From: Lachnospiraceae bacterium
GTDB lineage: Bacteria > Bacillota > Clostridia > TANB77 > CAG-508
Direction of reading: 5' to 3'
Length of the DNA: 64,000 nt
Assembly (NCBI GenBank): GCA_963621995.1
Contig: CAVFFZ010000004.1
Span: 16,876-80,875 of the forward strand
Position numbers and translations under genes: made by a program
In this document: in pieces, positions 1 to 64,000 of the stretch
How the letters are laid out: every line of letters begins with the position of its first letter
How positions within the stretch are numbered: position 1 is the first letter of the stretch
The notes under the pieces: model-generated
Told to the model about the DNA's origin: nothing
Databases searched by the model: none
What the model saw: only the letters and a program-made list of their open reading frames with translations

Positions 1-903
1 ACCTTGTGATACCGATTGACCTTCACTTACATTTAGGCTATTGCAGTGACCATATAAAGTTTGTATACCATTTCCGTGTGAAATCATAACATAGTTTCCA
101 TATCCACCGCTGTAACCATATTGAGCTACTGTAACTGTTCCTGCTGCTACTGCTTTTATTGGTGTGCCTTTATCTGCTCCTATATCTACTCCTTTATGAC
201 TTTTTCCCCACCTTGTTCCAAATCTTGATGTAACTGTACCTGAAACTGGGCTTATTAAAGATATTCCTAAGTTTACTTTTTGGCTTGATGTATTTACTCC
301 TGTTGCTGCCACTGCATAAGATGATGTTGTTACTTCTACTTTCTTTACGTATAAATCTGCAACACATGTTTCTACATCTGTAAACTCTTCTAGCTCTGTT
401 TCGTATTTTTCTACAATTGATAATTTGTCTTTATTATTACTATTTTTTTCTTTTAATTCATTTACTACTTCTTCTGCTTCTTCAAAAGTTGATACATAGG
501 CTTTTTCTTCTTCATCTACACTAATTGCATAATATTTATAGTATGGTTTTCCTTGTTCTATTACTTTGTTATATATTTCTTCGTCATTGAATGCTACATT
601 TCTTTTTAAGAAACAAAGTTTATATTCTGGTAACTCGTTTATTTCTACAAATGCAATGTTGTTACCGTTACCTTTTTCTATGTATTCATTTATTCTTTGT
701 TGTAGTTTGCTTTTGTTTTCACTATATCCAACGAACTCACCATTTAGAGTTACACTATATGTTGGTTTATAAATATATGTTATAGCTCCTACCATTAAAA
801 AAGCTGCAAGTGTTATTAATATAGTAAATTTTGCCCATGTACGTAAGTGTACAATAGTTTTCTTTATTCTACTAATTTTAAAACAACTCCTATCTTTTTT
901 CAT
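1..903 (-). CDS. M23/LytM family metallopeptidase (C-terminus runs off the window edge)
   Basis: Minus-strand ORF with ATG at 903 (absent from the track because it has no stop in the window). My translation gives an N-terminal TM segment and ...GTRWGKSHKGVDIGADKGTPIKAVAAGTV...GGYGNYVMISHGNGIQTLYGH, the M23 signature. Confidence 0.8.
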   Translation of the reverse strand, partial: MKKDRSCFKISRIKKTIVHLRTWAKFTILITLAAFLMVGAITYIYKPTYSVTLNGEFVGYSENKSKLQQRINEYIEKGNGNNIAFVEINELPEYKLCFLKRNVAFNDEEIYNKVIEQGKPYYKYYAISVDEEEKAYVSTFEEAEEVVNELKEKNSNNKDKLSIVEKYETELEEFTDVETCVADLYVKKVEVTTSSYAVAATGVNTSSQKVNLGISLISPVSGTVTSRFGTRWGKSHKGVDIGADKGTPIKAVAAGTVTVAQYGYSGGYGNYVMISHGNGIQTLYGHCNSLNVSEGQSVSQG

Positions 904-1042
904 AATTTAATATGTTATATTTTATATTATTTAGTACTTTTTAACAAATTTAATATAAGGTTATTTTTTACGTTTTTTACTATTTCCGTAGGATTATCTC
1001 TCTTTCTTTATAATATTCTCACTTTTACTCCGTACTCCATAG

Positions 1043-1085
1043 AATAAAGAGGCATAATTAATATTTTTAGACATTTTAAAAAGCC
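1043..1085 (-). promoter_or_regulatory. conserved intergenic motif, copy 1 of 2 (function unknown)
   Basis: AGAGGCATAATTAATATTTTTAGACATTTTAAAAA here versus AGAGCATAATTAATATTTTTAGGTATTTTAGAAAA at 32773-32815. In minus sense both follow a terminator hairpin and precede a cell-wall hydrolase gene. Confidence 0.35.
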
Positions 1086-1130
1086 ACAAAATATTATGCA
1101 ATATTTTGTGGTTTTTACTTAAGTATTTTA

Positions 1131-1373
1131 TTATTGTAATTCATTTTTCACATTTTGAATTTCATTCATACTCGCAGGTGTTGCTGGTTTATAATAACCT
1201 TTTATTTGTGCAACCTTGAATAGTTCATATTGGAAACTTTCATCATTATTACGAATTTGTTGAATTGTTTGTCTTAGCTGCATATTTTCTGTTTCTGTTA
1301 TAACTCCTTGATATGTTGTAAGGCTTGATTTTACCCCACCTAATATATCATTTACCATTGTTTTTTCGTCCAC
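1131..1373 (-). CDS. CotF-like spore coat protein
   Basis: Track ORF 1131..1394. Coat_F-like pattern (DILGGVKSSLTTYQGVITETEN..LRQTI...GYY). The likely start is the GTG at 1373, 9 nt after AAAGGAG. Confidence 0.65.
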   Translation of the reverse strand: MDEKTMVNDILGGVKSSLTTYQGVITETENMQLRQTIQQIRNNDESFQYELFKVAQIKGYYKPATPASMNEIQNVKNELQ

Positions 1374-1391
1374 TTTATTGTTCTCCTTTCC

Positions 1392-1414
1392 CAATTAGGA
1401 ACAGTTCCTAATTG
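1392..1414. promoter_or_regulatory. perfect 23-nt palindrome between the two coat genes
   Basis: CAATTAGGAAC-A-GTTCCTAATTG abuts the SD of the downstream coat gene. No U-run follows, so an operator or mRNA hairpin is more likely than a terminator. Confidence 0.3.
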
Positions 1415-1452
1415 CTACTTTTTTCACAATTTGTGACATTTCCTAAATCATT

Positions 1453-1641
1453 TTAATCATTTAAATATGACATTAATTTTTGTTTTGCATTTAAAGAGTC
1501 TTGTGCTGATTTTGTAAATATTTGCTTTATTTGTGGATCCACTGCTTGTGATGCGTATGTGTTTAGTTTTTGATATGTTGTCTCATTTGCTCCTATTAGA
1601 TGTCTTAAATTTTGTAATTCTACTTGTGATAAGTTTGCCAT
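1453..1641 (-). CDS. CotF-like spore coat protein (small)
   Basis: MANLSQVELQNLRHLIGANETTYQKL...DPQIKQIF. The ATG at 1641 is preceded by GGGAGGATAAAA; the longer track ORF start lacks an RBS. Confidence 0.6.
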   Translation of the reverse strand: MANLSQVELQNLRHLIGANETTYQKLNTYASQAVDPQIKQIFTKSAQDSLNAKQKLMSYLND

Positions 1642-1760
1642 TTTTATCCTCCCTTTCTTTTTATAGATATTTTTATTATTTACTTGTTTTTTATTTTTAT
1701 TCAATTTTTTTGCAATATAAAAGTCCTCCTTTAAGGAGAACTTTCTTATATTTATGTCTT

Positions 1761-4091
1761 TTAATTTATTATTTCTAAACCAGCATATTTTGCCATTAAA
1801 CGCTTATGTCCTGCTTTATCAAAGTTAATGTCTACTTTTGCGTCTTCTCCTTCTTGTTCTATAGAATTTATAGTTCCTTCACCAAATTTCTTATGGTATA
1901 CTCGCATTCCTGATTGATATTTTGAAATGTCTATATCTTGTTTTGGTTTGTTTAAAGAATTTAAGAAATTTTCTGCAGTTCTAAACGCAAAGCCAGAATT
2001 GTTATCCACTTTTTGTGCTTTAGGTGTGGATATGCTTCCTGCAGCATTGTATGTTCTTACATCTGTTTCATTAAATTTGTATGTTTTTACTTTTCCAGCA
2101 TAATTTGTTCCATATGCCCAGCCATAATTTGAATCTTCAAAGTTTTCTTCTCTATTTCCATTCATCTCACTATAGCCTTCTAGTAGCTCTTCTGGAATTT
2201 CTTTAACAAAACGAGAAATTGCATTGTAACTTGTTGAGCCAAATATTGTTCTGTGCTTAGCACATGTTAAGTATAAATATTGTTTTGCTCTTGTAATTCC
2301 TACATAGAACAAACGTCTCTCTTCTTCTAATTCTTTTGGCTCTCCTATTGATTTGTAACCTGGGAATATTCCCTCTTCCATTCCTACTAAGAAAACGACT
2401 GGGAATTCTAGTCCTTTTGCACTATGAAGTGTCATTAATGTAACACTTTCGTCTGTCTCTTGTAAGTTATCTACATCACTAGATAATGTAATACTTTCTA
2501 AGAATTCATTTAATGAATTTTCTGCATATTCTTCTTCAAATTCCATTGCTACTGTTAATAACTCGTCCAAATTTTGAATTCTGCTTTCTGCTTCTACTGT
2601 ATTTTCTAGTTCTAAAGCTTTTGTGTATCCACTTTTGTTTAATACCATTTTTATTAATTCTGATATTTGTGTTTCATCTTTCTTGCTCTTTAGGTCTTCT
2701 ATTAATTCTATGAATTCTCTTGAATTTACAAATACTCTGTTTAATCCGTACTCATCTGCATGTTTTATTACCTCATACATTGAGTTTCCTGTTTGGTAAC
2801 TAATTTCTTCAACATTGTCTAAACTTGTTTTTCCTATTCCACGTTTTGGCTCATTTATAATTCTTTTTAGAGATATATTATCTGATTGATTTGCAATTAA
2901 ACGTAAATATGCAATTGTATCTTTTATTTCTTTTCTTTCATAGAATTTTAGCCCACCTACTACTTTGTATGGTATATCTTCTCTTAATAAAATATCTTCT
3001 ATTGCTCTTGATTGTGAGTTCATTCTATATAGAATTGAGAAGTCTGAATATTTAAAATATTCCTCTGCTTTTAAGTGATTTATTTGTTCAACGATGTATC
3101 TTGCTTCGTCATATTCGTCATCGCCTTGATAAATTGCTGGTAACTTTCCTTCTTCATTTTCTGTCCATAGTTTTTTCTCATATTTTGTCTCATTATTTTT
3201 TATTACATAATTTGCTGCTTTTAAAATATTTCCTGTACAACGATAATTTTGCTCTAATTTAATTATTTTTGTTCCTGGAAAGTCTTTTTCAAAGTTTAAT
3301 ATGTTAGAAATATCTGCTCCACGGAAACTATATATTCCTTGGTCATTGTCTCCTACAACTGTAATGTTTCCATACTTTGAAGCCAAAATTGTTACTAATG
3401 TAAATTGAGCTTTGTTTGTATCTTGGTATTCATCTACTAATACATATTTGAATTTTTCTGTGTAGTAGTCTAGTACCTCTGGATTTTCTGTTAATATTTT
3501 TATTGTATAATTTATTATATCGTCAAAATCTATTGCATTATTTTCTTTTAAACGTTTTTGATATAGAGTATATATTTCTCCTATTTTTGCTTTTCTAAAG
3601 TCTGCCTGATATTTAACACAGTATTGCATAGGTTCTAACATTTCATTTTTTGCATTGCTTATTTCTGATAAAACACTTCTATCCGTAAACATTTTGTCGT
3701 CTATATTTAATGCTTTTAAACATTCTTTTACTAATGTTCTTTGATCTTGAGTGTCAAATATTAGAAATGATGAATCAAAACCTATTCTGTCTATATATTT
3801 TCTTAAAATACGCACACAAATAGAATGGAATGTTCCCATCCATATATCTTTTGCAACATCTCCAACTAAATTTTCTATTCTTTCTTTCATTTCGTTAGCT
3901 GCTTTATTTGTGAATGTTATTGCTAATATATTCCATGGCGCTATGTTTTTTTCAGCTATTAGGTATGCTATTTTGTGTGTTAATACTTTTGTTTTACCAC
4001 TTCCTGCTCCTGCTATTACCAAGCATGGTCCCTCAGTTTCTAGTACCGCTTCTTTTTGTTTATTATTTAATCCTTCTATTAACTCTTGCAT
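1761..4091 (-). CDS. pcrA: ATP-dependent DNA helicase PcrA/UvrD
   Basis: Track ORF 1761..4118. Walker A is AGAGSGKTKVLT and UvrD motifs run throughout. The internal ATG at 4091 has a GGAG RBS at 9 nt; the ATG at 4118 has none. Confidence 0.9.
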   Translation of the reverse strand: MQELIEGLNNKQKEAVLETEGPCLVIAGAGSGKTKVLTHKIAYLIAEKNIAPWNILAITFTNKAANEMKERIENLVGDVAKDIWMGTFHSICVRILRKYIDRIGFDSSFLIFDTQDQRTLVKECLKALNIDDKMFTDRSVLSEISNAKNEMLEPMQYCVKYQADFRKAKIGEIYTLYQKRLKENNAIDFDDIINYTIKILTENPEVLDYYTEKFKYVLVDEYQDTNKAQFTLVTILASKYGNITVVGDNDQGIYSFRGADISNILNFEKDFPGTKIIKLEQNYRCTGNILKAANYVIKNNETKYEKKLWTENEEGKLPAIYQGDDEYDEARYIVEQINHLKAEEYFKYSDFSILYRMNSQSRAIEDILLREDIPYKVVGGLKFYERKEIKDTIAYLRLIANQSDNISLKRIINEPKRGIGKTSLDNVEEISYQTGNSMYEVIKHADEYGLNRVFVNSREFIELIEDLKSKKDETQISELIKMVLNKSGYTKALELENTVEAESRIQNLDELLTVAMEFEEEYAENSLNEFLESITLSSDVDNLQETDESVTLMTLHSAKGLEFPVVFLVGMEEGIFPGYKSIGEPKELEEERRLFYVGITRAKQYLYLTCAKHRTIFGSTSYNAISRFVKEIPEELLEGYSEMNGNREENFEDSNYGWAYGTNYAGKVKTYKFNETDVRTYNAAGSISTPKAQKVDNNSGFAFRTAENFLNSLNKPKQDIDISKYQSGMRVYHKKFGEGTINSIEQEGEDAKVDINFDKAGHKRLMAKYAGLEIIN

Positions 4092-4111
4092 TTTTGTTTC
4101 TCCATTTCTTA

Positions 4112-4140
4112 TTGACATATTTAATATTTTTGTTTATAAT
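4112..4140 (+). promoter_or_regulatory. consensus sigma-A promoter, TTGACA-17 nt-TATAAT
   Basis: TTGACA at 4112-4117, a 17-nt spacer, TATAAT at 4135-4140. It points away from pcrA with no plus-strand ORF downstream. Confidence 0.6.
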
Positions 4141-4146
4141 ATATTT

Positions 4147-4230
4147 AGAAAATGAGAAACCACAAACGTGGTTGCCTAAGATATGTTTTAACAACACATT
4201 GCTCGGGAAAGCTAGATGTGTTGTTTTTTA
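4147..4230 (+). ncRNA. candidate ~85-nt small RNA (putative antitoxin, or antisense to the pcrA leader)
   Basis: Bounded by the consensus promoter and an intrinsic terminator (AACAACACAT...ATGTGTTGTT plus TTTT, 4190-4229). It contains the hairpin AACCAC-AAAC-GTGGTT and is convergent with the 39-aa ORF. Confidence 0.4.
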
Positions 4231-4234
4231 TTGG

Positions 4235-4354
4235 TTATTTGCTTTTGCTCAAAATAATAACTAATGCTATTATCAAGGCTATGGCAATGATAGTTATAAA
4301 TATTAAAGAATAAAATAATATGTATATTATGCTCACTAATACTAACTCTATCAT
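4235..4354 (-). CDS. 39-aa hydrophobic peptide (type I toxin-like)
   Basis: Below the track size cutoff. AAAGGAGGTGAGGCTT-ATG; translation MIELVLVSIIYILFYSLIFITIIAIALIIALVIILSKSK, a single TM segment with a Lys-rich tail. Confidence 0.5.
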   Translation of the reverse strand: MIELVLVSIIYILFYSLIFITIIAIALIIALVIILSKSK

Positions 4355-4460
4355 AAGCCTCACCTCCTTTAATTGGAGGCAACCACATCTGCTATTCTCA
4401 CTTTCTATGTTATTTAGTCTATACTATTTTTTATATATTGTCTAGCGAACACTTAAACTT

Positions 4461-4928
4461 TTATAAAAAATTTGTTTGTATTTTTTCAATTATTTTTATT
4501 AAACACTTTTCTATTTCTTCGGCACAATTTTGATATACATTCATGTCATATCCCCATGGATCTTTTATATCCATATCTTGTCCATTTTTATCTAATTCTG
4601 CATATTCCTTCATTGTAAATACTTTTTCTTTTACTTCCGGGTACATATATAATACACTTTGTTTATGAGATTCTGTAGCACATAAGATTATATCCATTTC
4701 TTTAATTCTAGATTTTCTTATATTTGTTGCTCTATGTCTTTCTATATTTACATCATAATATTTTGCCGCTTTCACAGCATTATAAGTTGCATAGTCACCA
4801 TCTTCAGCATATATTCCACATGAACATATGTCTAAATCTAAATTATTATCTTTTGCTAGTTTTTTCATCATTCCTTCTGCCATTGCACTTCTACATATGT
4901 TGCCTGTACATATAAACATTATTTTCAT
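4461..4928 (-). CDS. low-molecular-weight protein arginine/tyrosine phosphatase
   Basis: N-terminal CTGNICRS P-loop (CX5R-S) and about 155 aa, typical of the LMW-PTP/YwlE family. Confidence 0.85.
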   Translation of the reverse strand: MKIMFICTGNICRSAMAEGMMKKLAKDNNLDLDICSCGIYAEDGDYATYNAVKAAKYYDVNIERHRATNIRKSRIKEMDIILCATESHKQSVLYMYPEVKEKVFTMKEYAELDKNGQDMDIKDPWGYDMNVYQNCAEEIEKCLIKIIEKIQTNFL

Positions 4929-5145
4929 ATTTTGTCCCTCTTCTCAACCATTTTTATATTATTATAATTGTTATGCTAACTTTTGTCTATAATATATATA
5001 AGATTATTAAATTTCATACATTACAATGCCTTTTTATAATCTATAAATTGTATGCTCCAAAGATTAACCTTTTGGTATTTTAGTCGTTTGAGTCGAAAGC
5101 AAGTTACGAATAAAATATGCAGAGGCAACGTCCCCAAAAAGATAA

Positions 5146-5443
5146 TTAGAGTGACATTGCGAGCATTCCTAATAGGAATCCGGCTATGTTTCCTATTGCT
5201 GTCATTCTTCCGTGATATAAACTATTTGATTCTGGTATTAGTTCGCCTGATACTATGTATAGCATTGCTCCTGCCGCAAAACTTAAACACATTGCTATTA
5301 CTTCTTGTGATATTCCACCAAGTATTGCTCCAAAAAATGCTCCTATTCCTGTTGTTACTCCTGATAATATTACGTAGAAAATTACTTTTCCTTTTTTCAT
5401 TCCTCCGTTTTTCATGGGCACTGCCATACTTATTCCTTCTGGT
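5146..5443 (-). pseudogene. ZIP-family zinc transporter, 3' fragment (split by the island)
   Basis: ...PEG-ISMAVPMKNGG...GELIPES... continues exactly where the 5' fragment at 15817-16271 breaks (HDVPEG|ISMAVP). Confidence 0.85.
5435..5443. repeat. 9-bp shared core CCTTCTGGT (left junction)
   Basis: Identical 9-mer at 15817-15825, sitting at the two break points of the ZIP gene. Confidence 0.8.
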
Positions 5444-5502
5444 TGACATCAAAGTAGGCAGTTTCAATTTTTATTTTTGACTAATTTAATATTAAATTAG
5501 CC

Positions 5503-7059
5503 TTATATTTTTTCTTTTAGGTTATTTAATTGTTTAAAATTAAAATACAAATCTACTTGTTTATCTTGATGAATTTCAATTCTATTGATAATTACTTTCA
5601 TAATTTCTGATGTTGGCTCTTTTAATTCTAAAAATTCCTTAATCAACTTTTTTATGTTTTCATTATCATCTTGTTTTGAAGTATTCTGCATCTCTTTCAT
5701 TTGTACATATTCTCTTTCTTTTTGTTCTGCCTCATCTATTAATTTTTTATATAGCCTCTCATACATTGTTTCAGTTATTTTCCCATTTAATTTATCAACA
5801 TACATTTGATCTATATTATCATTTATAAGTTTTACTTCATTTTCTAACTTTTTTAGTATTTTCTCATAATTATATTTAGTCCTACTCTTTCTAATATTTA
5901 GTTCTATTTTTTCACTATCAATATCTTCAAATAATTTTTTTATATAATCTAACACCATTTCTTCTAAATTCTCATAACTAAATCCATGTGAGGTACAAAG
6001 ATTTATCTTTGAGTTTCTACGGTAATTATTACATACCATATAATAATGACCATTCTTTTTTCCTCTCACACCTATTTTATGATGACATTCATAACAAAAA
6101 AGTAATCCATCTAATAAAAATGTATTTTTCTTTTCATTTCTGTTGTAACTTTGGACTATCACCATTTTTTGTACCCTATCAAAAATTTTTTTATCTATTA
6201 TTGGTGGGTGTGTATTTTCTACAACATTCCATTGTTCCTTTGGATTTGGTCGAAGTTTTCTATTTTTATAGCTTATTCTGCTCCTTTTATTTTGTTCTGT
6301 TGTTCCTATATACACTTTATTTCTTAATATATTTTTTATCGTTTTATTTTCCCAAAATGAGTCTTTATTATATCTTGATTGATTAGCCGTAGGAATATTA
6401 TTTGTGTTTAAATAATCTCTTATGACGCCAACTTGATTTCCTGCCAATGCCATATTAAATATAGTCTTTACTATTTCAGCTTCTGTCTCACAAATTATTA
6501 GTTTGTTTTTATCTTTTGAGTCTTTCATATATCCTATTGCTGTTTTTCCCCCTACCCACTTTCCTTGTTTTTGCATAGTATGTAGAGCTGTCCTAATTTT
6601 TTTTGACAAGTCTTTAGAATACATATCATTTAATATTGATTTAAAAGGTGCAATATCATTGTTACCATTTGACGTTTCAAAAGTATCTATTCCATCTGTT
6701 ACAGAAACATATCTAACATTATTTTCAGGAAACCATTTTTCTATATATTCTCCTGTTTCTATGTAATCACGTCCTAAACGAGATAAGTCCTTTGTTACAA
6801 CCATATTAACTTTTCCTGAATTAATATCTCTAATCATTCGCTGAAAGCCTGGTCTATTAAAATTTGTTCCAGTGTAGCCTTGGTCAATATAAATGTCTAT
6901 TAGTTCATACTGCCATCCTAATTTTTGGACATATTCTGTTAATAATGTTCTTTGATTTTTTATGCTTTCGCTTTCATCATATCCTCTATCTACATCTTCT
7001 TTCGATAACCTTATATAAACTGCTACCTTGTACATTGTTTCTTCTATTTGTTCAAGCAC
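5503..7059 (-). CDS. large serine recombinase
   Basis: 518 aa. N-terminal resolvase domain (VAVYIRLSKED...SRLGRD), followed by a recombinase domain, Cys-rich zinc ribbon and coiled-coil tail. Confidence 0.9.
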   Translation of the reverse strand: MLEQIEETMYKVAVYIRLSKEDVDRGYDESESIKNQRTLLTEYVQKLGWQYELIDIYIDQGYTGTNFNRPGFQRMIRDINSGKVNMVVTKDLSRLGRDYIETGEYIEKWFPENNVRYVSVTDGIDTFETSNGNNDIAPFKSILNDMYSKDLSKKIRTALHTMQKQGKWVGGKTAIGYMKDSKDKNKLIICETEAEIVKTIFNMALAGNQVGVIRDYLNTNNIPTANQSRYNKDSFWENKTIKNILRNKVYIGTTEQNKRSRISYKNRKLRPNPKEQWNVVENTHPPIIDKKIFDRVQKMVIVQSYNRNEKKNTFLLDGLLFCYECHHKIGVRGKKNGHYYMVCNNYRRNSKINLCTSHGFSYENLEEMVLDYIKKLFEDIDSEKIELNIRKSRTKYNYEKILKKLENEVKLINDNIDQMYVDKLNGKITETMYERLYKKLIDEAEQKEREYVQMKEMQNTSKQDDNENIKKLIKEFLELKEPTSEIMKVIINRIEIHQDKQVDLYFNFKQLNNLKEKI

Positions 7060-7130
7060 TATTCCTCCTTCCTATACTTGATAAAAAACAATTGAATTCA
7101 GCTTAAATTATAACTGATTTTTTAGAAAAT

Positions 7131-7247
7131 TCACATGTTAAAATGATAATTTTTCTCTAATATATCAGTTAATAGACGTTCTATTAAGCTTTCTAATTCT
7201 TCACCCTTTTCATCAAAATACATATTAATTTTAAATGATTCGTTCAT
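7131..7247 (-). CDS. 38-aa small ORF upstream of the recombinase (hypothetical)
   Basis: GCAGGAGGCTAT-ATG; MNESFKINMYFDEKGEELESLIERLLTDILEKNYHFNM. No recognisable family. Confidence 0.3.
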   Translation of the reverse strand: MNESFKINMYFDEKGEELESLIERLLTDILEKNYHFNM

Positions 7248-7373
7248 ATAGCCTCCTGCTGTTTTTTTATTATTCATTTAAATTTATATGCCTAGAAATG
7301 TTTATTATTCTGGTTTTAAACATATAAACCTTGTAGAGGTAACTATTAATTCCTCTATTATATATAACATTAA

Positions 7374-8612
7374 CTAACTCAGGATTATTGCGAAAACTGT
7401 CGTCAGTTTTTATCCGACCGAGAAATTGAAGGAACCTGTCCTATTTGTGGTGGTCATGCCAAGGGCGATCAATGTGATGACTGCTTGGCGACTTTTGATG
7501 CAAATGAACTTACTAACAAAACCTGTAAATATTGTGGTTCTCCTGTATCAAAGCACAGCAATGTCCATCTTTATTGGAAATTATCCAAATATCAGCACCA
7601 AATCGCTGATTATGTGAGTTCTCATGAACATTTATGGAGATTTAGCGCAATAAATGAATCTCGTAAATATCTTGCTAACTCTGGTTTGATGGACAGAGCA
7701 ATTACCCGTCAGCTCGATTGGGGTATCGATGTACCGGTTAAAGGATTTGATGACAAAAAAATCTATGTATGGATTGAACCTGTTTTGGGATATATCTCTG
7801 CTGGAAAAAAATATTGTGAAGAACATGGTCTGAATTGGGAAGACTTTTATAAAGATTCCTCTTCTTTGGATACATATTATGTTCATGGCAAGGATAATAT
7901 TCCTTTCCATACAATCATTTTCCCGGCGTTGTTAATTGCTTTAAACGAGAATTACCAGCTACCTAACCACATTGTATCTTCTCAGTTTCTCAACATTGAT
8001 GATGAGAAAATTTCCAAGAGCAAAGGCAATGGTATTACTGTCAAAGATTTGTTAAACACATATTCTTCTGATAGTATTCGCTATTGTTTGACTTACCAGT
8101 CCCCTGAATTGAAGGATACCAACTTTATACCTGAAATTCTCGAACAACTGCATAACAAAATTCTTGTTGGCGAGTATGGTAACTTTGTAAATCGCAACTT
8201 GGCTTTTCTTGTAAAAAAGTTCAAGGGTATTATTCCTGTCGGTACTGTTAACCCTGATGTAATTTCTACTATTCAGGAAACATATTTCAAAGTGGGCGCT
8301 CTCATTGAAAATGCTGAATTAAAAAATGCTATTCAGGAAATCCAGCAACTTGTTAAATATGCTAACAAGTATTATGATGAAAAACAACCTTGGATTCAAG
8401 TTAAACAGGATATTTTCGCATTTAACGATACCACCGCTACTTGTATCGCCTTGATTGTTAACATTGCAAATCTCTATGAACCTTTTATTCCTGATTCTTC
8501 TAACATAATTTACAATTTCTTTGGAATTTCTAAACCTAATTGGGAATATATTTCAGTTGAACCCGGAGCAACATTAAACAATGTTTCAATTCTCTTCACC
8601 AGAATTGACTGA
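7374..8612 (+). pseudogene. 5'-truncated methionyl-tRNA synthetase relic
   Basis: The open frame starts right after a TAA at 7371. It encodes DYCENCRQF...CPICG...CKYCG...KISKSKGN..., colinear with residues about 145 to the end of the intact MetRS at 13663-15288. The HIGH-motif N-terminus is missing. Confidence 0.8.
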
Positions 8613-8634
8613 CTTTTCAGCTCCTAAAGAAAAT

Positions 8635-8668
8635 AGAGGAGGAAAGCTATAATTAGCTTTTCTCCTCT
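8635..8668. terminator. bidirectional hairpin between the MetRS relic and the GNAT gene
   Basis: AGAGGAGGAAAGCT-loop-AGCTTTTCTCCTCT lies between two convergent genes. Confidence 0.5.
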
Positions 8669-8771
8669 TTCTATATTCCTATAATTTTAATTTCTAATTT
8701 TTTAACATTTCAGCCAATATACCATTGCCTTCAATTATTTTTCTACAAAATATCTCTTTATATACATTCTC

Positions 8772-9350
8772 TTACTTAAAATACTCATCCTTTAAAATAG
8801 AATAATATTTTATATCTATAAATTTGTTTTTTAAAAATTCTTTCTTCCTTAGAGTTCCCTCATATATAAGTCCATTTTTTTGCATTACCCTTTCAGAAGC
8901 TACATTCATTGAATCAAGCCTTGTTTCAATTCTCGTTAAATTCATTTCAGTAAATCCAAACTTGACTATTTCTTTTAAAGCTTCTGTCATTATTCCTTTA
9001 TTCCAATACTTTTTGTTAAGTACATAACCAATTTCAGCAGAAAAATTTTTTCTATCATATTGCACAAAATCAATGCTTCCAATCAGCTTAGAATTTTCCT
9101 TCCATTCAATTCCCCATGGTGCAATTTCATTTTTAGAATACTTTAGTAATACATTCTCAATATAATCTACAGCCATATCTATACTTTTATACGTATTCCA
9201 TGACAAGAATTGTGTAACCTCATTATCACTTGCATATTCATATAAATCATCAATATCACTTTTAGTAAATTTTCTAAGAATAAATCTTTTAGTTTCTATT
9301 TTGGGCAAATTAAAATTTTTTTCTTGTTTTAACATATCCACATAAACCAT
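8772..9350 (-). CDS. GNAT N-acetyltransferase (RimJ/RimL-like)
   Basis: 192 aa. TKRFILRKFTKSD...WNKGIMTEALKEIVKFGF is the typical RimJ/L-type acetyltransferase pattern. Confidence 0.75.
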   Translation of the reverse strand: MVYVDMLKQEKNFNLPKIETKRFILRKFTKSDIDDLYEYASDNEVTQFLSWNTYKSIDMAVDYIENVLLKYSKNEIAPWGIEWKENSKLIGSIDFVQYDRKNFSAEIGYVLNKKYWNKGIMTEALKEIVKFGFTEMNLTRIETRLDSMNVASERVMQKNGLIYEGTLRKKEFLKNKFIDIKYYSILKDEYFK

Positions 9351-9366
9351 CTTTTCACATATATTT

Positions 9367-10392
9367 CTAATTAAATAAATAATCTTTAATATGATTTTCT
9401 ACATTTGTATGTTCAATTAATTTTTGTAAGGTTGGCTGTTCTCCAATCATATCTACACCATTGAATATAGTATCTGTGTAAAATTCTCCTATAGAATTCG
9501 CAAAAATAACCCCCTTTGCACGAAAATCAACTTGATTCCTATAAACTCTTATTAACATTTCATTTTCTAATTCTTTATTTAATTCTTTTTCAAGTTTTTC
9601 TAATTTTTCATCAGAAACCTTTATTTCATCAAAAAAGTCCTTACATCTTTCTGAATAGTTCACAGGATAAAGTTGCCATTTTTCTATTTTATATTTACGT
9701 AAATATCTTCCAATTTCAATTATTGAGTCATAGTTTATTTTTGTAACCACCGTATGTACACTAACCCTTACATTGTTTTGCTTAAGTAATTCAATGTTTC
9801 TTTTTATTTTATTAATCTGATTTTCATCATAAGGTCTAACTTTATTTGAAATATCATTATCCATACTATCTATTGTTATTCTAACTGTAGTATTACTATT
9901 TTTTATCTTATCAATATATTTTTCTAAATTAGAAGTTGTACCATTTGTATCTATAACAATAGCACATTTACCATCTAATATGTCAATTATAGAACCAATT
10001 TCAGGACATAGTGTTGGCTCTCCTCCAGTTAATCCCACTGTTAGTGGTGATAATGTCAATATATGCTTTGCGGTTTCTTTTAGGAGTTCTCCATTTAATT
10101 TTGCAGGATTCATCTTATTATTAGCACAACAATAAATACAATCTAAATTGCATACATCTGAAACTAACCAATTTATTCTAAATGGATATTTAACTTTTAC
10201 ATTGGGTGAAATTGCATTTTTATTTTCTTCTAAAAATTTTTCAAATTTATTTTTTTCTAATTTTTCATTTTTTGAAAAATATTCTTTTAATTCAACTCCT
10301 TCATAAAATTTATAAATATTCTTTACTATATCATAAACTGTTATACCATTTAATTCTTCTCTTATAAATAATTCTTTATCAATATTATACAT
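9367..10392 (-). CDS. radical SAM enzyme
   Basis: CNLDCIYC (CX3CX2C) and GGEPTL motifs. There is no C-terminal SPASM cysteine cluster. Confidence 0.8.
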   Translation of the reverse strand: MYNIDKELFIREELNGITVYDIVKNIYKFYEGVELKEYFSKNEKLEKNKFEKFLEENKNAISPNVKVKYPFRINWLVSDVCNLDCIYCCANNKMNPAKLNGELLKETAKHILTLSPLTVGLTGGEPTLCPEIGSIIDILDGKCAIVIDTNGTTSNLEKYIDKIKNSNTTVRITIDSMDNDISNKVRPYDENQINKIKRNIELLKQNNVRVSVHTVVTKINYDSIIEIGRYLRKYKIEKWQLYPVNYSERCKDFFDEIKVSDEKLEKLEKELNKELENEMLIRVYRNQVDFRAKGVIFANSIGEFYTDTIFNGVDMIGEQPTLQKLIEHTNVENHIKDYLFN

Positions 10393-10406
10393 ATATATTC
10401 CCCTTT

Positions 10407-12083
10407 CTATTTTGTTTTATTTTCCATATACAAATTAATATACTTAACCAAATTACTAAACTCGCTTCTTTTTCCTGCTGATACTCTTATACATTCTCCT
10501 AAAAAATTAGGATATGATTTTTTTATATTTCTAATTATAATTCCATTTGTTTGAAGATACTCCGTTAAGTCATTAACATCAATCAAGTCATCAAATCTTA
10601 TTAAAATAAATCCTGTGTTTACATTTATTATTTCTTTTATATATTTTGAATTTAAATTTGAAATAAGATATGTAAAATTTTTCTGGATTTTATTTATTAA
10701 TTTTATATCATTAAATCTATTAAAATAATTTATCACAAATAATTCAGAAAATATATTAATAGAAAACAATATTCTAATTTTATTAATTTCTTTTGCATTA
10801 ACTTCGTTTGTAATAATAAAGCCACACCTTAAACCTGGCACTCCAAAAAATTTAGACACTGATGTAATAACTGATAAATTAATATTATTTATTGTTTCAT
10901 TAATTAATGTTCTTTCAGAATAGTCAGCATTAAATACAAGTTCTGTTTCATCTATTACAAAATGACAATTTTTATTTTTTCTAATAATTTTCAACAAATT
11001 TTCTCTATTTAAAGTATCTAATGTTGGATTATTAGGATTACATATAAATATCATATCTACATTTTTACTTAATTCATTAATTTTATCATATTCATAATAT
11101 CTATTATCTTTCAATGACATTTTTATAATGTCACAATTATTTCTTTTACATGCGCTTTCATATCCCCAAAAAGTTGGAGTAAAAACTCCAACTTTTTTTA
11201 TATTAAGTATTCTTAATAGATAATCAAATGCTTCTGTAGAACCATTAGTTACAATTGTAGTTTCTATTGGCACATTCAATTTATCTGATATTACTCTATT
11301 TACTTTATTTGATGTTGCAGAGGGATAAGTTTTTAATAAATTCACATTCGAGGCTAATTTAAATCTCATTTTTTTGTCAGGTAAATACGGATTTAAATTA
11401 TTACATAAAATTATTGTTTTTCTCTTTTTTTTATATCTATTTAATGCCTTCTTTATTTGTTTTATTAAATGCTTTTCCTTTTCAATACTATTGTTTTTAT
11501 ATCCCAAGAACATCTCACCTTCATTTCCAGTATTAGCATCGCAATAAAGGTTTCTTAGTATATTTTCTGGTGATAGATCATTTAAACTTGCATATTCAAT
11601 AATTGTATTAAGTATAAGATTCCAAGCTTTCTCTTCATATTTTTTAACAACTTTTTTGCAATTAATTGATATGTGTTTTGTTGTAAGTATATTTAATATT
11701 AGTCTTTTTCTCATTTCTTCTGATGTAAGAAATTCTTCTGTTTTCACAATTGGATTAATTGAAACTATACCTCTATTTACAAAGGGATTATCAATAATTG
11801 CGTCTTTTATATCTTGATACGATAATATTAATTTGTTTTCGTAAGGGACTTCTTTGTCAATTTTTAAATTATTTTCATGATGAAACTCTATAACTTTTTT
11901 AGTTATTTTTTCTTTATCTTCAGCACAAATATTATCACAAATGATGCATACATCCAAATCGCTTGAATTAGTATCTAAAATATTTGAACCATATATTATT
12001 ATTCCAAAATCCAGTTTTGGAAATTCATTATACATTTCAGTCTTAAATTTTAGGCATAAACTATTCACTTTATTTTCCTCCAT
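10407..12083 (-). CDS. nucleotidyltransferase / class I-II aminotransferase fusion protein
   Basis: N-terminus YGS...SSDLDVCII (Pol-beta NTase motif). C-terminal half has FICNPNNPT and SVSKFFGVPGLRCG (HisC/CobD-like PLP lysine region). Confidence 0.7.
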   Translation of the reverse strand: MEENKVNSLCLKFKTEMYNEFPKLDFGIIIYGSNILDTNSSDLDVCIICDNICAEDKEKITKKVIEFHHENNLKIDKEVPYENKLILSYQDIKDAIIDNPFVNRGIVSINPIVKTEEFLTSEEMRKRLILNILTTKHISINCKKVVKKYEEKAWNLILNTIIEYASLNDLSPENILRNLYCDANTGNEGEMFLGYKNNSIEKEKHLIKQIKKALNRYKKKRKTIILCNNLNPYLPDKKMRFKLASNVNLLKTYPSATSNKVNRVISDKLNVPIETTIVTNGSTEAFDYLLRILNIKKVGVFTPTFWGYESACKRNNCDIIKMSLKDNRYYEYDKINELSKNVDMIFICNPNNPTLDTLNRENLLKIIRKNKNCHFVIDETELVFNADYSERTLINETINNINLSVITSVSKFFGVPGLRCGFIITNEVNAKEINKIRILFSINIFSELFVINYFNRFNDIKLINKIQKNFTYLISNLNSKYIKEIINVNTGFILIRFDDLIDVNDLTEYLQTNGIIIRNIKKSYPNFLGECIRVSAGKRSEFSNLVKYINLYMENKTK

Positions 12084-13574
12084 CTAGTTCATTTTATTTA
12101 CAATTTCTTCTGCTTTTTTTCTGACATATGAAAGCATTTTTGTTATATCATTTTTCTGTATATTATCATTTCCTGACATATATCTTAATGGATAAACAAT
12201 TGTATCTTTTTTCAAAACGCCTAAATTATCTGGTATTGAAAATTGATGCAAATAATATATTTCTTCATTATCCATAACTTCTTTTATCTGCTTGTTTATA
12301 TTATTAAGTTCATCAATATTATATTTAATATCGTTTTTATTACCAACATACATAAATATAACTGAATTTATATTAATATCATTTAGCAGAACAAAATCAT
12401 TTGATTTGTTTATCTCATCTCCTAAAAAAATCGCCATTTCATGTCTTCGTTCTATTATATTTCCTATCTCTTTTATGCCTAAATTTTTCAATACAAACCA
12501 TGCTTTTAGAGATATCCAACTTTTCGAGCCTATAAATGGTGTGACTTGTCCAAATGCATATGGTTCTTGCATTATTAAATCAGATGTTGATGATATCATT
12601 TTTATCTTTTCTGGATCATTTATTAATAATGCACTTAATGTATATGGTATCATTAATACTTTATGAGGATCTGTTGAAATACTATCAAATAACTCTAATC
12701 CTTTTATCTTATTTTTTAATTTTTCACTAAAAGCAAGTGAAAATCCATGACATGCATCAGCATGTAACCAGATATTTTTATCTTCGCTTTTAACGACTTC
12801 GTAAACCCCTTGTAAATCTTCAATTGACATAGTTCTGCTGTCTCCTACATAGGCAACAACACACATTATTTTCCCCTTATTATCCTTTATTGTTTCTTTT
12901 AATTTTTCCAAGTCATATTTGAAATTATTTGTTTGAACTTCTATAATATTATTTCCACATCCTAACCACATACAACTACTTCTAATACTATAATGTCCTA
13001 TTCCCTTCGGAATAATTACCTTATAATCACTTGGATTTGTTACTCCTTTGCTCATTGTATTTTTTCTGTGGTTTTCTCTTGCTAAAAGCATAGCTGTTGC
13101 ATTACTTCCAGTACCTCCATATGTAATAATCCCTCCAACATCATATATATTTTTAATTGATTTAATATTATAACCTACTAATTCTCTTAGCCATTTAATT
13201 ACAGCTATCTCCATAAATGTTGCAATAGGTGCACAAAAACTTGAATTTATTAAGTTTTGTTGAAGTAAATCAGTGAAAATTGCACCGCTTAATCCTGCTA
13301 TTGAATTTCCTGCATCAGGAAATCCCATAAAATTAATGGTAGAAAAGTTTGAGCAATATGGTAAAATTTCTTCTTTGAATTTTTCTAGTAACTTATCTAA
13401 TTCAACACCTTTTATTGGTGTTTCCAAAAGCTCTTGCATTTGCTCCTCTGCAAATTTATTTTGAGCAAAGTTTTCTTGACACTTAAAATCTATTCCTATA
13501 TCTATTACTTTTTTTAGTTCTTCCTTTACTTCATCTTTATTTTTATTATTAAGTATATTATTCACCTCAAACAC
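12084..13574 (-). CDS. group II PLP-dependent amino-acid decarboxylase
   Basis: 496 aa. GGTGSNATA, HADACHG and STDPHK (PLP lysine) motifs. GTG start; abuts the next gene with no gap. Confidence 0.8.
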   Translation of the reverse strand: MFEVNNILNNKNKDEVKEELKKVIDIGIDFKCQENFAQNKFAEEQMQELLETPIKGVELDKLLEKFKEEILPYCSNFSTINFMGFPDAGNSIAGLSGAIFTDLLQQNLINSSFCAPIATFMEIAVIKWLRELVGYNIKSIKNIYDVGGIITYGGTGSNATAMLLARENHRKNTMSKGVTNPSDYKVIIPKGIGHYSIRSSCMWLGCGNNIIEVQTNNFKYDLEKLKETIKDNKGKIMCVVAYVGDSRTMSIEDLQGVYEVVKSEDKNIWLHADACHGFSLAFSEKLKNKIKGLELFDSISTDPHKVLMIPYTLSALLINDPEKIKMISSTSDLIMQEPYAFGQVTPFIGSKSWISLKAWFVLKNLGIKEIGNIIERRHEMAIFLGDEINKSNDFVLLNDININSVIFMYVGNKNDIKYNIDELNNINKQIKEVMDNEEIYYLHQFSIPDNLGVLKKDTIVYPLRYMSGNDNIQKNDITKMLSYVRKKAEEIVNKMN

Positions 13575-13662
13575 AATCTTTCTTTTTCATATATATAAAT
13601 AAAAGTAAAATTAGCTTTTATTTATACTATTTTACTTTTATTATTACCTATTTTTATTAATA

Positions 13663-15288
13663 TCAAATTCTCTCGAAAAGTATTTCTATATTGTCAAGGG
13701 ATATTTTTTCTTTTATTTGTATTTGATTCCATGATGGTTTTTCAATTTTTAAATATTCCCTTAATTTATTAGATGTTTGTGGCATTATTGGTTCAAGCAA
13801 ATTAGATAAATTAGCAATTACATTAGCACAAGTATAAATAGTATTATTAAATTCTTCCATATTTTCTTTCTTCTGTATCCATGGTTTTCTTTCATCATAA
13901 TACTTATTTCCTATCTCAATTAATTCAACTATTTTATTACATGCTTTTTTAAATTCCAGATTTTCTATATATTCAGAAACTATTTTATAAGTTTCCTCAA
14001 TTTTTTCAATCATCTGTTTATCCATAACACCTAAAGGAATTTCATCTAAGCCTTTAAATTTTAAAGTCCTATTTACAAAATTTCCAAATTTGTTGACCAA
14101 ATCAGAATTATGGACATTAACATAATTTTCTATTGTGAAATCCACATCTTTATTTTCTGGTCCATAAGCTATCATATAATATCTTAAAGAATCTACATCA
14201 TATTCTTCTACCATTTGTTGTATTGTTATACTATTTCCTTTACTTTTTGATATTTTTTCAGAATTTATATTCAAGTATTGTGTTGCAACCATTACATCTG
14301 GTAAATGAAATTTTTCTTCCATAGCCAACAATAATGATGGTAAGATTATAGTATGAAATGTTATATTATCTTTTCCATGACACATATACATTTTAATATT
14401 ATTATCTTCTTTCCAAAACTCTTCCCAATTTAAGCCTTTCTCTTCACAAATTTTTTGTGTTGCAGTAACATATCCTAATACAGCATCAATCCATACATAC
14501 ATTTTTTTATCTTCAAAACCTTCAATTGGAATATCAACACCCCAAGATAAGTCTCTTGTTACTGCTCTATCTTTCAACCCTTCTTTTAAATATTTTTCAG
14601 TTTCATTTATTGATGCAATTCGCCAATTTTTTCGGTTTTTTTTGGCATATTGTTCTATCTGATTTTGAAATTTTGATAATGCAATATATAAATGGATATT
14701 TTCTTTTTGTATAGTTTTATTTCCACATTCTCTACAAGTTGCTCCTATTAAATCATCTTCATTAGGGACATATCCACAATCACATTGATCTCCTTTTGTA
14801 ATTAACCCACAATTAGGACAAACTAATTCCAATTCTCTATCAGATTCAAATTTATCACAATGTTCACAATATGGTTGCATGTTCTTTTTAGGATAAATAT
14901 ACTTATTTTTGTACATTTTTAAAAACATTTCTTCTACATGTTTCTTATGATAATCATCGCAAGTTTTTGTATATATATCATAAGAAAAATTCATTTTTTC
15001 AAAAATATCTTTAAATTCATTATGATACTTTTCTGCAATATTTTTTGGCTCTATTTTCTCACGTTTAGCTCTTTCCGTAATAGGTGTTCCATGACAATCT
15101 GTTCCGGAAACATATAGTACATTATCATTTAATAACTCATGATATCTTTTTAGGAAATCTCCCGAAATTAATGCTGCTAGATGTCCTAGATGTAAAGAGC
15201 TATTTGCATAAGGCCAGGCCCCACCAATCAATACATTTCTTTTATTTTTCGTTTCACTTTCTTTAAAATAACATACCTCATTATCCAA
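13663..15288 (-). CDS. metG: methionyl-tRNA synthetase, short form without a C-terminal tRNA-binding domain
   Basis: HIGH motif (SLHLGH), KMSKS motif (KISKS), and CxxC knuckles (CEHCDK/CPNCG, CDCG/CRECG). The probable start is the TTG at 15288, 7 nt after GGGGGAGGG; the track ORF extends to 15306. Confidence 0.9.
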   Translation of the reverse strand: MDNEVCYFKESETKNKRNVLIGGAWPYANSSLHLGHLAALISGDFLKRYHELLNDNVLYVSGTDCHGTPITERAKREKIEPKNIAEKYHNEFKDIFEKMNFSYDIYTKTCDDYHKKHVEEMFLKMYKNKYIYPKKNMQPYCEHCDKFESDRELELVCPNCGLITKGDQCDCGYVPNEDDLIGATCRECGNKTIQKENIHLYIALSKFQNQIEQYAKKNRKNWRIASINETEKYLKEGLKDRAVTRDLSWGVDIPIEGFEDKKMYVWIDAVLGYVTATQKICEEKGLNWEEFWKEDNNIKMYMCHGKDNITFHTIILPSLLLAMEEKFHLPDVMVATQYLNINSEKISKSKGNSITIQQMVEEYDVDSLRYYMIAYGPENKDVDFTIENYVNVHNSDLVNKFGNFVNRTLKFKGLDEIPLGVMDKQMIEKIEETYKIVSEYIENLEFKKACNKIVELIEIGNKYYDERKPWIQKKENMEEFNNTIYTCANVIANLSNLLEPIMPQTSNKLREYLKIEKPSWNQIQIKEKISLDNIEILFERI

Positions 15289-15318
15289 TAAAAATCCCTC
15301 CCCCATTAAAATATGTTT

Positions 15319-15347
15319 ATAATATCATATTAATAGTATTTTGTCAA
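15319..15347 (-). promoter_or_regulatory. sigma-A promoter, TTGACA-17 nt-TATTAT, for the island MetRS
   Basis: Minus sense: TTGACA (15347-15342), a 17-nt spacer, TATTAT (15324-15319), about 20 nt upstream of the SD. Confidence 0.55.
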
Positions 15348-15688
15348 TTTTTTCCTGCCACTTTTTCAATTTAAATATTTTAGTTAGTTACTATTTACAC
15401 CTTTAAAATAATTTGCTAAAAACCATAGTATATATAATTTTTTTATTTAATAAATTATTATATTTTTTCTCTTAAAAATACTTTAACTTCATGTCTCTAT
15501 AGTTCTATTGTTTTTTAAACTCTCCTTTATCTTATCATCCTTGTAAATATCTCAATAAGTTTATCATAAATTGCCCATTTAAGGCAAGAATGCCCTATCT
15601 CTCAATAGTACCTCCCTACCTCAACATGCAAAAGTTGGAGATAGAAACTCTATAAATGCTTAAATATCTGTATTTACTCATTTTTAAA

Positions 15689-15739
15689 AGTGGGGAATTT
15701 TTTTCAAGATAAAATCTTTCAAAATTCCCTACTTTTTTG
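15689..15739. terminator. bidirectional intrinsic terminator inside the right end of the island
   Basis: AGTGGGGAATTTT-loop-AAAATTCCCTACT with T/A runs on both sides. It would stop read-through from the truncated ZIP gene. Confidence 0.6.
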
Positions 15740-15812
15740 TACTGTAAATTCATAAAAAATTTGAATTCAAATCATTTTATCTAGCATATTTAACTTGCTG
15801 TCTACTTTGTAA

Positions 15813-16271
15813 TCAACCTTCTGGTACGTCATGCAGGCATATTGCAATTGCCAGTGAATAACCTAATGTTATTGATGCTCCAAAGCCAGATCCTATTGCT
15901 AAGCCTTCCGGAAAATTATGAAGTGCTAAACCTATACTTACTATTATTCCCGTTTTTAATAAATTGCTTGTTGTATTTGTATTCATTTTATTTGTATTAA
16001 ACTTTTTTTGTACTAATACGTCACATATTATCATTATTATTATTCCTGCAATAATTCCCATAAGTACACTGAAAATGTTTGATATTTCCATTGCTTCTGG
16101 TATTAAATCAAAGCATATTATTGCTAACATTAGTCCTGAGGCAAATGCTAAAATAAAACTTAAAAATTTATTTGACTTTCTTTTGAAACATACTCCTATT
16201 ATTCCTCCTATTGTTGTTCCAAATGTCCCAAAAAATAAGCCTATTAATGTTGTTTTTAATATTTCATTCAA
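15813..16271 (-). pseudogene. ZIP-family zinc transporter, 5' fragment (split by the island)
   Basis: TM-rich sequence with HNFPEGLAIG and ...LHDVPEG, then a TGA supplied by the first bases of the island (GGT-TGA). Confidence 0.85.
15817..15825. repeat. 9-bp shared core CCTTCTGGT (right junction)
   Basis: Identical to 5435-5443. Confidence 0.8.
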
Positions 16272-16334
16272 ATTAAAACACTCCTTAAAATTAAACTTTT
16301 TATTAGTTTATTTTTAAGAAGTGTGATTTATTCG

Positions 16335-17396
16335 TTATTCTTCTTCACCTTTTAATTTTTCTGCTCTGTCTGCTGCTATTAAGTTATCTATCATTTCGTC
16401 TAAATTTCCATTTAAAAAATCTTCAAATTGATATACATTCATTCCTATTCTGTGGTCTGTTATACGTCCTTGTGGATAGTTATATGTACGTATTTTTTCA
16501 CTTCTGTCTCCACTACCTACTTGACTTTTTCTTTCATTTGCTATTTGACTATCTCTTTTTTGTTTTTCTATTTCATATAGTCTAGAACGAAGTAATCTCA
16601 TTGCATATTCTCTATTTTGTACTTGTGAACGTTCTGTTTGGCATTCTGCAACAACTCCTGTTGGAACGTGAATTAATCTTACTGCTGATGATGTTTTGTT
16701 TACGTGTTGTCCTCCAGCACCAGATGCTCTATAAACTTCCATTTTTATATCTGCTGGGTTTATATCTATTTCTACATCTGCTACTTCAGGAAGTACTGCT
16801 ACTGTTGCAGTTGAAGTATGTATTCTACCACTACTTTCTGTATCTGGCACACGTTGTACACGATGTACTCCACTTTCAAATTTCAGTCTACTATATGCTC
16901 CTTTTCCTGTAATCATAAAAGATATTTCTTTATATCCTCCAAGACCTGTTTCATTTTCATTTACTACTTCTAGTTTCCAGTGTTTTTTCTCTGCATACAT
17001 AGAATACATTCTAAATAGTGTTCCTGCAAATAGTGCTGCTTCTTCTCCACCAGCACCTCCACGTATTTCGCATATAACGTTTTTATCATCATCTGGATCT
17101 TTTGGAATTAAAAGTATTTTTAATTCTTCTTCTATTTTTGGCATAGCTTCTTTATTTGCAAGCATTTCTTCTTCAGCTAAATCTTTCATTTCTGGGTCAT
17201 TCATCATTTCTTTTGCTTCTTCATATGCTTGTTTTGCTTTTTTATATTCTCTGTATTTTTGTACTATTGGTTCTAATTCTGCATGTTCTTTCATATATTC
17301 GCGCCATTCGTTTGTTCTTGAAATTACTTCTGGATCGCTTATTTTTGTTGTTAATTCTTCATAACGTTTTTCTACCGTCTCTAATTTATCAAACAT
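16335..17396 (-). CDS. prfA: peptide chain release factor 1
   Basis: [11 protein letters not shown] (GGQ) and an RF1-type body, 353 aa. Confidence 0.9.
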
Positions 17397-17463
17397 AAAT
17401 ATTCTCCTTTAAATTATATATTCTTTGGTATTATACTACATTTTATTACTTTATTCAATAGGG

Positions 17464-17486
17464 AAACCGCTGTTTAGCGGTTTTTC
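17464..17486. terminator. hairpin AAACCGCTGTTTAGCGGTTT plus T-run
   Basis: Lies between the yhaN-like gene and prfA. Confidence 0.45.
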
Positions 17487-17536
17487 AATTTCAATATAAT
17501 TATATTTTTATTCATTTACTTTTAATTAAAATAACA

Positions 17537-19477
17537 TTACAAATTTATTAAATTATATTTAATATTTTCTTTGTCCAGAATTTCTATTTCTCTATTAGTA
17601 CATGTAAGTATTATTATCTGGTTATTTTCATATTCTTTGCTTATATATGTAAGAATATTTTTTAGTCTTTCTTCATCATAATATGCAAATGCTTCGTCTA
17701 AAATTATTGGCATGCTTTCTTCTGAAAGCTCTTTTATTGCTCCAAATCTTAATGATAAATATAGTTGCTCTATTGTTCCTACACTTAGCTTTTCAACTGA
17801 AATGTATTCTCCATTTTGTTTTTCTACTATTATACCTTCTTCATCATTTATTTTTACTTTTTTGTATTTACCATTAGATATTTTTTCTATGTTTTTAGAT
17901 AAGTTTTCTGTAAATTTTGGAGTAACATTTTCTTTCATTTTGGTATATGCTATTTCTAAAACTTCTTTTGCAAGTTCAATTGCAGTATTTTGCTTATTAA
18001 GAATTGTTTCTTTCTCATTTAGTTCTTGTAATTGTTCTTCCATATTTGCCAATCTTTCAAGTTTTGGCATTATATTGTTTTTGTCTAGTTCTAGTGAATG
18101 TAGTTCTAATTTATTTTTATTTAGTTCTTCTTGCATGTTTTCTATTTTGTATGAAATATCAAATTCTGTATTTCCTAATTGATATTCTTCTTTTAATTTA
18201 TTTAATTTTTCTTGTATATTAGTTTTAATTTCTTGTTTTTGTTTTTCTATTTCTGCAATTTTTTCTTCTTTAGATCTATTTAGCATTTCTATTTGTGCTT
18301 GCATTTTGTCCATTTCGTTTTTAGCTAATTGTAATCTTTCTCTTATTTTTATTTGTTGTTCGCTTTCTTCTTTTGGGGATTCATTATCTTTCTTTTTATT
18401 TATTAAAAGTTCTCTTAATGTTATAAGACTTACTACTCCTATTGCAAATGCCATTACTGATACTAAAGTATTTTTTATAAATATAATTCCTATAATAATT
18501 GATATTACAAATAAAATGACTGCTCCGATTTTTCTTAACCTGGTTGTTTGCTTATTCTCTTTTTCTTGTTTTTCTGCTTTTTCATTTATAATGTTCGTTA
18601 TCTCTTTGTATTTTGTTTCTATTCCATCTTTTTCTGCTCTTATATTTTCTATTTTTTCTTCATATGTTTTTACTAAATCCTGATTTAATACTAATTTTTG
18701 TTCTTCGAGTTTTTTATCTTCATATATTTTATTTACTTGTTTTAGTACTTCTATTTTTTTTTCGTTTTCTTGTATTTTTATCTCTAAATTGTTTTTATTT
18801 TCTTCTATTGTATACCTTTCCTCTTTATATTCTTCTAGTTCTCCAATTTCATCTTGAAGATTAAATTGCTCTTCCTTAACAATGTTCATTGGTCTTCCCG
18901 TTGTCCTTAATGTTCCTATTTCCTCTATTTGCCTTTTATTTAATTTTTCTAATGCCTTTTTGTATGAAACATTATCTTCTCCTGTACCTGCGAAGTTTGC
19001 TAATTTTTGGACTAATATATTTTGTTCTTGTTTTTCTAATTTTACTTCTGTTTGACAAGATACAAATGTAGATAAAAATGTTTCTTCTTCTATTTTTGTT
19101 TGCTCTACAAAAAATTTACTTCCATTTGTTTTGTCTATTGTAAACTCTTTTGAGATGTCTTCTCCCACCTCATTGTATATTTTAGGATTCTTTTTGTTAA
19201 AATCTCTAAATACTTCATATTTTTTCCCATCATCTAATGTATATGTTATTTTTCCAGAAAACTCTTCCGTATTCCATGGTTTGTACCTATCGTAATCCGA
19301 AAATTCTTTTCCCCTTTTATTTCTGGATATTCCATAAAACATATCCACAATAAATTTAAGAAATGTGGATTTTCCACTTTCATTATTGCCTTTTATTATG
19401 TTTATATTTTCGCTTAAATCTATTTGTTTGTTTTCTAGATTTCCAAAAGCATTTATTTGAGTATTTTTTATTTTCAA
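17537..19477 (-). CDS. SbcC/YhaN-like AAA ATPase with coiled coil and internal TM segments
   Basis: N-terminal GNNESGKST P-loop, a long coiled coil, and a C-terminal signature and Walker B region (PIILDEAF). Confidence 0.75.
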   Translation of the reverse strand: MKIKNTQINAFGNLENKQIDLSENINIIKGNNESGKSTFLKFIVDMFYGISRNKRGKEFSDYDRYKPWNTEEFSGKITYTLDDGKKYEVFRDFNKKNPKIYNEVGEDISKEFTIDKTNGSKFFVEQTKIEEETFLSTFVSCQTEVKLEKQEQNILVQKLANFAGTGEDNVSYKKALEKLNKRQIEEIGTLRTTGRPMNIVKEEQFNLQDEIGELEEYKEERYTIEENKNNLEIKIQENEKKIEVLKQVNKIYEDKKLEEQKLVLNQDLVKTYEEKIENIRAEKDGIETKYKEITNIINEKAEKQEKENKQTTRLRKIGAVILFVISIIIGIIFIKNTLVSVMAFAIGVVSLITLRELLINKKKDNESPKEESEQQIKIRERLQLAKNEMDKMQAQIEMLNRSKEEKIAEIEKQKQEIKTNIQEKLNKLKEEYQLGNTEFDISYKIENMQEELNKNKLELHSLELDKNNIMPKLERLANMEEQLQELNEKETILNKQNTAIELAKEVLEIAYTKMKENVTPKFTENLSKNIEKISNGKYKKVKINDEEGIIVEKQNGEYISVEKLSVGTIEQLYLSLRFGAIKELSEESMPIILDEAFAYYDEERLKNILTYISKEYENNQIIILTCTNREIEILDKENIKYNLINL

Positions 19478-19492
19478 AATATCACCTCTTGT

Positions 19493-20563
19493 TTATGATA
19501 AAGAATTAATTCCTATTTCTATAGCTTTTTCTATAGTTCCTTTATCTATATTTTCATCTTTTAATTTTTCCAACATTTCTTTAGCAAATATTCCTTTTAA
19601 TGTGCTATCATTTGCTATTTCTTCTAAATTATAGCTAATCCTTGTTTTATCTTTAATTTTTATAATATTTTCAATTTCTATTAACTTATAAAGTTTATAA
19701 ACATTTATTTCAAAATTTCTATTTCCTATTAATATAATTTTGTATAAATTATTCTGCTCTAATTCTAATTCATTTATTTTTTCCGCTAGTTCTTCTATTG
19801 TTTGAATCTCACTAATATTTAATTCTTGTTCCTTAAATTCTTTCTCGTCTAATGTAATGAATTCTAGATTTAAATTTCCTTTTTCTAAATTTCCTACTAC
19901 CATTCCGTGTTTTCCTAATTCGTCAAAACCTAGGGAAATAGTAGAACCAGGATATACTATATTGTTTTTTTCTTCCACATTCTTTTTATGAATATGGCCT
20001 ATTGCAACATAGTCAAAACCTATTTTTTGTAATTTTTTTGAAGATAAATTGTTATATTCTTTTTCTAATTTATCACTTCCATCTAAATTGCAGTGTGTTA
20101 ATAATATGTTTATTTTTTCTCTGTTTTCTAATTTGATGTTTTCTATGTTTGAGTTATTACAATAAAAATCTTCAAACCCATATCCATATAAAATGAAGTC
20201 TTCGTTTTCCACTTTTTCTACATTTGCTGTGAATATTTTTACATTTTCATTCCAATTATATTTTGCATAATATGAGTTCTTTAAGTATGGGTCGTGATTA
20301 CCTGGAGCAATATAAATTTTAGTATTTGGTATCTGTTTAAAGCAATCATTTATAAAACTTATTGTGCTTTCTCTTATGTATTCATTATCATATAAATCCC
20401 CTGCTATAAATAAGTAAGGAATACTATTTTCTTTTATATATTCTATCATCTTTTTGAATGCTTTTCTTTGATCCAACCTCCTTGTTTCTCCTAAGTCTCT
20501 TCTATTGCTAAGCATTTTAAATGGCGTATCAAAATGCATATCTGCTATATGTACAAACTTCAT
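19493..20563 (-). CDS. SbcD/YhaO-like metallophosphoesterase nuclease
   Basis: HIADMHFD, GDLYD, GNHD and GHIH motifs. The ATG at 20563 follows GGAGGAGAATTAT. Confidence 0.8.
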   Translation of the reverse strand: MKFVHIADMHFDTPFKMLSNRRDLGETRRLDQRKAFKKMIEYIKENSIPYLFIAGDLYDNEYIRESTISFINDCFKQIPNTKIYIAPGNHDPYLKNSYYAKYNWNENVKIFTANVEKVENEDFILYGYGFEDFYCNNSNIENIKLENREKINILLTHCNLDGSDKLEKEYNNLSSKKLQKIGFDYVAIGHIHKKNVEEKNNIVYPGSTISLGFDELGKHGMVVGNLEKGNLNLEFITLDEKEFKEQELNISEIQTIEELAEKINELELEQNNLYKIILIGNRNFEINVYKLYKLIEIENIIKIKDKTRISYNLEEIANDSTLKGIFAKEMLEKLKDENIDKGTIEKAIEIGINSLS

Positions 20564-20720
20564 ATAATTCTCCTCCACAATTTCTTTGCTCATTATATCT
20601 ATTAATAATAAAAATGTCAATATATTTTGAACGTTTGTTTTGTCGTTTCTAATGTTTAAATGCTTTTATTTTAATATTTTAAACTTGCTCAAGTAATAAT
20701 CTAGCTTTTAACAACTATCA

Positions 20721-20745
20721 AAAAAATCCGCTATAGCGGATTTTT
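20721..20745. terminator. hairpin AAATCCGC-TATA-GCGGATTT
   Basis: Immediately downstream of the coupling-protein gene. Confidence 0.5.
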
Positions 20746-20755
20746 GCTCTTGATT

Positions 20756-22874
20756 TTATTCTTCCATTGGCCCAAATAATTCATCAAATTTTGCTTCTAA
20801 TTCCTTTTGTATATCCTCTGTAAATAGTTGAGGTTTTTTCTCTTTTTTTTCTTCATCACCTTGTGGTAATGTAGAACTATCAAAATCTTTAAAATCAAAC
20901 AAGTCTGAAAGTGTTTCTTGCTTTTTAGGCATTCTTTCTATTTCTATACTTTTTTGTTTTGTTGGAGTCTCATCTATTTCTATGTTATGTAAAATATCTG
21001 ATTTCCCTTCTTTTACACTTTCTTGTATATTTGAAATTTCATTTGGTATATTTTTTTCTTTTTCGTCAATATCTTCAAATAAGTCATCTAATGATTCTAC
21101 TTTTAAATTTTCTACTGCTTTTTTATCTGTTTCTGGGACATATGGATTATATGGATTGTATTTTCTCCATTCTCCCCTTACTCCAGCATCAAAATGATTA
21201 TGGTCTAATTTGTTTTCCTCTAATTCTTTGCACATTTTTTGATGTGCAAAATAATAGTATTTCTTTGCTTTTACTGGTTTTATTCCTTTTTCAAAAATTA
21301 TACATAAGTCATTGTCCATTCTACGAAGTTCATCCGGTGTCATTAATGGTCTTCCTAACATTTGTTCAGAATCGCTGAACCCTTGTTTATGTGCGTGTTT
21401 GTCACGATTTGTTGATTTGCTTTGTCTAAATATTGTTTTTTCTCCCAACGCTTTAGAGAAATATTCTACTGTTTTGTATGAGTTACTTCCTAAAAACACG
21501 TGTGTATCGCAGTTACCAATTATTGTTTCATAGCTTTTTTCGTATATTGCTTCTAATTGATCTAAGTTTTGTAAAATAACACTAAATTGAATTCCTCTAC
21601 TTCTTGATGTTGATATTTTTTTGTCGAAGTCTGGTATTCTACCAATATTGGCAAACTCATCTAGTATAAAGTATACTGGCATTTGAAGTTTGCCCCCATT
21701 TAAGTCTGCATAATTGTATAATTGTTGTATCATTTGAGAGAAGAATATTGTAAGTAAAAAGTCATATGCTGTGTGTGTATCTGATGATATAACATATACA
21801 GCTGTTTTCTTTTTTCCTATATCTTCAAAATTTATTGTATCTGTTGATGTTACTTCTGCTATATCTTTTGAATCAAATTTTCCTAGTTTTGATTGTAATG
21901 AACTTAAAATTGATCCATAAGTTTTTTCTGGTGCTATTTCTATTGATTTGTAATACATTCTTGCTGGATGATCATAAGGTAATTGATTTATTAATTCTGT
22001 AAGTAAGTTACTTCCACCATTTGTGTTTGCTGCTCTTACTAATTCAGAACAACTTGCTAAGTTTTGCTCTTCTTCTGGTCTTGTAGCAATTAGGTAATAA
22101 ATTAATGCTTTTAATAGTATTTCAGCCATGTCCTCCCAATATGGATCTGATTTACTTTCTGAAGCTTGACCTTTTACTACAGTGTTTGCTATTACATCTA
22201 CATCTAACTCACTAGCTACGTGCATTAATGGGTTGTACCCATCACTATTTACTGGATTTACTAAGTTTAATACTTTTATTTCATAGCCATGTTCTTTTAA
22301 GTATCCTGCTGTATCATCATATAATTCACCCTTTGGATCTGTAAATACATATGAACCAAGCATTTGATATGCATTTGGTTTTGAATATGATGCAGATTTA
22401 CCAGATCCAGATCCGTCCAACTATAAGTGTATTTATGTTTCCACGCTTATCTACTGGTAAATAGTTATCTTCCGCCAATATAATTCCTTTATTTTTGCTT
22501 AATATTCTATATTGCTCACCATGTTCACTCCAATCACTAGAACCATGTTCCATATCGTGATATTCACCCTTTGGTTTTGATTTTACAAAACCTATAATAG
22601 AACATATTATAAACAAAATTGTATAATTCATTAAGCAACTTCCAAATGTACTTATGTATTCTGCTGAAAACATTCTTGTTATACTTGAAAAACTTCTAAT
22701 TGCAGGTATTAGCCTATTTACAAAAGTGTCAAGTACAAATACACCTGTTCTTGAAGCATCTTCAATTGCTTCCGCTATAGGCGAAACAAGTACTATAGCT
22801 AAAAATACCCATAGTACTCCTATAATAATTAAAATTTTTTTACTTTGTTTTAATGTTCTTTTAAACTTTTCCAT
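20756..22874 (-). pseudogene. VirD4/TraG-type type IV coupling protein, frameshifted in the Walker A box
   Basis: Two track ORFs (22398..22874 and 20756..22420). The N-part ends LIVG-RIWIW* and the C-part starts DGSGSGKS. Removing one base at 22415 restores LIVGGSGSGKS. Confidence 0.8.
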
Positions 22875-22904
22875 GGCTTTCCACCTTTTCTTTAGTATGA
22901 ATTT

Positions 22905-23156
22905 CTATCTTTCATCTTCTTTTAATAATGTTGATTTTGTTCTTCTTGTTTTTCTATTTTCTAATATTTTTTCTCTTTGTTCTTTGCTAAAATTCATTTC
23001 ATCCATGCTACATGTTACTGCTTTTATTTCCATTGTCTGTTCTAAAAAACTATCTTTTTTCTTTGCTTCTGTTACTTGTATTCCTTTTTCATTTTCTTTT
23101 CCAAATGATATACATACTACATCATAATTTTTTGAATCTCCACTTGTTTGACTCAT
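22905..23156 (-). CDS. hypothetical protein (conjugative-element context)
   Basis: 83 aa with a GGAGG RBS, directly upstream of the coupling-protein gene. Confidence 0.5.
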   Translation of the reverse strand: MSQTSGDSKNYDVVCISFGKENEKGIQVTEAKKKDSFLEQTMEIKAVTCSMDEMNFSKEQREKILENRKTRRTKSTLLKEDER

Positions 23157-23173
23157 TATTAAACATCCTCCTC

Positions 23174-23689
23174 TTAGTCTTTCTTATCTCGTATTTCAAA
23201 AGCGAAATAAGATTTATATGGTTTTAATTTGCATTTACCTTTTACTTCATTTGTTTTCTCATCCATATATAGTACTGGTTTAATTTCTTCTGTTGTTTCT
23301 GGGTCTATAATTGATATTGGTCTCTTTAAATTTGGTGTATATCTAAATTCTTTATATTCTTCTTTATCTGAATATAATGTATCAAACTTGATTGGCATAG
23401 GTTTTTTAGAAATTTTTACTTTATCATCTTCTAAAACTCCTGTATTAACAACTACTTTTTCTTTTCCAAATGATAGGAATAGTAACTGTTCTTCACGATC
23501 TGGCTCATCTATGAAGAATGTTTTTCTTTTTAAATCTCCTTTTATTTCTTCAGTAGATACTAATCTTTCTACTGTGTATTTAGGATATTCTTGTAAATAC
23601 TCTTTCGCTGTTTTGTTTATTCTATATGTTACTGTATTTACTCCTGCTGGATCTGTTATACTAAAGTGTTTTCCTTGTATACTTTCCAT
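23174..23689 (-). CDS. hypothetical protein (conjugative-element context)
   Basis: The ATG at 23689 follows AAAGGGGTG; MESIQGKHFSITDPAG.... No family recognised. Confidence 0.5.
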   Translation of the reverse strand: MESIQGKHFSITDPAGVNTVTYRINKTAKEYLQEYPKYTVERLVSTEEIKGDLKRKTFFIDEPDREEQLLFLSFGKEKVVVNTGVLEDDKVKISKKPMPIKFDTLYSDKEEYKEFRYTPNLKRPISIIDPETTEEIKPVLYMDEKTNEVKGKCKLKPYKSYFAFEIRDKKD

Positions 23690-23833
23690 GTTACACCCCT
23701 TTCTATGAACCAATTTTCCACAGTTTTTCTTTAGTTTGACAACTATACATAATTGTACAACTAAATACATAAAATGTCAATATTTGGCAAAGATACTTTA
23801 TTTTAATATTCTTTTGTATCTTCAACTTTGTAA

Positions 23834-24727
23834 TTATGATATTATTGTTTTGTTTCTTGGTTCAAACTTTGATATATTTTTTAATTTTTCATAAATTTCT
23901 ACTTCTTCTTCTGATGGATTTTTAGGTACCACTATTTTTACTTGTGCTATTAAATCTCCTCTTCCGCCTTTTCCGTCTTTGTAACCTTTTGCTGGTATTT
24001 TTATTTTTTCTCCACTCACTACTCCTTGTGGTACATATATTTTGCTTTCTCCATCTATTGTTTCTATTTGTGCCTTTGTTCCTAAAACTGCTTCCCAAGG
24101 CGTAAGCAATAAATCTGTATATATATCATATCCATGTAATTTGTAAATATTACTGTCTTCTATATTTACTTTTATGAATAGGTCTCCGTTTTTGCCACCA
24201 TTTTGTCCTTGTTTTCCTTGACCTATTAGGCGTATTTTTTCACCATTTCTTATTCCTGCTGGTATTTTTACATCAAATGTTGTCATTTTCCCATTTACTG
24301 TACGTAGAGATATTTTTTTATTTGTTCCATAAAATGCTTGTTTAATTCCTACATCAATTTGTGTTTCTACATTGTCGCCTTTGACAGGGACTTTGGTTTT
24401 TGCTGTTTTTATTTTTTCTACTTTATTTATTCCAAATAATAAACTCCATAAGTCTGTTCTTGTTTCTCTTTCTTCTCTGTCTTTTTGTTTATCAATTTTC
24501 TTTCCCACATTAGAATACCAAATTCTATCATATTTTCTTTTTGATGCATTATTAGACAACACTCTATATGCTTCGTTTATGTCTTTAAATCTTTCTTCTG
24601 CTTCTTTTCCATCATTTACATCTGGATGATATTTTTTTGCTTGATTGTGAAAAGCTGTTTTTATTTCGTCTATATTTACTTTATTGTTTTCTAACCCTAA
24701 TATTTTATAATAATCTTTGAAAATCAT
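23834..24727 (-). CDS. J-domain protein (CbpA-like: DnaJ N- and C-terminal domains, no zinc finger)
   Basis: DYYKILGL...YHPD J-domain and a DnaJ_C-like beta-rich C-terminal region, 297 aa. Confidence 0.75.
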   Translation of the reverse strand: MIFKDYYKILGLENNKVNIDEIKTAFHNQAKKYHPDVNDGKEAEERFKDINEAYRVLSNNASKRKYDRIWYSNVGKKIDKQKDREERETRTDLWSLLFGINKVEKIKTAKTKVPVKGDNVETQIDVGIKQAFYGTNKKISLRTVNGKMTTFDVKIPAGIRNGEKIRLIGQGKQGQNGGKNGDLFIKVNIEDSNIYKLHGYDIYTDLLLTPWEAVLGTKAQIETIDGESKIYVPQGVVSGEKIKIPAKGYKDGKGGRGDLIAQVKIVVPKNPSEEEVEIYEKLKNISKFEPRNKTIIS

Positions 24728-24933
24728 TTAACATCCTCCCATTATCAATGGTGGATTTATTATATCAAGTTTAGTCTATTTTTTCAATAGTTTCTCTTGT
24801 AAATTTTAGGGAATTCAAAATTTAATTAAACCTATTGACGTAATAAAAATTTATTAGTAAAATTATAAAAAGCACTCCTTATTGACATTTTATGTGTCTA
24901 AAAGGAGTGTTCTTTTTGAATTAATTTTAATAT

Positions 24934-25986
24934 TTACTTTTCCATTGCTAATGCTATTATATTATCTAATAAATCTGAATATTTTATTCCTACTGCTTCA
25001 AATAACTTTGGATACATGCTAATTGCAGTAAATCCCGGTAATGTATTTATTTCGTTAATTATTATCTTATTTGTTCCTTTTTCTACAAAGAAATCTACTC
25101 TTGAAAGTCCTGAACCACTTACTGCCTTAAATGCTTTTATTGCTTGTTTTCTAATCTCTTTAGATATATTTTCTTCAATATTTGCAGGAATTATTGTTCT
25201 TGATTCGCTATTTTTATATTTTGAATCAAAGCTATAAAATTCTTCTGCAGATAAAACTTCTCCTACGCATGATACTACAACATCTTCGTTTCCTAGTACT
25301 GCGCATTCTATTTCTCTTCCTATTATTCCTTGTTCTACCAATATTTTGTTATCATATTTACCTGCATAAACTATTGCTTCTTCTAGTTCCTTTTTATTTT
25401 TTACTTTTCGTATTCCTACAGAAGACCCTGAATTAGAGGGTTTTACAAACATTGGATATTCTAACTTTTCTTCTGTTTTTTTACTTACTTCTTCTAATGT
25501 ACAAATACTTTCTTCAAAATTTTCTTCTATATATCTAAATTTTTCTTTATCTTTTCTTATATATACATATTTTGCTTGGTTTAATCCTGCTTTTTCAAAT
25601 ATTATTTTTGCATAAACTTTATCCATGCAAACACTTGAAGCTAATACTTTGCATCCAACATATGGAACTTTTAAAAGTTCAAATAAACCTTGTATTGTTC
25701 CGTCTTCTCCATATAATCCATGAAGTACTGGGAAAATGCAATCCATTTGTTTTAAATAGTTCATTGGATCATCAAGCTTTTCTATTTCGTCTAATTTATC
25801 TCCAACTTCTATTGTTCCTATTTCTTCTATTTTTTTAGTGTATTTATACCATTTTCCTTCTTCATCTATGTATATTGGATATATGTCATATTTATCTTGT
25901 TTTAAATTTTTAATAATGGATGTTCCTGAAACAATTGATACATCATGTTCAGTAGACATTCCTCCAAATATAACTGCTAATTTCAT
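24934..25986 (-). CDS. ddl: D-alanine--D-alanine ligase
   Basis: 350 aa. GGMSTEHDVS, VLHGLYGEDGTIQG, and an ATP-grasp C-terminal EINTLPGFT. Confidence 0.9.
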   Translation of the reverse strand: MKLAVIFGGMSTEHDVSIVSGTSIIKNLKQDKYDIYPIYIDEEGKWYKYTKKIEEIGTIEVGDKLDEIEKLDDPMNYLKQMDCIFPVLHGLYGEDGTIQGLFELLKVPYVGCKVLASSVCMDKVYAKIIFEKAGLNQAKYVYIRKDKEKFRYIEENFEESICTLEEVSKKTEEKLEYPMFVKPSNSGSSVGIRKVKNKKELEEAIVYAGKYDNKILVEQGIIGREIECAVLGNEDVVVSCVGEVLSAEEFYSFDSKYKNSESRTIIPANIEENISKEIRKQAIKAFKAVSGSGLSRVDFFVEKGTNKIIINEINTLPGFTAISMYPKLFEAVGIKYSDLLDNIIALAMEK

Positions 25987-26061
25987 ACTTTTACCTCCAT
26001 ATTAATTTTTTCTAATTAACATTGTCTAAAACTGAGAATCTGTTACAATCAAGGATTGTCC

Positions 26062-27456
26062 CTAATTATGAATTTTTTCTATTATTTCTCCAAATTTCAT
26101 TCCATTTGATGCTTTAAATAGAATGCAATCATTTTCTTTTTTTATTTTATTTAATATATCTGTCGCTTCTTCGTTTGATTCACATTCTATTACATTTTCT
26201 TTGTTCATTTCTGTTTTAGCTATATTTGCAATATATTCTGCTTCTTTGCCTACTACTATTAATATATCAATTTTATTTTTTATTACTTCTTTTCCTACTT
26301 TTTCATGTAATTCTTTAGAATATTCACCTAATTCTAGCATATCTCCTAATACTGCTATTTTTCTTTTGTTTTCTATTTTTCCTAAATACTCTAAAGCTGC
26401 TTTCATAGAATCATAATTTGCATTATAACAATCATTTATAATTGTTATATTTTCTTCTATTTTTGTGATGTCCATTCTTTTTTTAGTTAATTCAAACCTT
26501 TCTATTCCATTTTTTATTTTTTCTATTGGTATTTCAAAAATACTTCCTACTGCGATTGCACATAAACTATTTAGTACAAAGTGATTTCCTCCTACGGGAA
26601 CATGTATTTTTGTATTTGTACCTTTTAATATATATGTGCTTCCATCTTCTTTTGATTCAATATTTTCTGCTGAAAAATCGCTTTTGTTTTCTATTCCATA
26701 TGTAACTATTTTGTATTTTTCTTTATTCTCTAAATACCATTTATGTAATAAATCATTATCATTATTTATAACTATTGTTCCGTCTTTTTCCATTCCTTCT
26801 AATATTTCTAGTTTTGCTTTTAATATATTCTCTCTTGATCCTAAATTACCAATATGTGCAGTTCCTATATTGGTAATTACACAAACTGTTGGTTTTGCAA
26901 TTTTAGTTAGCGTACTTATTTCACCAAAATGATTCATTCCCATTTCAATAGTTAATGCTTCTTCATTTTTTAATCTGAATATTGTAAGTGGCACACCAAT
27001 ATGGTTATTGTAATTGCCTTCTGTTTTCAATGTGTTGAATTTTTGATTCATTACATTTGCAACTATATCTTTTGTGCTTGTTTTTCCTACGCTACCCGTA
27101 ATTGCTACTACAGGTATATTATACATGGTTCTTTTGTATGTTGCTATTTGTTGTATTGCTTTTATTGTATCTTCTACTATAATAATGAATTTGTCTTTAT
27201 ATTTTTCTTTTTGTTCTTCAGTTATTTGAATATCTTGCAAAATTGCACCTTTAGCTCCTTTTGCAAATGCTTCTTCATAATAGATACTACCATTAATAGT
27301 TTCTCCCTGAATTCCTAAATAGGTATCTCCTTCCTTTGTTTTTCTTGAATCTTTCTCAAAATTTTGACAAAGATATTTCTCATTTCCTATTACTAACTTT
27401 CCATTTGTAACATTTAAAATTTCCCTTACACTTATTTTATGGTCTTCTTTTTCCAT
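26062..27456 (-). CDS. murF: UDP-MurNAc-tripeptide--D-Ala-D-Ala ligase
   Basis: GSVGKTSTK P-loop and Mur ligase architecture, located upstream of ddl. Confidence 0.85.
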   Translation of the reverse strand: MEKEDHKISVREILNVTNGKLVIGNEKYLCQNFEKDSRKTKEGDTYLGIQGETINGSIYYEEAFAKGAKGAILQDIQITEEQKEKYKDKFIIIVEDTIKAIQQIATYKRTMYNIPVVAITGSVGKTSTKDIVANVMNQKFNTLKTEGNYNNHIGVPLTIFRLKNEEALTIEMGMNHFGEISTLTKIAKPTVCVITNIGTAHIGNLGSRENILKAKLEILEGMEKDGTIVINNDNDLLHKWYLENKEKYKIVTYGIENKSDFSAENIESKEDGSTYILKGTNTKIHVPVGGNHFVLNSLCAIAVGSIFEIPIEKIKNGIERFELTKKRMDITKIEENITIINDCYNANYDSMKAALEYLGKIENKRKIAVLGDMLELGEYSKELHEKVGKEVIKNKIDILIVVGKEAEYIANIAKTEMNKENVIECESNEEATDILNKIKKENDCILFKASNGMKFGEIIEKIHN

Positions 27457-27571
27457 AATTTTCTTTTCCTCCGTTTATATTTTTATGTTTAGGAGATTAA
27501 ATATATTTATATTTTAATCTTTTATATTATATGTCAATTGTTTTTTATTTGCAATATGAAAATGACGTAAA

Positions 27572-27621
27572 GGAAGCGTTGCCTTTTGGTTAATCTTTCA
27601 TGCTCCAAAAGGCGACGTCCC
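27572..27621. terminator. long GC-rich hairpin downstream of ypeB
   Basis: GCGTTGCCTTTTGG-loop-CCAAAAGGCGACG (11/12 bp). It belongs to the GGGACGT..CCTTTTGG motif family also seen at 5052-5135 and 29065-29100. Confidence 0.4.
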
Positions 27622-27631
27622 TAATTGGATA

Positions 27632-29035
27632 TTACATTGTTAAAGTTCCGTTTGGTGTATTTTTTATTACTAATATATCTTCTTCTGCTCCTGTTTCTGC
27701 ATTTATATATACTAAAAATTCTGTACCATCTACTTTTCCTTTAAACTCCCAACAGAATATTTCTGTTTTAAATTCTGTTGGAATCATTGCCATTCCTTCA
27801 CTTTCTATTTGTAAACTTTTGTTTAAATTCTCTTTTGCTTTTTCTTTAGTTATTTTAGCTACAGGTATATTTCTTTCATAGTGTGAATTTAAATATCCTG
27901 TTGTTTCTATTCCTAGTATTTCGCCATTATCTAATGCAACTTTTACTTTTATTAAGTCTGGATACACTACAACATCCCCATTTGTGCTTTTTTGATTGTA
28001 TGCATAATTTATTGTAACTACTCCATTTTGTTTTAAATAATATGTTTCTTTCATGTTTGGAAATCCCTTACTATTTAAGAAATCTTTTCCTATTTCATCT
28101 GCTCTTTCTTGTGATATACTTTCAGCTTCCACATTTCTATTGTAATTCATAAATATTATATGTCCACCTTTTTTGCTTACAGATACTGTTATTATCTCAT
28201 TTTTATCATTTTTTGTTTTTATGCTAAAATCATATGAAGGTATATCTATGTCTTCTGACACTCCATTTGAATTTATTTCTCCTATTTTATCATTCCCTAT
28301 AAAATCAGTTGCTATTTTCTTTGCTTCTTCTTCACTTATTTCTTCCCCTGTTAGCCCTTTTTTCTCTACTGATGTCATATGTTCTGAAAATGCACCATCA
28401 TATATTAAACCTGAATATTCATGAAAGTTTTCCTCCAAATTACTAAAACTATCTTTGGAAATATTACTTACCTGTGTTAAAAGCACACTACTTCCTTTAT
28501 TGGTTAGTTCTCCCCACTTTATTCTTCCATCATTTATATCTGCTGATAGTTGATTAAGTGTGTTTTCTAATTCTACACTGTATGTGTGCAATTCTTTTAA
28601 ATTGCTGAAATCGTCATCTGTCAAATCTTGATTATTTATATTTTTTCTTGATAGTGAAAAGCTATAATCACTTACTTGGTTTAAAAATTTTGATGTGTTT
28701 GCAAGTTCTTGTGAACCCATTGGAAGTCTTGCTAAGTAACTTTGTGCTAAATTTGCTTCTCTCCACACATGTGTTAAAGTTTCTGCTCCGTGTTCTGGAG
28801 TACTAGATATTAATGATTTTGCTAAATATGTTTCTACATTTTCCACATAACTAACTAATTCAAAAAATGCCATATTATAATTATTTTCTGTTGTTTGCCT
28901 AAATTGTCTTTCTCTTTTGTAAGTATAAAGCCCTAAAACTGCTATAATAGTAATTAATGTTACTACTAAACTTAGCATATGTCTATCTTTTAAACGATTT
29001 TTCCAATCGTATAATTTTGATTTTATTTTTCCCAT
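27632..29035 (-). CDS. ypeB: germination protein YpeB
   Basis: N-terminal TM segment, YpeB-type N-domain (YNMAFFELV...VWREANLAQSYLARLP), PepSY-like C-terminal repeats, downstream of the sleB-like gene. Confidence 0.8.
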   Translation of the reverse strand: MGKIKSKLYDWKNRLKDRHMLSLVVTLITIIAVLGLYTYKRERQFRQTTENNYNMAFFELVSYVENVETYLAKSLISSTPEHGAETLTHVWREANLAQSYLARLPMGSQELANTSKFLNQVSDYSFSLSRKNINNQDLTDDDFSNLKELHTYSVELENTLNQLSADINDGRIKWGELTNKGSSVLLTQVSNISKDSFSNLEENFHEYSGLIYDGAFSEHMTSVEKKGLTGEEISEEEAKKIATDFIGNDKIGEINSNGVSEDIDIPSYDFSIKTKNDKNEIITVSVSKKGGHIIFMNYNRNVEAESISQERADEIGKDFLNSKGFPNMKETYYLKQNGVVTINYAYNQKSTNGDVVVYPDLIKVKVALDNGEILGIETTGYLNSHYERNIPVAKITKEKAKENLNKSLQIESEGMAMIPTEFKTEIFCWEFKGKVDGTEFLVYINAETGAEEDILVIKNTPNGTLTM

Positions 29036-29109
29036 TCTTCTCTTCTCCTTTATTAATTAATATACCAAAAGGGACAGATCAACCAAAAGGAAACGTCCCC
29101 ATAAGTAAT

Positions 29110-29583
29110 TTATTTGCAAAATCTGTGTTTTCCTATTGTTTTTATTAGTGGTCTTGACCATATCCATTTGTTTGTGGCAGTTGCTGGATTAAAATAATAT
29201 ATTGCTCCCCCTGTTGGATCCCAACCATTTAGTGCATCTTGTGCTGCTTTTAACACTGTTGAACCTTCTGCTATTGGGTGATTTATTTGTCCGTCTGAAA
29301 CGGCTGTAAATGCACCACTTTGATATATTACTCCTGCTATTGTGTTAGGAAAATTTGGATCTTTTACTCTGTTTAAAATTACTGCACCAACTGCAACTTG
29401 TCCCTCATACGGTTCTCCTCTTGCCTCTCCATTTATTGCTCTTGCTATTAATTGGACATTTGATGTTGAGCCTGCATTTGCCGCATATACTTCTGTTTGA
29501 TTATTTTTAGGTAAATTAAAAATTGCTATTACTCCTATTAACAAAATCATTATAATTAATAATATTTTGCATATTTTTTTCAC
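29110..29583 (-). CDS. sleB: SleB/CwlJ-family spore cortex-lytic cell-wall hydrolase
   Basis: Signal peptide plus INGEARGEPYEGQVAVGAVILNRV (Hydrolase_2). GTG start after AAAGGAG. Confidence 0.75.
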   Translation of the reverse strand: MKKICKILLIIMILLIGVIAIFNLPKNNQTEVYAANAGSTSNVQLIARAINGEARGEPYEGQVAVGAVILNRVKDPNFPNTIAGVIYQSGAFTAVSDGQINHPIAEGSTVLKAAQDALNGWDPTGGAIYYFNPATATNKWIWSRPLIKTIGKHRFCK

Positions 29584-29817
29584 TTTATTTCTCCTTTTAA
29601 TTTATAAGTATTTCATTTATATTTTGTATGTTTTTTTATGTTTTATTCTTTTTTTATTTATTTTTGTTATTTTTTATGGTAAAATTAAAAAAAACATTTT
29701 ACGATTGAAAGAGCTAAGCTCTTTTTATACAACAGGAAAAATGACCTTCCTATTGTATAGAAAAACTTTCATGACTACATGTACCTTTTATTTAAGCAAG
29801 AAAGGATTGAAGTTTTT

Positions 29818-30948
29818 ATGAAGAAAATTTTAATTTTTTACGCATCTTATGGAGGAGGACATCTATCTGCTGCAAAATCTATTAAACAATATATTGATGA
29901 AAATTACACTGATGTTCAAACTGAACTAATTGATTGTGTTAAATATATTAATAAAGCTTTAGACAAAGTAACTACTGCTGCTTATAGAGAAATGGCAAAA
30001 AAAGCACCCTGGGCTTGGGAAAAAGTTTATTATAAATCTCAAAATGGACTTTTATCTAAAGTAAGCACTTCTTCTAACAAAATTATGGCTGTAAAAATAG
30101 CTAAGTTATTCCGTGAATTTAACCCAGACATTGTAATTTCCACTCATCCATTTGGTTCACAAATGACTAGTTATTTAAAACAAAAAGGAAAAACTAATTG
30201 TTTGCTTGCAACTATTATGACTGATTTTGCACCACATGAACAATGGCTTATTGGAAATAAATTTGTAGATTTTTATTTTGTATCAAATTCTTCTATGAAA
30301 GATAAAATGGTTCAAGATTCTATTGATGGGAATAAAATTTTTGTTACAGGAATTCCTATTTCTAATAGATTTTTACAAACTTATAATAAAAAGGAAGTTT
30401 GCAATTTATTTGAATTAGATGCAAATAAAAAAATTGTTCTATTTTTTGCTGGCGGGGAATATGGACTTGGTAAAGATAAAACCGTAGCAATTTTAGATTG
30501 TTTGTCTGATTTTAATGATATTCAAGTTATTGCAATTGCTGGTAAAAATGAAAAAATGAAAAAAGAATTTGAGGAAATAGTTGCTAAAAAGCATAAGGAA
30601 TCTACTATTAAGGTTCTTCCTTTTACAGATAAAGTTCCTGAACTTATGTCTATTTCTAATTTAGTTATAACTAAGCCTGGTGGATTAACTACAAGTGAAA
30701 GTTTAGCTTCGTCTCTTCCTTTTATTATAATTAACCCTATTCCTGGTCAAGAAGAAGAAAATGCTGCATTTTTAGAAGATTCTGGTTGTGCTGTTTGGTT
30801 AAAAAAACATGATAATCCAAAGGATGTTTTAGAAAGAGTTTTGTTTAATGATGATGTTTTATCTAAAATGAAAGAAAATTCTATTAAGCTTTCTAAAAGA
30901 AATTCAACTGAAGATATTTGTACTACTATACTTTCTAAAAATATATAA
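29818..30948 (+). CDS. GT28 (MGDG synthase/UgtP-like) glycosyltransferase
   Basis: MKKILIFYASYGGGHLSAAKSI... and a C-terminal ITKPGGLTTSE. ATG at 29818. Confidence 0.75.
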   Translation: MKKILIFYASYGGGHLSAAKSIKQYIDENYTDVQTELIDCVKYINKALDKVTTAAYREMAKKAPWAWEKVYYKSQNGLLSKVSTSSNKIMAVKIAKLFREFNPDIVISTHPFGSQMTSYLKQKGKTNCLLATIMTDFAPHEQWLIGNKFVDFYFVSNSSMKDKMVQDSIDGNKIFVTGIPISNRFLQTYNKKEVCNLFELDANKKIVLFFAGGEYGLGKDKTVAILDCLSDFNDIQVIAIAGKNEKMKKEFEEIVAKKHKESTIKVLPFTDKVPELMSISNLVITKPGGLTTSESLASSLPFIIINPIPGQEEENAAFLEDSGCAVWLKKHDNPKDVLERVLFNDDVLSKMKENSIKLSKRNSTEDICTTILSKNI

Positions 30949-31032
30949 CTTTTTTAGTTAAAATATTTAGTATTGAAATTATCTTTTGAAGTAATATTAA
31001 TTAAAATGAATATGTTTAAAGGAGGGAAAAAA

Positions 31033-31323
31033 ATGACAAGTAAAGAAAGAGCTTACTTAAGAGGTCTTGCAAATACTATAGATTCTATTTTTCAAGTAGG
31101 AAAAGGTGGTATTTCTGATGTTTTAATAGAACAATTAAATAATGCAATTGAAGCAAGAGAATTAATTAAAATTACTGTTTTAGAAACTGCTCCAGGAAAT
31201 GCTAAAGAGTTAGCAAATGAAATTGCTGAAAGTACAAATTCTGAAGTAGTACAAACAGTTGGAAATAAAATTACTTTATTTAGGCAAAAGAAAAAAAATA
31301 GTAAAATAGTATTTCCTGGATAA
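31033..31323 (+). CDS. yhbY: YhbY-family (CRM domain) RNA-binding protein
   Basis: LTSKERAYLRGLANTIDSIFQVGKGGIS...; the ATG at 31033 follows GGAGGG. Confidence 0.8.
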   Translation: MTSKERAYLRGLANTIDSIFQVGKGGISDVLIEQLNNAIEARELIKITVLETAPGNAKELANEIAESTNSEVVQTVGNKITLFRQKKKNSKIVFPG

Positions 31324-31469
31324 GAATTTTAAATTTTAGGGATGTGCTTAAAAATTTAATTTTTGTTTTATTGCTTATATTATTTTTAATTTTTTAATTT
31401 TAATAAGCACTTTTTTAAAAAGTAAATTTTTAAGTCTGTTCCTAAAATTTACTTTTTTTGCTATTTTTG

Positions 31470-31498
31470 TTGACAAGTTTTAAAAAAAGTGCTATTAT
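31470..31498 (+). promoter_or_regulatory. sigma-A promoter, TTGACA-17 nt-TATTAT, for tRNA-Arg
   Basis: About 20 nt upstream of the tRNA 5' end. Confidence 0.55.
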
Positions 31499-31518
31499 AA
31501 TTACTGCAGTTAGCAAAT

Positions 31519-31595
31519 GGTTCAGTAGCTCAGCTGGATAGAGCAACGGATTTCTAATCCGTGGGTCGGGGGTTCGAATCCCTCCTGGATCACCA
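31519..31595 (+). tRNA. tRNA-Arg (anticodon UCU)
   Basis: Hand-folded cloverleaf, 77 nt: acceptor GGTTCAG/CTGGATC, anticodon arm ACGGA-TTTCTAA-TCCGT, T arm GGGGG-TTCGAAT-CCCTC, encoded CCA. Confidence 0.85.
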
Positions 31596-31600
31596 TAGCA

Positions 31601-31648
31601 AAAAATCGCTAAAAGTTAGTATTTAAACTACTTTAGCGATTTTTTATT
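31601..31648. terminator. bidirectional terminator
   Basis: AAAAATCGCTAAAAG-loop-CTTTAGCGATTTTT lies between the tRNA and the convergent amidase gene. Confidence 0.6.
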
Positions 31649-31653
31649 TTAAA

Positions 31654-32400
31654 CTATTTTAATTTTCTATTTACTATACTTTGAATGGCATTGTAGTCAT
31701 ATCCCTCTGCAAGTAGTTTTTGCTTTCTTGCTGGGTTGTTCCCCCATTTACCTGCAATTACTTCGTTTGCTATTTCTTCGTTTGATTTTCTATTTGAGCT
31801 TGTTTTCTTCCCTAGTAAAATTTCATTTACCTTCGCTTGCACTTCATTGTATAGCTCTCCTAAAGCTTGTTTTCTTTCTGCACCAACACCATATTTCCCA
31901 GCAATTACTTCATTTGCCAAGTCTACTATTGATTTTGTTGTTTGTGGTATTTCTTTATTTTCACCCGCATTTTTTATTTCTTCTAATGGAAAGTTATCTC
32001 CTGGGCAACTAGTTGAAATAGTATCACTATGGTTTTGTACTTTGGTAATATTATATTTTTCTTTTAAATATGCCACTAATTCTTTCATAGCATTTTTTTG
32101 TTCTTTTGACATTGTTTCATTATTAAAATTACCTTCTGCACATATTCCTATACTATCATTATTGGCACCATATGCATGTGCCCCTATCATTTCTTCTGGA
32201 CGACCTCTATAAATTGAGCCATCTTTTCTTACATAAAAATGATAGCCTATACCTGCCCATTTATTTGTATTTTTATGATAATTGTGTATTACTTCTACGC
32301 TTTGTAATGCACTTACTCCAGTATGATGTAATATAATTCTATTGGTTACATCTCTCTTCGATAAAGACATAAATTCTAAGTTTGTCTCTATTATATTCAT
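31654..32400 (-). CDS. N-acetylmuramoyl-L-alanine amidase (Amidase_2/PGRP) with two Cpl-7-type wall-binding repeats; endolysin-like
   Basis: N-terminal IILHHTG...GYHFYV...SCPG, then two repeats of ANEVIAGK(Y/W)G.G..RKQ.L....Y..VQ..VN. Confidence 0.8.
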   Translation of the reverse strand: MNIIETNLEFMSLSKRDVTNRIILHHTGVSALQSVEVIHNYHKNTNKWAGIGYHFYVRKDGSIYRGRPEEMIGAHAYGANNDSIGICAEGNFNNETMSKEQKNAMKELVAYLKEKYNITKVQNHSDTISTSCPGDNFPLEEIKNAGENKEIPQTTKSIVDLANEVIAGKYGVGAERKQALGELYNEVQAKVNEILLGKKTSSNRKSNEEIANEVIAGKWGNNPARKQKLLAEGYDYNAIQSIVNRKLK

Positions 32401-32607
32401 TTATTTATCCTCACTTTCATTATTTTTTTCTTTCTTTCTTGTAAAGAAATAGGTAATTACAGCTCCATAAGAAGTGCTAAATAGCATTAAAAGTTCTTTA
32501 TTTATTTCTATATTGCTAAACATTGATACTACTAATGATACTGTCATTACTAATGTTACTATACTTTTTACATCTATCAGTTTTATCAATTTTTCTTTCA
32601 TACTCAT
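32401..32607 (-). CDS. holin-like small membrane protein
   Basis: 68 aa with two hydrophobic segments and a charged tail (KKEKNNESEDK). Its stop abuts the amidase ATG (TAA-ATG). Confidence 0.6.
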   Translation of the reverse strand: MSMKEKLIKLIDVKSIVTLVMTVSLVVSMFSNIEINKELLMLFSTSYGAVITYFFTRKKEKNNESEDK

Positions 32608-32772
32608 TCCCTCCTACTCTTATAGTAAATAGAAAGCCAAGTGTTGGCTCTCTTGTTAATATTCTTCTTGTATGGTCTTAAATTTTTTTAGTTTTCCTAC
32701 TTTATTATATGAAATATAAATATATTATGTACCAATAAATACATTTATTTTATCTTTGAATATTTTTTATAT

Positions 32773-32815
32773 GACCAAAAGAGCATAATTAATATTTTTA
32801 GGTATTTTAGAAAAC
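32773..32815 (-). promoter_or_regulatory. conserved intergenic motif, copy 2 of 2
   Basis: See 1043-1085. It lies between the aminopeptidase terminator and the holin gene. Confidence 0.35.
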
Positions 32816-32877
32816 TTTCCTAAAATATAAAAACACCTACCTTTCGATAAGTGTTCCTTCTTTCATATTTTTTATTT

Positions 32878-34293
32878 TTAATTCTCCCAAAAAGCTTTGT
32901 ATGCTCTATGAGCTTCATATATATCAAATTTGCTTGTTACTTCATATGGTGCATGCATTGAAAGTACTGGTACCCCTGCATCTATTACATCTACACCTTT
33001 ATTAGCTAAAATGTAAGCAATTGTGCCACCACCACCAATGTCTATTCTTCCTAATTCTGCAAATTCATATGCTACATCTTCTTTTTCAAATATGTTTCTT
33101 ATCATAGCTACAAATTCTGCATTTGCATCTGAAGCACCAGATTTTCCTCTTGCACCAGTATATTTATTAAGTCCTATTCCTTTTCCTAAATAACCTGAGT
33201 TGTTTTTTTCATAAGCTGATGCATATATTGGGTCATATGCTGCATCTACATCTGCAGATAACATTTTTGAATTGCAAAATACTTTGTCTAATAAGTTTGG
33301 TCTATTTATTCCTAATTTATTTAATATTTCTGAAACAAATGTATCAAATACATTAGATTCCATTCCTGTATTTCCCATGCTTCCTATTTCTTCTTTATCG
33401 GAAATAATACATACTGCTGTTGTTTTTGGATTTTCTAAATTTAATAATGCTGTTAATGAAGTATATACACATACTTTATCGTCTTGACCATATGCTGCAA
33501 CCATGCTGCTATCAAATCCCATGCTTCTCGCACGAAATGCTGGTACTATTTCTAATTCTGAACTTACAAAATCCATTTCTGTAATTCCATACTTTTGGTT
33601 TAAAATATTCATTATATTTAATTTTACAGCATCTGCACCTTTTTCTCCTTCAAATGGAATACTTCCTATTAAAAGATCTAAATCTTCTCCTTTAATTCCT
33701 TCTTTTAATTTTCTTTCCATTTGTTCAGAGGCTAAATGTGGTAATAAATCTGTAATTGTAAAAATAGGGTCTAATTCATCTTCACCAATTTTTACTTCAA
33801 TTTTTTCTCCACTTGGTTTTACTATAACTCCATGAATTGCAAGAGGTATAGTTGTCCATTGATATTTTTTTATTCCTCCATAATAATGTGTTTTTAAATA
33901 TGCTAATCCTGTATCTTCATATAATGGATTTGGTTTTAAGTCTAATCTTGGTGAATCTGCATGGCTACCTATAATATTCATTCCATTTTCTATAGAATTT
34001 TGGCCAATTATTGCTAGGTACATACTTTTATCTCTATTTATATAATATACTTTATCTCCTGCTTTTAAATTTTCAAATTCACATATATTTTTAAATCCTT
34101 TTTTTTCTGCCAATTCTTTTGAACTTTTTACAATTTCTCTTTCAGTTTTTGAGTTATTCAAAAAATTCATATAATCTGTACAATATGAAAAAATTTCTTC
34201 TTTCTTTTTACTTTCTATTCCTTCCCACCCTGTATTCGTTTTGCGAAATAGTTTTTCCTTTAAACTCTCTGTTTCTGTCAATTCTTTTAACAT
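32878..34293 (-). CDS. M18-family aminopeptidase
   Basis: GSHADSPRLDLKP, DKEEIGS and SMHAPYE motifs. Start chosen at the third ATG (RBS spacing); the track ORF runs to 34302. Confidence 0.8.
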   Translation of the reverse strand: MLKELTETESLKEKLFRKTNTGWEGIESKKKEEIFSYCTDYMNFLNNSKTEREIVKSSKELAEKKGFKNICEFENLKAGDKVYYINRDKSMYLAIIGQNSIENGMNIIGSHADSPRLDLKPNPLYEDTGLAYLKTHYYGGIKKYQWTTIPLAIHGVIVKPSGEKIEVKIGEDELDPIFTITDLLPHLASEQMERKLKEGIKGEDLDLLIGSIPFEGEKGADAVKLNIMNILNQKYGITEMDFVSSELEIVPAFRARSMGFDSSMVAAYGQDDKVCVYTSLTALLNLENPKTTAVCIISDKEEIGSMGNTGMESNVFDTFVSEILNKLGINRPNLLDKVFCNSKMLSADVDAAYDPIYASAYEKNNSGYLGKGIGLNKYTGARGKSGASDANAEFVAMIRNIFEKEDVAYEFAELGRIDIGGGGTIAYILANKGVDVIDAGVPVLSMHAPYEVTSKFDIYEAHRAYKAFWEN

Positions 34294-34571
34294 TTTCATC
34301 ATCCTTTCTTTTGTTTTTTCAATTATATCATTGCTATTTATTTTTTTCTACCTTTTTTTAATATCTCCTTTTTAATATTTCCAACTTTTATTAAATTATT
34401 ATAAGTTTAAGAATACATAAATTTTTTTTAAATATAATGTAACAAGATCTTTACAAATTAATCTTTTTAGTATTTAATATTATAAGGATTTTTGTATTTT
34501 TTTGTAAAAATTTGAAGTTTATTATAACAAAAGGAGGAAAAGTTAGTTTAAAAACTGACTTACTATATATT

Positions 34572-36495
34572 ATGGGAAAAAGTAAGAAAAATTCAAACAA
34601 GCCTAAAAAGCAAGTTAATACAGAGACTGTAAGTGATATTCTTTTAGAGGATAAAAACAATATTAGTGATGCTGCTACCAATGCCATGAAAAATGTAGAT
34701 AGTGTTGTTTATGCTGATAATTTAGTAGAACCTTCTAAATCTTCTAAGAGTATTAGAAAACTTGATATAGAAGAAAAAGAAAAAATTGAAAATGTAGATC
34801 TAAAAGATGATGATACAGAAAAGTTAGATTCAGTAGATGAAATAGTATGCGATGTTCCTAGCGGAAATGCTAACAACCCAACTTCTAATGAAAACGCTTT
34901 AATTGAAAATAGTAATACGGGTAAAGAATATAAAGTTGCACATAAAAAGAATTCTTATAAAACTGCTATTATCCTTTCTATAGCTTTTATAATTATAGTT
35001 TTTTTATTTTTGCTATCTTCAACTATTTTTGCTTTAATAGCAGCAAATAAATCAACTATTATTAATGGAGTTAGCATTAAAGATATTGATGTTTCTAACC
35101 TAACTAAGGAACAGGCTTTAGAAAAAATTTCAAATGAATTTAGTAAAAAGTCTGCTCAAACTATTACTTTAAAACATAATGATTTTGAACAAACTATTTT
35201 ACTTGAACAGTTAGAAGTTACGTTTTCTTTAAATGATGCCATTAATATAGCTTATGGTAAAGGTCGTTCACGGAAATATTTTTGAAAATAATTACGAAAT
35301 TTTAATATCTTTATTATCAGGTATTAAAATTAATCCGGGTTTTTCTTATAGTGAAGAAACTTTGGATTCTTTAATTAATGAGATGGAAACTAATTTTGAA
35401 GATAGACTAATAGAGCCAAGTTATTATATAGAAGAAAATAATTTAATTTTGTCCAAAGGAAAAAATGGAGTTGTTATAAATAAAGAAAAATTGCAATCTG
35501 AAATTATGTATTTGCTTAATAATTTAGACTGTAACAATACCGTTATAGATATTCCTGTTGAAGAAAAAGTTGCAAGTACATTAGATTTAAATAAAATTCA
35601 TGAAGAAATAAGTAAAGAACCTCAAGATGCTTATTATACAACAAATCCTTATGTTGTATATCCTCAAGTTGATGGCATAGATTTTGCTGTAACTATGGAA
35701 GAAGCTACAGATATATTTAATAATTGCGAAGATTCATGTAGCATTCCTTTAGAAGTAATTTCTCCAAATGTAACCACTAACGATATTGGGACAGAAGCTT
35801 TTCCAGATTTATTAGGTTCATACTCTACAACATATAGTACTAAAAATACTAACAGAAGCACAAATATAAAATTAGCCTCTGAGAAAGTAAATGGCACTGT
35901 AATTATGCCTGGTGAAGTTTTTTCTTATAATACAACAGTTGGTAAAAGAACTGCTGCCGCTGGTTTCAAAAGTGCTGCTGTATATGTAGGTGGGGAAGTT
36001 ACTACAGGAATTGGTGGTGGAATTTGCCAGGTATCTTCTACTTTATATAATGCTGTTTTACTTGCTAATTTAGAAATTGTAGAAAGATATAATCATGGAT
36101 TTAACCCTGGATATGTGCCAGCTGGTAGGGATGCTACTGTTTCTTGGGGTGGTCCTGATTTTAAATTTAAAAATAACAGAACTTATCCTGTAAAAATTAT
36201 ATGTTCTGGAACAGGCGGAACAATTAACTTTAAAATTTTCGGATTGCTTGAAGAAAATGAGTGTGAAGTAGAAATTGAATCATATATAACAAGCTATATT
36301 TCTTATAAGACTATAAATAAGGAGGACTCTAGTTTGGCTAAGGGTCAAACTAAAGTATTACAAAGCGGTTCTAATGGGTGCAAGGCTGTAGCTTATCGAA
36401 TATTAAAACAAAATGGTGAAGTAGTTTCAAAAACTCTTCTTTCTCAAGACACTTATAATCCTCACAACAAAATAGTTGCTGTAGGAACAAAATAA
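34572..36495 (+). pseudogene. VanW-domain protein, single-base frameshift
   Basis: Track ORFs 34512..35285 and 35254..36495. ...AYGKGRS|GNIFENNYE... is restored by deleting the C at 35271. The C-terminal half has VanW-type GGGICQVSSTLYNA. Confidence 0.75.
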
Positions 36496-36501
36496 ATTTT
36501 A

Positions 36502-36553
36502 TAAAAAAAGCCTTAGCTTCGCTATGGCTTCTTTTGGTGTACCCGGAGGGATT
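36502..36553. repeat. 52-bp direct repeat, copy 1 (displaced tRNA-Arg 3' end plus terminator)
   Basis: TAAAAAAAGCCTTAGCTTCGCTATGGCTTCTTTTGGTGTACCCGGAGGGATT, identical to 36669-36720. Confidence 0.85.
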
Positions 36554-36668
36554 GCGACGAGCCGTGTCAGAAAAATAGTCCACTGGACTATTTTTACCTT
36601 CGTTTCGGCTGGCTCCTGACCAGCTCGAAACTCGGCAACTTCCTTTTCGAATCCCTCTTTTTGCACAT
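36554..36668. other. 115-bp GC-rich structured insert between the tRNA-end repeats
   Basis: Contains hairpins GTTTCGAGCTGG/CCAGCCGAAAC and AAAATAGTCC/GGACTATTTT. Its right end carries an inverted copy of the tRNA T-arm (TTCGAATCCCTC). Confidence 0.5.
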
Positions 36669-36778
<110 letters not shown>

Positions 36779-36796
36779 AATTAAAGTTCATTTAAA

Positions 36797-36825
36797 ATAA
36801 TAGCACATTCTATAAAAAAAGTCAA
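36797..36825 (-). promoter_or_regulatory. sigma-A promoter, TTGACT-17 nt-TATTAT, for tRNA-Arg(ACG)
   Basis: Minus sense, about 18 nt upstream of the tRNA 5' end. Confidence 0.5.
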
Positions 36826-36987
36826 TTGTAGTAACTATATTTTTACATCTTTTGAATAACTATATTTTTTACTACAACTGCCTTTCTTTTTTACTATATT
36901 AATTTTATATTTTGTACTCTATAACTATTTCTTTTATAATTATTTATAACATTTAATTGTAATTTTATCCGTTTACATTGCAACTCT

Positions 36988-37344
36988 TTACTCTATTGCT
37001 TGTTTTATGTGATTTATATTCACTTTTCCATTTTTCATATACACTTCTATTACATCTATTCTAATATAATGTTTTTCATATTTTTTAATATATATGTAAT
37101 ATTTTATTGCACGCAACAGATGTTTCTGTTTATTTTCATTTACCGCTTCTGAAGCAAATCCATATTTTTTATTTGTTCTAGTTTTTACTTCTATAAAAAC
37201 TATTTCGTTTTTGTCTTCTGCAATAATGTCTATTTCGCCTTGCTGACAATTAAAATTTCTATCTAATATTTTATAACCTTGTTCTTCTAAATACTTACTT
37301 GCTATTTCTTCTCCACTTCTTCCAGTTTCTTGTTTATAATACAC
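36988..37344 (-). CDS. yraN: YraN-family (UPF0102) endonuclease
   Basis: GRSGEEIASKYLEEQGYKILDRNF...GEIDIIA...FIEVKTR. Confidence 0.8.
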   Translation of the reverse strand: MYYKQETGRSGEEIASKYLEEQGYKILDRNFNCQQGEIDIIAEDKNEIVFIEVKTRTNKKYGFASEAVNENKQKHLLRAIKYYIYIKKYEKHYIRIDVIEVYMKNGKVNINHIKQAIE

Positions 37345-37458
37345 TTACCATTCACTTCTTCCTATTGTTATTCCAAGTCTAATTGTATTTTTTCTTTTCT
37401 TGCCTACTTGTTTGAATTTTGTTGCACTTATATTTATGTCATAACAAAACTTTTTAAT

Positions 37459-38334
37459 TTAGTCCTTTATTTGTATAACATTTCCTGGTAACATTTCTAT
37501 TAATCCTTCTAATTCCATTAAAGTTATTTTTTGGTTTATTTGTACTATAGTCTGATTCATGCTTCTTGCTAACTCATTTGTTTCTATTTTTCCTTCTTCT
37601 AATTTTTCGTAAATTTCTTTATATTCGTCTGGTATTTTTAACTCTGTTTTTTTATTTTCTTTTGTCCCTTTTCCCACATTTTCTCCTATTTGTGTTAATA
37701 TCTCATTTGGATTTGTGACTAATATTGCTCCTTCTTTTATTAAGTTATTAGTTCCCACGCCTGTTGTTACTCCTATTTGATTTGGTAAGCAAAAAACTTT
37801 TTTGTTTTGCTCAAATGCATATTTTGCAGTAACTCCACTTCCGCTTCTATATCTTGCCTCAATAACTAAAACTCCTTCTGAAAGAGCAGAAATTATTCTA
37901 TTTCTAAAAGGCACTTCTTTTAAATTTATATCTGTTTCTGGAGAATATTGACTAATTACACATCCACCTTCTTCTATTATTTCATTAAATAATTCTTCAT
38001 TTTCTTTTGGGTAAATATGGTTAAATCCACATCCTAAAACTGCTATTGTTTTTCCTTTTTCTTGTTTAGAATTTTGGTGTGCAATAGTATCTATTCCTTT
38101 AGCTAAACCACTTATTATTGTTATTCCTTTTTTTGATATTTCTCTTGCAAATTTTGCAGCATAATATTCTCCATATGTTGTGCTTATTCTTGATCCCACT
38201 ATTGCAATGGATTTATTATTTAATAATTCTATATTTCCTACCGCATATATTTTATTAGGTCTATCTTTTATTTTTAACAACCTTTCAGGATAAAGTTTAT
38301 CTGTTTCTTTTATTTCATATATCTTATTTATCAT
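37459..38334 (-). CDS. dprA: DNA-processing protein DprA
   Basis: IAIVGSRISTTYG...GLAKGIDTIAH...VIEARYRSGS; 291 aa. Confidence 0.85.
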   Translation of the reverse strand: MINKIYEIKETDKLYPERLLKIKDRPNKIYAVGNIELLNNKSIAIVGSRISTTYGEYYAAKFAREISKKGITIISGLAKGIDTIAHQNSKQEKGKTIAVLGCGFNHIYPKENEELFNEIIEEGGCVISQYSPETDINLKEVPFRNRIISALSEGVLVIEARYRSGSGVTAKYAFEQNKKVFCLPNQIGVTTGVGTNNLIKEGAILVTNPNEILTQIGENVGKGTKENKKTELKIPDEYKEIYEKLEEGKIETNELARSMNQTIVQINQKITLMELEGLIEMLPGNVIQIKD

Positions 38335-38363
38335 TTATTACCTCCATGTATAACTAAACATTT

Positions 38364-39900
38364 TTAATTTTTCCAATATTTTTTATCTAAATTTCTATAT
38401 TGAATTGCTTCTGTAATGTGAGTTATTTCTATATTTTCTTTTTCTTCTAAATCTGCTATTGTTCTAGCAACTTTTAAAATTCTGTTATGTGCTCTTGCAC
38501 TTAAGCCTAATGTTTCAAAAGCTTTCTTTAAAATTTGTTTTTCTTTTTCTCCTAATTTACAATATTTTTCTATTAAAGTTGGTGTTAATTGTGAATTAGA
38601 ATATATTTCTGAATTTTTATATCTACTTTGTTGAATCTTTCTTGCTCTATCTACTCTTTCTTTTATTTTTGCAGATGTTTCTATTTTTTCATTTCCCTGT
38701 AATTTTTCATATTTTACAGGTGTTACCTCTACTTGTATATCTATTCTATCTAAAAGAGGCCCACTTATTTTCCCCATATATTTTTGTATTGCTTGCGGTG
38801 TGCATGTACATTCTTTTTCTTTTGATCCATAAAAACCACAAGGGCATGGATTCATTGAAGCAACAAGCATAAAATTACATGGGTAGCTAAGAGTAGCATT
38901 TATTCTACTTATTGTAACTACTCTATCTTCTAAAGGTCCTCTAAGCACCTCTAATGTATTTTTATTAAATTCTGGTAATTCATCTAAAAACAAAACTCCA
39001 TTGTGTGCTAAACTTATTTCCCCCGGCTTTGGTATTTTCCCTCCACCCACAAGTGATGCTGGTGAAATTGTATGATGTGGTGCTCTATATGGTCTTACTG
39101 TTATGAGTGGCGTATTTTTTGAAAGTACACCTGCCACACTATGTATTTTAGTTGTTTCCAATGCTTCTTCAAAACTCAAACTAGGTAAAATTGATGGAAT
39201 TCTTCTTGCCATCATTGTTTTTCCGTGAACCTGGTGTTCCTATTAAAAGGCAATTGTGTCCACCTGCTGCTGCAACTTCTAATGCTCTTTTTATATTTTC
39301 TTGTCCTTTTACTTCTGAAAAATCCAATAATGTTTCAAATTGTTTTTCAAATATTTTATTTATTTCTATTTTTTGTGTAGGAATTTCTTTTTTAGAATTT
39401 AAATAATTTATGACCTGATTTAAATTTTTTGCACCTAATATTTCTATTCCTTCTACAACTGCCGCTTCTTTTGCATTTTGCAAAGGAATTATAATTTTTG
39501 TTATGCCAAGCCTTTTAGCTTCTATACACATCGGTAAAATTCCTGTTACCGAATTTAGGTTTCCATCAAGTGATAATTCACCTACAAAAGCAATGTCATT
39601 CATTTTTTCCTTATTTACTTCACCTAAACTTGCAAGTATTCCTACAGCTATAGGCAAATCAAAAAATGAACCTTCTTTTTTAGTATCTGCTGGTGCTAAA
39701 TTTACTAATATTTTTCTGCTTTGAAGTTCATAACCTGAATTCCTAATTGCAGTTTTTACTCTTTCCTTTGCTTCTTTTATACTTGTATCTGGAAGTCCTA
39801 CTATTTCAAATCCAGGCATGCCTGAAGAAATGTCTACTTGCACAGAAACTAAATATCCATCTAGCCCTGTTAATGACATACTTTTTACTATTGATAACAT
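38364..39900 (-). pseudogene. comM: ComM/YifB Mg-chelatase-like ATPase, single-base frameshift in Walker A
   Basis: Track ORFs 39181..40011 and 38364..39215. [11 protein letters not shown] versus [11 protein letters not shown]; deleting the base at 39225 restores [19 protein letters not shown]. Confidence 0.85.
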
Positions 39901-40091
39901 ATTTCCTTCTTTCTTTTTGGGTTTTATTTTAGAATTAATTTTTATTTGAATAAAAAATTGTTTTAAATAAATTTTCTTATTTATATCATAATTTATTTTG
40001 TTTGTAAACATAAAGCCGATAATTTTTTAAAGAAATTATCGACTCTATTTTATGTTTTCCGACTTTTTTATTTAATTATATTTATAAAATT

Positions 40092-42290
40092 TCATTTTTT
40101 TAATCTTAACGCATTTAGTGTTACTGTTAAACTGCTTATTACCATTGCTAAACTTGCCCACATTGGATTTATTGAAATTCCTATTGGTTTTAGTATTCCT
40201 ATTGCTATTGGTATCATTAAAATATTATAGAAAAATGCCCAGAATAAATTTTGTTTTATATTTTTTATTGTTCTTTTGCTTATTTCTATTAATTTTAATA
40301 TTGAATTTAAGTCATTTTTTGTTAATATTACGTCTGCTGAATCCATTGCTATGTCTGTTCCACTTTTTACACTTACTCCTATATTTGCTTTTGTTATAGC
40401 TAAACTATCATTTATTCCGTCTCCACACATCATTACCATTTTTTTCTCTTGTTGTAAATTTTCTATTATTTCAGCTTTTTGAACTGGTAACACGTTTGAT
40501 ATTACTTTTGTAATTCCTAGCTTGCTTGCTATTTTCCCTGCTGTTTGGTTATTATCTCCTGTAAGCATAATTGTTTGCATATTTTTATTATTTATTTTTT
40601 CTATTACTTCTTTTGCATTTTCTCTTAATATATCATTTACCCCAATTAAAGCAATAATTTTCTTATTTTTAATTACATAAATTATGCTATTCCCATCTGA
40701 TGTTAATTTATTTTCATCTTCTATATGTTCATTTTGAATATTATATTTTTCTACAATTTTTCTGTTTCCTAATATTATTTCGTCATTTTCTATTTTTCCT
40801 ATAATTCCATATCCTGCAATATTCTCAAATGTTTTTACTTCTATTTTTTCTTGTTTTTTAGTTTCCATATAGTCTGTAAAAGCTTTTCCTATAGGATGTG
40901 TTGATTTTTCTTCTATACTACCAACTATTTGTATTAATTGGTCATTATTTAATTCACTATAATTATATATTTCGGAAATCTTTAATTTTCCGTAAGTTAA
41001 AGTTCCTGTTTTGTCAAATACTATAGTGTTTGTTTTTGAGGCATTTTCTAATACTTCACTTTTCTTTACTAATATTCCATTATTTACGCATACTCCCTCG
41101 CTTACTACTATTGCAAGTGGTGTTGCTAAACCTAAACTGCATGGGCATGCAACTACTAATATAGTAACAAATGTGCTTATTGCTACTGATATATTATATC
41201 CTAATATTAAATATATTATAAAAGTTATTATTGCTATTAAAATAACTACTGGCACAAAATATCCTGAAATTTTATCTGCTATTTTTGCTATTGGAGCTTT
41301 GGTATTACTTGCTTCTATTACTAATCTTACTATTTCTGATATTGTTGATTCTTTTCCAATTTTTTCTGCCTTATATTTTATAAACCCATCATAATTTAGA
41401 CTTCCTGCAATTACTTTTTCTCCTATTTCTCTATTTACTGGCTTGCTTTCCCCTGTTATAAAAGATTCATCTAAATGCGCTTTTCCTTCTATTATTTCTC
41501 CATCTACTGCTATTTTTTCCCCTGGTTTTGCAATTAAAATATTACCTTTTTTAATTTCATCTAGCGTTACTTGCTTTGGCTTGCCATCTATTTCAAGAGT
41601 TGCCATGCTTGGTGTTATTTCTACTAATTTTTTTATGGCTTCTCTTGTTTTGTCTTTGCTAATTCCATCTATATATCTTCCTAATTTTATAAAATAAATT
41701 ATAATTGCTGCAGATTCGAAATATAAATTCATTACAAAATGATTATTCCCATTAAATATTTCGTACATTCCATATACACTGTAAGCCAAACTACTTAATA
41801 CTCCAATTGTAACTAATGTATCCATATTTGGAATTAAATGTATTAAATTTTTAAAGCCATTTTTTAAAATATCATACCCATACATTAAAAAAGTAATTGT
41901 TAATATAAATAATGTTATTGCATAATTTATTGGATTATTATAAGGATTTAATAAATTAATTGTTGATAAATTTATCATATGCCCCATTGAAATATACATC
42001 AATATAATTGCTAAAATGGTAAATACAATAAATTTTATTTTTTCTGTTTTATTTTTATTTTCTATTTTGAATTCCTTAAATATTCCTGTACTTTTAAAGC
42101 CTGCCTGTTTTACATATTTTTCAATTTTTTCTTGATTTAATATATTTTCGTCATAATAGATTGTAGCATTTGCCATTACTAAATTTACTCTAGCCTCTAT
42201 TATTCCGTTTTGCTTGTTTAAATATTTTTCTAATCCATTTGAACAAGCACTACAAGTCATTCCTTCTATACCTAAAATAATATTTTTCAT
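40092..42290 (-). CDS. copA: copper-translocating P1B-type ATPase
   Basis: GMTCSAC metal-binding domain, CPC (ACPCSLGLATP), DKTGT, GDGINDS. Confidence 0.9.
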   Translation of the reverse strand: MKNIILGIEGMTCSACSNGLEKYLNKQNGIIEARVNLVMANATIYYDENILNQEKIEKYVKQAGFKSTGIFKEFKIENKNKTEKIKFIVFTILAIILMYISMGHMINLSTINLLNPYNNPINYAITLFILTITFLMYGYDILKNGFKNLIHLIPNMDTLVTIGVLSSLAYSVYGMYEIFNGNNHFVMNLYFESAAIIIYFIKLGRYIDGISKDKTREAIKKLVEITPSMATLEIDGKPKQVTLDEIKKGNILIAKPGEKIAVDGEIIEGKAHLDESFITGESKPVNREIGEKVIAGSLNYDGFIKYKAEKIGKESTISEIVRLVIEASNTKAPIAKIADKISGYFVPVVILIAIITFIIYLILGYNISVAISTFVTILVVACPCSLGLATPLAIVVSEGVCVNNGILVKKSEVLENASKTNTIVFDKTGTLTYGKLKISEIYNYSELNNDQLIQIVGSIEEKSTHPIGKAFTDYMETKKQEKIEVKTFENIAGYGIIGKIENDEIILGNRKIVEKYNIQNEHIEDENKLTSDGNSIIYVIKNKKIIALIGVNDILRENAKEVIEKINNKNMQTIMLTGDNNQTAGKIASKLGITKVISNVLPVQKAEIIENLQQEKKMVMMCGDGINDSLAITKANIGVSVKSGTDIAMDSADVILTKNDLNSILKLIEISKRTIKNIKQNLFWAFFYNILMIPIAIGILKPIGISINPMWASLAMVISSLTVTLNALRLKK

Positions 42291-42340
42291 TTTATTATTC
42301 CTTCCGCATTTTGTTCTTTGGTATACTTGCTTAAAAATTA

Positions 42341-42547
42341 TTATTCTTTTACTTCAAAACCTAATTCGTCAATTCTTTCTTTTATTTCATTTATGTCTGC
42401 TTCATCTTCCATTTTTATTATTACTTTATTATTTTCGTGATTTGCTGTTACTTCCTTAACATTTTTAATTTCTTTCAAAGAGTTTTCCACTCTTTTTTCA
42501 CAACCTGTGCAAACCATTCCTTCTACATTTAAAATAATTTCTTTCAT
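42341..42547 (-). CDS. copZ: copper chaperone CopZ
   Basis: 68 aa, GMVCTGC HMA motif, upstream of copA. Confidence 0.85.
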   Translation of the reverse strand: MKEIILNVEGMVCTGCEKRVENSLKEIKNVKEVTANHENNKVIIKMEDEADINEIKERIDELGFEVKE

Positions 42548-42720
42548 TTTTAAACTCTCCCTTCTTTATTTATTAAATTTTTTAAATAAACTTATTAATT
42601 TTTCCATTTTTTTTCATATTATATACTCTTTATGGTATTTTGTAAATATAGGGGTATACTTTCAACTTTTGCTATAAATTCCGAATAATTTTAACTTGAC
42701 TGAGCAATTCCTTTATTTTA

Positions 42721-42749
42721 TTGACTTTTTGGCATTTTTAATATATAAT
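42721..42749 (+). promoter_or_regulatory. sigma-A promoter, TTGACT-17 nt-TATAAT
   Basis: About 40 nt upstream of the AAA-M41 gene start. Confidence 0.55.
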
Positions 42750-42787
42750 ATAAATATATTTTGTTTTAATTTAAAGGAGGCGATTTT

Positions 42788-44728
42788 ATGAAGTTAAACA
42801 TTACATCTCAAAAACTGATAAACGAAATGAAACGGATAATGCAAGAACAGGCAAGAACTAGTTGCAATGTGCAAACATTAATTAATTCTCTGTTTGACAT
42901 TCGTGATACTGAAAATGATTTTGCGAATTTATTTTACATTTATTTTGAAAGAAAATTAAAAATTAAAATTGATGTTATAGATTCTGCAATTCTTCAACTC
43001 AATAATGAAACAGAAATTGGCGTAACTAGTACAAAGTTTGTGTTTGAGACTTGCGAAGGTAATACCATAGATATTGAAATTGACGAAGAACTTGAAAAAG
43101 TCATTTATTCTGTAAATAATATTCTTATAGAAAATGAAAAAAAATACGTCATCCCAGATTATTTTGTGGTAGCACTTTTTGAATCAGAATCTCAAACAAT
43201 GCGTAGGTTTTTGAAGAAAATTAATGCTAATTATATGGAGGCAAAAGCATTCTTCAAAAGAGAAAAAATTTTTGGTTATGAAATTGTACCATATGAACTT
43301 AGTTCTTTTGTATGGTACAGGAACCCCGATTACAAAGGAATAGATTGTGATATTGTAGGGAGGGAAGAAGAAATCAAAGCAATTTATCGTATCATGTTAA
43401 AATCCAGCAAGCGGAATGTTATTATCTATGGCGACGCAGGTGTAGGTAAAACTGCTGTTGGAGAAAAGTTTATTTATGAAATAGCAAATGGATTGTGTCC
43501 CTTGAGATTTGCTAATTTCAAAGTTCTTGAGATGAGTGTAAGACACTTCATACTCAATTGCGAAAATTCAAGACAAGCTAATGAAAAGATGAATTCACTT
43601 TTGGATTTTTTAAGTAAGCAAAAAGATGATATTGTTTTGCTTATTGATGAAATTCAGACAATACTTGGTAAAGGTGGATTTTTTGATTCAAAAAAACTTG
43701 ACTTGTCAGCAACTTTAAAACCAATTCTGGCACGAAGCGATTTAAGAATTATTGGAATAACAACATCAATTGATTATTACAATAATTTTTTGTCAGATGA
43801 AACACTTTCCAGAAGATTTGAAGGAGTAGAAATCAAAGTTCCCAAATATAGTGAAATCTTTGACCTAATTATTCCAAGAGTAAAAAGAATAGAAGCCAAA
43901 AAAGGAATATCAATTTCCAATGAAGCTATTAATCAATGTATTTGGTATGCCGCGTGTTTTGAATACAATAAGTCAAACCCAGATAAGAGTATTGATGTTG
44001 TTGATAGAGCAATGGCAAATGCTGAATTGGAAGGCAGAAATTATGTTATGAAAGATGACATTGTAAATGTTTTCAGAATTTCATTTGAAAAATGGAATAA
44101 TATGGATGAAAATGTTAGACTTTCAACAGCATATCATGAAGCTGGGCATTATGTTATATCACGAATCATTAGCCGTAAAGTATATGAGGTCCTTGCAGTA
44201 TCAATATATCCAACAGATGAGTACAACGGTGTTAATGTATTCGAGTATAATGATGAAGCTACCCCTATAACAAACAGAAAATTCTTTTTGGATAATATGG
44301 CTGCCGATTTAGGAGGAAGAGCAGCAGAAGAGCTTGTGTTTAATGATGTCACTAGCGCAGCAACCATTGATTTGTTTAATGCAACAGAAATTGCCAAGAC
44401 TATGACTATGGAATATGGCTTTTGTGGAAAAATTGGCAAGAATAGGTACTATGCTGATTCAGACATGAAAATCGGTAGTGGTGAAAATGCAGATAAAATA
44501 AGCGAAGAAATAAATAATATAATAGATGAAGCTTATGAGCTAGCTAAGGAATATCTGGTAAACAACAGAGATTACCTTGACGCGATTGCAAATGCATTGG
44601 TAACACATAAGATTCTTATGAAAGAAGAACTAGACCTAATATGGGAACATGTTTCTAAAAAAAGAAGTGCATATAAGAAAGGTAAAAAAGTTGTGAAACG
44701 CATAAAAATAATGAAAATATTTAAATAA
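42788..44728 (+). CDS. soluble ClpA/B-like (Clp_N plus D1 AAA+) ATPase fused to an FtsH-type M41 metalloprotease domain
   Basis: IVGREEEIKAIYRIMLKSSKRNVIIYGDAGVGKTA, LLIDEIQ, LSRRFEGVEI (Clp D1), then TAYHEAGHYV...DLGGRAAEELVF (M41 HEXXH). No TM segment seen. Confidence 0.75.
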   Translation: MKLNITSQKLINEMKRIMQEQARTSCNVQTLINSLFDIRDTENDFANLFYIYFERKLKIKIDVIDSAILQLNNETEIGVTSTKFVFETCEGNTIDIEIDEELEKVIYSVNNILIENEKKYVIPDYFVVALFESESQTMRRFLKKINANYMEAKAFFKREKIFGYEIVPYELSSFVWYRNPDYKGIDCDIVGREEEIKAIYRIMLKSSKRNVIIYGDAGVGKTAVGEKFIYEIANGLCPLRFANFKVLEMSVRHFILNCENSRQANEKMNSLLDFLSKQKDDIVLLIDEIQTILGKGGFFDSKKLDLSATLKPILARSDLRIIGITTSIDYYNNFLSDETLSRRFEGVEIKVPKYSEIFDLIIPRVKRIEAKKGISISNEAINQCIWYAACFEYNKSNPDKSIDVVDRAMANAELEGRNYVMKDDIVNVFRISFEKWNNMDENVRLSTAYHEAGHYVISRIISRKVYEVLAVSIYPTDEYNGVNVFEYNDEATPITNRKFFLDNMAADLGGRAAEELVFNDVTSAATIDLFNATEIAKTMTMEYGFCGKIGKNRYYADSDMKIGSGENADKISEEINNIIDEAYELAKEYLVNNRDYLDAIANALVTHKILMKEELDLIWEHVSKKRSAYKKGKKVVKRIKIMKIFK

Positions 44729-44754
44729 ATTTTTCATTTATATCGTCAAAAATA

Positions 44755-44789
44755 AAAAGGATCAAACTACAATAGTTTGGTCCTTTTTC
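44755..44789 (+). terminator. intrinsic terminator after the AAA-M41 gene
   Basis: AAAAAGGATCAAACTA-loop-TAGTTTGGTCCTTTTT. Confidence 0.6.
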
Positions 44790-44862
44790 TCTATTAATTT
44801 CTGTAATTTTCACTTTTACGCAATATATGTATGAAAAATTGAAATTTAAGAAAATTATATTT

Positions 44863-44882
44863 ATAAGCATTGCAATGCTTAT
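44863..44882. promoter_or_regulatory. perfect 20-bp palindrome overlapping a -35 box (candidate operator)
   Basis: ATAAGCATTGCAATGCTTAT. TTGCAA (44870-44875), 18 nt, TGgTATAAT (-10 at 44894-44899). Confidence 0.5.
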
Positions 44883-44979
44883 GTAAATTATGGTATAATA
44901 ATAGAGTGTAAAGCAAACTTATATGAAACTTTAACAGTATGTTTAAAAATAAATATATATCATTTAAGGAAGGATAATT

Positions 44980-45270
44980 ATGGACGAATTTATTGTTATT
45001 AAAGTAATGAATAAGGCTACTTTGAGAGTATTGAAAAACCAAAATAAAGATTATTCAAAAAATGAAAAAATCTGTAGTCTTTTAGAGGATGAATCTTTTT
45101 TTTATAAAGTAACAAAAGAAGCTTCATTAGCGGTATTAAATCAAGTTGGAGTGAATACAGAAATGCTTGATATAACATACAAAAAATTAGTAAATAAAAT
45201 AAATTTTGATAAATTAGTTAATCAAGGTAAAATTGATATAAATGATGAAAATTTAGTTGTTAAATTTTAA
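44980..45270 (+). CDS. hypothetical 96-aa protein (first gene of the operon)
   Basis: AAGGAAGGATAATT-ATG. No family recognised. Confidence 0.5.
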   Translation: MDEFIVIKVMNKATLRVLKNQNKDYSKNEKICSLLEDESFFYKVTKEASLAVLNQVGVNTEMLDITYKKLVNKINFDKLVNQGKIDINDENLVVKF

Positions 45271-45293
45271 TTAAAGGAGAAATATTTTTCAAA

Positions 45294-46310
45294 ATGAGTA
45301 ACGAATATATAAAAAAATTTTATGAAGAAGCTTGTACGAATTTAGATGGTGAATATAAAATTGTAGTAGAAGCCGATAGAGACATTGAGGAAGAATGGAT
45401 TGAGCATGATGTTATAGATTGGCAAATAGAAGATTGTATGAAAAGTTTAGTGGAAGAGCTTTCCAAAAATACATTATTAACTTTTGAAGAAAAAGTTTTA
45501 AAATTATACGAATTTATATGTTTACATTATGTATATGATGTAAATGTATTATATTTTTTTAGAACAGATACAACAGATCCAGAAAATATTAAACATATTG
45601 CATGTGATTGGTATGGACGTATTATAAAACAAGATTGGTATTTAAAAAGACAAAATCATAATAGAAGAATATGTTATGAGTTCTCTAGATTTTATGCTAA
45701 AGCAATTAATACTTTGATTGACAATAAAAACGATTTAGAAGCAGTTATATTAGGAGATAGAGAAAATAATCATTATGTTGTCGGACTAACAGGAAAAGAT
45801 TATAGTATTATATTAGATCAAGATGATTTTAATCAAATAAAAGATTTAACAAGAGTTAAATTAGGTTTAACAATCAAAGGTATACATATATTTAGAGATG
45901 ATTCAGGAAAATTTACAAAAATACTTGAAAATTATAATAATAATAAATTAGATGAAGTAAAAGAAATTTCTGATGCGAGAAAAAAATACTTAGAAAATAA
46001 TGATATTATTGCATACATAAATGTAATTATTGATGTAATGAGAAAAAACAACATTGATGCTCAAGGTTGTTTTGAATATGTTAGAATTACAATAGAAAAA
46101 TTAGGAATGGATTTTCAAAAAATCTGGAAAGAAGATATTTCTGCAGATGAAAAAAGATATGAAAGATGTTTATACTTTAATGTAGATGATAAAAATTATT
46201 TATTAGATAGTATTGAAAAAAAATTGAAAGAAGTAACTGAGGCAGATTTAAGAGGTAGTGAATTTGTTTTTAGTCCAGAAGAAAACGAATATAAATATTA
46301 TGGTGGTTAA
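45294..46310 (+). CDS. transglutaminase-fold (Cys-His-Asp) protein, paralog 1
   Basis: EEKVLKLYEFICLHYVYD..., RRICYEFSRFYAKAI (Cys), NHYVVGLTG (His), ILDQDDF (Asp). Order and spacing match the transglutaminase-like core. Confidence 0.55.
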   Translation: MSNEYIKKFYEEACTNLDGEYKIVVEADRDIEEEWIEHDVIDWQIEDCMKSLVEELSKNTLLTFEEKVLKLYEFICLHYVYDVNVLYFFRTDTTDPENIKHIACDWYGRIIKQDWYLKRQNHNRRICYEFSRFYAKAINTLIDNKNDLEAVILGDRENNHYVVGLTGKDYSIILDQDDFNQIKDLTRVKLGLTIKGIHIFRDDSGKFTKILENYNNNKLDEVKEISDARKKYLENNDIIAYINVIIDVMRKNNIDAQGCFEYVRITIEKLGMDFQKIWKEDISADEKRYERCLYFNVDDKNYLLDSIEKKLKEVTEADLRGSEFVFSPEENEYKYYGG

Positions 46311-46325
46311 AAGGAGATATATTAT

Positions 46326-47462
46326 ATGAATCTAACAAAAATCAGTCAATTAAGTAATTTAATTAGTAGAGATTTAAAAAGAAAGGTTACAATAATGCTT
46401 GATCCTTCTGAAAATTATCGTATGGTTGGTAATTCAAATGAAGTTTTGTTAAGCACTGATCCAGTTGAATGGGAAATTCCTTTAAAATATGTTAAAAAGA
46501 TTGATGAGTTATGTAGTAACCCTGAGTTAAGCACTGAAGAAAAAATAGTAAGAATATATGAGGATTTATGTGAAGATTATACATATGATGATAATGTTTT
46601 ATCATATATTACTAAAAATGATGATGATACATTTTCTTTAACAGACTATTATGGTAGAAACACAAGTAAAGAATGGAGAAAAGAACGAAATAAACACAAT
46701 AAAAGAAATTGTTTTGAAATGTCTAGAATTCTTGCAAAATCTGTTAAAAAAATAACAAATAACGATGAAAAACCTTATGATTATAATGTATGTGTTATTT
46801 GGGATGAGGCGGTTACTCATTATTTAGTTGGACTAACTGGTAGTGATTATTTTGCAACACTTGATTTGGATGATTTTAATCAAATAAAGGATTTAACAAG
46901 GCAAAAAGCAAATCTTACCTTAGAAGGAATAAAAATATATGAAGACCCTAATAATCGTTTAACTAATGTAGTTAATGAACATAATTGTGGTAGAAAATCA
47001 AGTGCATTAGATGCAATAGAATGTAGAATAGATCAAAAAGAAAATATAGAGCCTAATTATAAATCATTAATTGAATATAATGATCTTGAATTTATAAAAG
47101 AAACAATAGATATTTTAAAGAATGAACTGAAAATTGACTCACAAGGTATTTATGAATATATAAAAGAAATTGTAGATACAAAATTTGGACCAAGAACTAG
47201 AAAAAAAGTTTGGACAGAAGTACCAAGCAAACCAGGTATTGGTAAAATATATACTCGTGGACTTGTACTACAAATATATGGTAAATCTTATTTAATAGAT
47301 GTTACAAGTAAAACATCAGATGATATGATGCGTCAGGTTACAAAAGAGGAGCTGAATTCTCCAAACGGACCAATTCCATATAATAAATTGCAACGTAATT
47401 GGGATACAGATCCTTTTGATGGTCGTGCTGGTAAAGAATATTATGATGAAGAGGAGAGATAA
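46326..47462 (+). CDS. transglutaminase-fold (Cys-His-Asp) protein, paralog 2
   Basis: EEKIVRIYEDLCEDYTYD..., KRNCFEMSRILAKSV, THYLVGLTG, LDLDDFNQIKDLTR. Clearly paralogous to 45294..46310. Confidence 0.55.
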   Translation: MNLTKISQLSNLISRDLKRKVTIMLDPSENYRMVGNSNEVLLSTDPVEWEIPLKYVKKIDELCSNPELSTEEKIVRIYEDLCEDYTYDDNVLSYITKNDDDTFSLTDYYGRNTSKEWRKERNKHNKRNCFEMSRILAKSVKKITNNDEKPYDYNVCVIWDEAVTHYLVGLTGSDYFATLDLDDFNQIKDLTRQKANLTLEGIKIYEDPNNRLTNVVNEHNCGRKSSALDAIECRIDQKENIEPNYKSLIEYNDLEFIKETIDILKNELKIDSQGIYEYIKEIVDTKFGPRTRKKVWTEVPSKPGIGKIYTRGLVLQIYGKSYLIDVTSKTSDDMMRQVTKEELNSPNGPIPYNKLQRNWDTDPFDGRAGKEYYDEEER

Positions 47463-47467
47463 TAAAA

Positions 47468-48082
47468 ATGAAAAAAAAAGTTATTGTGGTTATTGCTACA
47501 GAATCAAAAGATAAAATATCAGGAATCCAAGAAGCTTTTAATGAATTCTTTCCAGATAAGGATTATGGTGTAAAATATTATTATGGTAAAACACAATCTG
47601 ACGTTTCTGATCAACCATTTGGTGATGAAACATATTTGGGGGCTTATAATAGAATTAATAATATTAAGGCTAAATACGATTCAATATTAAAAGATAAAGA
47701 CGCTGATTATTATGTTAGCTGTGAAGCAGGTATAGATGACACAAATAAAGCAATGGTAGCTGGTAAATTAGAAACAATGTATGCTAGTGAACAAATTTCT
47801 TGTATATTAAATACTCAAACAGGTGAATATTCTTATGGCAAAAGTAGTTCGTGGATGATTCCTGCTGAAGATATAAAAAAAATTAAAGAATCTGATTTAG
47901 ATCAATATTTAAGAGGTTTAGAGTACACAGGATTACATGATGTGGGAAATGGCAATTATATTTCCAGAAGTATAGCTGTAAAACAATCTATGGAATCAGC
48001 AATAGCAACAAGTTTGTTTTTAGAAAGAAAACAAAAAATAGAAGAACGTAAAAATGCAAATGACATTGATGAAAAGCAATAA
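47468..48082 (+). CDS. YjjX-family (DUF84) non-canonical NTP phosphatase (ITPase/XTPase-like)
   Basis: VVIATESKDKISGIQEAF..., SDVSDQPFGDETYLGAYNR, YYVSCEAG, as in inosine/xanthosine triphosphatases. Confidence 0.6.
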   Translation: MKKKVIVVIATESKDKISGIQEAFNEFFPDKDYGVKYYYGKTQSDVSDQPFGDETYLGAYNRINNIKAKYDSILKDKDADYYVSCEAGIDDTNKAMVAGKLETMYASEQISCILNTQTGEYSYGKSSSWMIPAEDIKKIKESDLDQYLRGLEYTGLHDVGNGNYISRSIAVKQSMESAIATSLFLERKQKIEERKNANDIDEKQ

Positions 48083-48089
48083 TTTTTAA

Positions 48090-48312
48090 TGTTTGAACAT
48101 GTTATATATAATAATAAGTGATTTTTATTATCAATTTTATGTTGTAATGCACCTTGAATGATTTGATAAATTATATTATTCATATTCAATGTTCTTTGAC
48201 CTGTATTTGTTTTTGTAGTATTTCCTATAATTGCTTTGCCATTATTATCTTTTGTTTGAGTTCTTCTAATATAGATTTTTATGTTTTCTTGTGATTCATA
48301 TTAAAAATAGTA
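48090..48312 (-). pseudogene. relic of a tyrosine integrase gene (internal fragment fused to its own upstream region)
   Basis: 48100-48287 aligns with 50160-50341 of the integrase at 49810-51203. 48283-48312 aligns with the xis-int spacer at 51292-51320. The junction lies in the shared heptamer GTTTTCT. Confidence 0.7.
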
Positions 48313-48453
48313 ATTTTTTGTTGAAAAAATAAAAATTTGTAATATAATAATATAGACATTAAATGCTGTCTAGTCTTTGTCTGCGACTAGATGGTATTTT
48401 TTCGTTTTTAAGAGAAAATACCAACAACTTTTTAATGAAAGGAGGAGGTATAG

Positions 48454-48930
48454 ATGCCTAAAACAAAGTTTCAAAACCTTATATTTACCTTAATGACTGC
48501 TGTTTTAATGGCTTATTGTATGATTGCTTATAGTGTAGCAATAAATTCATCAGCTGGATTAATAAATCAAACATTTTTAATAGCATTAAAGGAATTTCCA
48601 ATAGAAGGAATTATTGTATTTTTATTAGCATATTTTGTTGCGAGTCCAATTGCTAAAAAACTAGCTTTTAGAATAGTAAATCCTAAAGAAGATAATAAAA
48701 TGTTTATCATTTTATCAATTCAAACATTTACTGTTTTAACAATGGTAGGGTTAATGAGTATATATGCCTTATTTGCACAACATTTAATAAATAGTAATAT
48801 TGTGTGTAATTATATAGTTTTGTATTGTAAAAACTTTATAATGGCTTTCCCTTTGCAAATATTTTTTGTTGGACCGTTAGTAAGAAATATTTTTAGAATT
48901 ATATTTAAGAAACAATTACAATCATTATAA
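48454..48930 (+). CDS. DUF2798-like membrane protein
   Basis: 158 aa, four hydrophobic segments, GGAGGAGG RBS. Family assignment is from memory. Confidence 0.5.
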   Translation: MPKTKFQNLIFTLMTAVLMAYCMIAYSVAINSSAGLINQTFLIALKEFPIEGIIVFLLAYFVASPIAKKLAFRIVNPKEDNKMFIILSIQTFTVLTMVGLMSIYALFAQHLINSNIVCNYIVLYCKNFIMAFPLQIFFVGPLVRNIFRIIFKKQLQSL

Positions 48931-49427
48931 CAACAACTTACAATTTTTATTTGTATCTGATTTTCTAACCTCTGGACAATTGAAAAACGGACTTCCAGAA
49001 GTTTGATTTTCAGACTTCACATTTATAAATTCTTCTCTTATTTCTGATATAGTTTTTCCTACATAAATTCTATTAGGTTTATTATTTCCTTGTCTTTTTT
49101 CTCTAATTAAATTAGCTTTATTTAGTTGTTCAAAGGCAGAACTAATAGCAGACTTACCAACATGTAATTTTGTTTCTAAATCCATTCTCGTAAAAATCAC
49201 ATACATATTTTCTTCTTCATCATAGTAATTTTTTTTCCTTTAGGAATATTATTTGCCAATTCATTATTATAGGTAAGTGATAATCTATCACATAATAGAG
49301 AATATAGTAGAATTGCTGTAGGAGATAAATCTTTATAAATCTCATTATTGCAAAGTTCTTTGTTTACTCGAAAAAATTCAACTTTTCGATAATCTTCTTT
49401 AATTTTATGTGGTACAAAAGTTAACAT
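48925..49427 (-). pseudogene. RepA_N-type replication initiator, frameshifted in a homopolymer
   Basis: Track ORFs 49197..49427 and 48925..49206. LLYSLLCDRLSL... and ...FTRMDLE...AFEQLNKANLIREKRQGNNKPNRIYVG parallel the intact copy at 56735-57640. The break is in the T8 run at 49231-49238. Confidence 0.7.
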
Positions 49428-49464
49428 TGAAATTTCTCCTAAACCAGATGGGATAAGAGATTGC

Positions 49465-49552
49465 TATTCTTGAAATTTTCTTGAAATTTTTTTGAGATAA
49501 AAAATAATTCTTGAAATTTATTTTTGAAATTTTTTCGGTATTTTCAAGAATT
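49465..49552. repeat. iteron-like repeats (TTCTTGAAAT), three direct, one partial, one inverted
   Basis: Immediately upstream of the rep gene. The same TTCTTGAAA core is repeated at 57697-57751. Confidence 0.6.
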
Positions 49553-49809
49553 TTATAGAATTGGATAAAATTAAAGACACATGCTATAATCTTACAGACA
49601 TGTGCCTTTACATATTTTAGACTTTTTTAGAATTTTCTGAGATTCTTTGAAAAATCTCTTTAATTGGTCGAGGCGAGGTACTCTCGACAATTGCTATTTT
49701 TCTTTATTTATCACGTAATTTAAAGTCTTGTATTTTTACTTTGAAACATTTCCTTGAAACTTTAGTAAAATCAATTCTAATAAAGGTTCAAGGCTTTTCT
49801 TTGGGGTTT

Positions 49810-51203
49810 TTAAGCATATTCATAATTGTAAGCTGAATCTACATAAAATATTTCTTTATCTATTAAATAATCTTCAACATTCTTATTTTCTGCCTTTTCA
49901 AATTCAACATCTACGTCAACATAGTATTTCATTGTGACAGTAATATCAGTATGCCCCAATATCTTCTTAAGAACTGCTGGAGCAATTTTAGCTTCTGCAC
50001 ATCTAGTTGCAAATGTTCCCCTTAACATGTGAGTATGAATATCAGTCTTTTTTACGACTTGTCCTTTTGTATTTTCTTCTTCGTAAATTCCAATATCCAA
50101 ATCTAATGCAATTCTTTTTAAGCTACTATTTATAGAGTTTTCTACATACATTGTTCTATCTTCTTTACAAAATAATAAATGTTCTTTATTATCAATCTTG
50201 TTTTCTAAAGCACCTTGAATAATTTGATAGATTATATTATTCATATTCAAAATTCTTTGACCTGTATTTGTTTTTGTAGTATTTCCTATAATTGCTTTGC
50301 CATTATTATCTTTTTTTGAGTTCTTCTAATATAGATTTTTCTGTTTTCTAAATCTATATCTTTATCATAATCTAAAACTAAAGCTTCTCCTATTCTCATT
50401 CCTGTACTCAATAATAGTAACAAGATATATTTGTGTCGACATTCCTTATAACTTGCATTATTCAAATAATCAACCAATTTCTTTTGTTCATCAACTGTTA
50501 GTGAAACTCTATGATGACTTTTATATTCACTTTTTGACTTTTCAACTCTATTATAGCCTTCCATAAAATTATCTGTTATGATATTTTCATATTTTGCTTG
50601 TCCAAATTCCATACATAATAACTCATAGTTTTGTTTTATAGTGCTTTTAGAATAATTTTTCAAACTCTCTAAATATTTAACAACTTCATCTCTTGTAACT
50701 TTGGAAATAGGTTTATTGGTAAATTTCTCTTTAGCTAGTTTCTTTATTGTATCTGATTTTCTTTTGTGTGTTGCCTTAATTATCTTACCTAATTTATAAT
50801 CTTCTTCAATTTTGCCTTTTACAAGATCAATTATTGTTTTATTACTTTTAGTAATTATTCTAAATTCTTGATTTTCTTCCATTTCAATTTGAAATGACAA
50901 TGCCTTATTAAATGCTTCTTTTTCATTCTTACCTACAAATGTTTTAGTTGTTCTTTTTCCTGTAATTGTATCCCTTCCTGTTGTTACTATTGCTTTCGGT
51001 GTTATAGAAAAATAGAAAGAATCACATTCTACATTGTTATCAATCACTTTTCCATTTTCAAATTTTGTTATTTGTCTATATTTACATTTATCTTTCATTT
51101 TACAGTGATTACAAATCTCTTTGCTAGATAAACCTTTATCTTTTGAATTTCTGATTGTTTTTGTTAAATAAGTTCCTACAGTAATTCCTTTTACTTTATT
51201 CAT
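49810..51203 (-). pseudogene. tyrosine recombinase/integrase, frameshifted in a homopolymer
   Basis: Track ORFs 50286..51203 and 49810..50250, colinear with the intact integrase at 58033-59340. The T7 run at 50311-50317 is one base shorter than the equivalent TTTTGTTT in the relic at 48250-48257. Confidence 0.8.
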
Positions 51204-51375
51204 TTTTCGCTTTCCTTTCTTGTTAAATTTAAGGAAAACTCTTGATATATTTTGATTTTTTGTGTATAATTATTTTAATACTATAGCAAGAGTTTTCTTG
51301 TGATTCATATTAAAAATAATAGTTTGAAGGTTTAAATGTCGCATATTTAAATCTTCTTTTTTATCTCTTGTAATC

Positions 51376-51570
51376 TTATTCATTTACTTCACTTAAAACT
51401 CTACGTGTACTCACGTATTCATTAAATGAACTTACAGCAACTTTAAATGATTTTCCTACTTTGATACAAGGAAAATCAGAACGATGGAATAAGTCTAAAC
51501 ATGTTTTATTTCCTATTCCTAATATTCTTCTTACATCTGATGTAGTATAAAATTTAATTTCGTTTTCCAT
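51376..51570 (-). CDS. xis: excisionase-family HTH DNA-binding protein
   Basis: MENEIKFYTTSDVRRILGIGNKTCLDLFHRSDFPCIKVGKSFKV...; the ATG at 51570 follows AAAGGAG. Paralog of 59487..59684. Confidence 0.7.
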   Translation of the reverse strand: MENEIKFYTTSDVRRILGIGNKTCLDLFHRSDFPCIKVGKSFKVAVSSFNEYVSTRRVLSEVNE

Positions 51571-51938
51571 AAGTTTTTTCTCCTTTCGTACTTTATTTAC
51601 GATGATATTTTCTTTGCCCCTCATCATCTGGGAATTATTAGATGGTAATTTACATTACTCCACTGGAATTTAACCACTCCGACTCTGTCCGAGTTGCACC
51701 CTATACGATGAGTTAAGGCTATGCAAGTGTCTCATTATGTTGTATCTAACAACTGAAATATTCAATTTTCAATGTCCTATCTAAAGAATTTAGGGAAATT
51801 CTATTGACTTTTCAAAGTAATTATTGTAATCTATATATATCAACAAGTAATTACTTGGCTTTATCAAAGTATAACGTAAGCTTTATAATTTGTCAAGCGA
51901 TTACAATAAAATTTTTAAATATTTTTTAGGAGTGGAAA

Positions 51939-52796
51939 ATGAAAGCTAATTTTTATATAGAAAATCAACGTTTTTGTCTTGCATTTGACAGATATGTAAT
52001 TGAAGAAATAAACGGAAAAAGATATGTTTTACCAGAAAAAGGAGCTAAAAGTCATGCTTCAACATTTTCTGATTGGATAGATAGATATTTAATAGATATT
52101 TTAAATATTGGGAAAAAAGTATATTACAAAGAGAAAATTGAAGACATAGAAATTTTAGACTATGTGCGAAACTATGGTTTATTTGGATTTATGGCTGATT
52201 TCCCAGTTAATAGATATTATGTTTTAGATGATATTGTAGCTTTAAGAGATTATAATTTAATAGAATATGAAGATCATATAACAAATATGAATTTAGAAGA
52301 ATACCTAAATTTCTTTATGCCAAAACTAAACGATAATCAAATTAAAGAACTTATTGAAAAATGTAGAAATGATATATCTCCTAGAATTATGGAAAAATAT
52401 CTTACACCAGAACTAAATGAATTTTTAATTTTTTCTAAAAACTATGGAGAACCTGTTGATATGATTTTGCAATATGCAAAAATTCTATATGAACATCTTG
52501 TTCACTTTGTAGAAGAACGTCACTTAATGAATTACTCTCCACTTATAGCAATAAATAATCTTTATATTAATATAGATAGCTTACACAATAATGAAATAGG
52601 TTTAGTTTATGGTTATTTAAAACAAGCAATAGATTTGAATTTCTTAGTGAATTTATCACAAGATACTATTATGCTTAAGATTTGTAAATTCTGTCATAAA
52701 GCTTTTATACCAAAAAACTCAAAGGCAGAATATGATACACCACAGTGCAAGAATAAGGCAAATGTGTATAACTTTAGAAAAAGAGCTCAAGAATAA
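51939..52796 (+). CDS. hypothetical protein with a C-terminal Cys cluster (paralog family of 59862..60965)
   Basis: Divergent from xis. C-terminal CKFCHKAFIPKNSKAEYDTPQCKNK resembles CQYCNRYFIPKIRQDEIYCD...SCREK in the other copy. Confidence 0.55.
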   Translation: MKANFYIENQRFCLAFDRYVIEEINGKRYVLPEKGAKSHASTFSDWIDRYLIDILNIGKKVYYKEKIEDIEILDYVRNYGLFGFMADFPVNRYYVLDDIVALRDYNLIEYEDHITNMNLEEYLNFFMPKLNDNQIKELIEKCRNDISPRIMEKYLTPELNEFLIFSKNYGEPVDMILQYAKILYEHLVHFVEERHLMNYSPLIAINNLYINIDSLHNNEIGLVYGYLKQAIDLNFLVNLSQDTIMLKICKFCHKAFIPKNSKAEYDTPQCKNKANVYNFRKRAQE

Positions 52797-52870
52797 TGAG
52801 TGAATAATATATTTTTAATTGTTATATTAACAAAGAATTACTTAAATAGATTATTAAAAGGAGAATTTTG

Positions 52871-53456
52871 ATGAAAAGTAGTAAAGAAAAATATTATAAT
52901 ATTACAAAAAATGCAAAGCCACATTTAAATGTACTTAATTTTATAAATCTTAATGTGTCACCGGGAAAAGCTGTCGACTTAGGATGTGGTGCAGGAAGAG
53001 ACACTATAGAGTTACTAAAAAATAATTGGAATGTTTTATCCATAGATAAAGAAGATACAGAATCTATTATAAGAGAACAGCTTAACCAAAAAGAATCAGA
53101 GAATTTTAAGTTTAAAAAATGTTTTTTTGGTGAAATGAATTTGCCTAAAGTAAATTTAATTGTTGCAAATTTTAGCCTACCTTTTTCAAAAAAAGAGTTT
53201 TTTAGTGATATATGGAAAAATATAACTAATTCTCTTTCAGATGAACGGGTATTTTGTTGGAAATTTTTTTGGAAAAAAAGATACATGGGCAGAAACAAAA
53301 GAAAATCTAATATTTTTAACAGAACAAGAAGTCAAAGCTCTTTTTAGTGATTTTGAATTAATTCAATTCAATGAAATAGAAAAAGATGCAATAATAGCTT
53401 CTGGTGAAAAAAAACATTGGCACATATATGATGTTATTGCACAGAAAAAAATCTAA
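52871..53456 (+). pseudogene. class I SAM-dependent methyltransferase, single-base frameshift
   Basis: VDLGCGAGRDTIELL motif. Track ORFs 52868..53347 and 53241..53456 are joined by deleting the C at 53246 (SLSDE|GYFVGNFFGKKDTW). Confidence 0.7.
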
Positions 53457-53473
53457 TATTTTTAAGGAAAATA

Positions 53474-53502
53474 TTGACAAATTAGAATAAATAGCATATA
53501 AT
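53474..53502 (+). promoter_or_regulatory. consensus sigma-A promoter, TTGACA-17 nt-TATAAT, for the RiPP operon
   Basis: TTGACA 53474-53479, TATAAT 53497-53502. It is followed by the leader hairpin CATAAAAGT...ACTTTTATG plus TTTTT (53509-53568). Confidence 0.6.
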
Positions 53503-53605
53503 TGTTAACATAAAAGTTGTTGAATTAATATCGGATAGCTAATATCTGATGACGACTTTTATGTTTTTAGTAACTGTAGGAATATGCTAGAAAGGAGGTT
53601 TCCCA

Positions 53606-53800
53606 ATGAAAACTACAAAAAAAACTGGCATCGCGAAAACTAACTTTTGGACGAATGGAAGTAGTTATGCTTCTAGACGTTCAGCTCAGAGCTTTTTGAA
53701 TCCACAGCCGAAAACAAAAGTCACAGCAAATAGTGAATGTGAAAGTGGTTGCAATAACTCTTGTGGCACAGCTTGTGCTTCTGGATGCACCGATTTCTAA
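53606..53800 (+). CDS. Cys-rich RiPP precursor peptide (64 aa)
   Basis: GGAGG RBS. The C-terminal core ECESGCNNSCGTACASGCTDF has five Cys at exact 4-residue spacing. It sits directly upstream of a radical SAM/SPASM gene. Confidence 0.7.
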   Translation: MKTTKKTGIAKTNFWTNGSSYASRRSAQSFLNPQPKTKVTANSECESGCNNSCGTACASGCTDF

Positions 53801-53820
53801 TTTACATTTGCAAAACACAA

Positions 53821-53851
53821 AGGAGGAATATTAATTTATTAGTATTCCTCC
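53821..53851 (+). terminator. intergenic hairpin between precursor and maturase (partial terminator/attenuator)
   Basis: GGAGGAATA-12 nt-TATTCCTCC followed by a T-rich tract. Confidence 0.4.
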
Positions 53852-53879
53852 ACCTTTATTTTATAGGAGGTTTAAACTT

Positions 53880-54896
53880 ATGACAAAAAATTATTTTGCT
53901 ATGCAATGGCATATTACCGATAAATGTGATCAACGGTGTAAACATTGCTACATTTTTGCAGGCGAAGACAAATTATATTCACCAGAGTTTGATTTGCCAA
54001 TTCTAAAAGAAATCTTTTTTGATTTTTTGGCTACGTGCAAAAAAATGGACAAAAGACCGAGTATTTCTGTGACTGGTGGAGACCCTTTGTTGCATAAAGA
54101 TGTATGGAGTTTACTAGCTCTTTTTAAAGAGTATAATGTTCCTTTTGCAATTTTAGGTAATCCTTTCCACTTAAATGAGAATGTAGCAAAACAGCTAAAG
54201 GAATTAGGTTGTACTACTTATCAGATGTCTTTAGATGGTCTTAAAGAGACACATGATTTTATTAGAAAACCTGGTTCATTTGATGCAACTTTAAATAAAA
54301 TTCATGTTTTAAATGAAGTTGGAATTAAGTCAGCTATTGCTACAACTGTTTCAAAAACCAATATTGATGAAATACCTCAGCTTGTAAAAGTTGCAGTAGA
54401 TTATCAAGCAAAATCTTTTGGATTTTCAAGATACTGCCCAAATGAAAAAGATAGAGATAACCTTGTATCTCCTTCTGAATACAAAGCCTTCTTGGAAAAG
54501 ATGTGGGAACAGTTTATTATCCTTCAAAATAAAGGAACAGCCTTTATATTAAAAGACCATTTATGGAAACTGTTTCTGTATGAAAAAGGATTGTTCAAAA
54601 TTGAAGATGATTCTGAACTTATTATGGATGGATGCCATTGCGGCATTTCTCATATTACAGTTTTAGCAAACGGAACTGTTTATGCATGTAGAAGGTGTGA
54701 AAGCCCTATCGGTAAAGTTCCAGAAGAATCTTTGTATGATATCTTCTTTGGAGATAAAATGGAATCATATCGCAATTTTGAGGGCTTTGAAGCTTGTTCT
54801 AAATGCGAATTATTACGATTTTGCAGAGGTTGTCCTTCGGTAGCTAAATGTGCAACTGGAAATTTTTATGCAAAAGATCCTCAGTGTTGGAAATAA
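53880..54896 (+). CDS. radical SAM/SPASM-domain peptide maturase
   Basis: CDQRCKHC (CX3CX2C), GGDPLL, and a C-terminal Cys cluster CHCG...ACRRC...CSKCELLRFCRGCPS (SPASM-like). Confidence 0.8.
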   Translation: MTKNYFAMQWHITDKCDQRCKHCYIFAGEDKLYSPEFDLPILKEIFFDFLATCKKMDKRPSISVTGGDPLLHKDVWSLLALFKEYNVPFAILGNPFHLNENVAKQLKELGCTTYQMSLDGLKETHDFIRKPGSFDATLNKIHVLNEVGIKSAIATTVSKTNIDEIPQLVKVAVDYQAKSFGFSRYCPNEKDRDNLVSPSEYKAFLEKMWEQFIILQNKGTAFILKDHLWKLFLYEKGLFKIEDDSELIMDGCHCGISHITVLANGTVYACRRCESPIGKVPEESLYDIFFGDKMESYRNFEGFEACSKCELLRFCRGCPSVAKCATGNFYAKDPQCWK

Positions 54897-54918
54897 AACA
54901 AAATAATTTTGAATAAAG

Positions 54919-54951
54919 GTCGATAGCACAAAACTGTACTATCGACTTTTT
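54919..54951. terminator. terminator GTCGATAG-loop-CTATCGAC plus TTTTT
   Basis: Lies between the convergent maturase gene and the 110-aa ORF. Confidence 0.55.
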
Positions 54952-54956
54952 CTATC

Positions 54957-55289
54957 TTATATAATTCCTATTCTTTTAAAATAATAATAAGCATCCATTC
55001 CACCTTTGAAATATAATTCTTCGTCAGTCATAATTTGCATTTTTTCTTGTAGCTCTATTGCGTTATAAAGTAAACCACATTCAATAGGTGTCAATCCTGT
55101 TTCTACTTTATCTCCAAATAAAATATTTTGTAACTTTTCATTACTGTCTAAAATCTTTGTATATTCTTTTTGCAAATTTTTAAACTCACTATTATTTTTT
55201 TGTAAGTATATTCTTACTCCATCTAAATGTTCCATAAATTCATCTTTACAATCTTCGTAAAAAGTGGTAAATCTTTTTATATTTTCCAT
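54957..55289 (-). CDS. hypothetical 110-aa protein downstream of the relaxase
   Basis: ORF with an AAAGGA RBS, 15 nt after the mobV stop. Confidence 0.45.
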   Translation of the reverse strand: MENIKRFTTFYEDCKDEFMEHLDGVRIYLQKNNSEFKNLQKEYTKILDSNEKLQNILFGDKVETGLTPIECGLLYNAIELQEKMQIMTDEELYFKGGMDAYYYFKRIGII

Positions 55290-55304
55290 ATTATCAAATC
55301 CTTT

Positions 55305-56529
55305 CTAATATTCAATATCAAAATCGTTATTTTTCTTCTTAAATTCGTTTCTATCAAGTTGTTTTTCAAAATTAAAGTCAGTATATGTTTCTCTCTCAAA
55401 ATCTCGTACAAGCTCATCCTCAGATGGATATGAAAATTTATGACAAAGCCATTTGATAAATTTTTTTAAAGTTGTTTTAAACTTATCTATTATCTTATTT
55501 AATTGCTTATTTTCTTGCTTTAATTTATGAATTTCTTTTTTATATTCATGTTCCATATTATAGGCTTTACTTTCAAATTTCAATTCTAGTTCTTTTTCCT
55601 TATGTTCCAATTCTTCTTTCAATAAACTATTAGAGAGCCTTAAATTTACGTTTTTCTCTGTCATATTTATATAATCTTCTTTGAAATTTTCTGCAAAATC
55701 TACAGTATTTACTTGTTTTGACAGTTCTTTATTTAAAGTTAAATTTTCTTTGTGAAGTTTTAAAATTAATTCATCTTTTGGCTTTATAATTTTTTCAAAT
55801 ATCTTTTCATCTCTATTAAGCATTACTTTTTTTATATCGCTTATCTGGGGAGTTTCTGGCAATTCTAAAGTTATATTTTCCAATACCTTTTTAGTATTTT
55901 CAAAATTAGTTATTTGCTTGTAATTTTGTATGGTTTCGTTTTTTCTTTTGGTTTCTTCAGCAGGTAATCCTCTTTGCAAGTCAAAACCTTTGCTTGTTAT
56001 ATATTCATAAAAAGCATTTTGCAAATTTCTATAACTATTTCTGCCTTTCCAAAAATCTCTACAACATACTTTATCAATTTCTTTTCCATCTTTATCTTTT
56101 GTATGAATTACTGGAATATAAATCAAATGCATATGTGGTGTAGTTTCATCAAAATGCACTACTGCTGAAATTATATTTTTTTCTCCAAGATTTTTGTAAT
56201 TACAAATAAACTTGTAGCTTTCTTCAAAATATCTTTTAGTTTCTTCCAGTCCTATTGTATCAAAAAATTCTTTATCTGATGTAAATACCATTTCACACAT
56301 TATTATGCTATTACTTCTAATTTGACCTTGCAAAGCATATTTTTCCCTTAGTCTATCAAATTCTTTTGTGTAACTTAATTCATTTTTCTTAAAGTAATAA
56401 TTCAAGTGCGATTTACTAATATCTATTTCCTTATTTGAATGACTTTTTGCTTTTCTATCATTATGAACACATATTCCGATTAGCTTGGCTCCTCGTTAAT
56501 TTCTCATTTCTTACTATAGCATAACTCAT
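55305..56529 (-). pseudogene. MobV (Mob_Pre) family relaxase, single-base frameshift near the N-terminus
   Basis: HFDETTPHMHLIYIP (HxDExxPHxH). The true N-terminus MSYAIVRNEKL... (ATG at 56529) is out of frame with ...GAKLIGICVHNDRK... and is restored by deleting the base at 56495. Confidence 0.75.
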
Positions 56530-56565
56530 TGCTCCGAAGTCCTTTCTTGCTCGAAACAAATTTAT

Positions 56566-56585
56566 TTGTCTAACACACTAGACAA
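56566..56585 (-). other. candidate oriT hairpin
   Basis: Minus sense TTGTCTA-GTGTGT-TAGACAA: an inverted repeat with a GTGTG loop, just upstream of the MobV gene, as in MobV-family oriT sites. Confidence 0.4.
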
Positions 56586-56734
56586 GTTTTTCAAACTTAT
56601 CCGTGTGCTCTGCGAGGCTTTCCTAAAAATGCTTTAACATTTTTAGGCTATAAATTATAATGAACTTATCATTATAATTTATAGTGAAATTGCCCATATA
56701 AAGTAGAGCTGGCAATTTCATATCATAGCTATGC

Positions 56735-57640
56735 TTACGTAGTTACAGCTTCGTTATTATAAGCAAAGTTAGTATAGAGAAAATCAAGTGAGCCATCTTC
56801 ATAGTTCCTTCCTTTATAAGAAACTTTATTTTCTTCTTTCTTTGAGATAGAAATATTTGTATTCCCTAAATTGTTATATAAGCAAATCATTAAATAACTT
56901 TTAGAATTTTGTATATTAGGTATATTCTTCAATATATCTAATAACTGTATTAAATTTTCTTTTACTATAAGCTTTAACTTATCTAATATTTTATAGTGAT
57001 TAATTGTTATATTCCCAACTTTTAAAGTATCTTTATAATATAAACTATCAATAACATCTTCTAAAATAGTTTTTTCTTCTTGTGAAAAGTCCTCTAGTTT
57101 GCATTTATCTTTTATTTCTTTTAAATAAAACTCATCATCACTATTAGGATTGATAGAATCAGTATTGATTATATTAGTTTTGATATTATTAGTATTGATT
57201 CCTCGTAAATTCTTCGATTCTAAATTCGTAATATTTTCGTTTCCAGAATCGTAATTTTTACGAATCAAGAAACGTAGATTTTCCGTTTCTTCATGTTGTA
57301 TTTTCCCAACATATATTAAATTAGGCTTTCCTAATCCTTGTCTTTTCTCTTGAACAAGTCCTACATCATTTAATTGTTTAAATGCTTTTGTAGCAGTCTT
57401 ATCAGATAAATTTAATTTTTCTTGTACTTCTTCTCTTGTAAAAATTAAATATATATTTCTTTCATCATCTATCCAATGATTTTTTTGAGATAGAGATAAT
57501 CTATCTAGTAAAAAAGCATATAATATTTTACTATCAGAATTTAGTTTATCTTTATATAAAGAACTTACAAACAGTTCTTGTGGTATTTTATAATATGAAT
57601 TTTCTAAATATTCATTATCTTTATAAGGTTTAAATTCCAT
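56735..57640 (-). CDS. RepA_N-family replication initiator
   Basis: YYKIPQELF...ILYAFLLDRLSLS...IFTREEVQEKLNLSDKTATKAFKQLNDVGLVQEKRQGLGKPNLIYVG. Confidence 0.75.
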   Translation of the reverse strand: MEFKPYKDNEYLENSYYKIPQELFVSSLYKDKLNSDSKILYAFLLDRLSLSQKNHWIDDERNIYLIFTREEVQEKLNLSDKTATKAFKQLNDVGLVQEKRQGLGKPNLIYVGKIQHEETENLRFLIRKNYDSGNENITNLESKNLRGINTNNIKTNIINTDSINPNSDDEFYLKEIKDKCKLEDFSQEEKTILEDVIDSLYYKDTLKVGNITINHYKILDKLKLIVKENLIQLLDILKNIPNIQNSKSYLMICLYNNLGNTNISISKKEENKVSYKGRNYEDGSLDFLYTNFAYNNEAVTT

Positions 57641-57696
57641 AAAAAAAGTTCTCCTTTCTGTTTATTCGAAGAACTTTAAAATTACTTGATATTTTT

Positions 57697-57751
57697 TTCT
57701 TGAAACATTCTTGAAACATTGTAAATATTTTCTTGAAACTTTTTCTTGAAG
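57697..57751. repeat. iteron-like repeats (TTCTTGAAAC), four copies
   Basis: Directly upstream of the rep gene. Confidence 0.6.
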
Positions 57752-58032
57752 AAAATATGCACATTTTATAGAATTTTTCCGAACTCAAAAAAATTATGCT
57801 ATTCTTCATTTTTATTGAAAAATAGCATAATTTATAACTTTTGAATTTTTATAAATTCTCTTAAATTCCCTTGAAAAAGGGCAAAATATGGTCGAGGTGG
57901 TAGCTTTTTCAAACTACCCCAAACCTTTTATTTATCAATGTTTTATGATACTTTTGGTATTTTAAAACATTTTTTTAAAACCCTTATTTTAGTATTAATC
58001 TAAAATTCAAATGTTTAATTTTAAATGTTCTT

Positions 58033-59340
58033 TTATGCTCTTTCTCTCTTTAAATAATCTATTACTTTTTGAGTTTCTTTTTGTTTATAATAATTGTAAA
58101 TATCGCCATAAGTATTTATTGTAGTTTCAATATTGGCATGTCCCATTAATTTTTGCAATACGGGCAAGTCTACTCCTGCCTCAATACATCTAGTTGCAAA
58201 AGTATGTCTTAACATATGGGTATTTACTGGTTTTGTTATTCCTGCATTTTTGCATATTCGCTTAAATGCCGAATTTATTGTATTATCTACATATAATTTT
58301 TTATTTGCTTGGCAAAATAGAACTTTATTTTTGTTTTCTATTTTGTTATTTAATGAATCTATTATAATATCTTCTGTAAGTTCATTTATTTCTATATTTC
58401 TTTTCCCACTTTTAGTTTTAGTTGGACCAATAATAGTATTTTTATTTCTATCTTTTGTTAAAGTTTTTGTAACTTTAATCGTTTTATTATCTAAATCAAT
58501 ATCTTCATTGTAATTCAATGCTAGTACTTCGCCGATTCTCATTCCTGTATATAAACACAAAAGAATAATGTTTTTATAATTTGATGAATGACTTTCTAAA
58601 TAGTCTTCTAATTGATTTTGTTCTGTTATTGTTAAAGCAACTACATCTTTATCTTCCTTTAAACTTTTAGGCTTCTCAATACGATCAATGCCTTCAAATA
58701 AATTTTTTACTAAATATAATTTATAATTTGCATATTCATAAACATATTTAAGCATTCTATAATCTTTTTTTATAGTAGAATTTGACTTTACTCTTTCTTC
58801 TTGTAAAAAGTCTTCAATTTGTTTTTTAGTTACTTTTTCTATTGGAATATTAGCAAATTTATGCTTTTTTATTCTTTCTAATGTTGACATATTAGTATTG
58901 TAAGCATTTGCTTTCGTTTTTCCCATTCTATATTTTGAATCTTCAATTTCTTTTGCTAAAATTGCTATTGTTTTTTCTGTTTTTTTCAATTCAATAGAAC
59001 AACCAGACCTTTTCATTTCTAATTTGTATTTATACATTTTATCTAATGCTTCTTCTTGTGTTTTAGCAGTAAATGTCTTTCTAATTACTTCTCCTGTTTC
59101 TATATCTTTTCCTATTGTTAAAGTTGCTTTATGTTGTTCATTAATATAGAACTTATCGCATTTATCAGCATTTTTACATTTTCTACATTTATCACAATTA
59201 TTCATTGATTTTTTGTTTTTTCTATTTTGACAAACAGATCTATCTTTGCATTTCTTACATATAGGACACATAGATAATTCAGAGTTCTTTTTTTCTGTTT
59301 TTATTATATATGTTCCGACTGTATAACCTTTATTACTCAT
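58033..59340 (-). CDS. int: tyrosine recombinase/integrase with a Cys-rich N-terminal region
   Basis: 435 aa. TGMRIGE, HMLRHTFATR, LMGHANIETTINTYGDIY (R-H-R-Y set). N-terminal CPICKKCKDRSVC...CDKCRKCKNADKC. Confidence 0.85.
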   Translation of the reverse strand: MSNKGYTVGTYIIKTEKKNSELSMCPICKKCKDRSVCQNRKNKKSMNNCDKCRKCKNADKCDKFYINEQHKATLTIGKDIETGEVIRKTFTAKTQEEALDKMYKYKLEMKRSGCSIELKKTEKTIAILAKEIEDSKYRMGKTKANAYNTNMSTLERIKKHKFANIPIEKVTKKQIEDFLQEERVKSNSTIKKDYRMLKYVYEYANYKLYLVKNLFEGIDRIEKPKSLKEDKDVVALTITEQNQLEDYLESHSSNYKNIILLCLYTGMRIGEVLALNYNEDIDLDNKTIKVTKTLTKDRNKNTIIGPTKTKSGKRNIEINELTEDIIIDSLNNKIENKNKVLFCQANKKLYVDNTINSAFKRICKNAGITKPVNTHMLRHTFATRCIEAGVDLPVLQKLMGHANIETTINTYGDIYNYYKQKETQKVIDYLKRERA

Positions 59341-59486
59341 AATATTTCCTCCATTTCTTAAATTTTTTGAGGAAATACCTTGCTCAATTTTTAAATTGGT
59401 AGTATAATTATTTTACAAATATATCGAACAGGGTATTTCCTGTTTACTAGAAGATTTAATGTGCTAGATTAAGTCTTCTTTCTTTT

Positions 59487-59684
59487 TTATTCTACCATAA
59501 TTCTTTTATGGCTTAAAAATTCATTTAAACAATCCGCTTTTATCCAAAACTTTCTGCCTATTTTTATACTTGGAAAATCTTCTTGATGAAATAATTGCAA
59601 ACACTTTTGTTTTCCAATATGCAATAATTTGCATACATCATCTGTTGAGTATAGTTTAATGTCGATTTCTTCTAATTTCTGCAT
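59487..59684 (-). CDS. xis: excisionase-family HTH DNA-binding protein
   Basis: MQKLEEIDIKLYSTDDVCKLLHIGKQKCLQLFHQEDFPSIKIGRKFWI...; the ATG at 59684 follows AAAGGAGGT. Confidence 0.7.
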   Translation of the reverse strand: MQKLEEIDIKLYSTDDVCKLLHIGKQKCLQLFHQEDFPSIKIGRKFWIKADCLNEFLSHKRIMVE

Positions 59685-59861
59685 ATTTTTACCTCCTTTC
59701 CTTGACAATACTTACTTAATATAGTATAACTATATTGTGAGAGATTTGTCAAAACTATTTAAAATTGTAAATTGATTATATAATCATATTTTATATTTGT
59801 CAACATATTTGTAAAAATATTTTGAAATATTTCACATTTTGTTTTTAGGGGGATTAAAAAG

Positions 59862-60965
59862 ATGCAAAAATTACCTCAATATTCTTTTAATGAAGGATTT
59901 TATATATGGTTTGATATAAACTCTAAGGAGGAGTATTATTCAACCCCATTATATATGTATAAAACCGATTTTAATGATGATTTATCTAATTATAAAAGGG
60001 TAATTATACAAGAAAAAGACTTTTATAAAAAAAAGCCAAGCAAAAAAAATTTTGCTCCAAAACATCCTGCAACTATTCTTTATCCTTTTGCTGAACAATT
60101 TGGAAGACTTTTAATAAATTTATTAAATGCAGACTTTTCAAACTTTGATAAAGCATATAATACATTTTTCTATTTGTATGGATTTGAATTATTAAAAGAA
60201 TATATACCAGATAAGGAATTAATAAATACATATAAGTCTGAAGAAGAATTAACAAAAATAATGAAAAGAGTATATGAAGATAGTTATGGATATTTATCAG
60301 ATATGCAATATAATTTTAGAAAATGTGTAGATTTTGTATATAATTTAAATGGAAATGAAGAACTAAAAAATAGCAAACCAAGTTCAAAATTTATTGCATC
60401 TTTAGTAACACATCATAATGATGTATATTCATATTCAAGTGATATAGAAGTTATTTTAGATACATATTCGGATAAATATTTAAAATATGGTAATCAACCA
60501 TTAAATAAACTAACAGAAGAACTGGATCAAGACGATTCTTTTATACCAATGACTAATGTTTATACAAGTGAAAAATTAAGTAATATTGTTTTTGTTGTAT
60601 TAGAACAATTTGTAAAAAATTCTAGTTTACCAATAAAACAATGTCAGTATTGCAATAGATATTTTATTCCAAAAATTAGACAGGATGAAATATATTGTGA
60701 TTTGCCAAATGAAGATGGAAAGAGTTGTAGAGAAAAAGGTGCAAAACAAACATATAAACAAAATTTAGAAAAGATTCCAGCTTTACTTGAATATAGAAAG
60801 GCATATCAAAAAAAGTTTATGGAAGTTGCTAGAAGTGATAATAATAAACAATTAAAAAAGGATTTTGATAGTTGGAAGAAAATTGCACAAGGTAAGATAA
60901 AGGATTATAAACAAGGTAAAGTTACAGAAGAAGAATTGTATAAGTGGATGATAGAAAACAAATAA
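59862..60965 (+). CDS. hypothetical protein with a C-terminal Cys cluster (paralog family of 51939..52796)
   Basis: Divergent from xis, in the same position as 51939..52796 in the neighbouring module. Confidence 0.55.
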   Translation: MQKLPQYSFNEGFYIWFDINSKEEYYSTPLYMYKTDFNDDLSNYKRVIIQEKDFYKKKPSKKNFAPKHPATILYPFAEQFGRLLINLLNADFSNFDKAYNTFFYLYGFELLKEYIPDKELINTYKSEEELTKIMKRVYEDSYGYLSDMQYNFRKCVDFVYNLNGNEELKNSKPSSKFIASLVTHHNDVYSYSSDIEVILDTYSDKYLKYGNQPLNKLTEELDQDDSFIPMTNVYTSEKLSNIVFVVLEQFVKNSSLPIKQCQYCNRYFIPKIRQDEIYCDLPNEDGKSCREKGAKQTYKQNLEKIPALLEYRKAYQKKFMEVARSDNNKQLKKDFDSWKKIAQGKIKDYKQGKVTEEELYKWMIENK

Positions 60966-60986
60966 CCACATATATGGAGGCAATAT

Positions 60987-61901
60987 ATGGAACAATATAA
61001 TAGTGAATTTTCAGAGGCAATTAAAAACATAAATAAAATTTGCGAACCAGCAAGACAAGCTGTACAATATGCATCTGAATATATGAAGAAAATTAGTGAA
61101 CAGGTAAGGAAGGTTTTTGAACAATATGATTTTTCAAAAATGTATCAAAATTTACTTATTCCCATGCAACAATTTGCACAAGAAATTGAAAGAATAAAAA
61201 ATGATCCTGATAGTTTATTAAACTATATGTCATACGTTAAAAATTTATCAAACTATTTTTGGGCAATGCCATATAGTATTGATACATCTGAATTAAAAGC
61301 AATTTTTGAAAATGTAAAAACGGAAAAAGAATTTGATAATTATATGACAAAATATTTTACAAATCAAAAATTACAGCAATTGTTTAAGGATATAAAATTA
61401 AAAATATCTCGAAAGCATATTACAATATTCAAACAAATTGAGAAAGCATTTTATAATAAACAATATTCTTTAATTAATAATGCTATAATTTCAATTATTG
61501 ATGATGAATTATCTTATTATAACTATAATAAAAAAGAAACTAAAAGAAAAGATATTTTATACCCAATAATAGAAGAATATAAAAAGAAAGATGTTTCTCA
61601 ATGCGATTGGCTAGATTTATTTTATTTAGAGATGTTAAATAACAATATCAATCTATTATTTGATAATGTTGACTTTAATAATATTAAAATTAGTAACAAT
61701 AAAGCTATTAGAAGGCATACAACTCAACATGGAAAGAAATACTCAAATAAAAAAATTGTGTCTATAATGCTTTTAAATACACTATATAATTTATTATACA
61801 TAAAAGAAGATTTAAAAGTTTATAAGCAAAGATTAAAAGTAAAAAAAGAAAAAGATGGAAGTACACATTATATTTTAGTAACAAAAACAAAAAGTAGGTG
61901 A
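60987..61901 (+). CDS. hypothetical 304-aa protein
   Basis: GGAGG RBS. Overlaps the next gene by 4 nt. Confidence 0.5.
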   Translation: MEQYNSEFSEAIKNINKICEPARQAVQYASEYMKKISEQVRKVFEQYDFSKMYQNLLIPMQQFAQEIERIKNDPDSLLNYMSYVKNLSNYFWAMPYSIDTSELKAIFENVKTEKEFDNYMTKYFTNQKLQQLFKDIKLKISRKHITIFKQIEKAFYNKQYSLINNAIISIIDDELSYYNYNKKETKRKDILYPIIEEYKKKDVSQCDWLDLFYLEMLNNNINLLFDNVDFNNIKISNNKAIRRHTTQHGKKYSNKKIVSIMLLNTLYNLLYIKEDLKVYKQRLKVKKEKDGSTHYILVTKTKSR

Positions 61902-62578
61902 TTAAGATAAAACGAAGACTTAATATATTTATAGATGAAAGTGGAGATTTTGGATTTGTAGACGGAAGTTCAGAATTATATGGAGTTTCTTTTACAATAC
62001 ATGAAAGTGATGATTCTATTTCAAATGACTTAGAATATCTAAATAATAGACTAAAAAAAGCAAAATATGATGGGATGATACATCTAGCAGATTTAGTAGC
62101 TAAGCGAGGGGACTATACTCACTTTAATTTGGAACAAAGAAAAAATATTTTTTGGTCTATATTTTACTTTTCAAAAAGAGTAAAAGTAAAAATACATACA
62201 GTTATAATTGATAAGAAATTTAAAAATAATAGAACTCAATTAAATAGAGAATTAGCATTAGAAATAAGCAAGTTTTTTAACTCTATAAGCGAATATATGA
62301 ATGAGTTTGAAAAAGTAGTTGTCTATTATGACAATGGACAAGAAGCATTAGGTGCTATTATAGATACTTTATTAATTACAAAAAATAATGTAGAACATAG
62401 AATTGAATTTGATCATAAGGAGAAAAGATTATTTCAAGTTTCTGATATGCTAACATTTGTAGATAAAATTGTATATAAACATAATCATAATATGCCATTA
62501 ACAAAAGCGGAAAAATATTTCTTTAGTGTAAAAGATATTTTAGGAATTATAAGACAATTAAAAAGCAAAAGATTATAA
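61898..62578 (+). CDS. DUF3800-like protein
   Basis: N-terminal LNIFIDESGDFG, typical of DUF3800. The GTG start overlaps the upstream stop. Confidence 0.55.
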   Translation: MIKIKRRLNIFIDESGDFGFVDGSSELYGVSFTIHESDDSISNDLEYLNNRLKKAKYDGMIHLADLVAKRGDYTHFNLEQRKNIFWSIFYFSKRVKVKIHTVIIDKKFKNNRTQLNRELALEISKFFNSISEYMNEFEKVVVYYDNGQEALGAIIDTLLITKNNVEHRIEFDHKEKRLFQVSDMLTFVDKIVYKHNHNMPLTKAEKYFFSVKDILGIIRQLKSKRL

Positions 62579-62580
62579 TA

Positions 62581-62607
62581 AAAAGCCATTCGTTTGAATG
62601 GCTTTTT
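62581..62607 (+). terminator. intrinsic terminator AAAAGCCATTC-loop-GAATGGCTTTT
   Basis: Directly after the DUF3800 gene. Confidence 0.65.
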
Positions 62608-62744
62608 GCGACGCTCAGCGTCTACGCGGGTTTGGTCCTTGTGAGACCAAAGTAAATAATATCTATCTACAATATATATTATTCATTTATCTAATAAGAT
62701 TATACACTAAATTTAAAAAAATGTACAGTGTTTTTTTAAAATTT

Positions 62745-62921
62745 TTAATCATTATCTTCTTTTAAGTTTTCTAAAGCAATTTTTACAGCTTCAACAACAA
62801 AGGCCGTAAAAGTGCAATCTTTACCTTTAATTGCATTTTCTACTTCTTCAATTATATTATTAGGAAATCTAATACATTTATTAGTTGTCGGTGGAACTGA
62901 TGGAATTTTAAATTTTTTCAT
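62745..62921 (-). CDS. 58-aa ribbon-helix-helix-like small protein
   Basis: Below the track cutoff. GAGGTGATTTATAG-ATG; MKKFKIPSVPPTTNKCIRFPNNIIEEVENAIKGKDCTFTAFVVEAVKIALENLKEDND (beta-strand then two helices, Arc/CopG-like). Confidence 0.5.
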   Translation of the reverse strand: MKKFKIPSVPPTTNKCIRFPNNIIEEVENAIKGKDCTFTAFVVEAVKIALENLKEDND

Positions 62922-63060
62922 CTATAAATCACCTCTGCAATACATTTATATATATATTATATGCAAAAATGTATTTTTTATCTGCATAGCAAGTGTATTG
63001 CAATTTAAAATAAAATATGATAAAATTTTCTAAAATAAAATGAAAGGAGTGATGTTTTTT

Positions 63061-63657
63061 ATGGAAAATACTAAAAAAAGTGGTTTTGCAACAGCAGGTC
63101 TAGTACTAGGAATAATTGGAATCTGTACATCATTTATTCCGATTATTAACAATTTATCTTTTTTTATGGGAATTATTGCTATTATATTTGGAGTTATAGC
63201 TCTTATAAAGAAAGCAGGTAAGGGAATGACTATTACAGCAATTATTTTGGGCATTTTAGCCATTACCATTACATTAAATACACAAAAAGCTGTATCAGAT
63301 TCATTAAATGAAGTTAGTTCTAATCTTGATAAAATGGCAGGAAATAGTACTGAAGAAATACTTGCTAATGATGTTGATGTTGTACTGGGCGATTTTGAAA
63401 TTAAGAATGGGACATACATAACCGATACTAAACTTACAGTTAAAGTGACTAATAAAACTGCTGAAAAAAAGTCATTTCAAATTCAAATTGAAGCAATTGA
63501 CAAAGATGGATCAAGATTAGCTTCTGACTATATTTATGCTAATAATTTAACTGCTGGACAAAGTCAGAATTTCGAAACATTTAACTATGTAGCTTCTGAT
63601 AAAATTTCTGAAATGAAAAATGCAACATTTAAAATTGTAGAAGTTTCAATGTATTAA
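63061..63657 (+). CDS. membrane protein (DUF4190-like N-terminus, beta-rich extracellular C-terminus)
   Basis: MENTKKSGFATAGLVLGIIGICTSFIP... with two or three TM segments. Start chosen at 63061. Confidence 0.6.
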   Translation: MENTKKSGFATAGLVLGIIGICTSFIPIINNLSFFMGIIAIIFGVIALIKKAGKGMTITAIILGILAITITLNTQKAVSDSLNEVSSNLDKMAGNSTEEILANDVDVVLGDFEIKNGTYITDTKLTVKVTNKTAEKKSFQIQIEAIDKDGSRLASDYIYANNLTAGQSQNFETFNYVASDKISEMKNATFKIVEVSMY

Positions 63658-63692
63658 ATATTAAAAAGCACTCGTGTATTTTAGAGTGCTTT

Positions 63693-64000
63693 TTAATAAT
63701 ATTCTAATTCATTCTCTTGTTTTTCTTTTTCAAATTTTTTTATATTTAGTTGTTTTTCAATATCAAAATTCATATATGTCTCTTTTTCAAAATCTCTTAT
63801 TAAGTCTTCTTCAGATGGTGCAGAAAACTTGTGGCATACCCAAGAGATAAACTTTTGAACTGTAATCTTAAACCTCTCAATAACTTTCTTTAAATAATTA
63901 TTTTCATTTTCTAACTTGTTTATAATTTTTTGATATTTATAGTCTATTTTATAAGTTTCGTGTTCATATTTATATTTTAATTCTTTTTCTTTGTTTGAAA
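63693..64000 (-). CDS. MobV-family relaxase, C-terminal part (gene continues beyond the window)
   Basis: The nucleotide and protein tail parallels the 3' end of the relaxase at 55305-56529 (...SEDE(L)(I/V)RDFE.(E/D)T(Y)...). Confidence 0.6.
   Translation of the reverse strand, partial: SNKEKELKYKYEHETYKIDYKYQKIINKLENENNYLKKVIERFKITVQKFISWVCHKFSAPSEEDLIRDFEKETYMNFDIEKQLNIKKFEKEKQENELEYY

Follow-up and report, generated by a model that had tools for sequence, protein, structure and literature searches.

A lineage-restricted operon of two paralogous putative thiol enzymes, a small putative partner protein and a DUF84-family protein in uncultured gut Bacillota

We analyzed a 64,000-nucleotide stretch of contig CAVFFZ010000004.1 of a Lachnospiraceae bacterium (hereinafter the window), in which a real four-gene operon encodes two related putative cysteine enzymes (A and B), a small, probably helical partner (S) and a probable nucleotide-cleaning enzyme (N). 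All four genes are co-directional on the plus strand and are separated by gaps of 23, 15 and 5 nt, so that the ORF coordinates bear out the arrangement proposed in the original prediction for this DNA. The features of the locus are as follows.

44754..44788, plus strand: hairpin of terminator type belonging to the AAA-M41 gene upstream (16-nt arms with 94% complementarity, a loop of 3 nt and a T run after the stem)
44863..44882, no strand assigned: ATAAGCATTGCAATGCTTAT, a perfect 20-bp palindrome with its centre in the -35 hexamer, read from the sequence
44870..44899, plus strand: sigma-A-type promoter-like site, TTGCAA-18 nt-TGg-TATAAT (extended -10), about 80 nt 5' of the S start codon
44980..45270, plus strand: S, ORF of 96 aa
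45294..46310, plus strand: A, ORF of 338 aa
46326..47462, plus strand: B, ORF of 378 aa
47468..48082, plus strand: N, ORF of 204 aa
48105..48316, minus strand: internally deleted integrase-gene remnant directly 3' of the operon, with direct repeats matching 50166-50349 and 51292-51325 at 90-95%
48392..48433, plus strand: first terminator-like hairpin 3' of N (12-pair stem and T run)

The upstream hairpin separates the operon from the AAA-M41 gene, which we rejected as a member of the system because it was found in this species only; its supposed relative in locus L046 is an ordinary ClpC. The hairpin 3' of N is the sole terminator-like site detected in the interval 44600-48500. The integrase remnant marks the edge of an integrated mobilisable element that starts downstream of the operon, and lies outside the latter, the base composition of which is not distinct from that of the surrounding DNA.

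The promoter-like site consists of the -35 hexamer TTGCAA (44870-44875), an 18-nt spacer and the extended -10 element TGg-TATAAT (44891-44899), and both this site and the overlapping palindrome are present just as originally described. As a class, promoter-like matches are not above chance in DNA of 27% GC (37 found vs 32.8 expected), so the promoter call depends on the position of the site and on its extended -10 element. Many orthologous loci possess comparable or better TTGACA-17/18-TGnTATAAT sites 5' of S, that is, plain strong sigma-A promoters with an extended -10, and the operon would be expressed from an ordinary promoter of this type. A scan of the 5' leader against Rfam returned chance-level matches only.

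Perfect 20-nt palindromes number three in the window, compared with 0.35 expected from random sequences generated under a first-order Markov model matched in dinucleotide frequencies. Nevertheless, the proposal that the palindrome is an operator imposing tight repression did not survive comparison with related loci: the palindrome occurs in a contig of the same species (L088) only, is missing from all 86 other related loci examined and was not seen, by eye, in the nearest distinct relative (L087), and the orthologous promoters have no recurrent inverted repeat 5' of S. The window contains no second copy of the 18-mer core with up to 3 mismatches, and a palindrome regulon, for which further copies were sought in the window and in related loci, was rejected. 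Thus, neither mark of a repressor-operator pair, an operator kept in orthologous promoters or a cognate regulator nearby, was found: no regulator gene lies inside or next to the cassette, and S produced no match to a DNA-binding family in Pfam, NCBIfam, PADLOC, PHROGs or a Foldseek search with its model. The palindrome is not a property of the system, and in this species it is either the site of a local regulator or a chance feature.

The 204-aa protein N, previously assigned to the YjjX/DUF84 family, indeed belongs there at the DUF84 level, with a match to Pfam PF01931 (NTPase_I-T/DUF84) over residues 11-141 (score 66.4 bits, cut-off 25 bits, E 3.6e-18) and hits to the PDB entries 1zno (E 5.4e-10) and 1u5w (E 5.3e-07) confined to its N-terminal half. 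This half aligns with YjjX/VC0702 (DUF84, UPF0244), including the S-x-V-x-DQPFG...GA-x-NR and EAGI motifs, whereas the C-terminal half remains unaligned and N scores far below the cut-offs of the YjjX equivalogs NF003459 (62.3 vs 175 bits) and TIGR00258 (38 vs 117.1 bits). N probably hydrolyses a non-canonical purine NTP. A DUF84 gene is located directly 3' of B in 41 of the 66 S-A-B loci with room downstream and is absent from that position in the other 25, which makes N an optional fourth member of the cassette, frequently co-transcribed but dispensable; its link to A and B is operonic.

The gene neighbourhood survey suggested in the original prediction showed that the core of the cassette, S-A-B, is conserved in more than 80 species-level metagenome-assembled genomes from gut and rumen. 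Matches were obtained in 104 species-representative genomes, 80 of which were kept; the contig accession prefixes are all different among these 80, indicating one locus per genome. The loci have a GC content of 23-31% and come from uncultured gut and rumen bacteria. Flanking genes include guaA, secA, prfB, a murD-like gene and ackA, the commonest being the murD-like gene, guaA and secA, and the complete S-A-B-N arrangement, found in 43 loci, is bordered by 27 upstream and 23 downstream neighbour families. This diversity of flanks could also be read as movement of the cassette. The divergence of A correlates weakly with that of neighbouring genes, with a rho of 0.31 for an AI-2E transporter and 0.07 for guaA, the latter value being uninformative as a test of vertical inheritance because guaA is too conserved. 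Copies of the cassette were not found in phages, plasmids or IMG/VR viral contigs. The operon is chromosomal and lineage-restricted, belonging to uncultured gut Bacillota of low GC content; its placement in an accessory stretch does not hold for the operon itself, given its single copy, housekeeping flanks and presence in more than 80 species and given that the integrase relic belongs to the element downstream. Fourteen loci were scored as having A without B; in eight of them A clearly stands alone, with room on both sides, which implies that B is not obligatory. In seven loci without B, a 171-aa gene follows A; we looked at it as a B replacement and found no family match.

A and B are paralogs (BLASTP E 2e-48, with 33% identity across 310 residues), and the three motifs in which a Cys-His-Asp core had been noticed are present in both. 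Furthermore, C127, H160 and D175 (numbering of A) are conserved in 100% of the 79 A and 64 B orthologs. In a wider superfamily alignment that includes forms of 530-580 aa, C127 and H160 are the sole invariant columns, and D175 is replaced by Glu; the N-terminal extension of these longer homologs was tested for similarity to S and is not S-like. B keeps every invariant catalytic or polar residue of A, and the two paralogs have in common more than 20 polar residues that do not vary among more than 60 species, a constraint that points to an important cytoplasmic function; about a dozen of the invariant residues around the motifs are Arg, Lys or His. Across 63 species, pairwise identities in A rise and fall with those in B (rho 0.72). 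The C-terminal domain of A may be PH-like, and it is followed by a tail that is disordered but conserved, with YYGG as its last residues.

Searches for known relatives of these proteins were negative throughout. In hmmscan searches, S, A and B gave no meaningful match in Pfam, NCBIfam, PADLOC or PHROGs; with PADLOC defence models, S, B and N had no match and A had only a 13-bit match to CARF (E 0.013). No relevant match emerged when PDB sequences were searched by phmmer or by profile, with A, B, A1 and A3 as queries, nor did Pfam scans of every member of two family alignments (48 and 40 members) reveal a recurrent family. In particular, Transglut_core (PF01841) was matched neither by A or B nor by any of the 48 members at E <=10 or of the 40 wider members, arylamine N-acetyltransferase (NAT, PF00797) was not matched by A, B or the scanned family members, and profiles linked no papain-clan Pfam family or PDB chain to the A/B family. 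Sequence databases contain more than 1,100 clusters of this family at 90% identity. Taken together with the model described below, the sequence data suggest that A and B represent a new, lineage-restricted family of putative thiol enzymes. The original failure to recognise a described system with this combination of parts is borne out, as there is no library match and we found no report in the literature of YjjX being operonic with papain-fold enzymes.

The AlphaFold2 model of A (pLDDT 85.9, pTM 0.86) places the conserved residues as in the papain-like superfamily, in which the nucleophilic Cys sits at the N-terminus of a helix and His and then a polar residue occupy successive strands: C127 is the first residue of a predicted helix (127-142), H160 immediately precedes a strand (161-167) and D175 follows the next one (170-174), the correspondence being at the level of secondary structure. 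When this model was compared with the PDB using Foldseek, about 22 of the top 50 matches were papain-superfamily enzymes, namely the NATs 8k51, 2pqt, 4nv7, 3lnb and 4dmo, the NAT homolog 8btm, the transglutaminase-like protein 3isr, and further SseI, AvrPphB, GtgE, USP5, Josephin and vasohibin; in BFVD, the top matches were NAT-type acetyltransferases and a COG3672 transglutaminase-like proteinase. None of these matches is significant (best E 0.3 in the PDB and 0.089 in BFVD, TM-scores <=0.24), so the fold call is backed at the superfamily level only. Pfam clan CL0125 unites the NAT, transglutaminase-like and papain-like families in a single superfamily (PMC10318531), and the modelled core of A/B appears to have the Cys-His-Asp arrangement of the papain/transglutaminase/NAT type. 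The transglutaminase fold originally proposed is thus weakly supported, in the sense of a papain-superfamily-like core: neither a PF01841 match nor a significant Foldseek match was obtained, and NATs, rather than transglutaminases, lead the list. A NAT fold is not established either, the alignments spanning 60-110 columns only at E >=0.3.

In 68 of 83 loci, the small protein S is kept 5' of A; its N-terminus, M(D/N)EFxVIxVMNEA, hardly varies. Its AlphaFold2 model is all-helical, with low confidence (pLDDT 69), and found no match in Foldseek. Four distinct proteins (P0021, P0043, P0048 and P0050) are in-frame fusions of S with A, one of which stands alone without B or N. These observations suggest that S is a helical partner subunit tightly associated with A.

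The best explanation of the locus as a whole, to which we give somewhat better than even credence, is a lineage-restricted S-A-B thiol-enzyme operon with papain-type Cys-His-Asp chemistry and a facultative DUF84 gene. A and B, which have no obvious N-terminal signal peptide by eye, would act in the cytoplasm. Cys127 would be deprotonated by His160, itself oriented by Asp175 (Glu in distant members), and would attack an amide or thioester carbonyl to give an acyl-enzyme thioester, which may then be resolved by water, as in an amidase or peptidase, or by an amine, resulting in acyl transfer. Because of the invariant basic residues around the motifs, the sequences suggest an anionic substrate, either nucleotide- or CoA-linked or an acidic peptide. 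Since both paralogs retain all invariant residues, both are probably active and probably act together, and their co-inheritance hints at an A-B complex. A fuller scenario is that S, A and B make up a previously undescribed heteromeric thiol-enzyme complex, with both papain-fold paralogs active and S as a small helical subunit, forming or cleaving amide bonds in a nucleotide-linked or otherwise anionic cytoplasmic substrate, functionally coupled to the DUF84 NTPase and constituting a new pathway restricted to uncultured gut Bacillota with reduced genomes; in this complete form, it is a speculative and rather unlikely proposition.

Narrower assignments of the chemistry have to be weighed as well. 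A and B might be cysteine peptidases or deamidases whose substrate is a protein of the cytoplasm, with S as a helical chaperone or activator, by analogy with vasohibin-SVBP, and the DUF84 protein as a co-transcribed housekeeping passenger. The weak Foldseek matches to VASH1, VASH2-SVBP complexes, Josephin, USP5, GtgE, AvrPphB and SseI fit this possibility, as do the small size and helical nature of S, its occasional fusion to A, and the DUF84 gene missing in 25 of 66 loci. Yet the top matches in both PDB and BFVD are NAT-family acyltransferases rather than peptidases, not a single Foldseek match is significant, a candidate substrate is lacking and the DUF84 gene stays attached across many genomic contexts, all of which makes such an activity improbable. 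Alternatively, A and B could be NAT-like acyl-CoA-dependent acyltransferases, amide synthases or amidases that use a small anionic metabolite, perhaps one derived from a purine nucleotide, and are functionally coupled to DUF84. NATs are the best matches (Foldseek probability 0.60-0.69 in the PDB and 0.95 for mimivirus L280 in BFVD), and the NAT triad, Cys69-His107-Asp122, has a His-to-Asp spacing of 15 residues, the same as between His160 and Asp175 of A. The dense set of invariant basic residues in A/B, the linkage of DUF84 in 41 of 66 loci in varied contexts, and a distant 536-aa homolog that adjoins three NUDIX hydrolase genes point in the same direction. Against these stand the lack of a sequence match to PF00797, the dispensability of DUF84 in many species and the nature of the NUDIX neighbourhood (L090), a mixture of small detoxification-type genes (GNAT, APH, AadA) in which adjacency may mean little, so we consider this assignment doubtful, too.

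The original prediction itself put forward, as one speculative reading, a tightly repressed accessory module of stress response, defence or counter-defence, with the palindrome as its operator and the NTPase clearing deaminated purine nucleotides arising from the conflict. The perfect palindrome overlapping the -35 element in this genome, the integrase remnant and mobilisable element immediately downstream, and flanks that differ between species would agree with such a module. However, the palindrome is lacking from orthologous promoters, no regulator gene accompanies the cassette, and S is retained in loci without the palindrome and is in some cases fused to A. The absence of PADLOC matches and of phage, plasmid or IMG/VR copies, a single locus per genome in the 80 kept species genomes, neighbours that are most often murD-like, guaA and secA, and a base composition indistinct from the surroundings further argue against it. 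A defence or counter-defence role, largely refuted by the distribution, is thus highly improbable, which removes a false lead: the locus is not a defence island. The observed conservation in relatives, without an accessory distribution, comes close to the outcome that had been named as incompatible with the module, which called for presence in all relatives. A sporulation or cell-wall role was rejected as a working idea on account of the sigma-A promoters and the lack of an obvious signal peptide.

Among known enzymes, the closest counterparts of the proposed S-A-B thiol-enzyme operon are the NATs (PF00797; 8k51, 2pqt, 4nv7 and the amide synthase 8btm), which are likewise cytoplasmic, have Cys at a helix N-terminus with His and Asp on successive strands, and rank first among the structural matches of the A model in PDB and BFVD. 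They differ in showing no detectable sequence relationship to A/B, with 60-110 residues superposed at non-significant E-values; in addition, A and B, unlike NATs, have extra N-terminal, helical and C-terminal domains and a conserved C-terminal tail, and come as a paralog pair with a small partner. Transglutaminase-like proteinases (PF01841, COG3672; 3isr) would share the modelled Cys-His-Asp core topology and the papain-like clan, and 3isr and a COG3672 phage protein are among the weak Foldseek matches of A, but PF01841 matched none of the 48 and 40 family members, and these proteinases rank below NATs, without significance. Vasohibin-SVBP, a tubulin carboxypeptidase (6ocf, 7zcw), is a functional analogy only, in that a thiol enzyme of transglutaminase-like type depends on a small helical protein; it is eukaryotic and has a Cys-His-Ser triad (PMC4866520), and S shows no similarity to SVBP, the low-confidence model of S having had no Foldseek match. 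A definition of the A/B family would extend the papain-like superfamily by a new branch with an assigned partner protein, and could place the DUF84 NTPases, which are poorly understood, in a biological context.

As a minor observation, the only hint of sporulation came from a spoIIID gene that neighbours one distant homolog.

Four ORFs on the plus strand, with the coordinates at which the original prediction had placed them, constitute a compact operon with intergenic gaps of 23, 15 and 5 nt:

44980-45270, plus strand: S, ORF of 96 aa
45294-46310, plus strand: A, ORF of 338 aa
46326-47462, plus strand: B, ORF of 378 aa
47468-48082, plus strand: N, ORF of 204 aa

A and B are clearly paralogous, at 33% identity (E = 2e-48), and have in common the motifs quoted in the original prediction. 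Scans against Pfam, NCBIfam, PADLOC and PHROG produced no family match for either protein, individual scanning of 48 + 40 A/B relatives yielded no Pfam family match, and sequence and profile searches with the A/B family found no PDB chains. A word-indexed search recovered 1,138 clusters of the family at 90% identity, all unnamed or annotated as 'hypothetical protein' and originating from Clostridia MAGs; when 1.84 billion representatives were searched exhaustively with a profile, only 183 clusters at 50% identity were obtained. A/B is a real and sizeable family, compact and restricted to its lineage. Residue conservation was scored in 79 A and 64 B orthologs from species-representative genomes. 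The candidate catalytic residues C127, H160 and D175 (numbered in A), together with D177 and some 20 further polar positions, show full or nearly full (100%) conservation in A and B alike, so neither of the two is a decayed pseudo-enzyme. The joint alignment of the two paralog groups contains 34 invariant columns, including these four residues. When distant relatives (340-aa and 530-580-aa forms) were added, C127 and H160 were the sole invariant columns and D175 gave way to Glu, which is the pattern of a catalytic Cys-His pair assisted by Asp or Glu. The extreme C-termini of both proteins are conserved as well, on tails predicted to be disordered: nearly all of the 79 A orthologs end with N-x-Y-x-Y-(Y/F)-G-G (46272-46310), and the (P/Y)-Y-D-G-x end of B (47400-47462) is strongly conserved. 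The Gly-Gly end of A is carried by an enzyme of predicted protease-like fold.

A confident AlphaFold2 model was obtained for A (pLDDT 85.9, pTM 0.86). In this model, helix 127-142 begins with C127, H160 lies at the start of strand 161-167 and D175 just past strand 170-174, a predicted placement that corresponds to the canonical arrangement of papains, transglutaminases and arylamine N-acetyltransferases (NATs), families that belong to one superfamily, Pfam clan CL0125 (PMC10318531). Foldseek search with the model resulted in no significant hits (best E-values of 0.3 in PDB and 0.089 in BFVD). Among the best 50 PDB matches, all of them non-significant, about 22 are papain-superfamily enzymes: NATs at ranks 1-3, 11, 15, 21 and 26, the NAT-like amide synthase GdmF, the transglutaminase-like putative protease 3isr, and SseI, AvrPphB, GtgE, USP5, Josephin and vasohibin; the weak matches in the viral library BFVD are NAT-type acetyltransferases and a COG3672 transglutaminase-like proteinase. 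By these weak matches, NATs are closer structural neighbours of A than transglutaminases. The Cys-His-Asp core that had been proposed for these proteins is thus supported, as a predicted arrangement, only at the superfamily level, and the family is not assignable to Transglut_core. A second weak group of matches consists of talin F3 and PH domains, which suggests a PH-like C-terminal domain in A (about residues 274-320). The A/B family is undescribed, as is the organisation in which a paralog pair is combined with a helical partner and, facultatively, with a DUF84 gene. Its chemistry probably follows that of a known superfamily.

The small protein S had no match in family scans (Pfam, NCBIfam, PADLOC and PHROG) or in a structural search. 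It is nevertheless conserved: 68 of 83 loci encode it upstream of A, and its N-terminus, M(D/N)EFxVIxVMNEA, hardly varies. Four distinct natural proteins of 410-412 aa (P0021, P0043, P0048 and P0050) are in-frame S-A fusions, and at one locus (L095, 5001-6239) the fusion stands alone, without B or N/DUF84. Such fusions are good evidence for a physical action of S together with A. A profile similarity that recurs without reaching significance (E = 0.003-0.3) connects the C-terminal part of S (residues ~59-91; 45154-45252) to residues ~71-102 of B (46536-46631), a segment with the conserved pattern EEKIL-x-IY-x-x-LC-x-x-Y-x-YDDN; it is seen with many B proteins and always in the same register. 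Possibly S arose from a piece of an A/B-family protein.

The fourth protein, N, scores 66.4 bits with the Pfam DUF84 model (PF01931), above the cut-off of 25, which bears out the YjjX/DUF84 signature originally assigned to it, and its N-terminal half aligns with VC0702 (1zno, E = 5.4e-10) and YjjX (1u5w, E = 5.3e-07), conserved motifs included. The score for the NCBIfam inosine/xanthosine triphosphatase equivalog is far under the cut-off (62.3 vs 175 bits); N is a DUF84 member with putative NTP specificity. It is linked to S-A-B in 62% of the loci, in many contexts and at a median distance of about 65 nt; this linkage exceeds passive synteny, yet N is clearly dispensable. A second hint of a nucleotide connection comes from a distant A/B homolog of 536 aa, with a 200-aa N-terminal extension, that adjoins three NUDIX hydrolase genes (loci L090-L092). 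At L090 (5468-10066), and likewise at L091 and L092, its gene lies in a single co-directional run; the L090 run contains an MBL-fold (Apyc1-like) gene, the NUDIX genes, GNAT and aminoglycoside-modifying genes and AbiEii. The hint is weak because small genes of detoxification type are mixed together in this neighbourhood.

In a scan of one genome per GTDB species, 104 genomes contained a relative. The 80 that were kept are all gut, rumen or faecal MAGs, labelled mostly 'uncultured Clostridia bacterium' or 'Clostridium sp.' and in a few cases Bacilli or Mollicutes, and each contains one locus; GC content of the loci is 23-31%. Gene content was scored over 82 distinct loci.

Gene content of the 82 distinct loci
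S-A-B directly followed by N: 41 loci
S-A-B without N, with room downstream: 25 loci
S-A-B with too little contig downstream to tell: 1 locus
A without B: 14 loci
N elsewhere in the locus: 1 locus

The 14 loci with A but not B comprise eight clear cases of solo A (room on both sides), two of S-A only and four that are truncated or at contig ends. Solo A genes are dispersed over the A tree, beside A genes of complete cassettes at up to 89% identity, which points to repeated loss or movement of S and B. In seven loci lacking B (L030, 7063-7578, and six others), a conserved gene for a 171-aa protein (MAGYVIHLAIAEEY...) with no family match is located directly 3' of A on the same strand, in B's place.

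The commonest neighbourhood, found in 23 of 83 loci, consists of a Mur-ligase gene, a 197-aa ORF, CBS, AI-2E transporter, guaA, (PHP), S-A-B-N, DUF1980 and secA; other cassettes lie by ackA and iPGM, or elsewhere. The neighbours are housekeeping genes. The 43 S-A-B-N loci have 27 different neighbour families upstream and 23 downstream, and such varied flanks around a constant core imply that the four genes travel as a unit. Divergences of A and B co-vary (rho 0.72), and the rate of divergence of A is close to that of the adjacent AI-2E transporter (mean identity 69% vs 66%), patterns consistent with co-inheritance. The original prediction placed the operon in an accessory stretch and speculatively read it as a stress, defence or counter-defence module. 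With a single locus per genome, housekeeping flanks and no copies of the cassette in 50,697 phage records, 72,556 plasmids and IMG/VR, it is a set of chromosomal genes specific to the lineage rather than an accessory or defence island; none of the operon proteins matched PADLOC defence models, and the base composition of the operon is unremarkable. A role in defence is very unlikely.

The region preceding S contains the following features:

44754-44788: hairpin terminator of the upstream gene, a good hairpin at the gene's end
44863-44882: perfect palindrome, ATAAGCATTGCAATGCTTAT
44870-44899: promoter-like site, TTGCAA, 18 nt, TGgTATAAT

Taken as a class, promoter-like matches are no more frequent than chance predicts for the window's 27% GC DNA. 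Many orthologous loci have strong TTGACA-17/18-TGnTATAAT sites 5' of S, suggesting that the cassette is normally driven by its own vegetative-type promoter. The predicted overlap of promoter and palindrome is present in the window, but its reading as an operator imposing tight repression is unsupported. The palindrome has its only other copy in L088, a nearly identical contig from the same species; it was not found by eye in the nearest distinct relative (L087, A identity 64%) nor in any of the 86 other related loci examined, and a search for a recurrent inverted repeat 5' of S across orthologous loci gave none. Perfect 20-nt palindromes are rare in the window, with three observed vs 0.35 expected, and not unique to the operon. 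The -35 hexamer TTGCAA is self-palindromic, and the 20-mer needs just seven more pairs per side. Statistical support for the combination of palindrome and promoter-like site is modest. The palindrome may be the binding site of a species-specific regulator, but by its distribution it does not belong to the S-A-B-N system as such; the in-frame S-A fusions argue against S as a repressor acting there. The other two perfect palindromes of the window are at 5481-5500 and 20724-20743 (CTAATTTAATATTAAATTAG and AAATCCGCTATAGCGGATTT).

The reading that we favour, with slightly better than even confidence, is that S-A-B is a cytoplasmic thiol enzyme of the papain-like superfamily. Its reaction would proceed via an acyl-Cys127 thioester, with S as a bound subunit, B as a second active paralog and the DUF84 protein N as an optional operon partner. 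The resemblance to NATs and the abundance of invariant basic residues incline us to acyl transfer or an amidase reaction, with an anionic small molecule as the substrate; the small helical partner S is reminiscent of the vasohibin-SVBP peptidases. The operator and the defence module, the more exciting elements of the original prediction, are not borne out. For structural and biochemical studies in an uncultured gut lineage, the locus offers a solid target.

In this genome, the operon is preceded by dprA, a split comM-like gene, copA, copZ and the gene for a soluble AAA+-M41 protease specific to the species, and followed by remains of a mobile element:

38364-40011, minus strand: comM/yifB-like Mg-chelatase-family gene beside dprA, split into two overlapping ORFs of 276 and 283 aa
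42788-44728, plus strand: AAA+-M41 gene, encoding a 646-aa soluble protein
48105-48316, minus strand: integrase-gene remnant of 212 nt, internally deleted, immediately 3' of the N stop codon
48925-49427 and 55305-57640, minus strand: further parts of the integrated element, with RepA_N fragments, Mob_Pre and RepA_N among its genes
49810-51203, minus strand: frameshifted integrase gene
51660-51738, minus strand: pemK RNA motif inside the integrated element (Rfam, 51.3 bits vs a gathering score of 34.8)

The split comM/yifB-like gene is a frameshift or pseudogene. The 646-aa protein has an unusual architecture in which a single ClpA/B/C-type D1 AAA+ domain and its lid are joined to an FtsH-type M41 zinc peptidase (HEAGH motif), with an unmatched 185-aa N-terminus and no obvious membrane segment; its gene was found only in this species (the window and L088), a match at locus L046 being an ordinary ClpC. 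Between its copZ and AAA-M41 genes, the near-identical strain L088 has an extra gene for a 352-aa HD-domain protein (3145-4203) that the window lacks, so the flank is variable within the species.

On the other side, the integrase remnant duplicates parts of the second, frameshifted integrase gene, with a DUF2798 gene and RepA_N fragments between the two; beyond the frameshifted gene are the pemK RNA motif, a radical-SAM/SPASM gene and the Mob_Pre and RepA_N genes. This region is an integrated mobilisable element in decay, and its edge adjoins the operon. On the 3' side of N, the first terminator-like hairpin (48392-48433) is located past the integrase remnant, and insertion of the element may have displaced the operon's original terminator.
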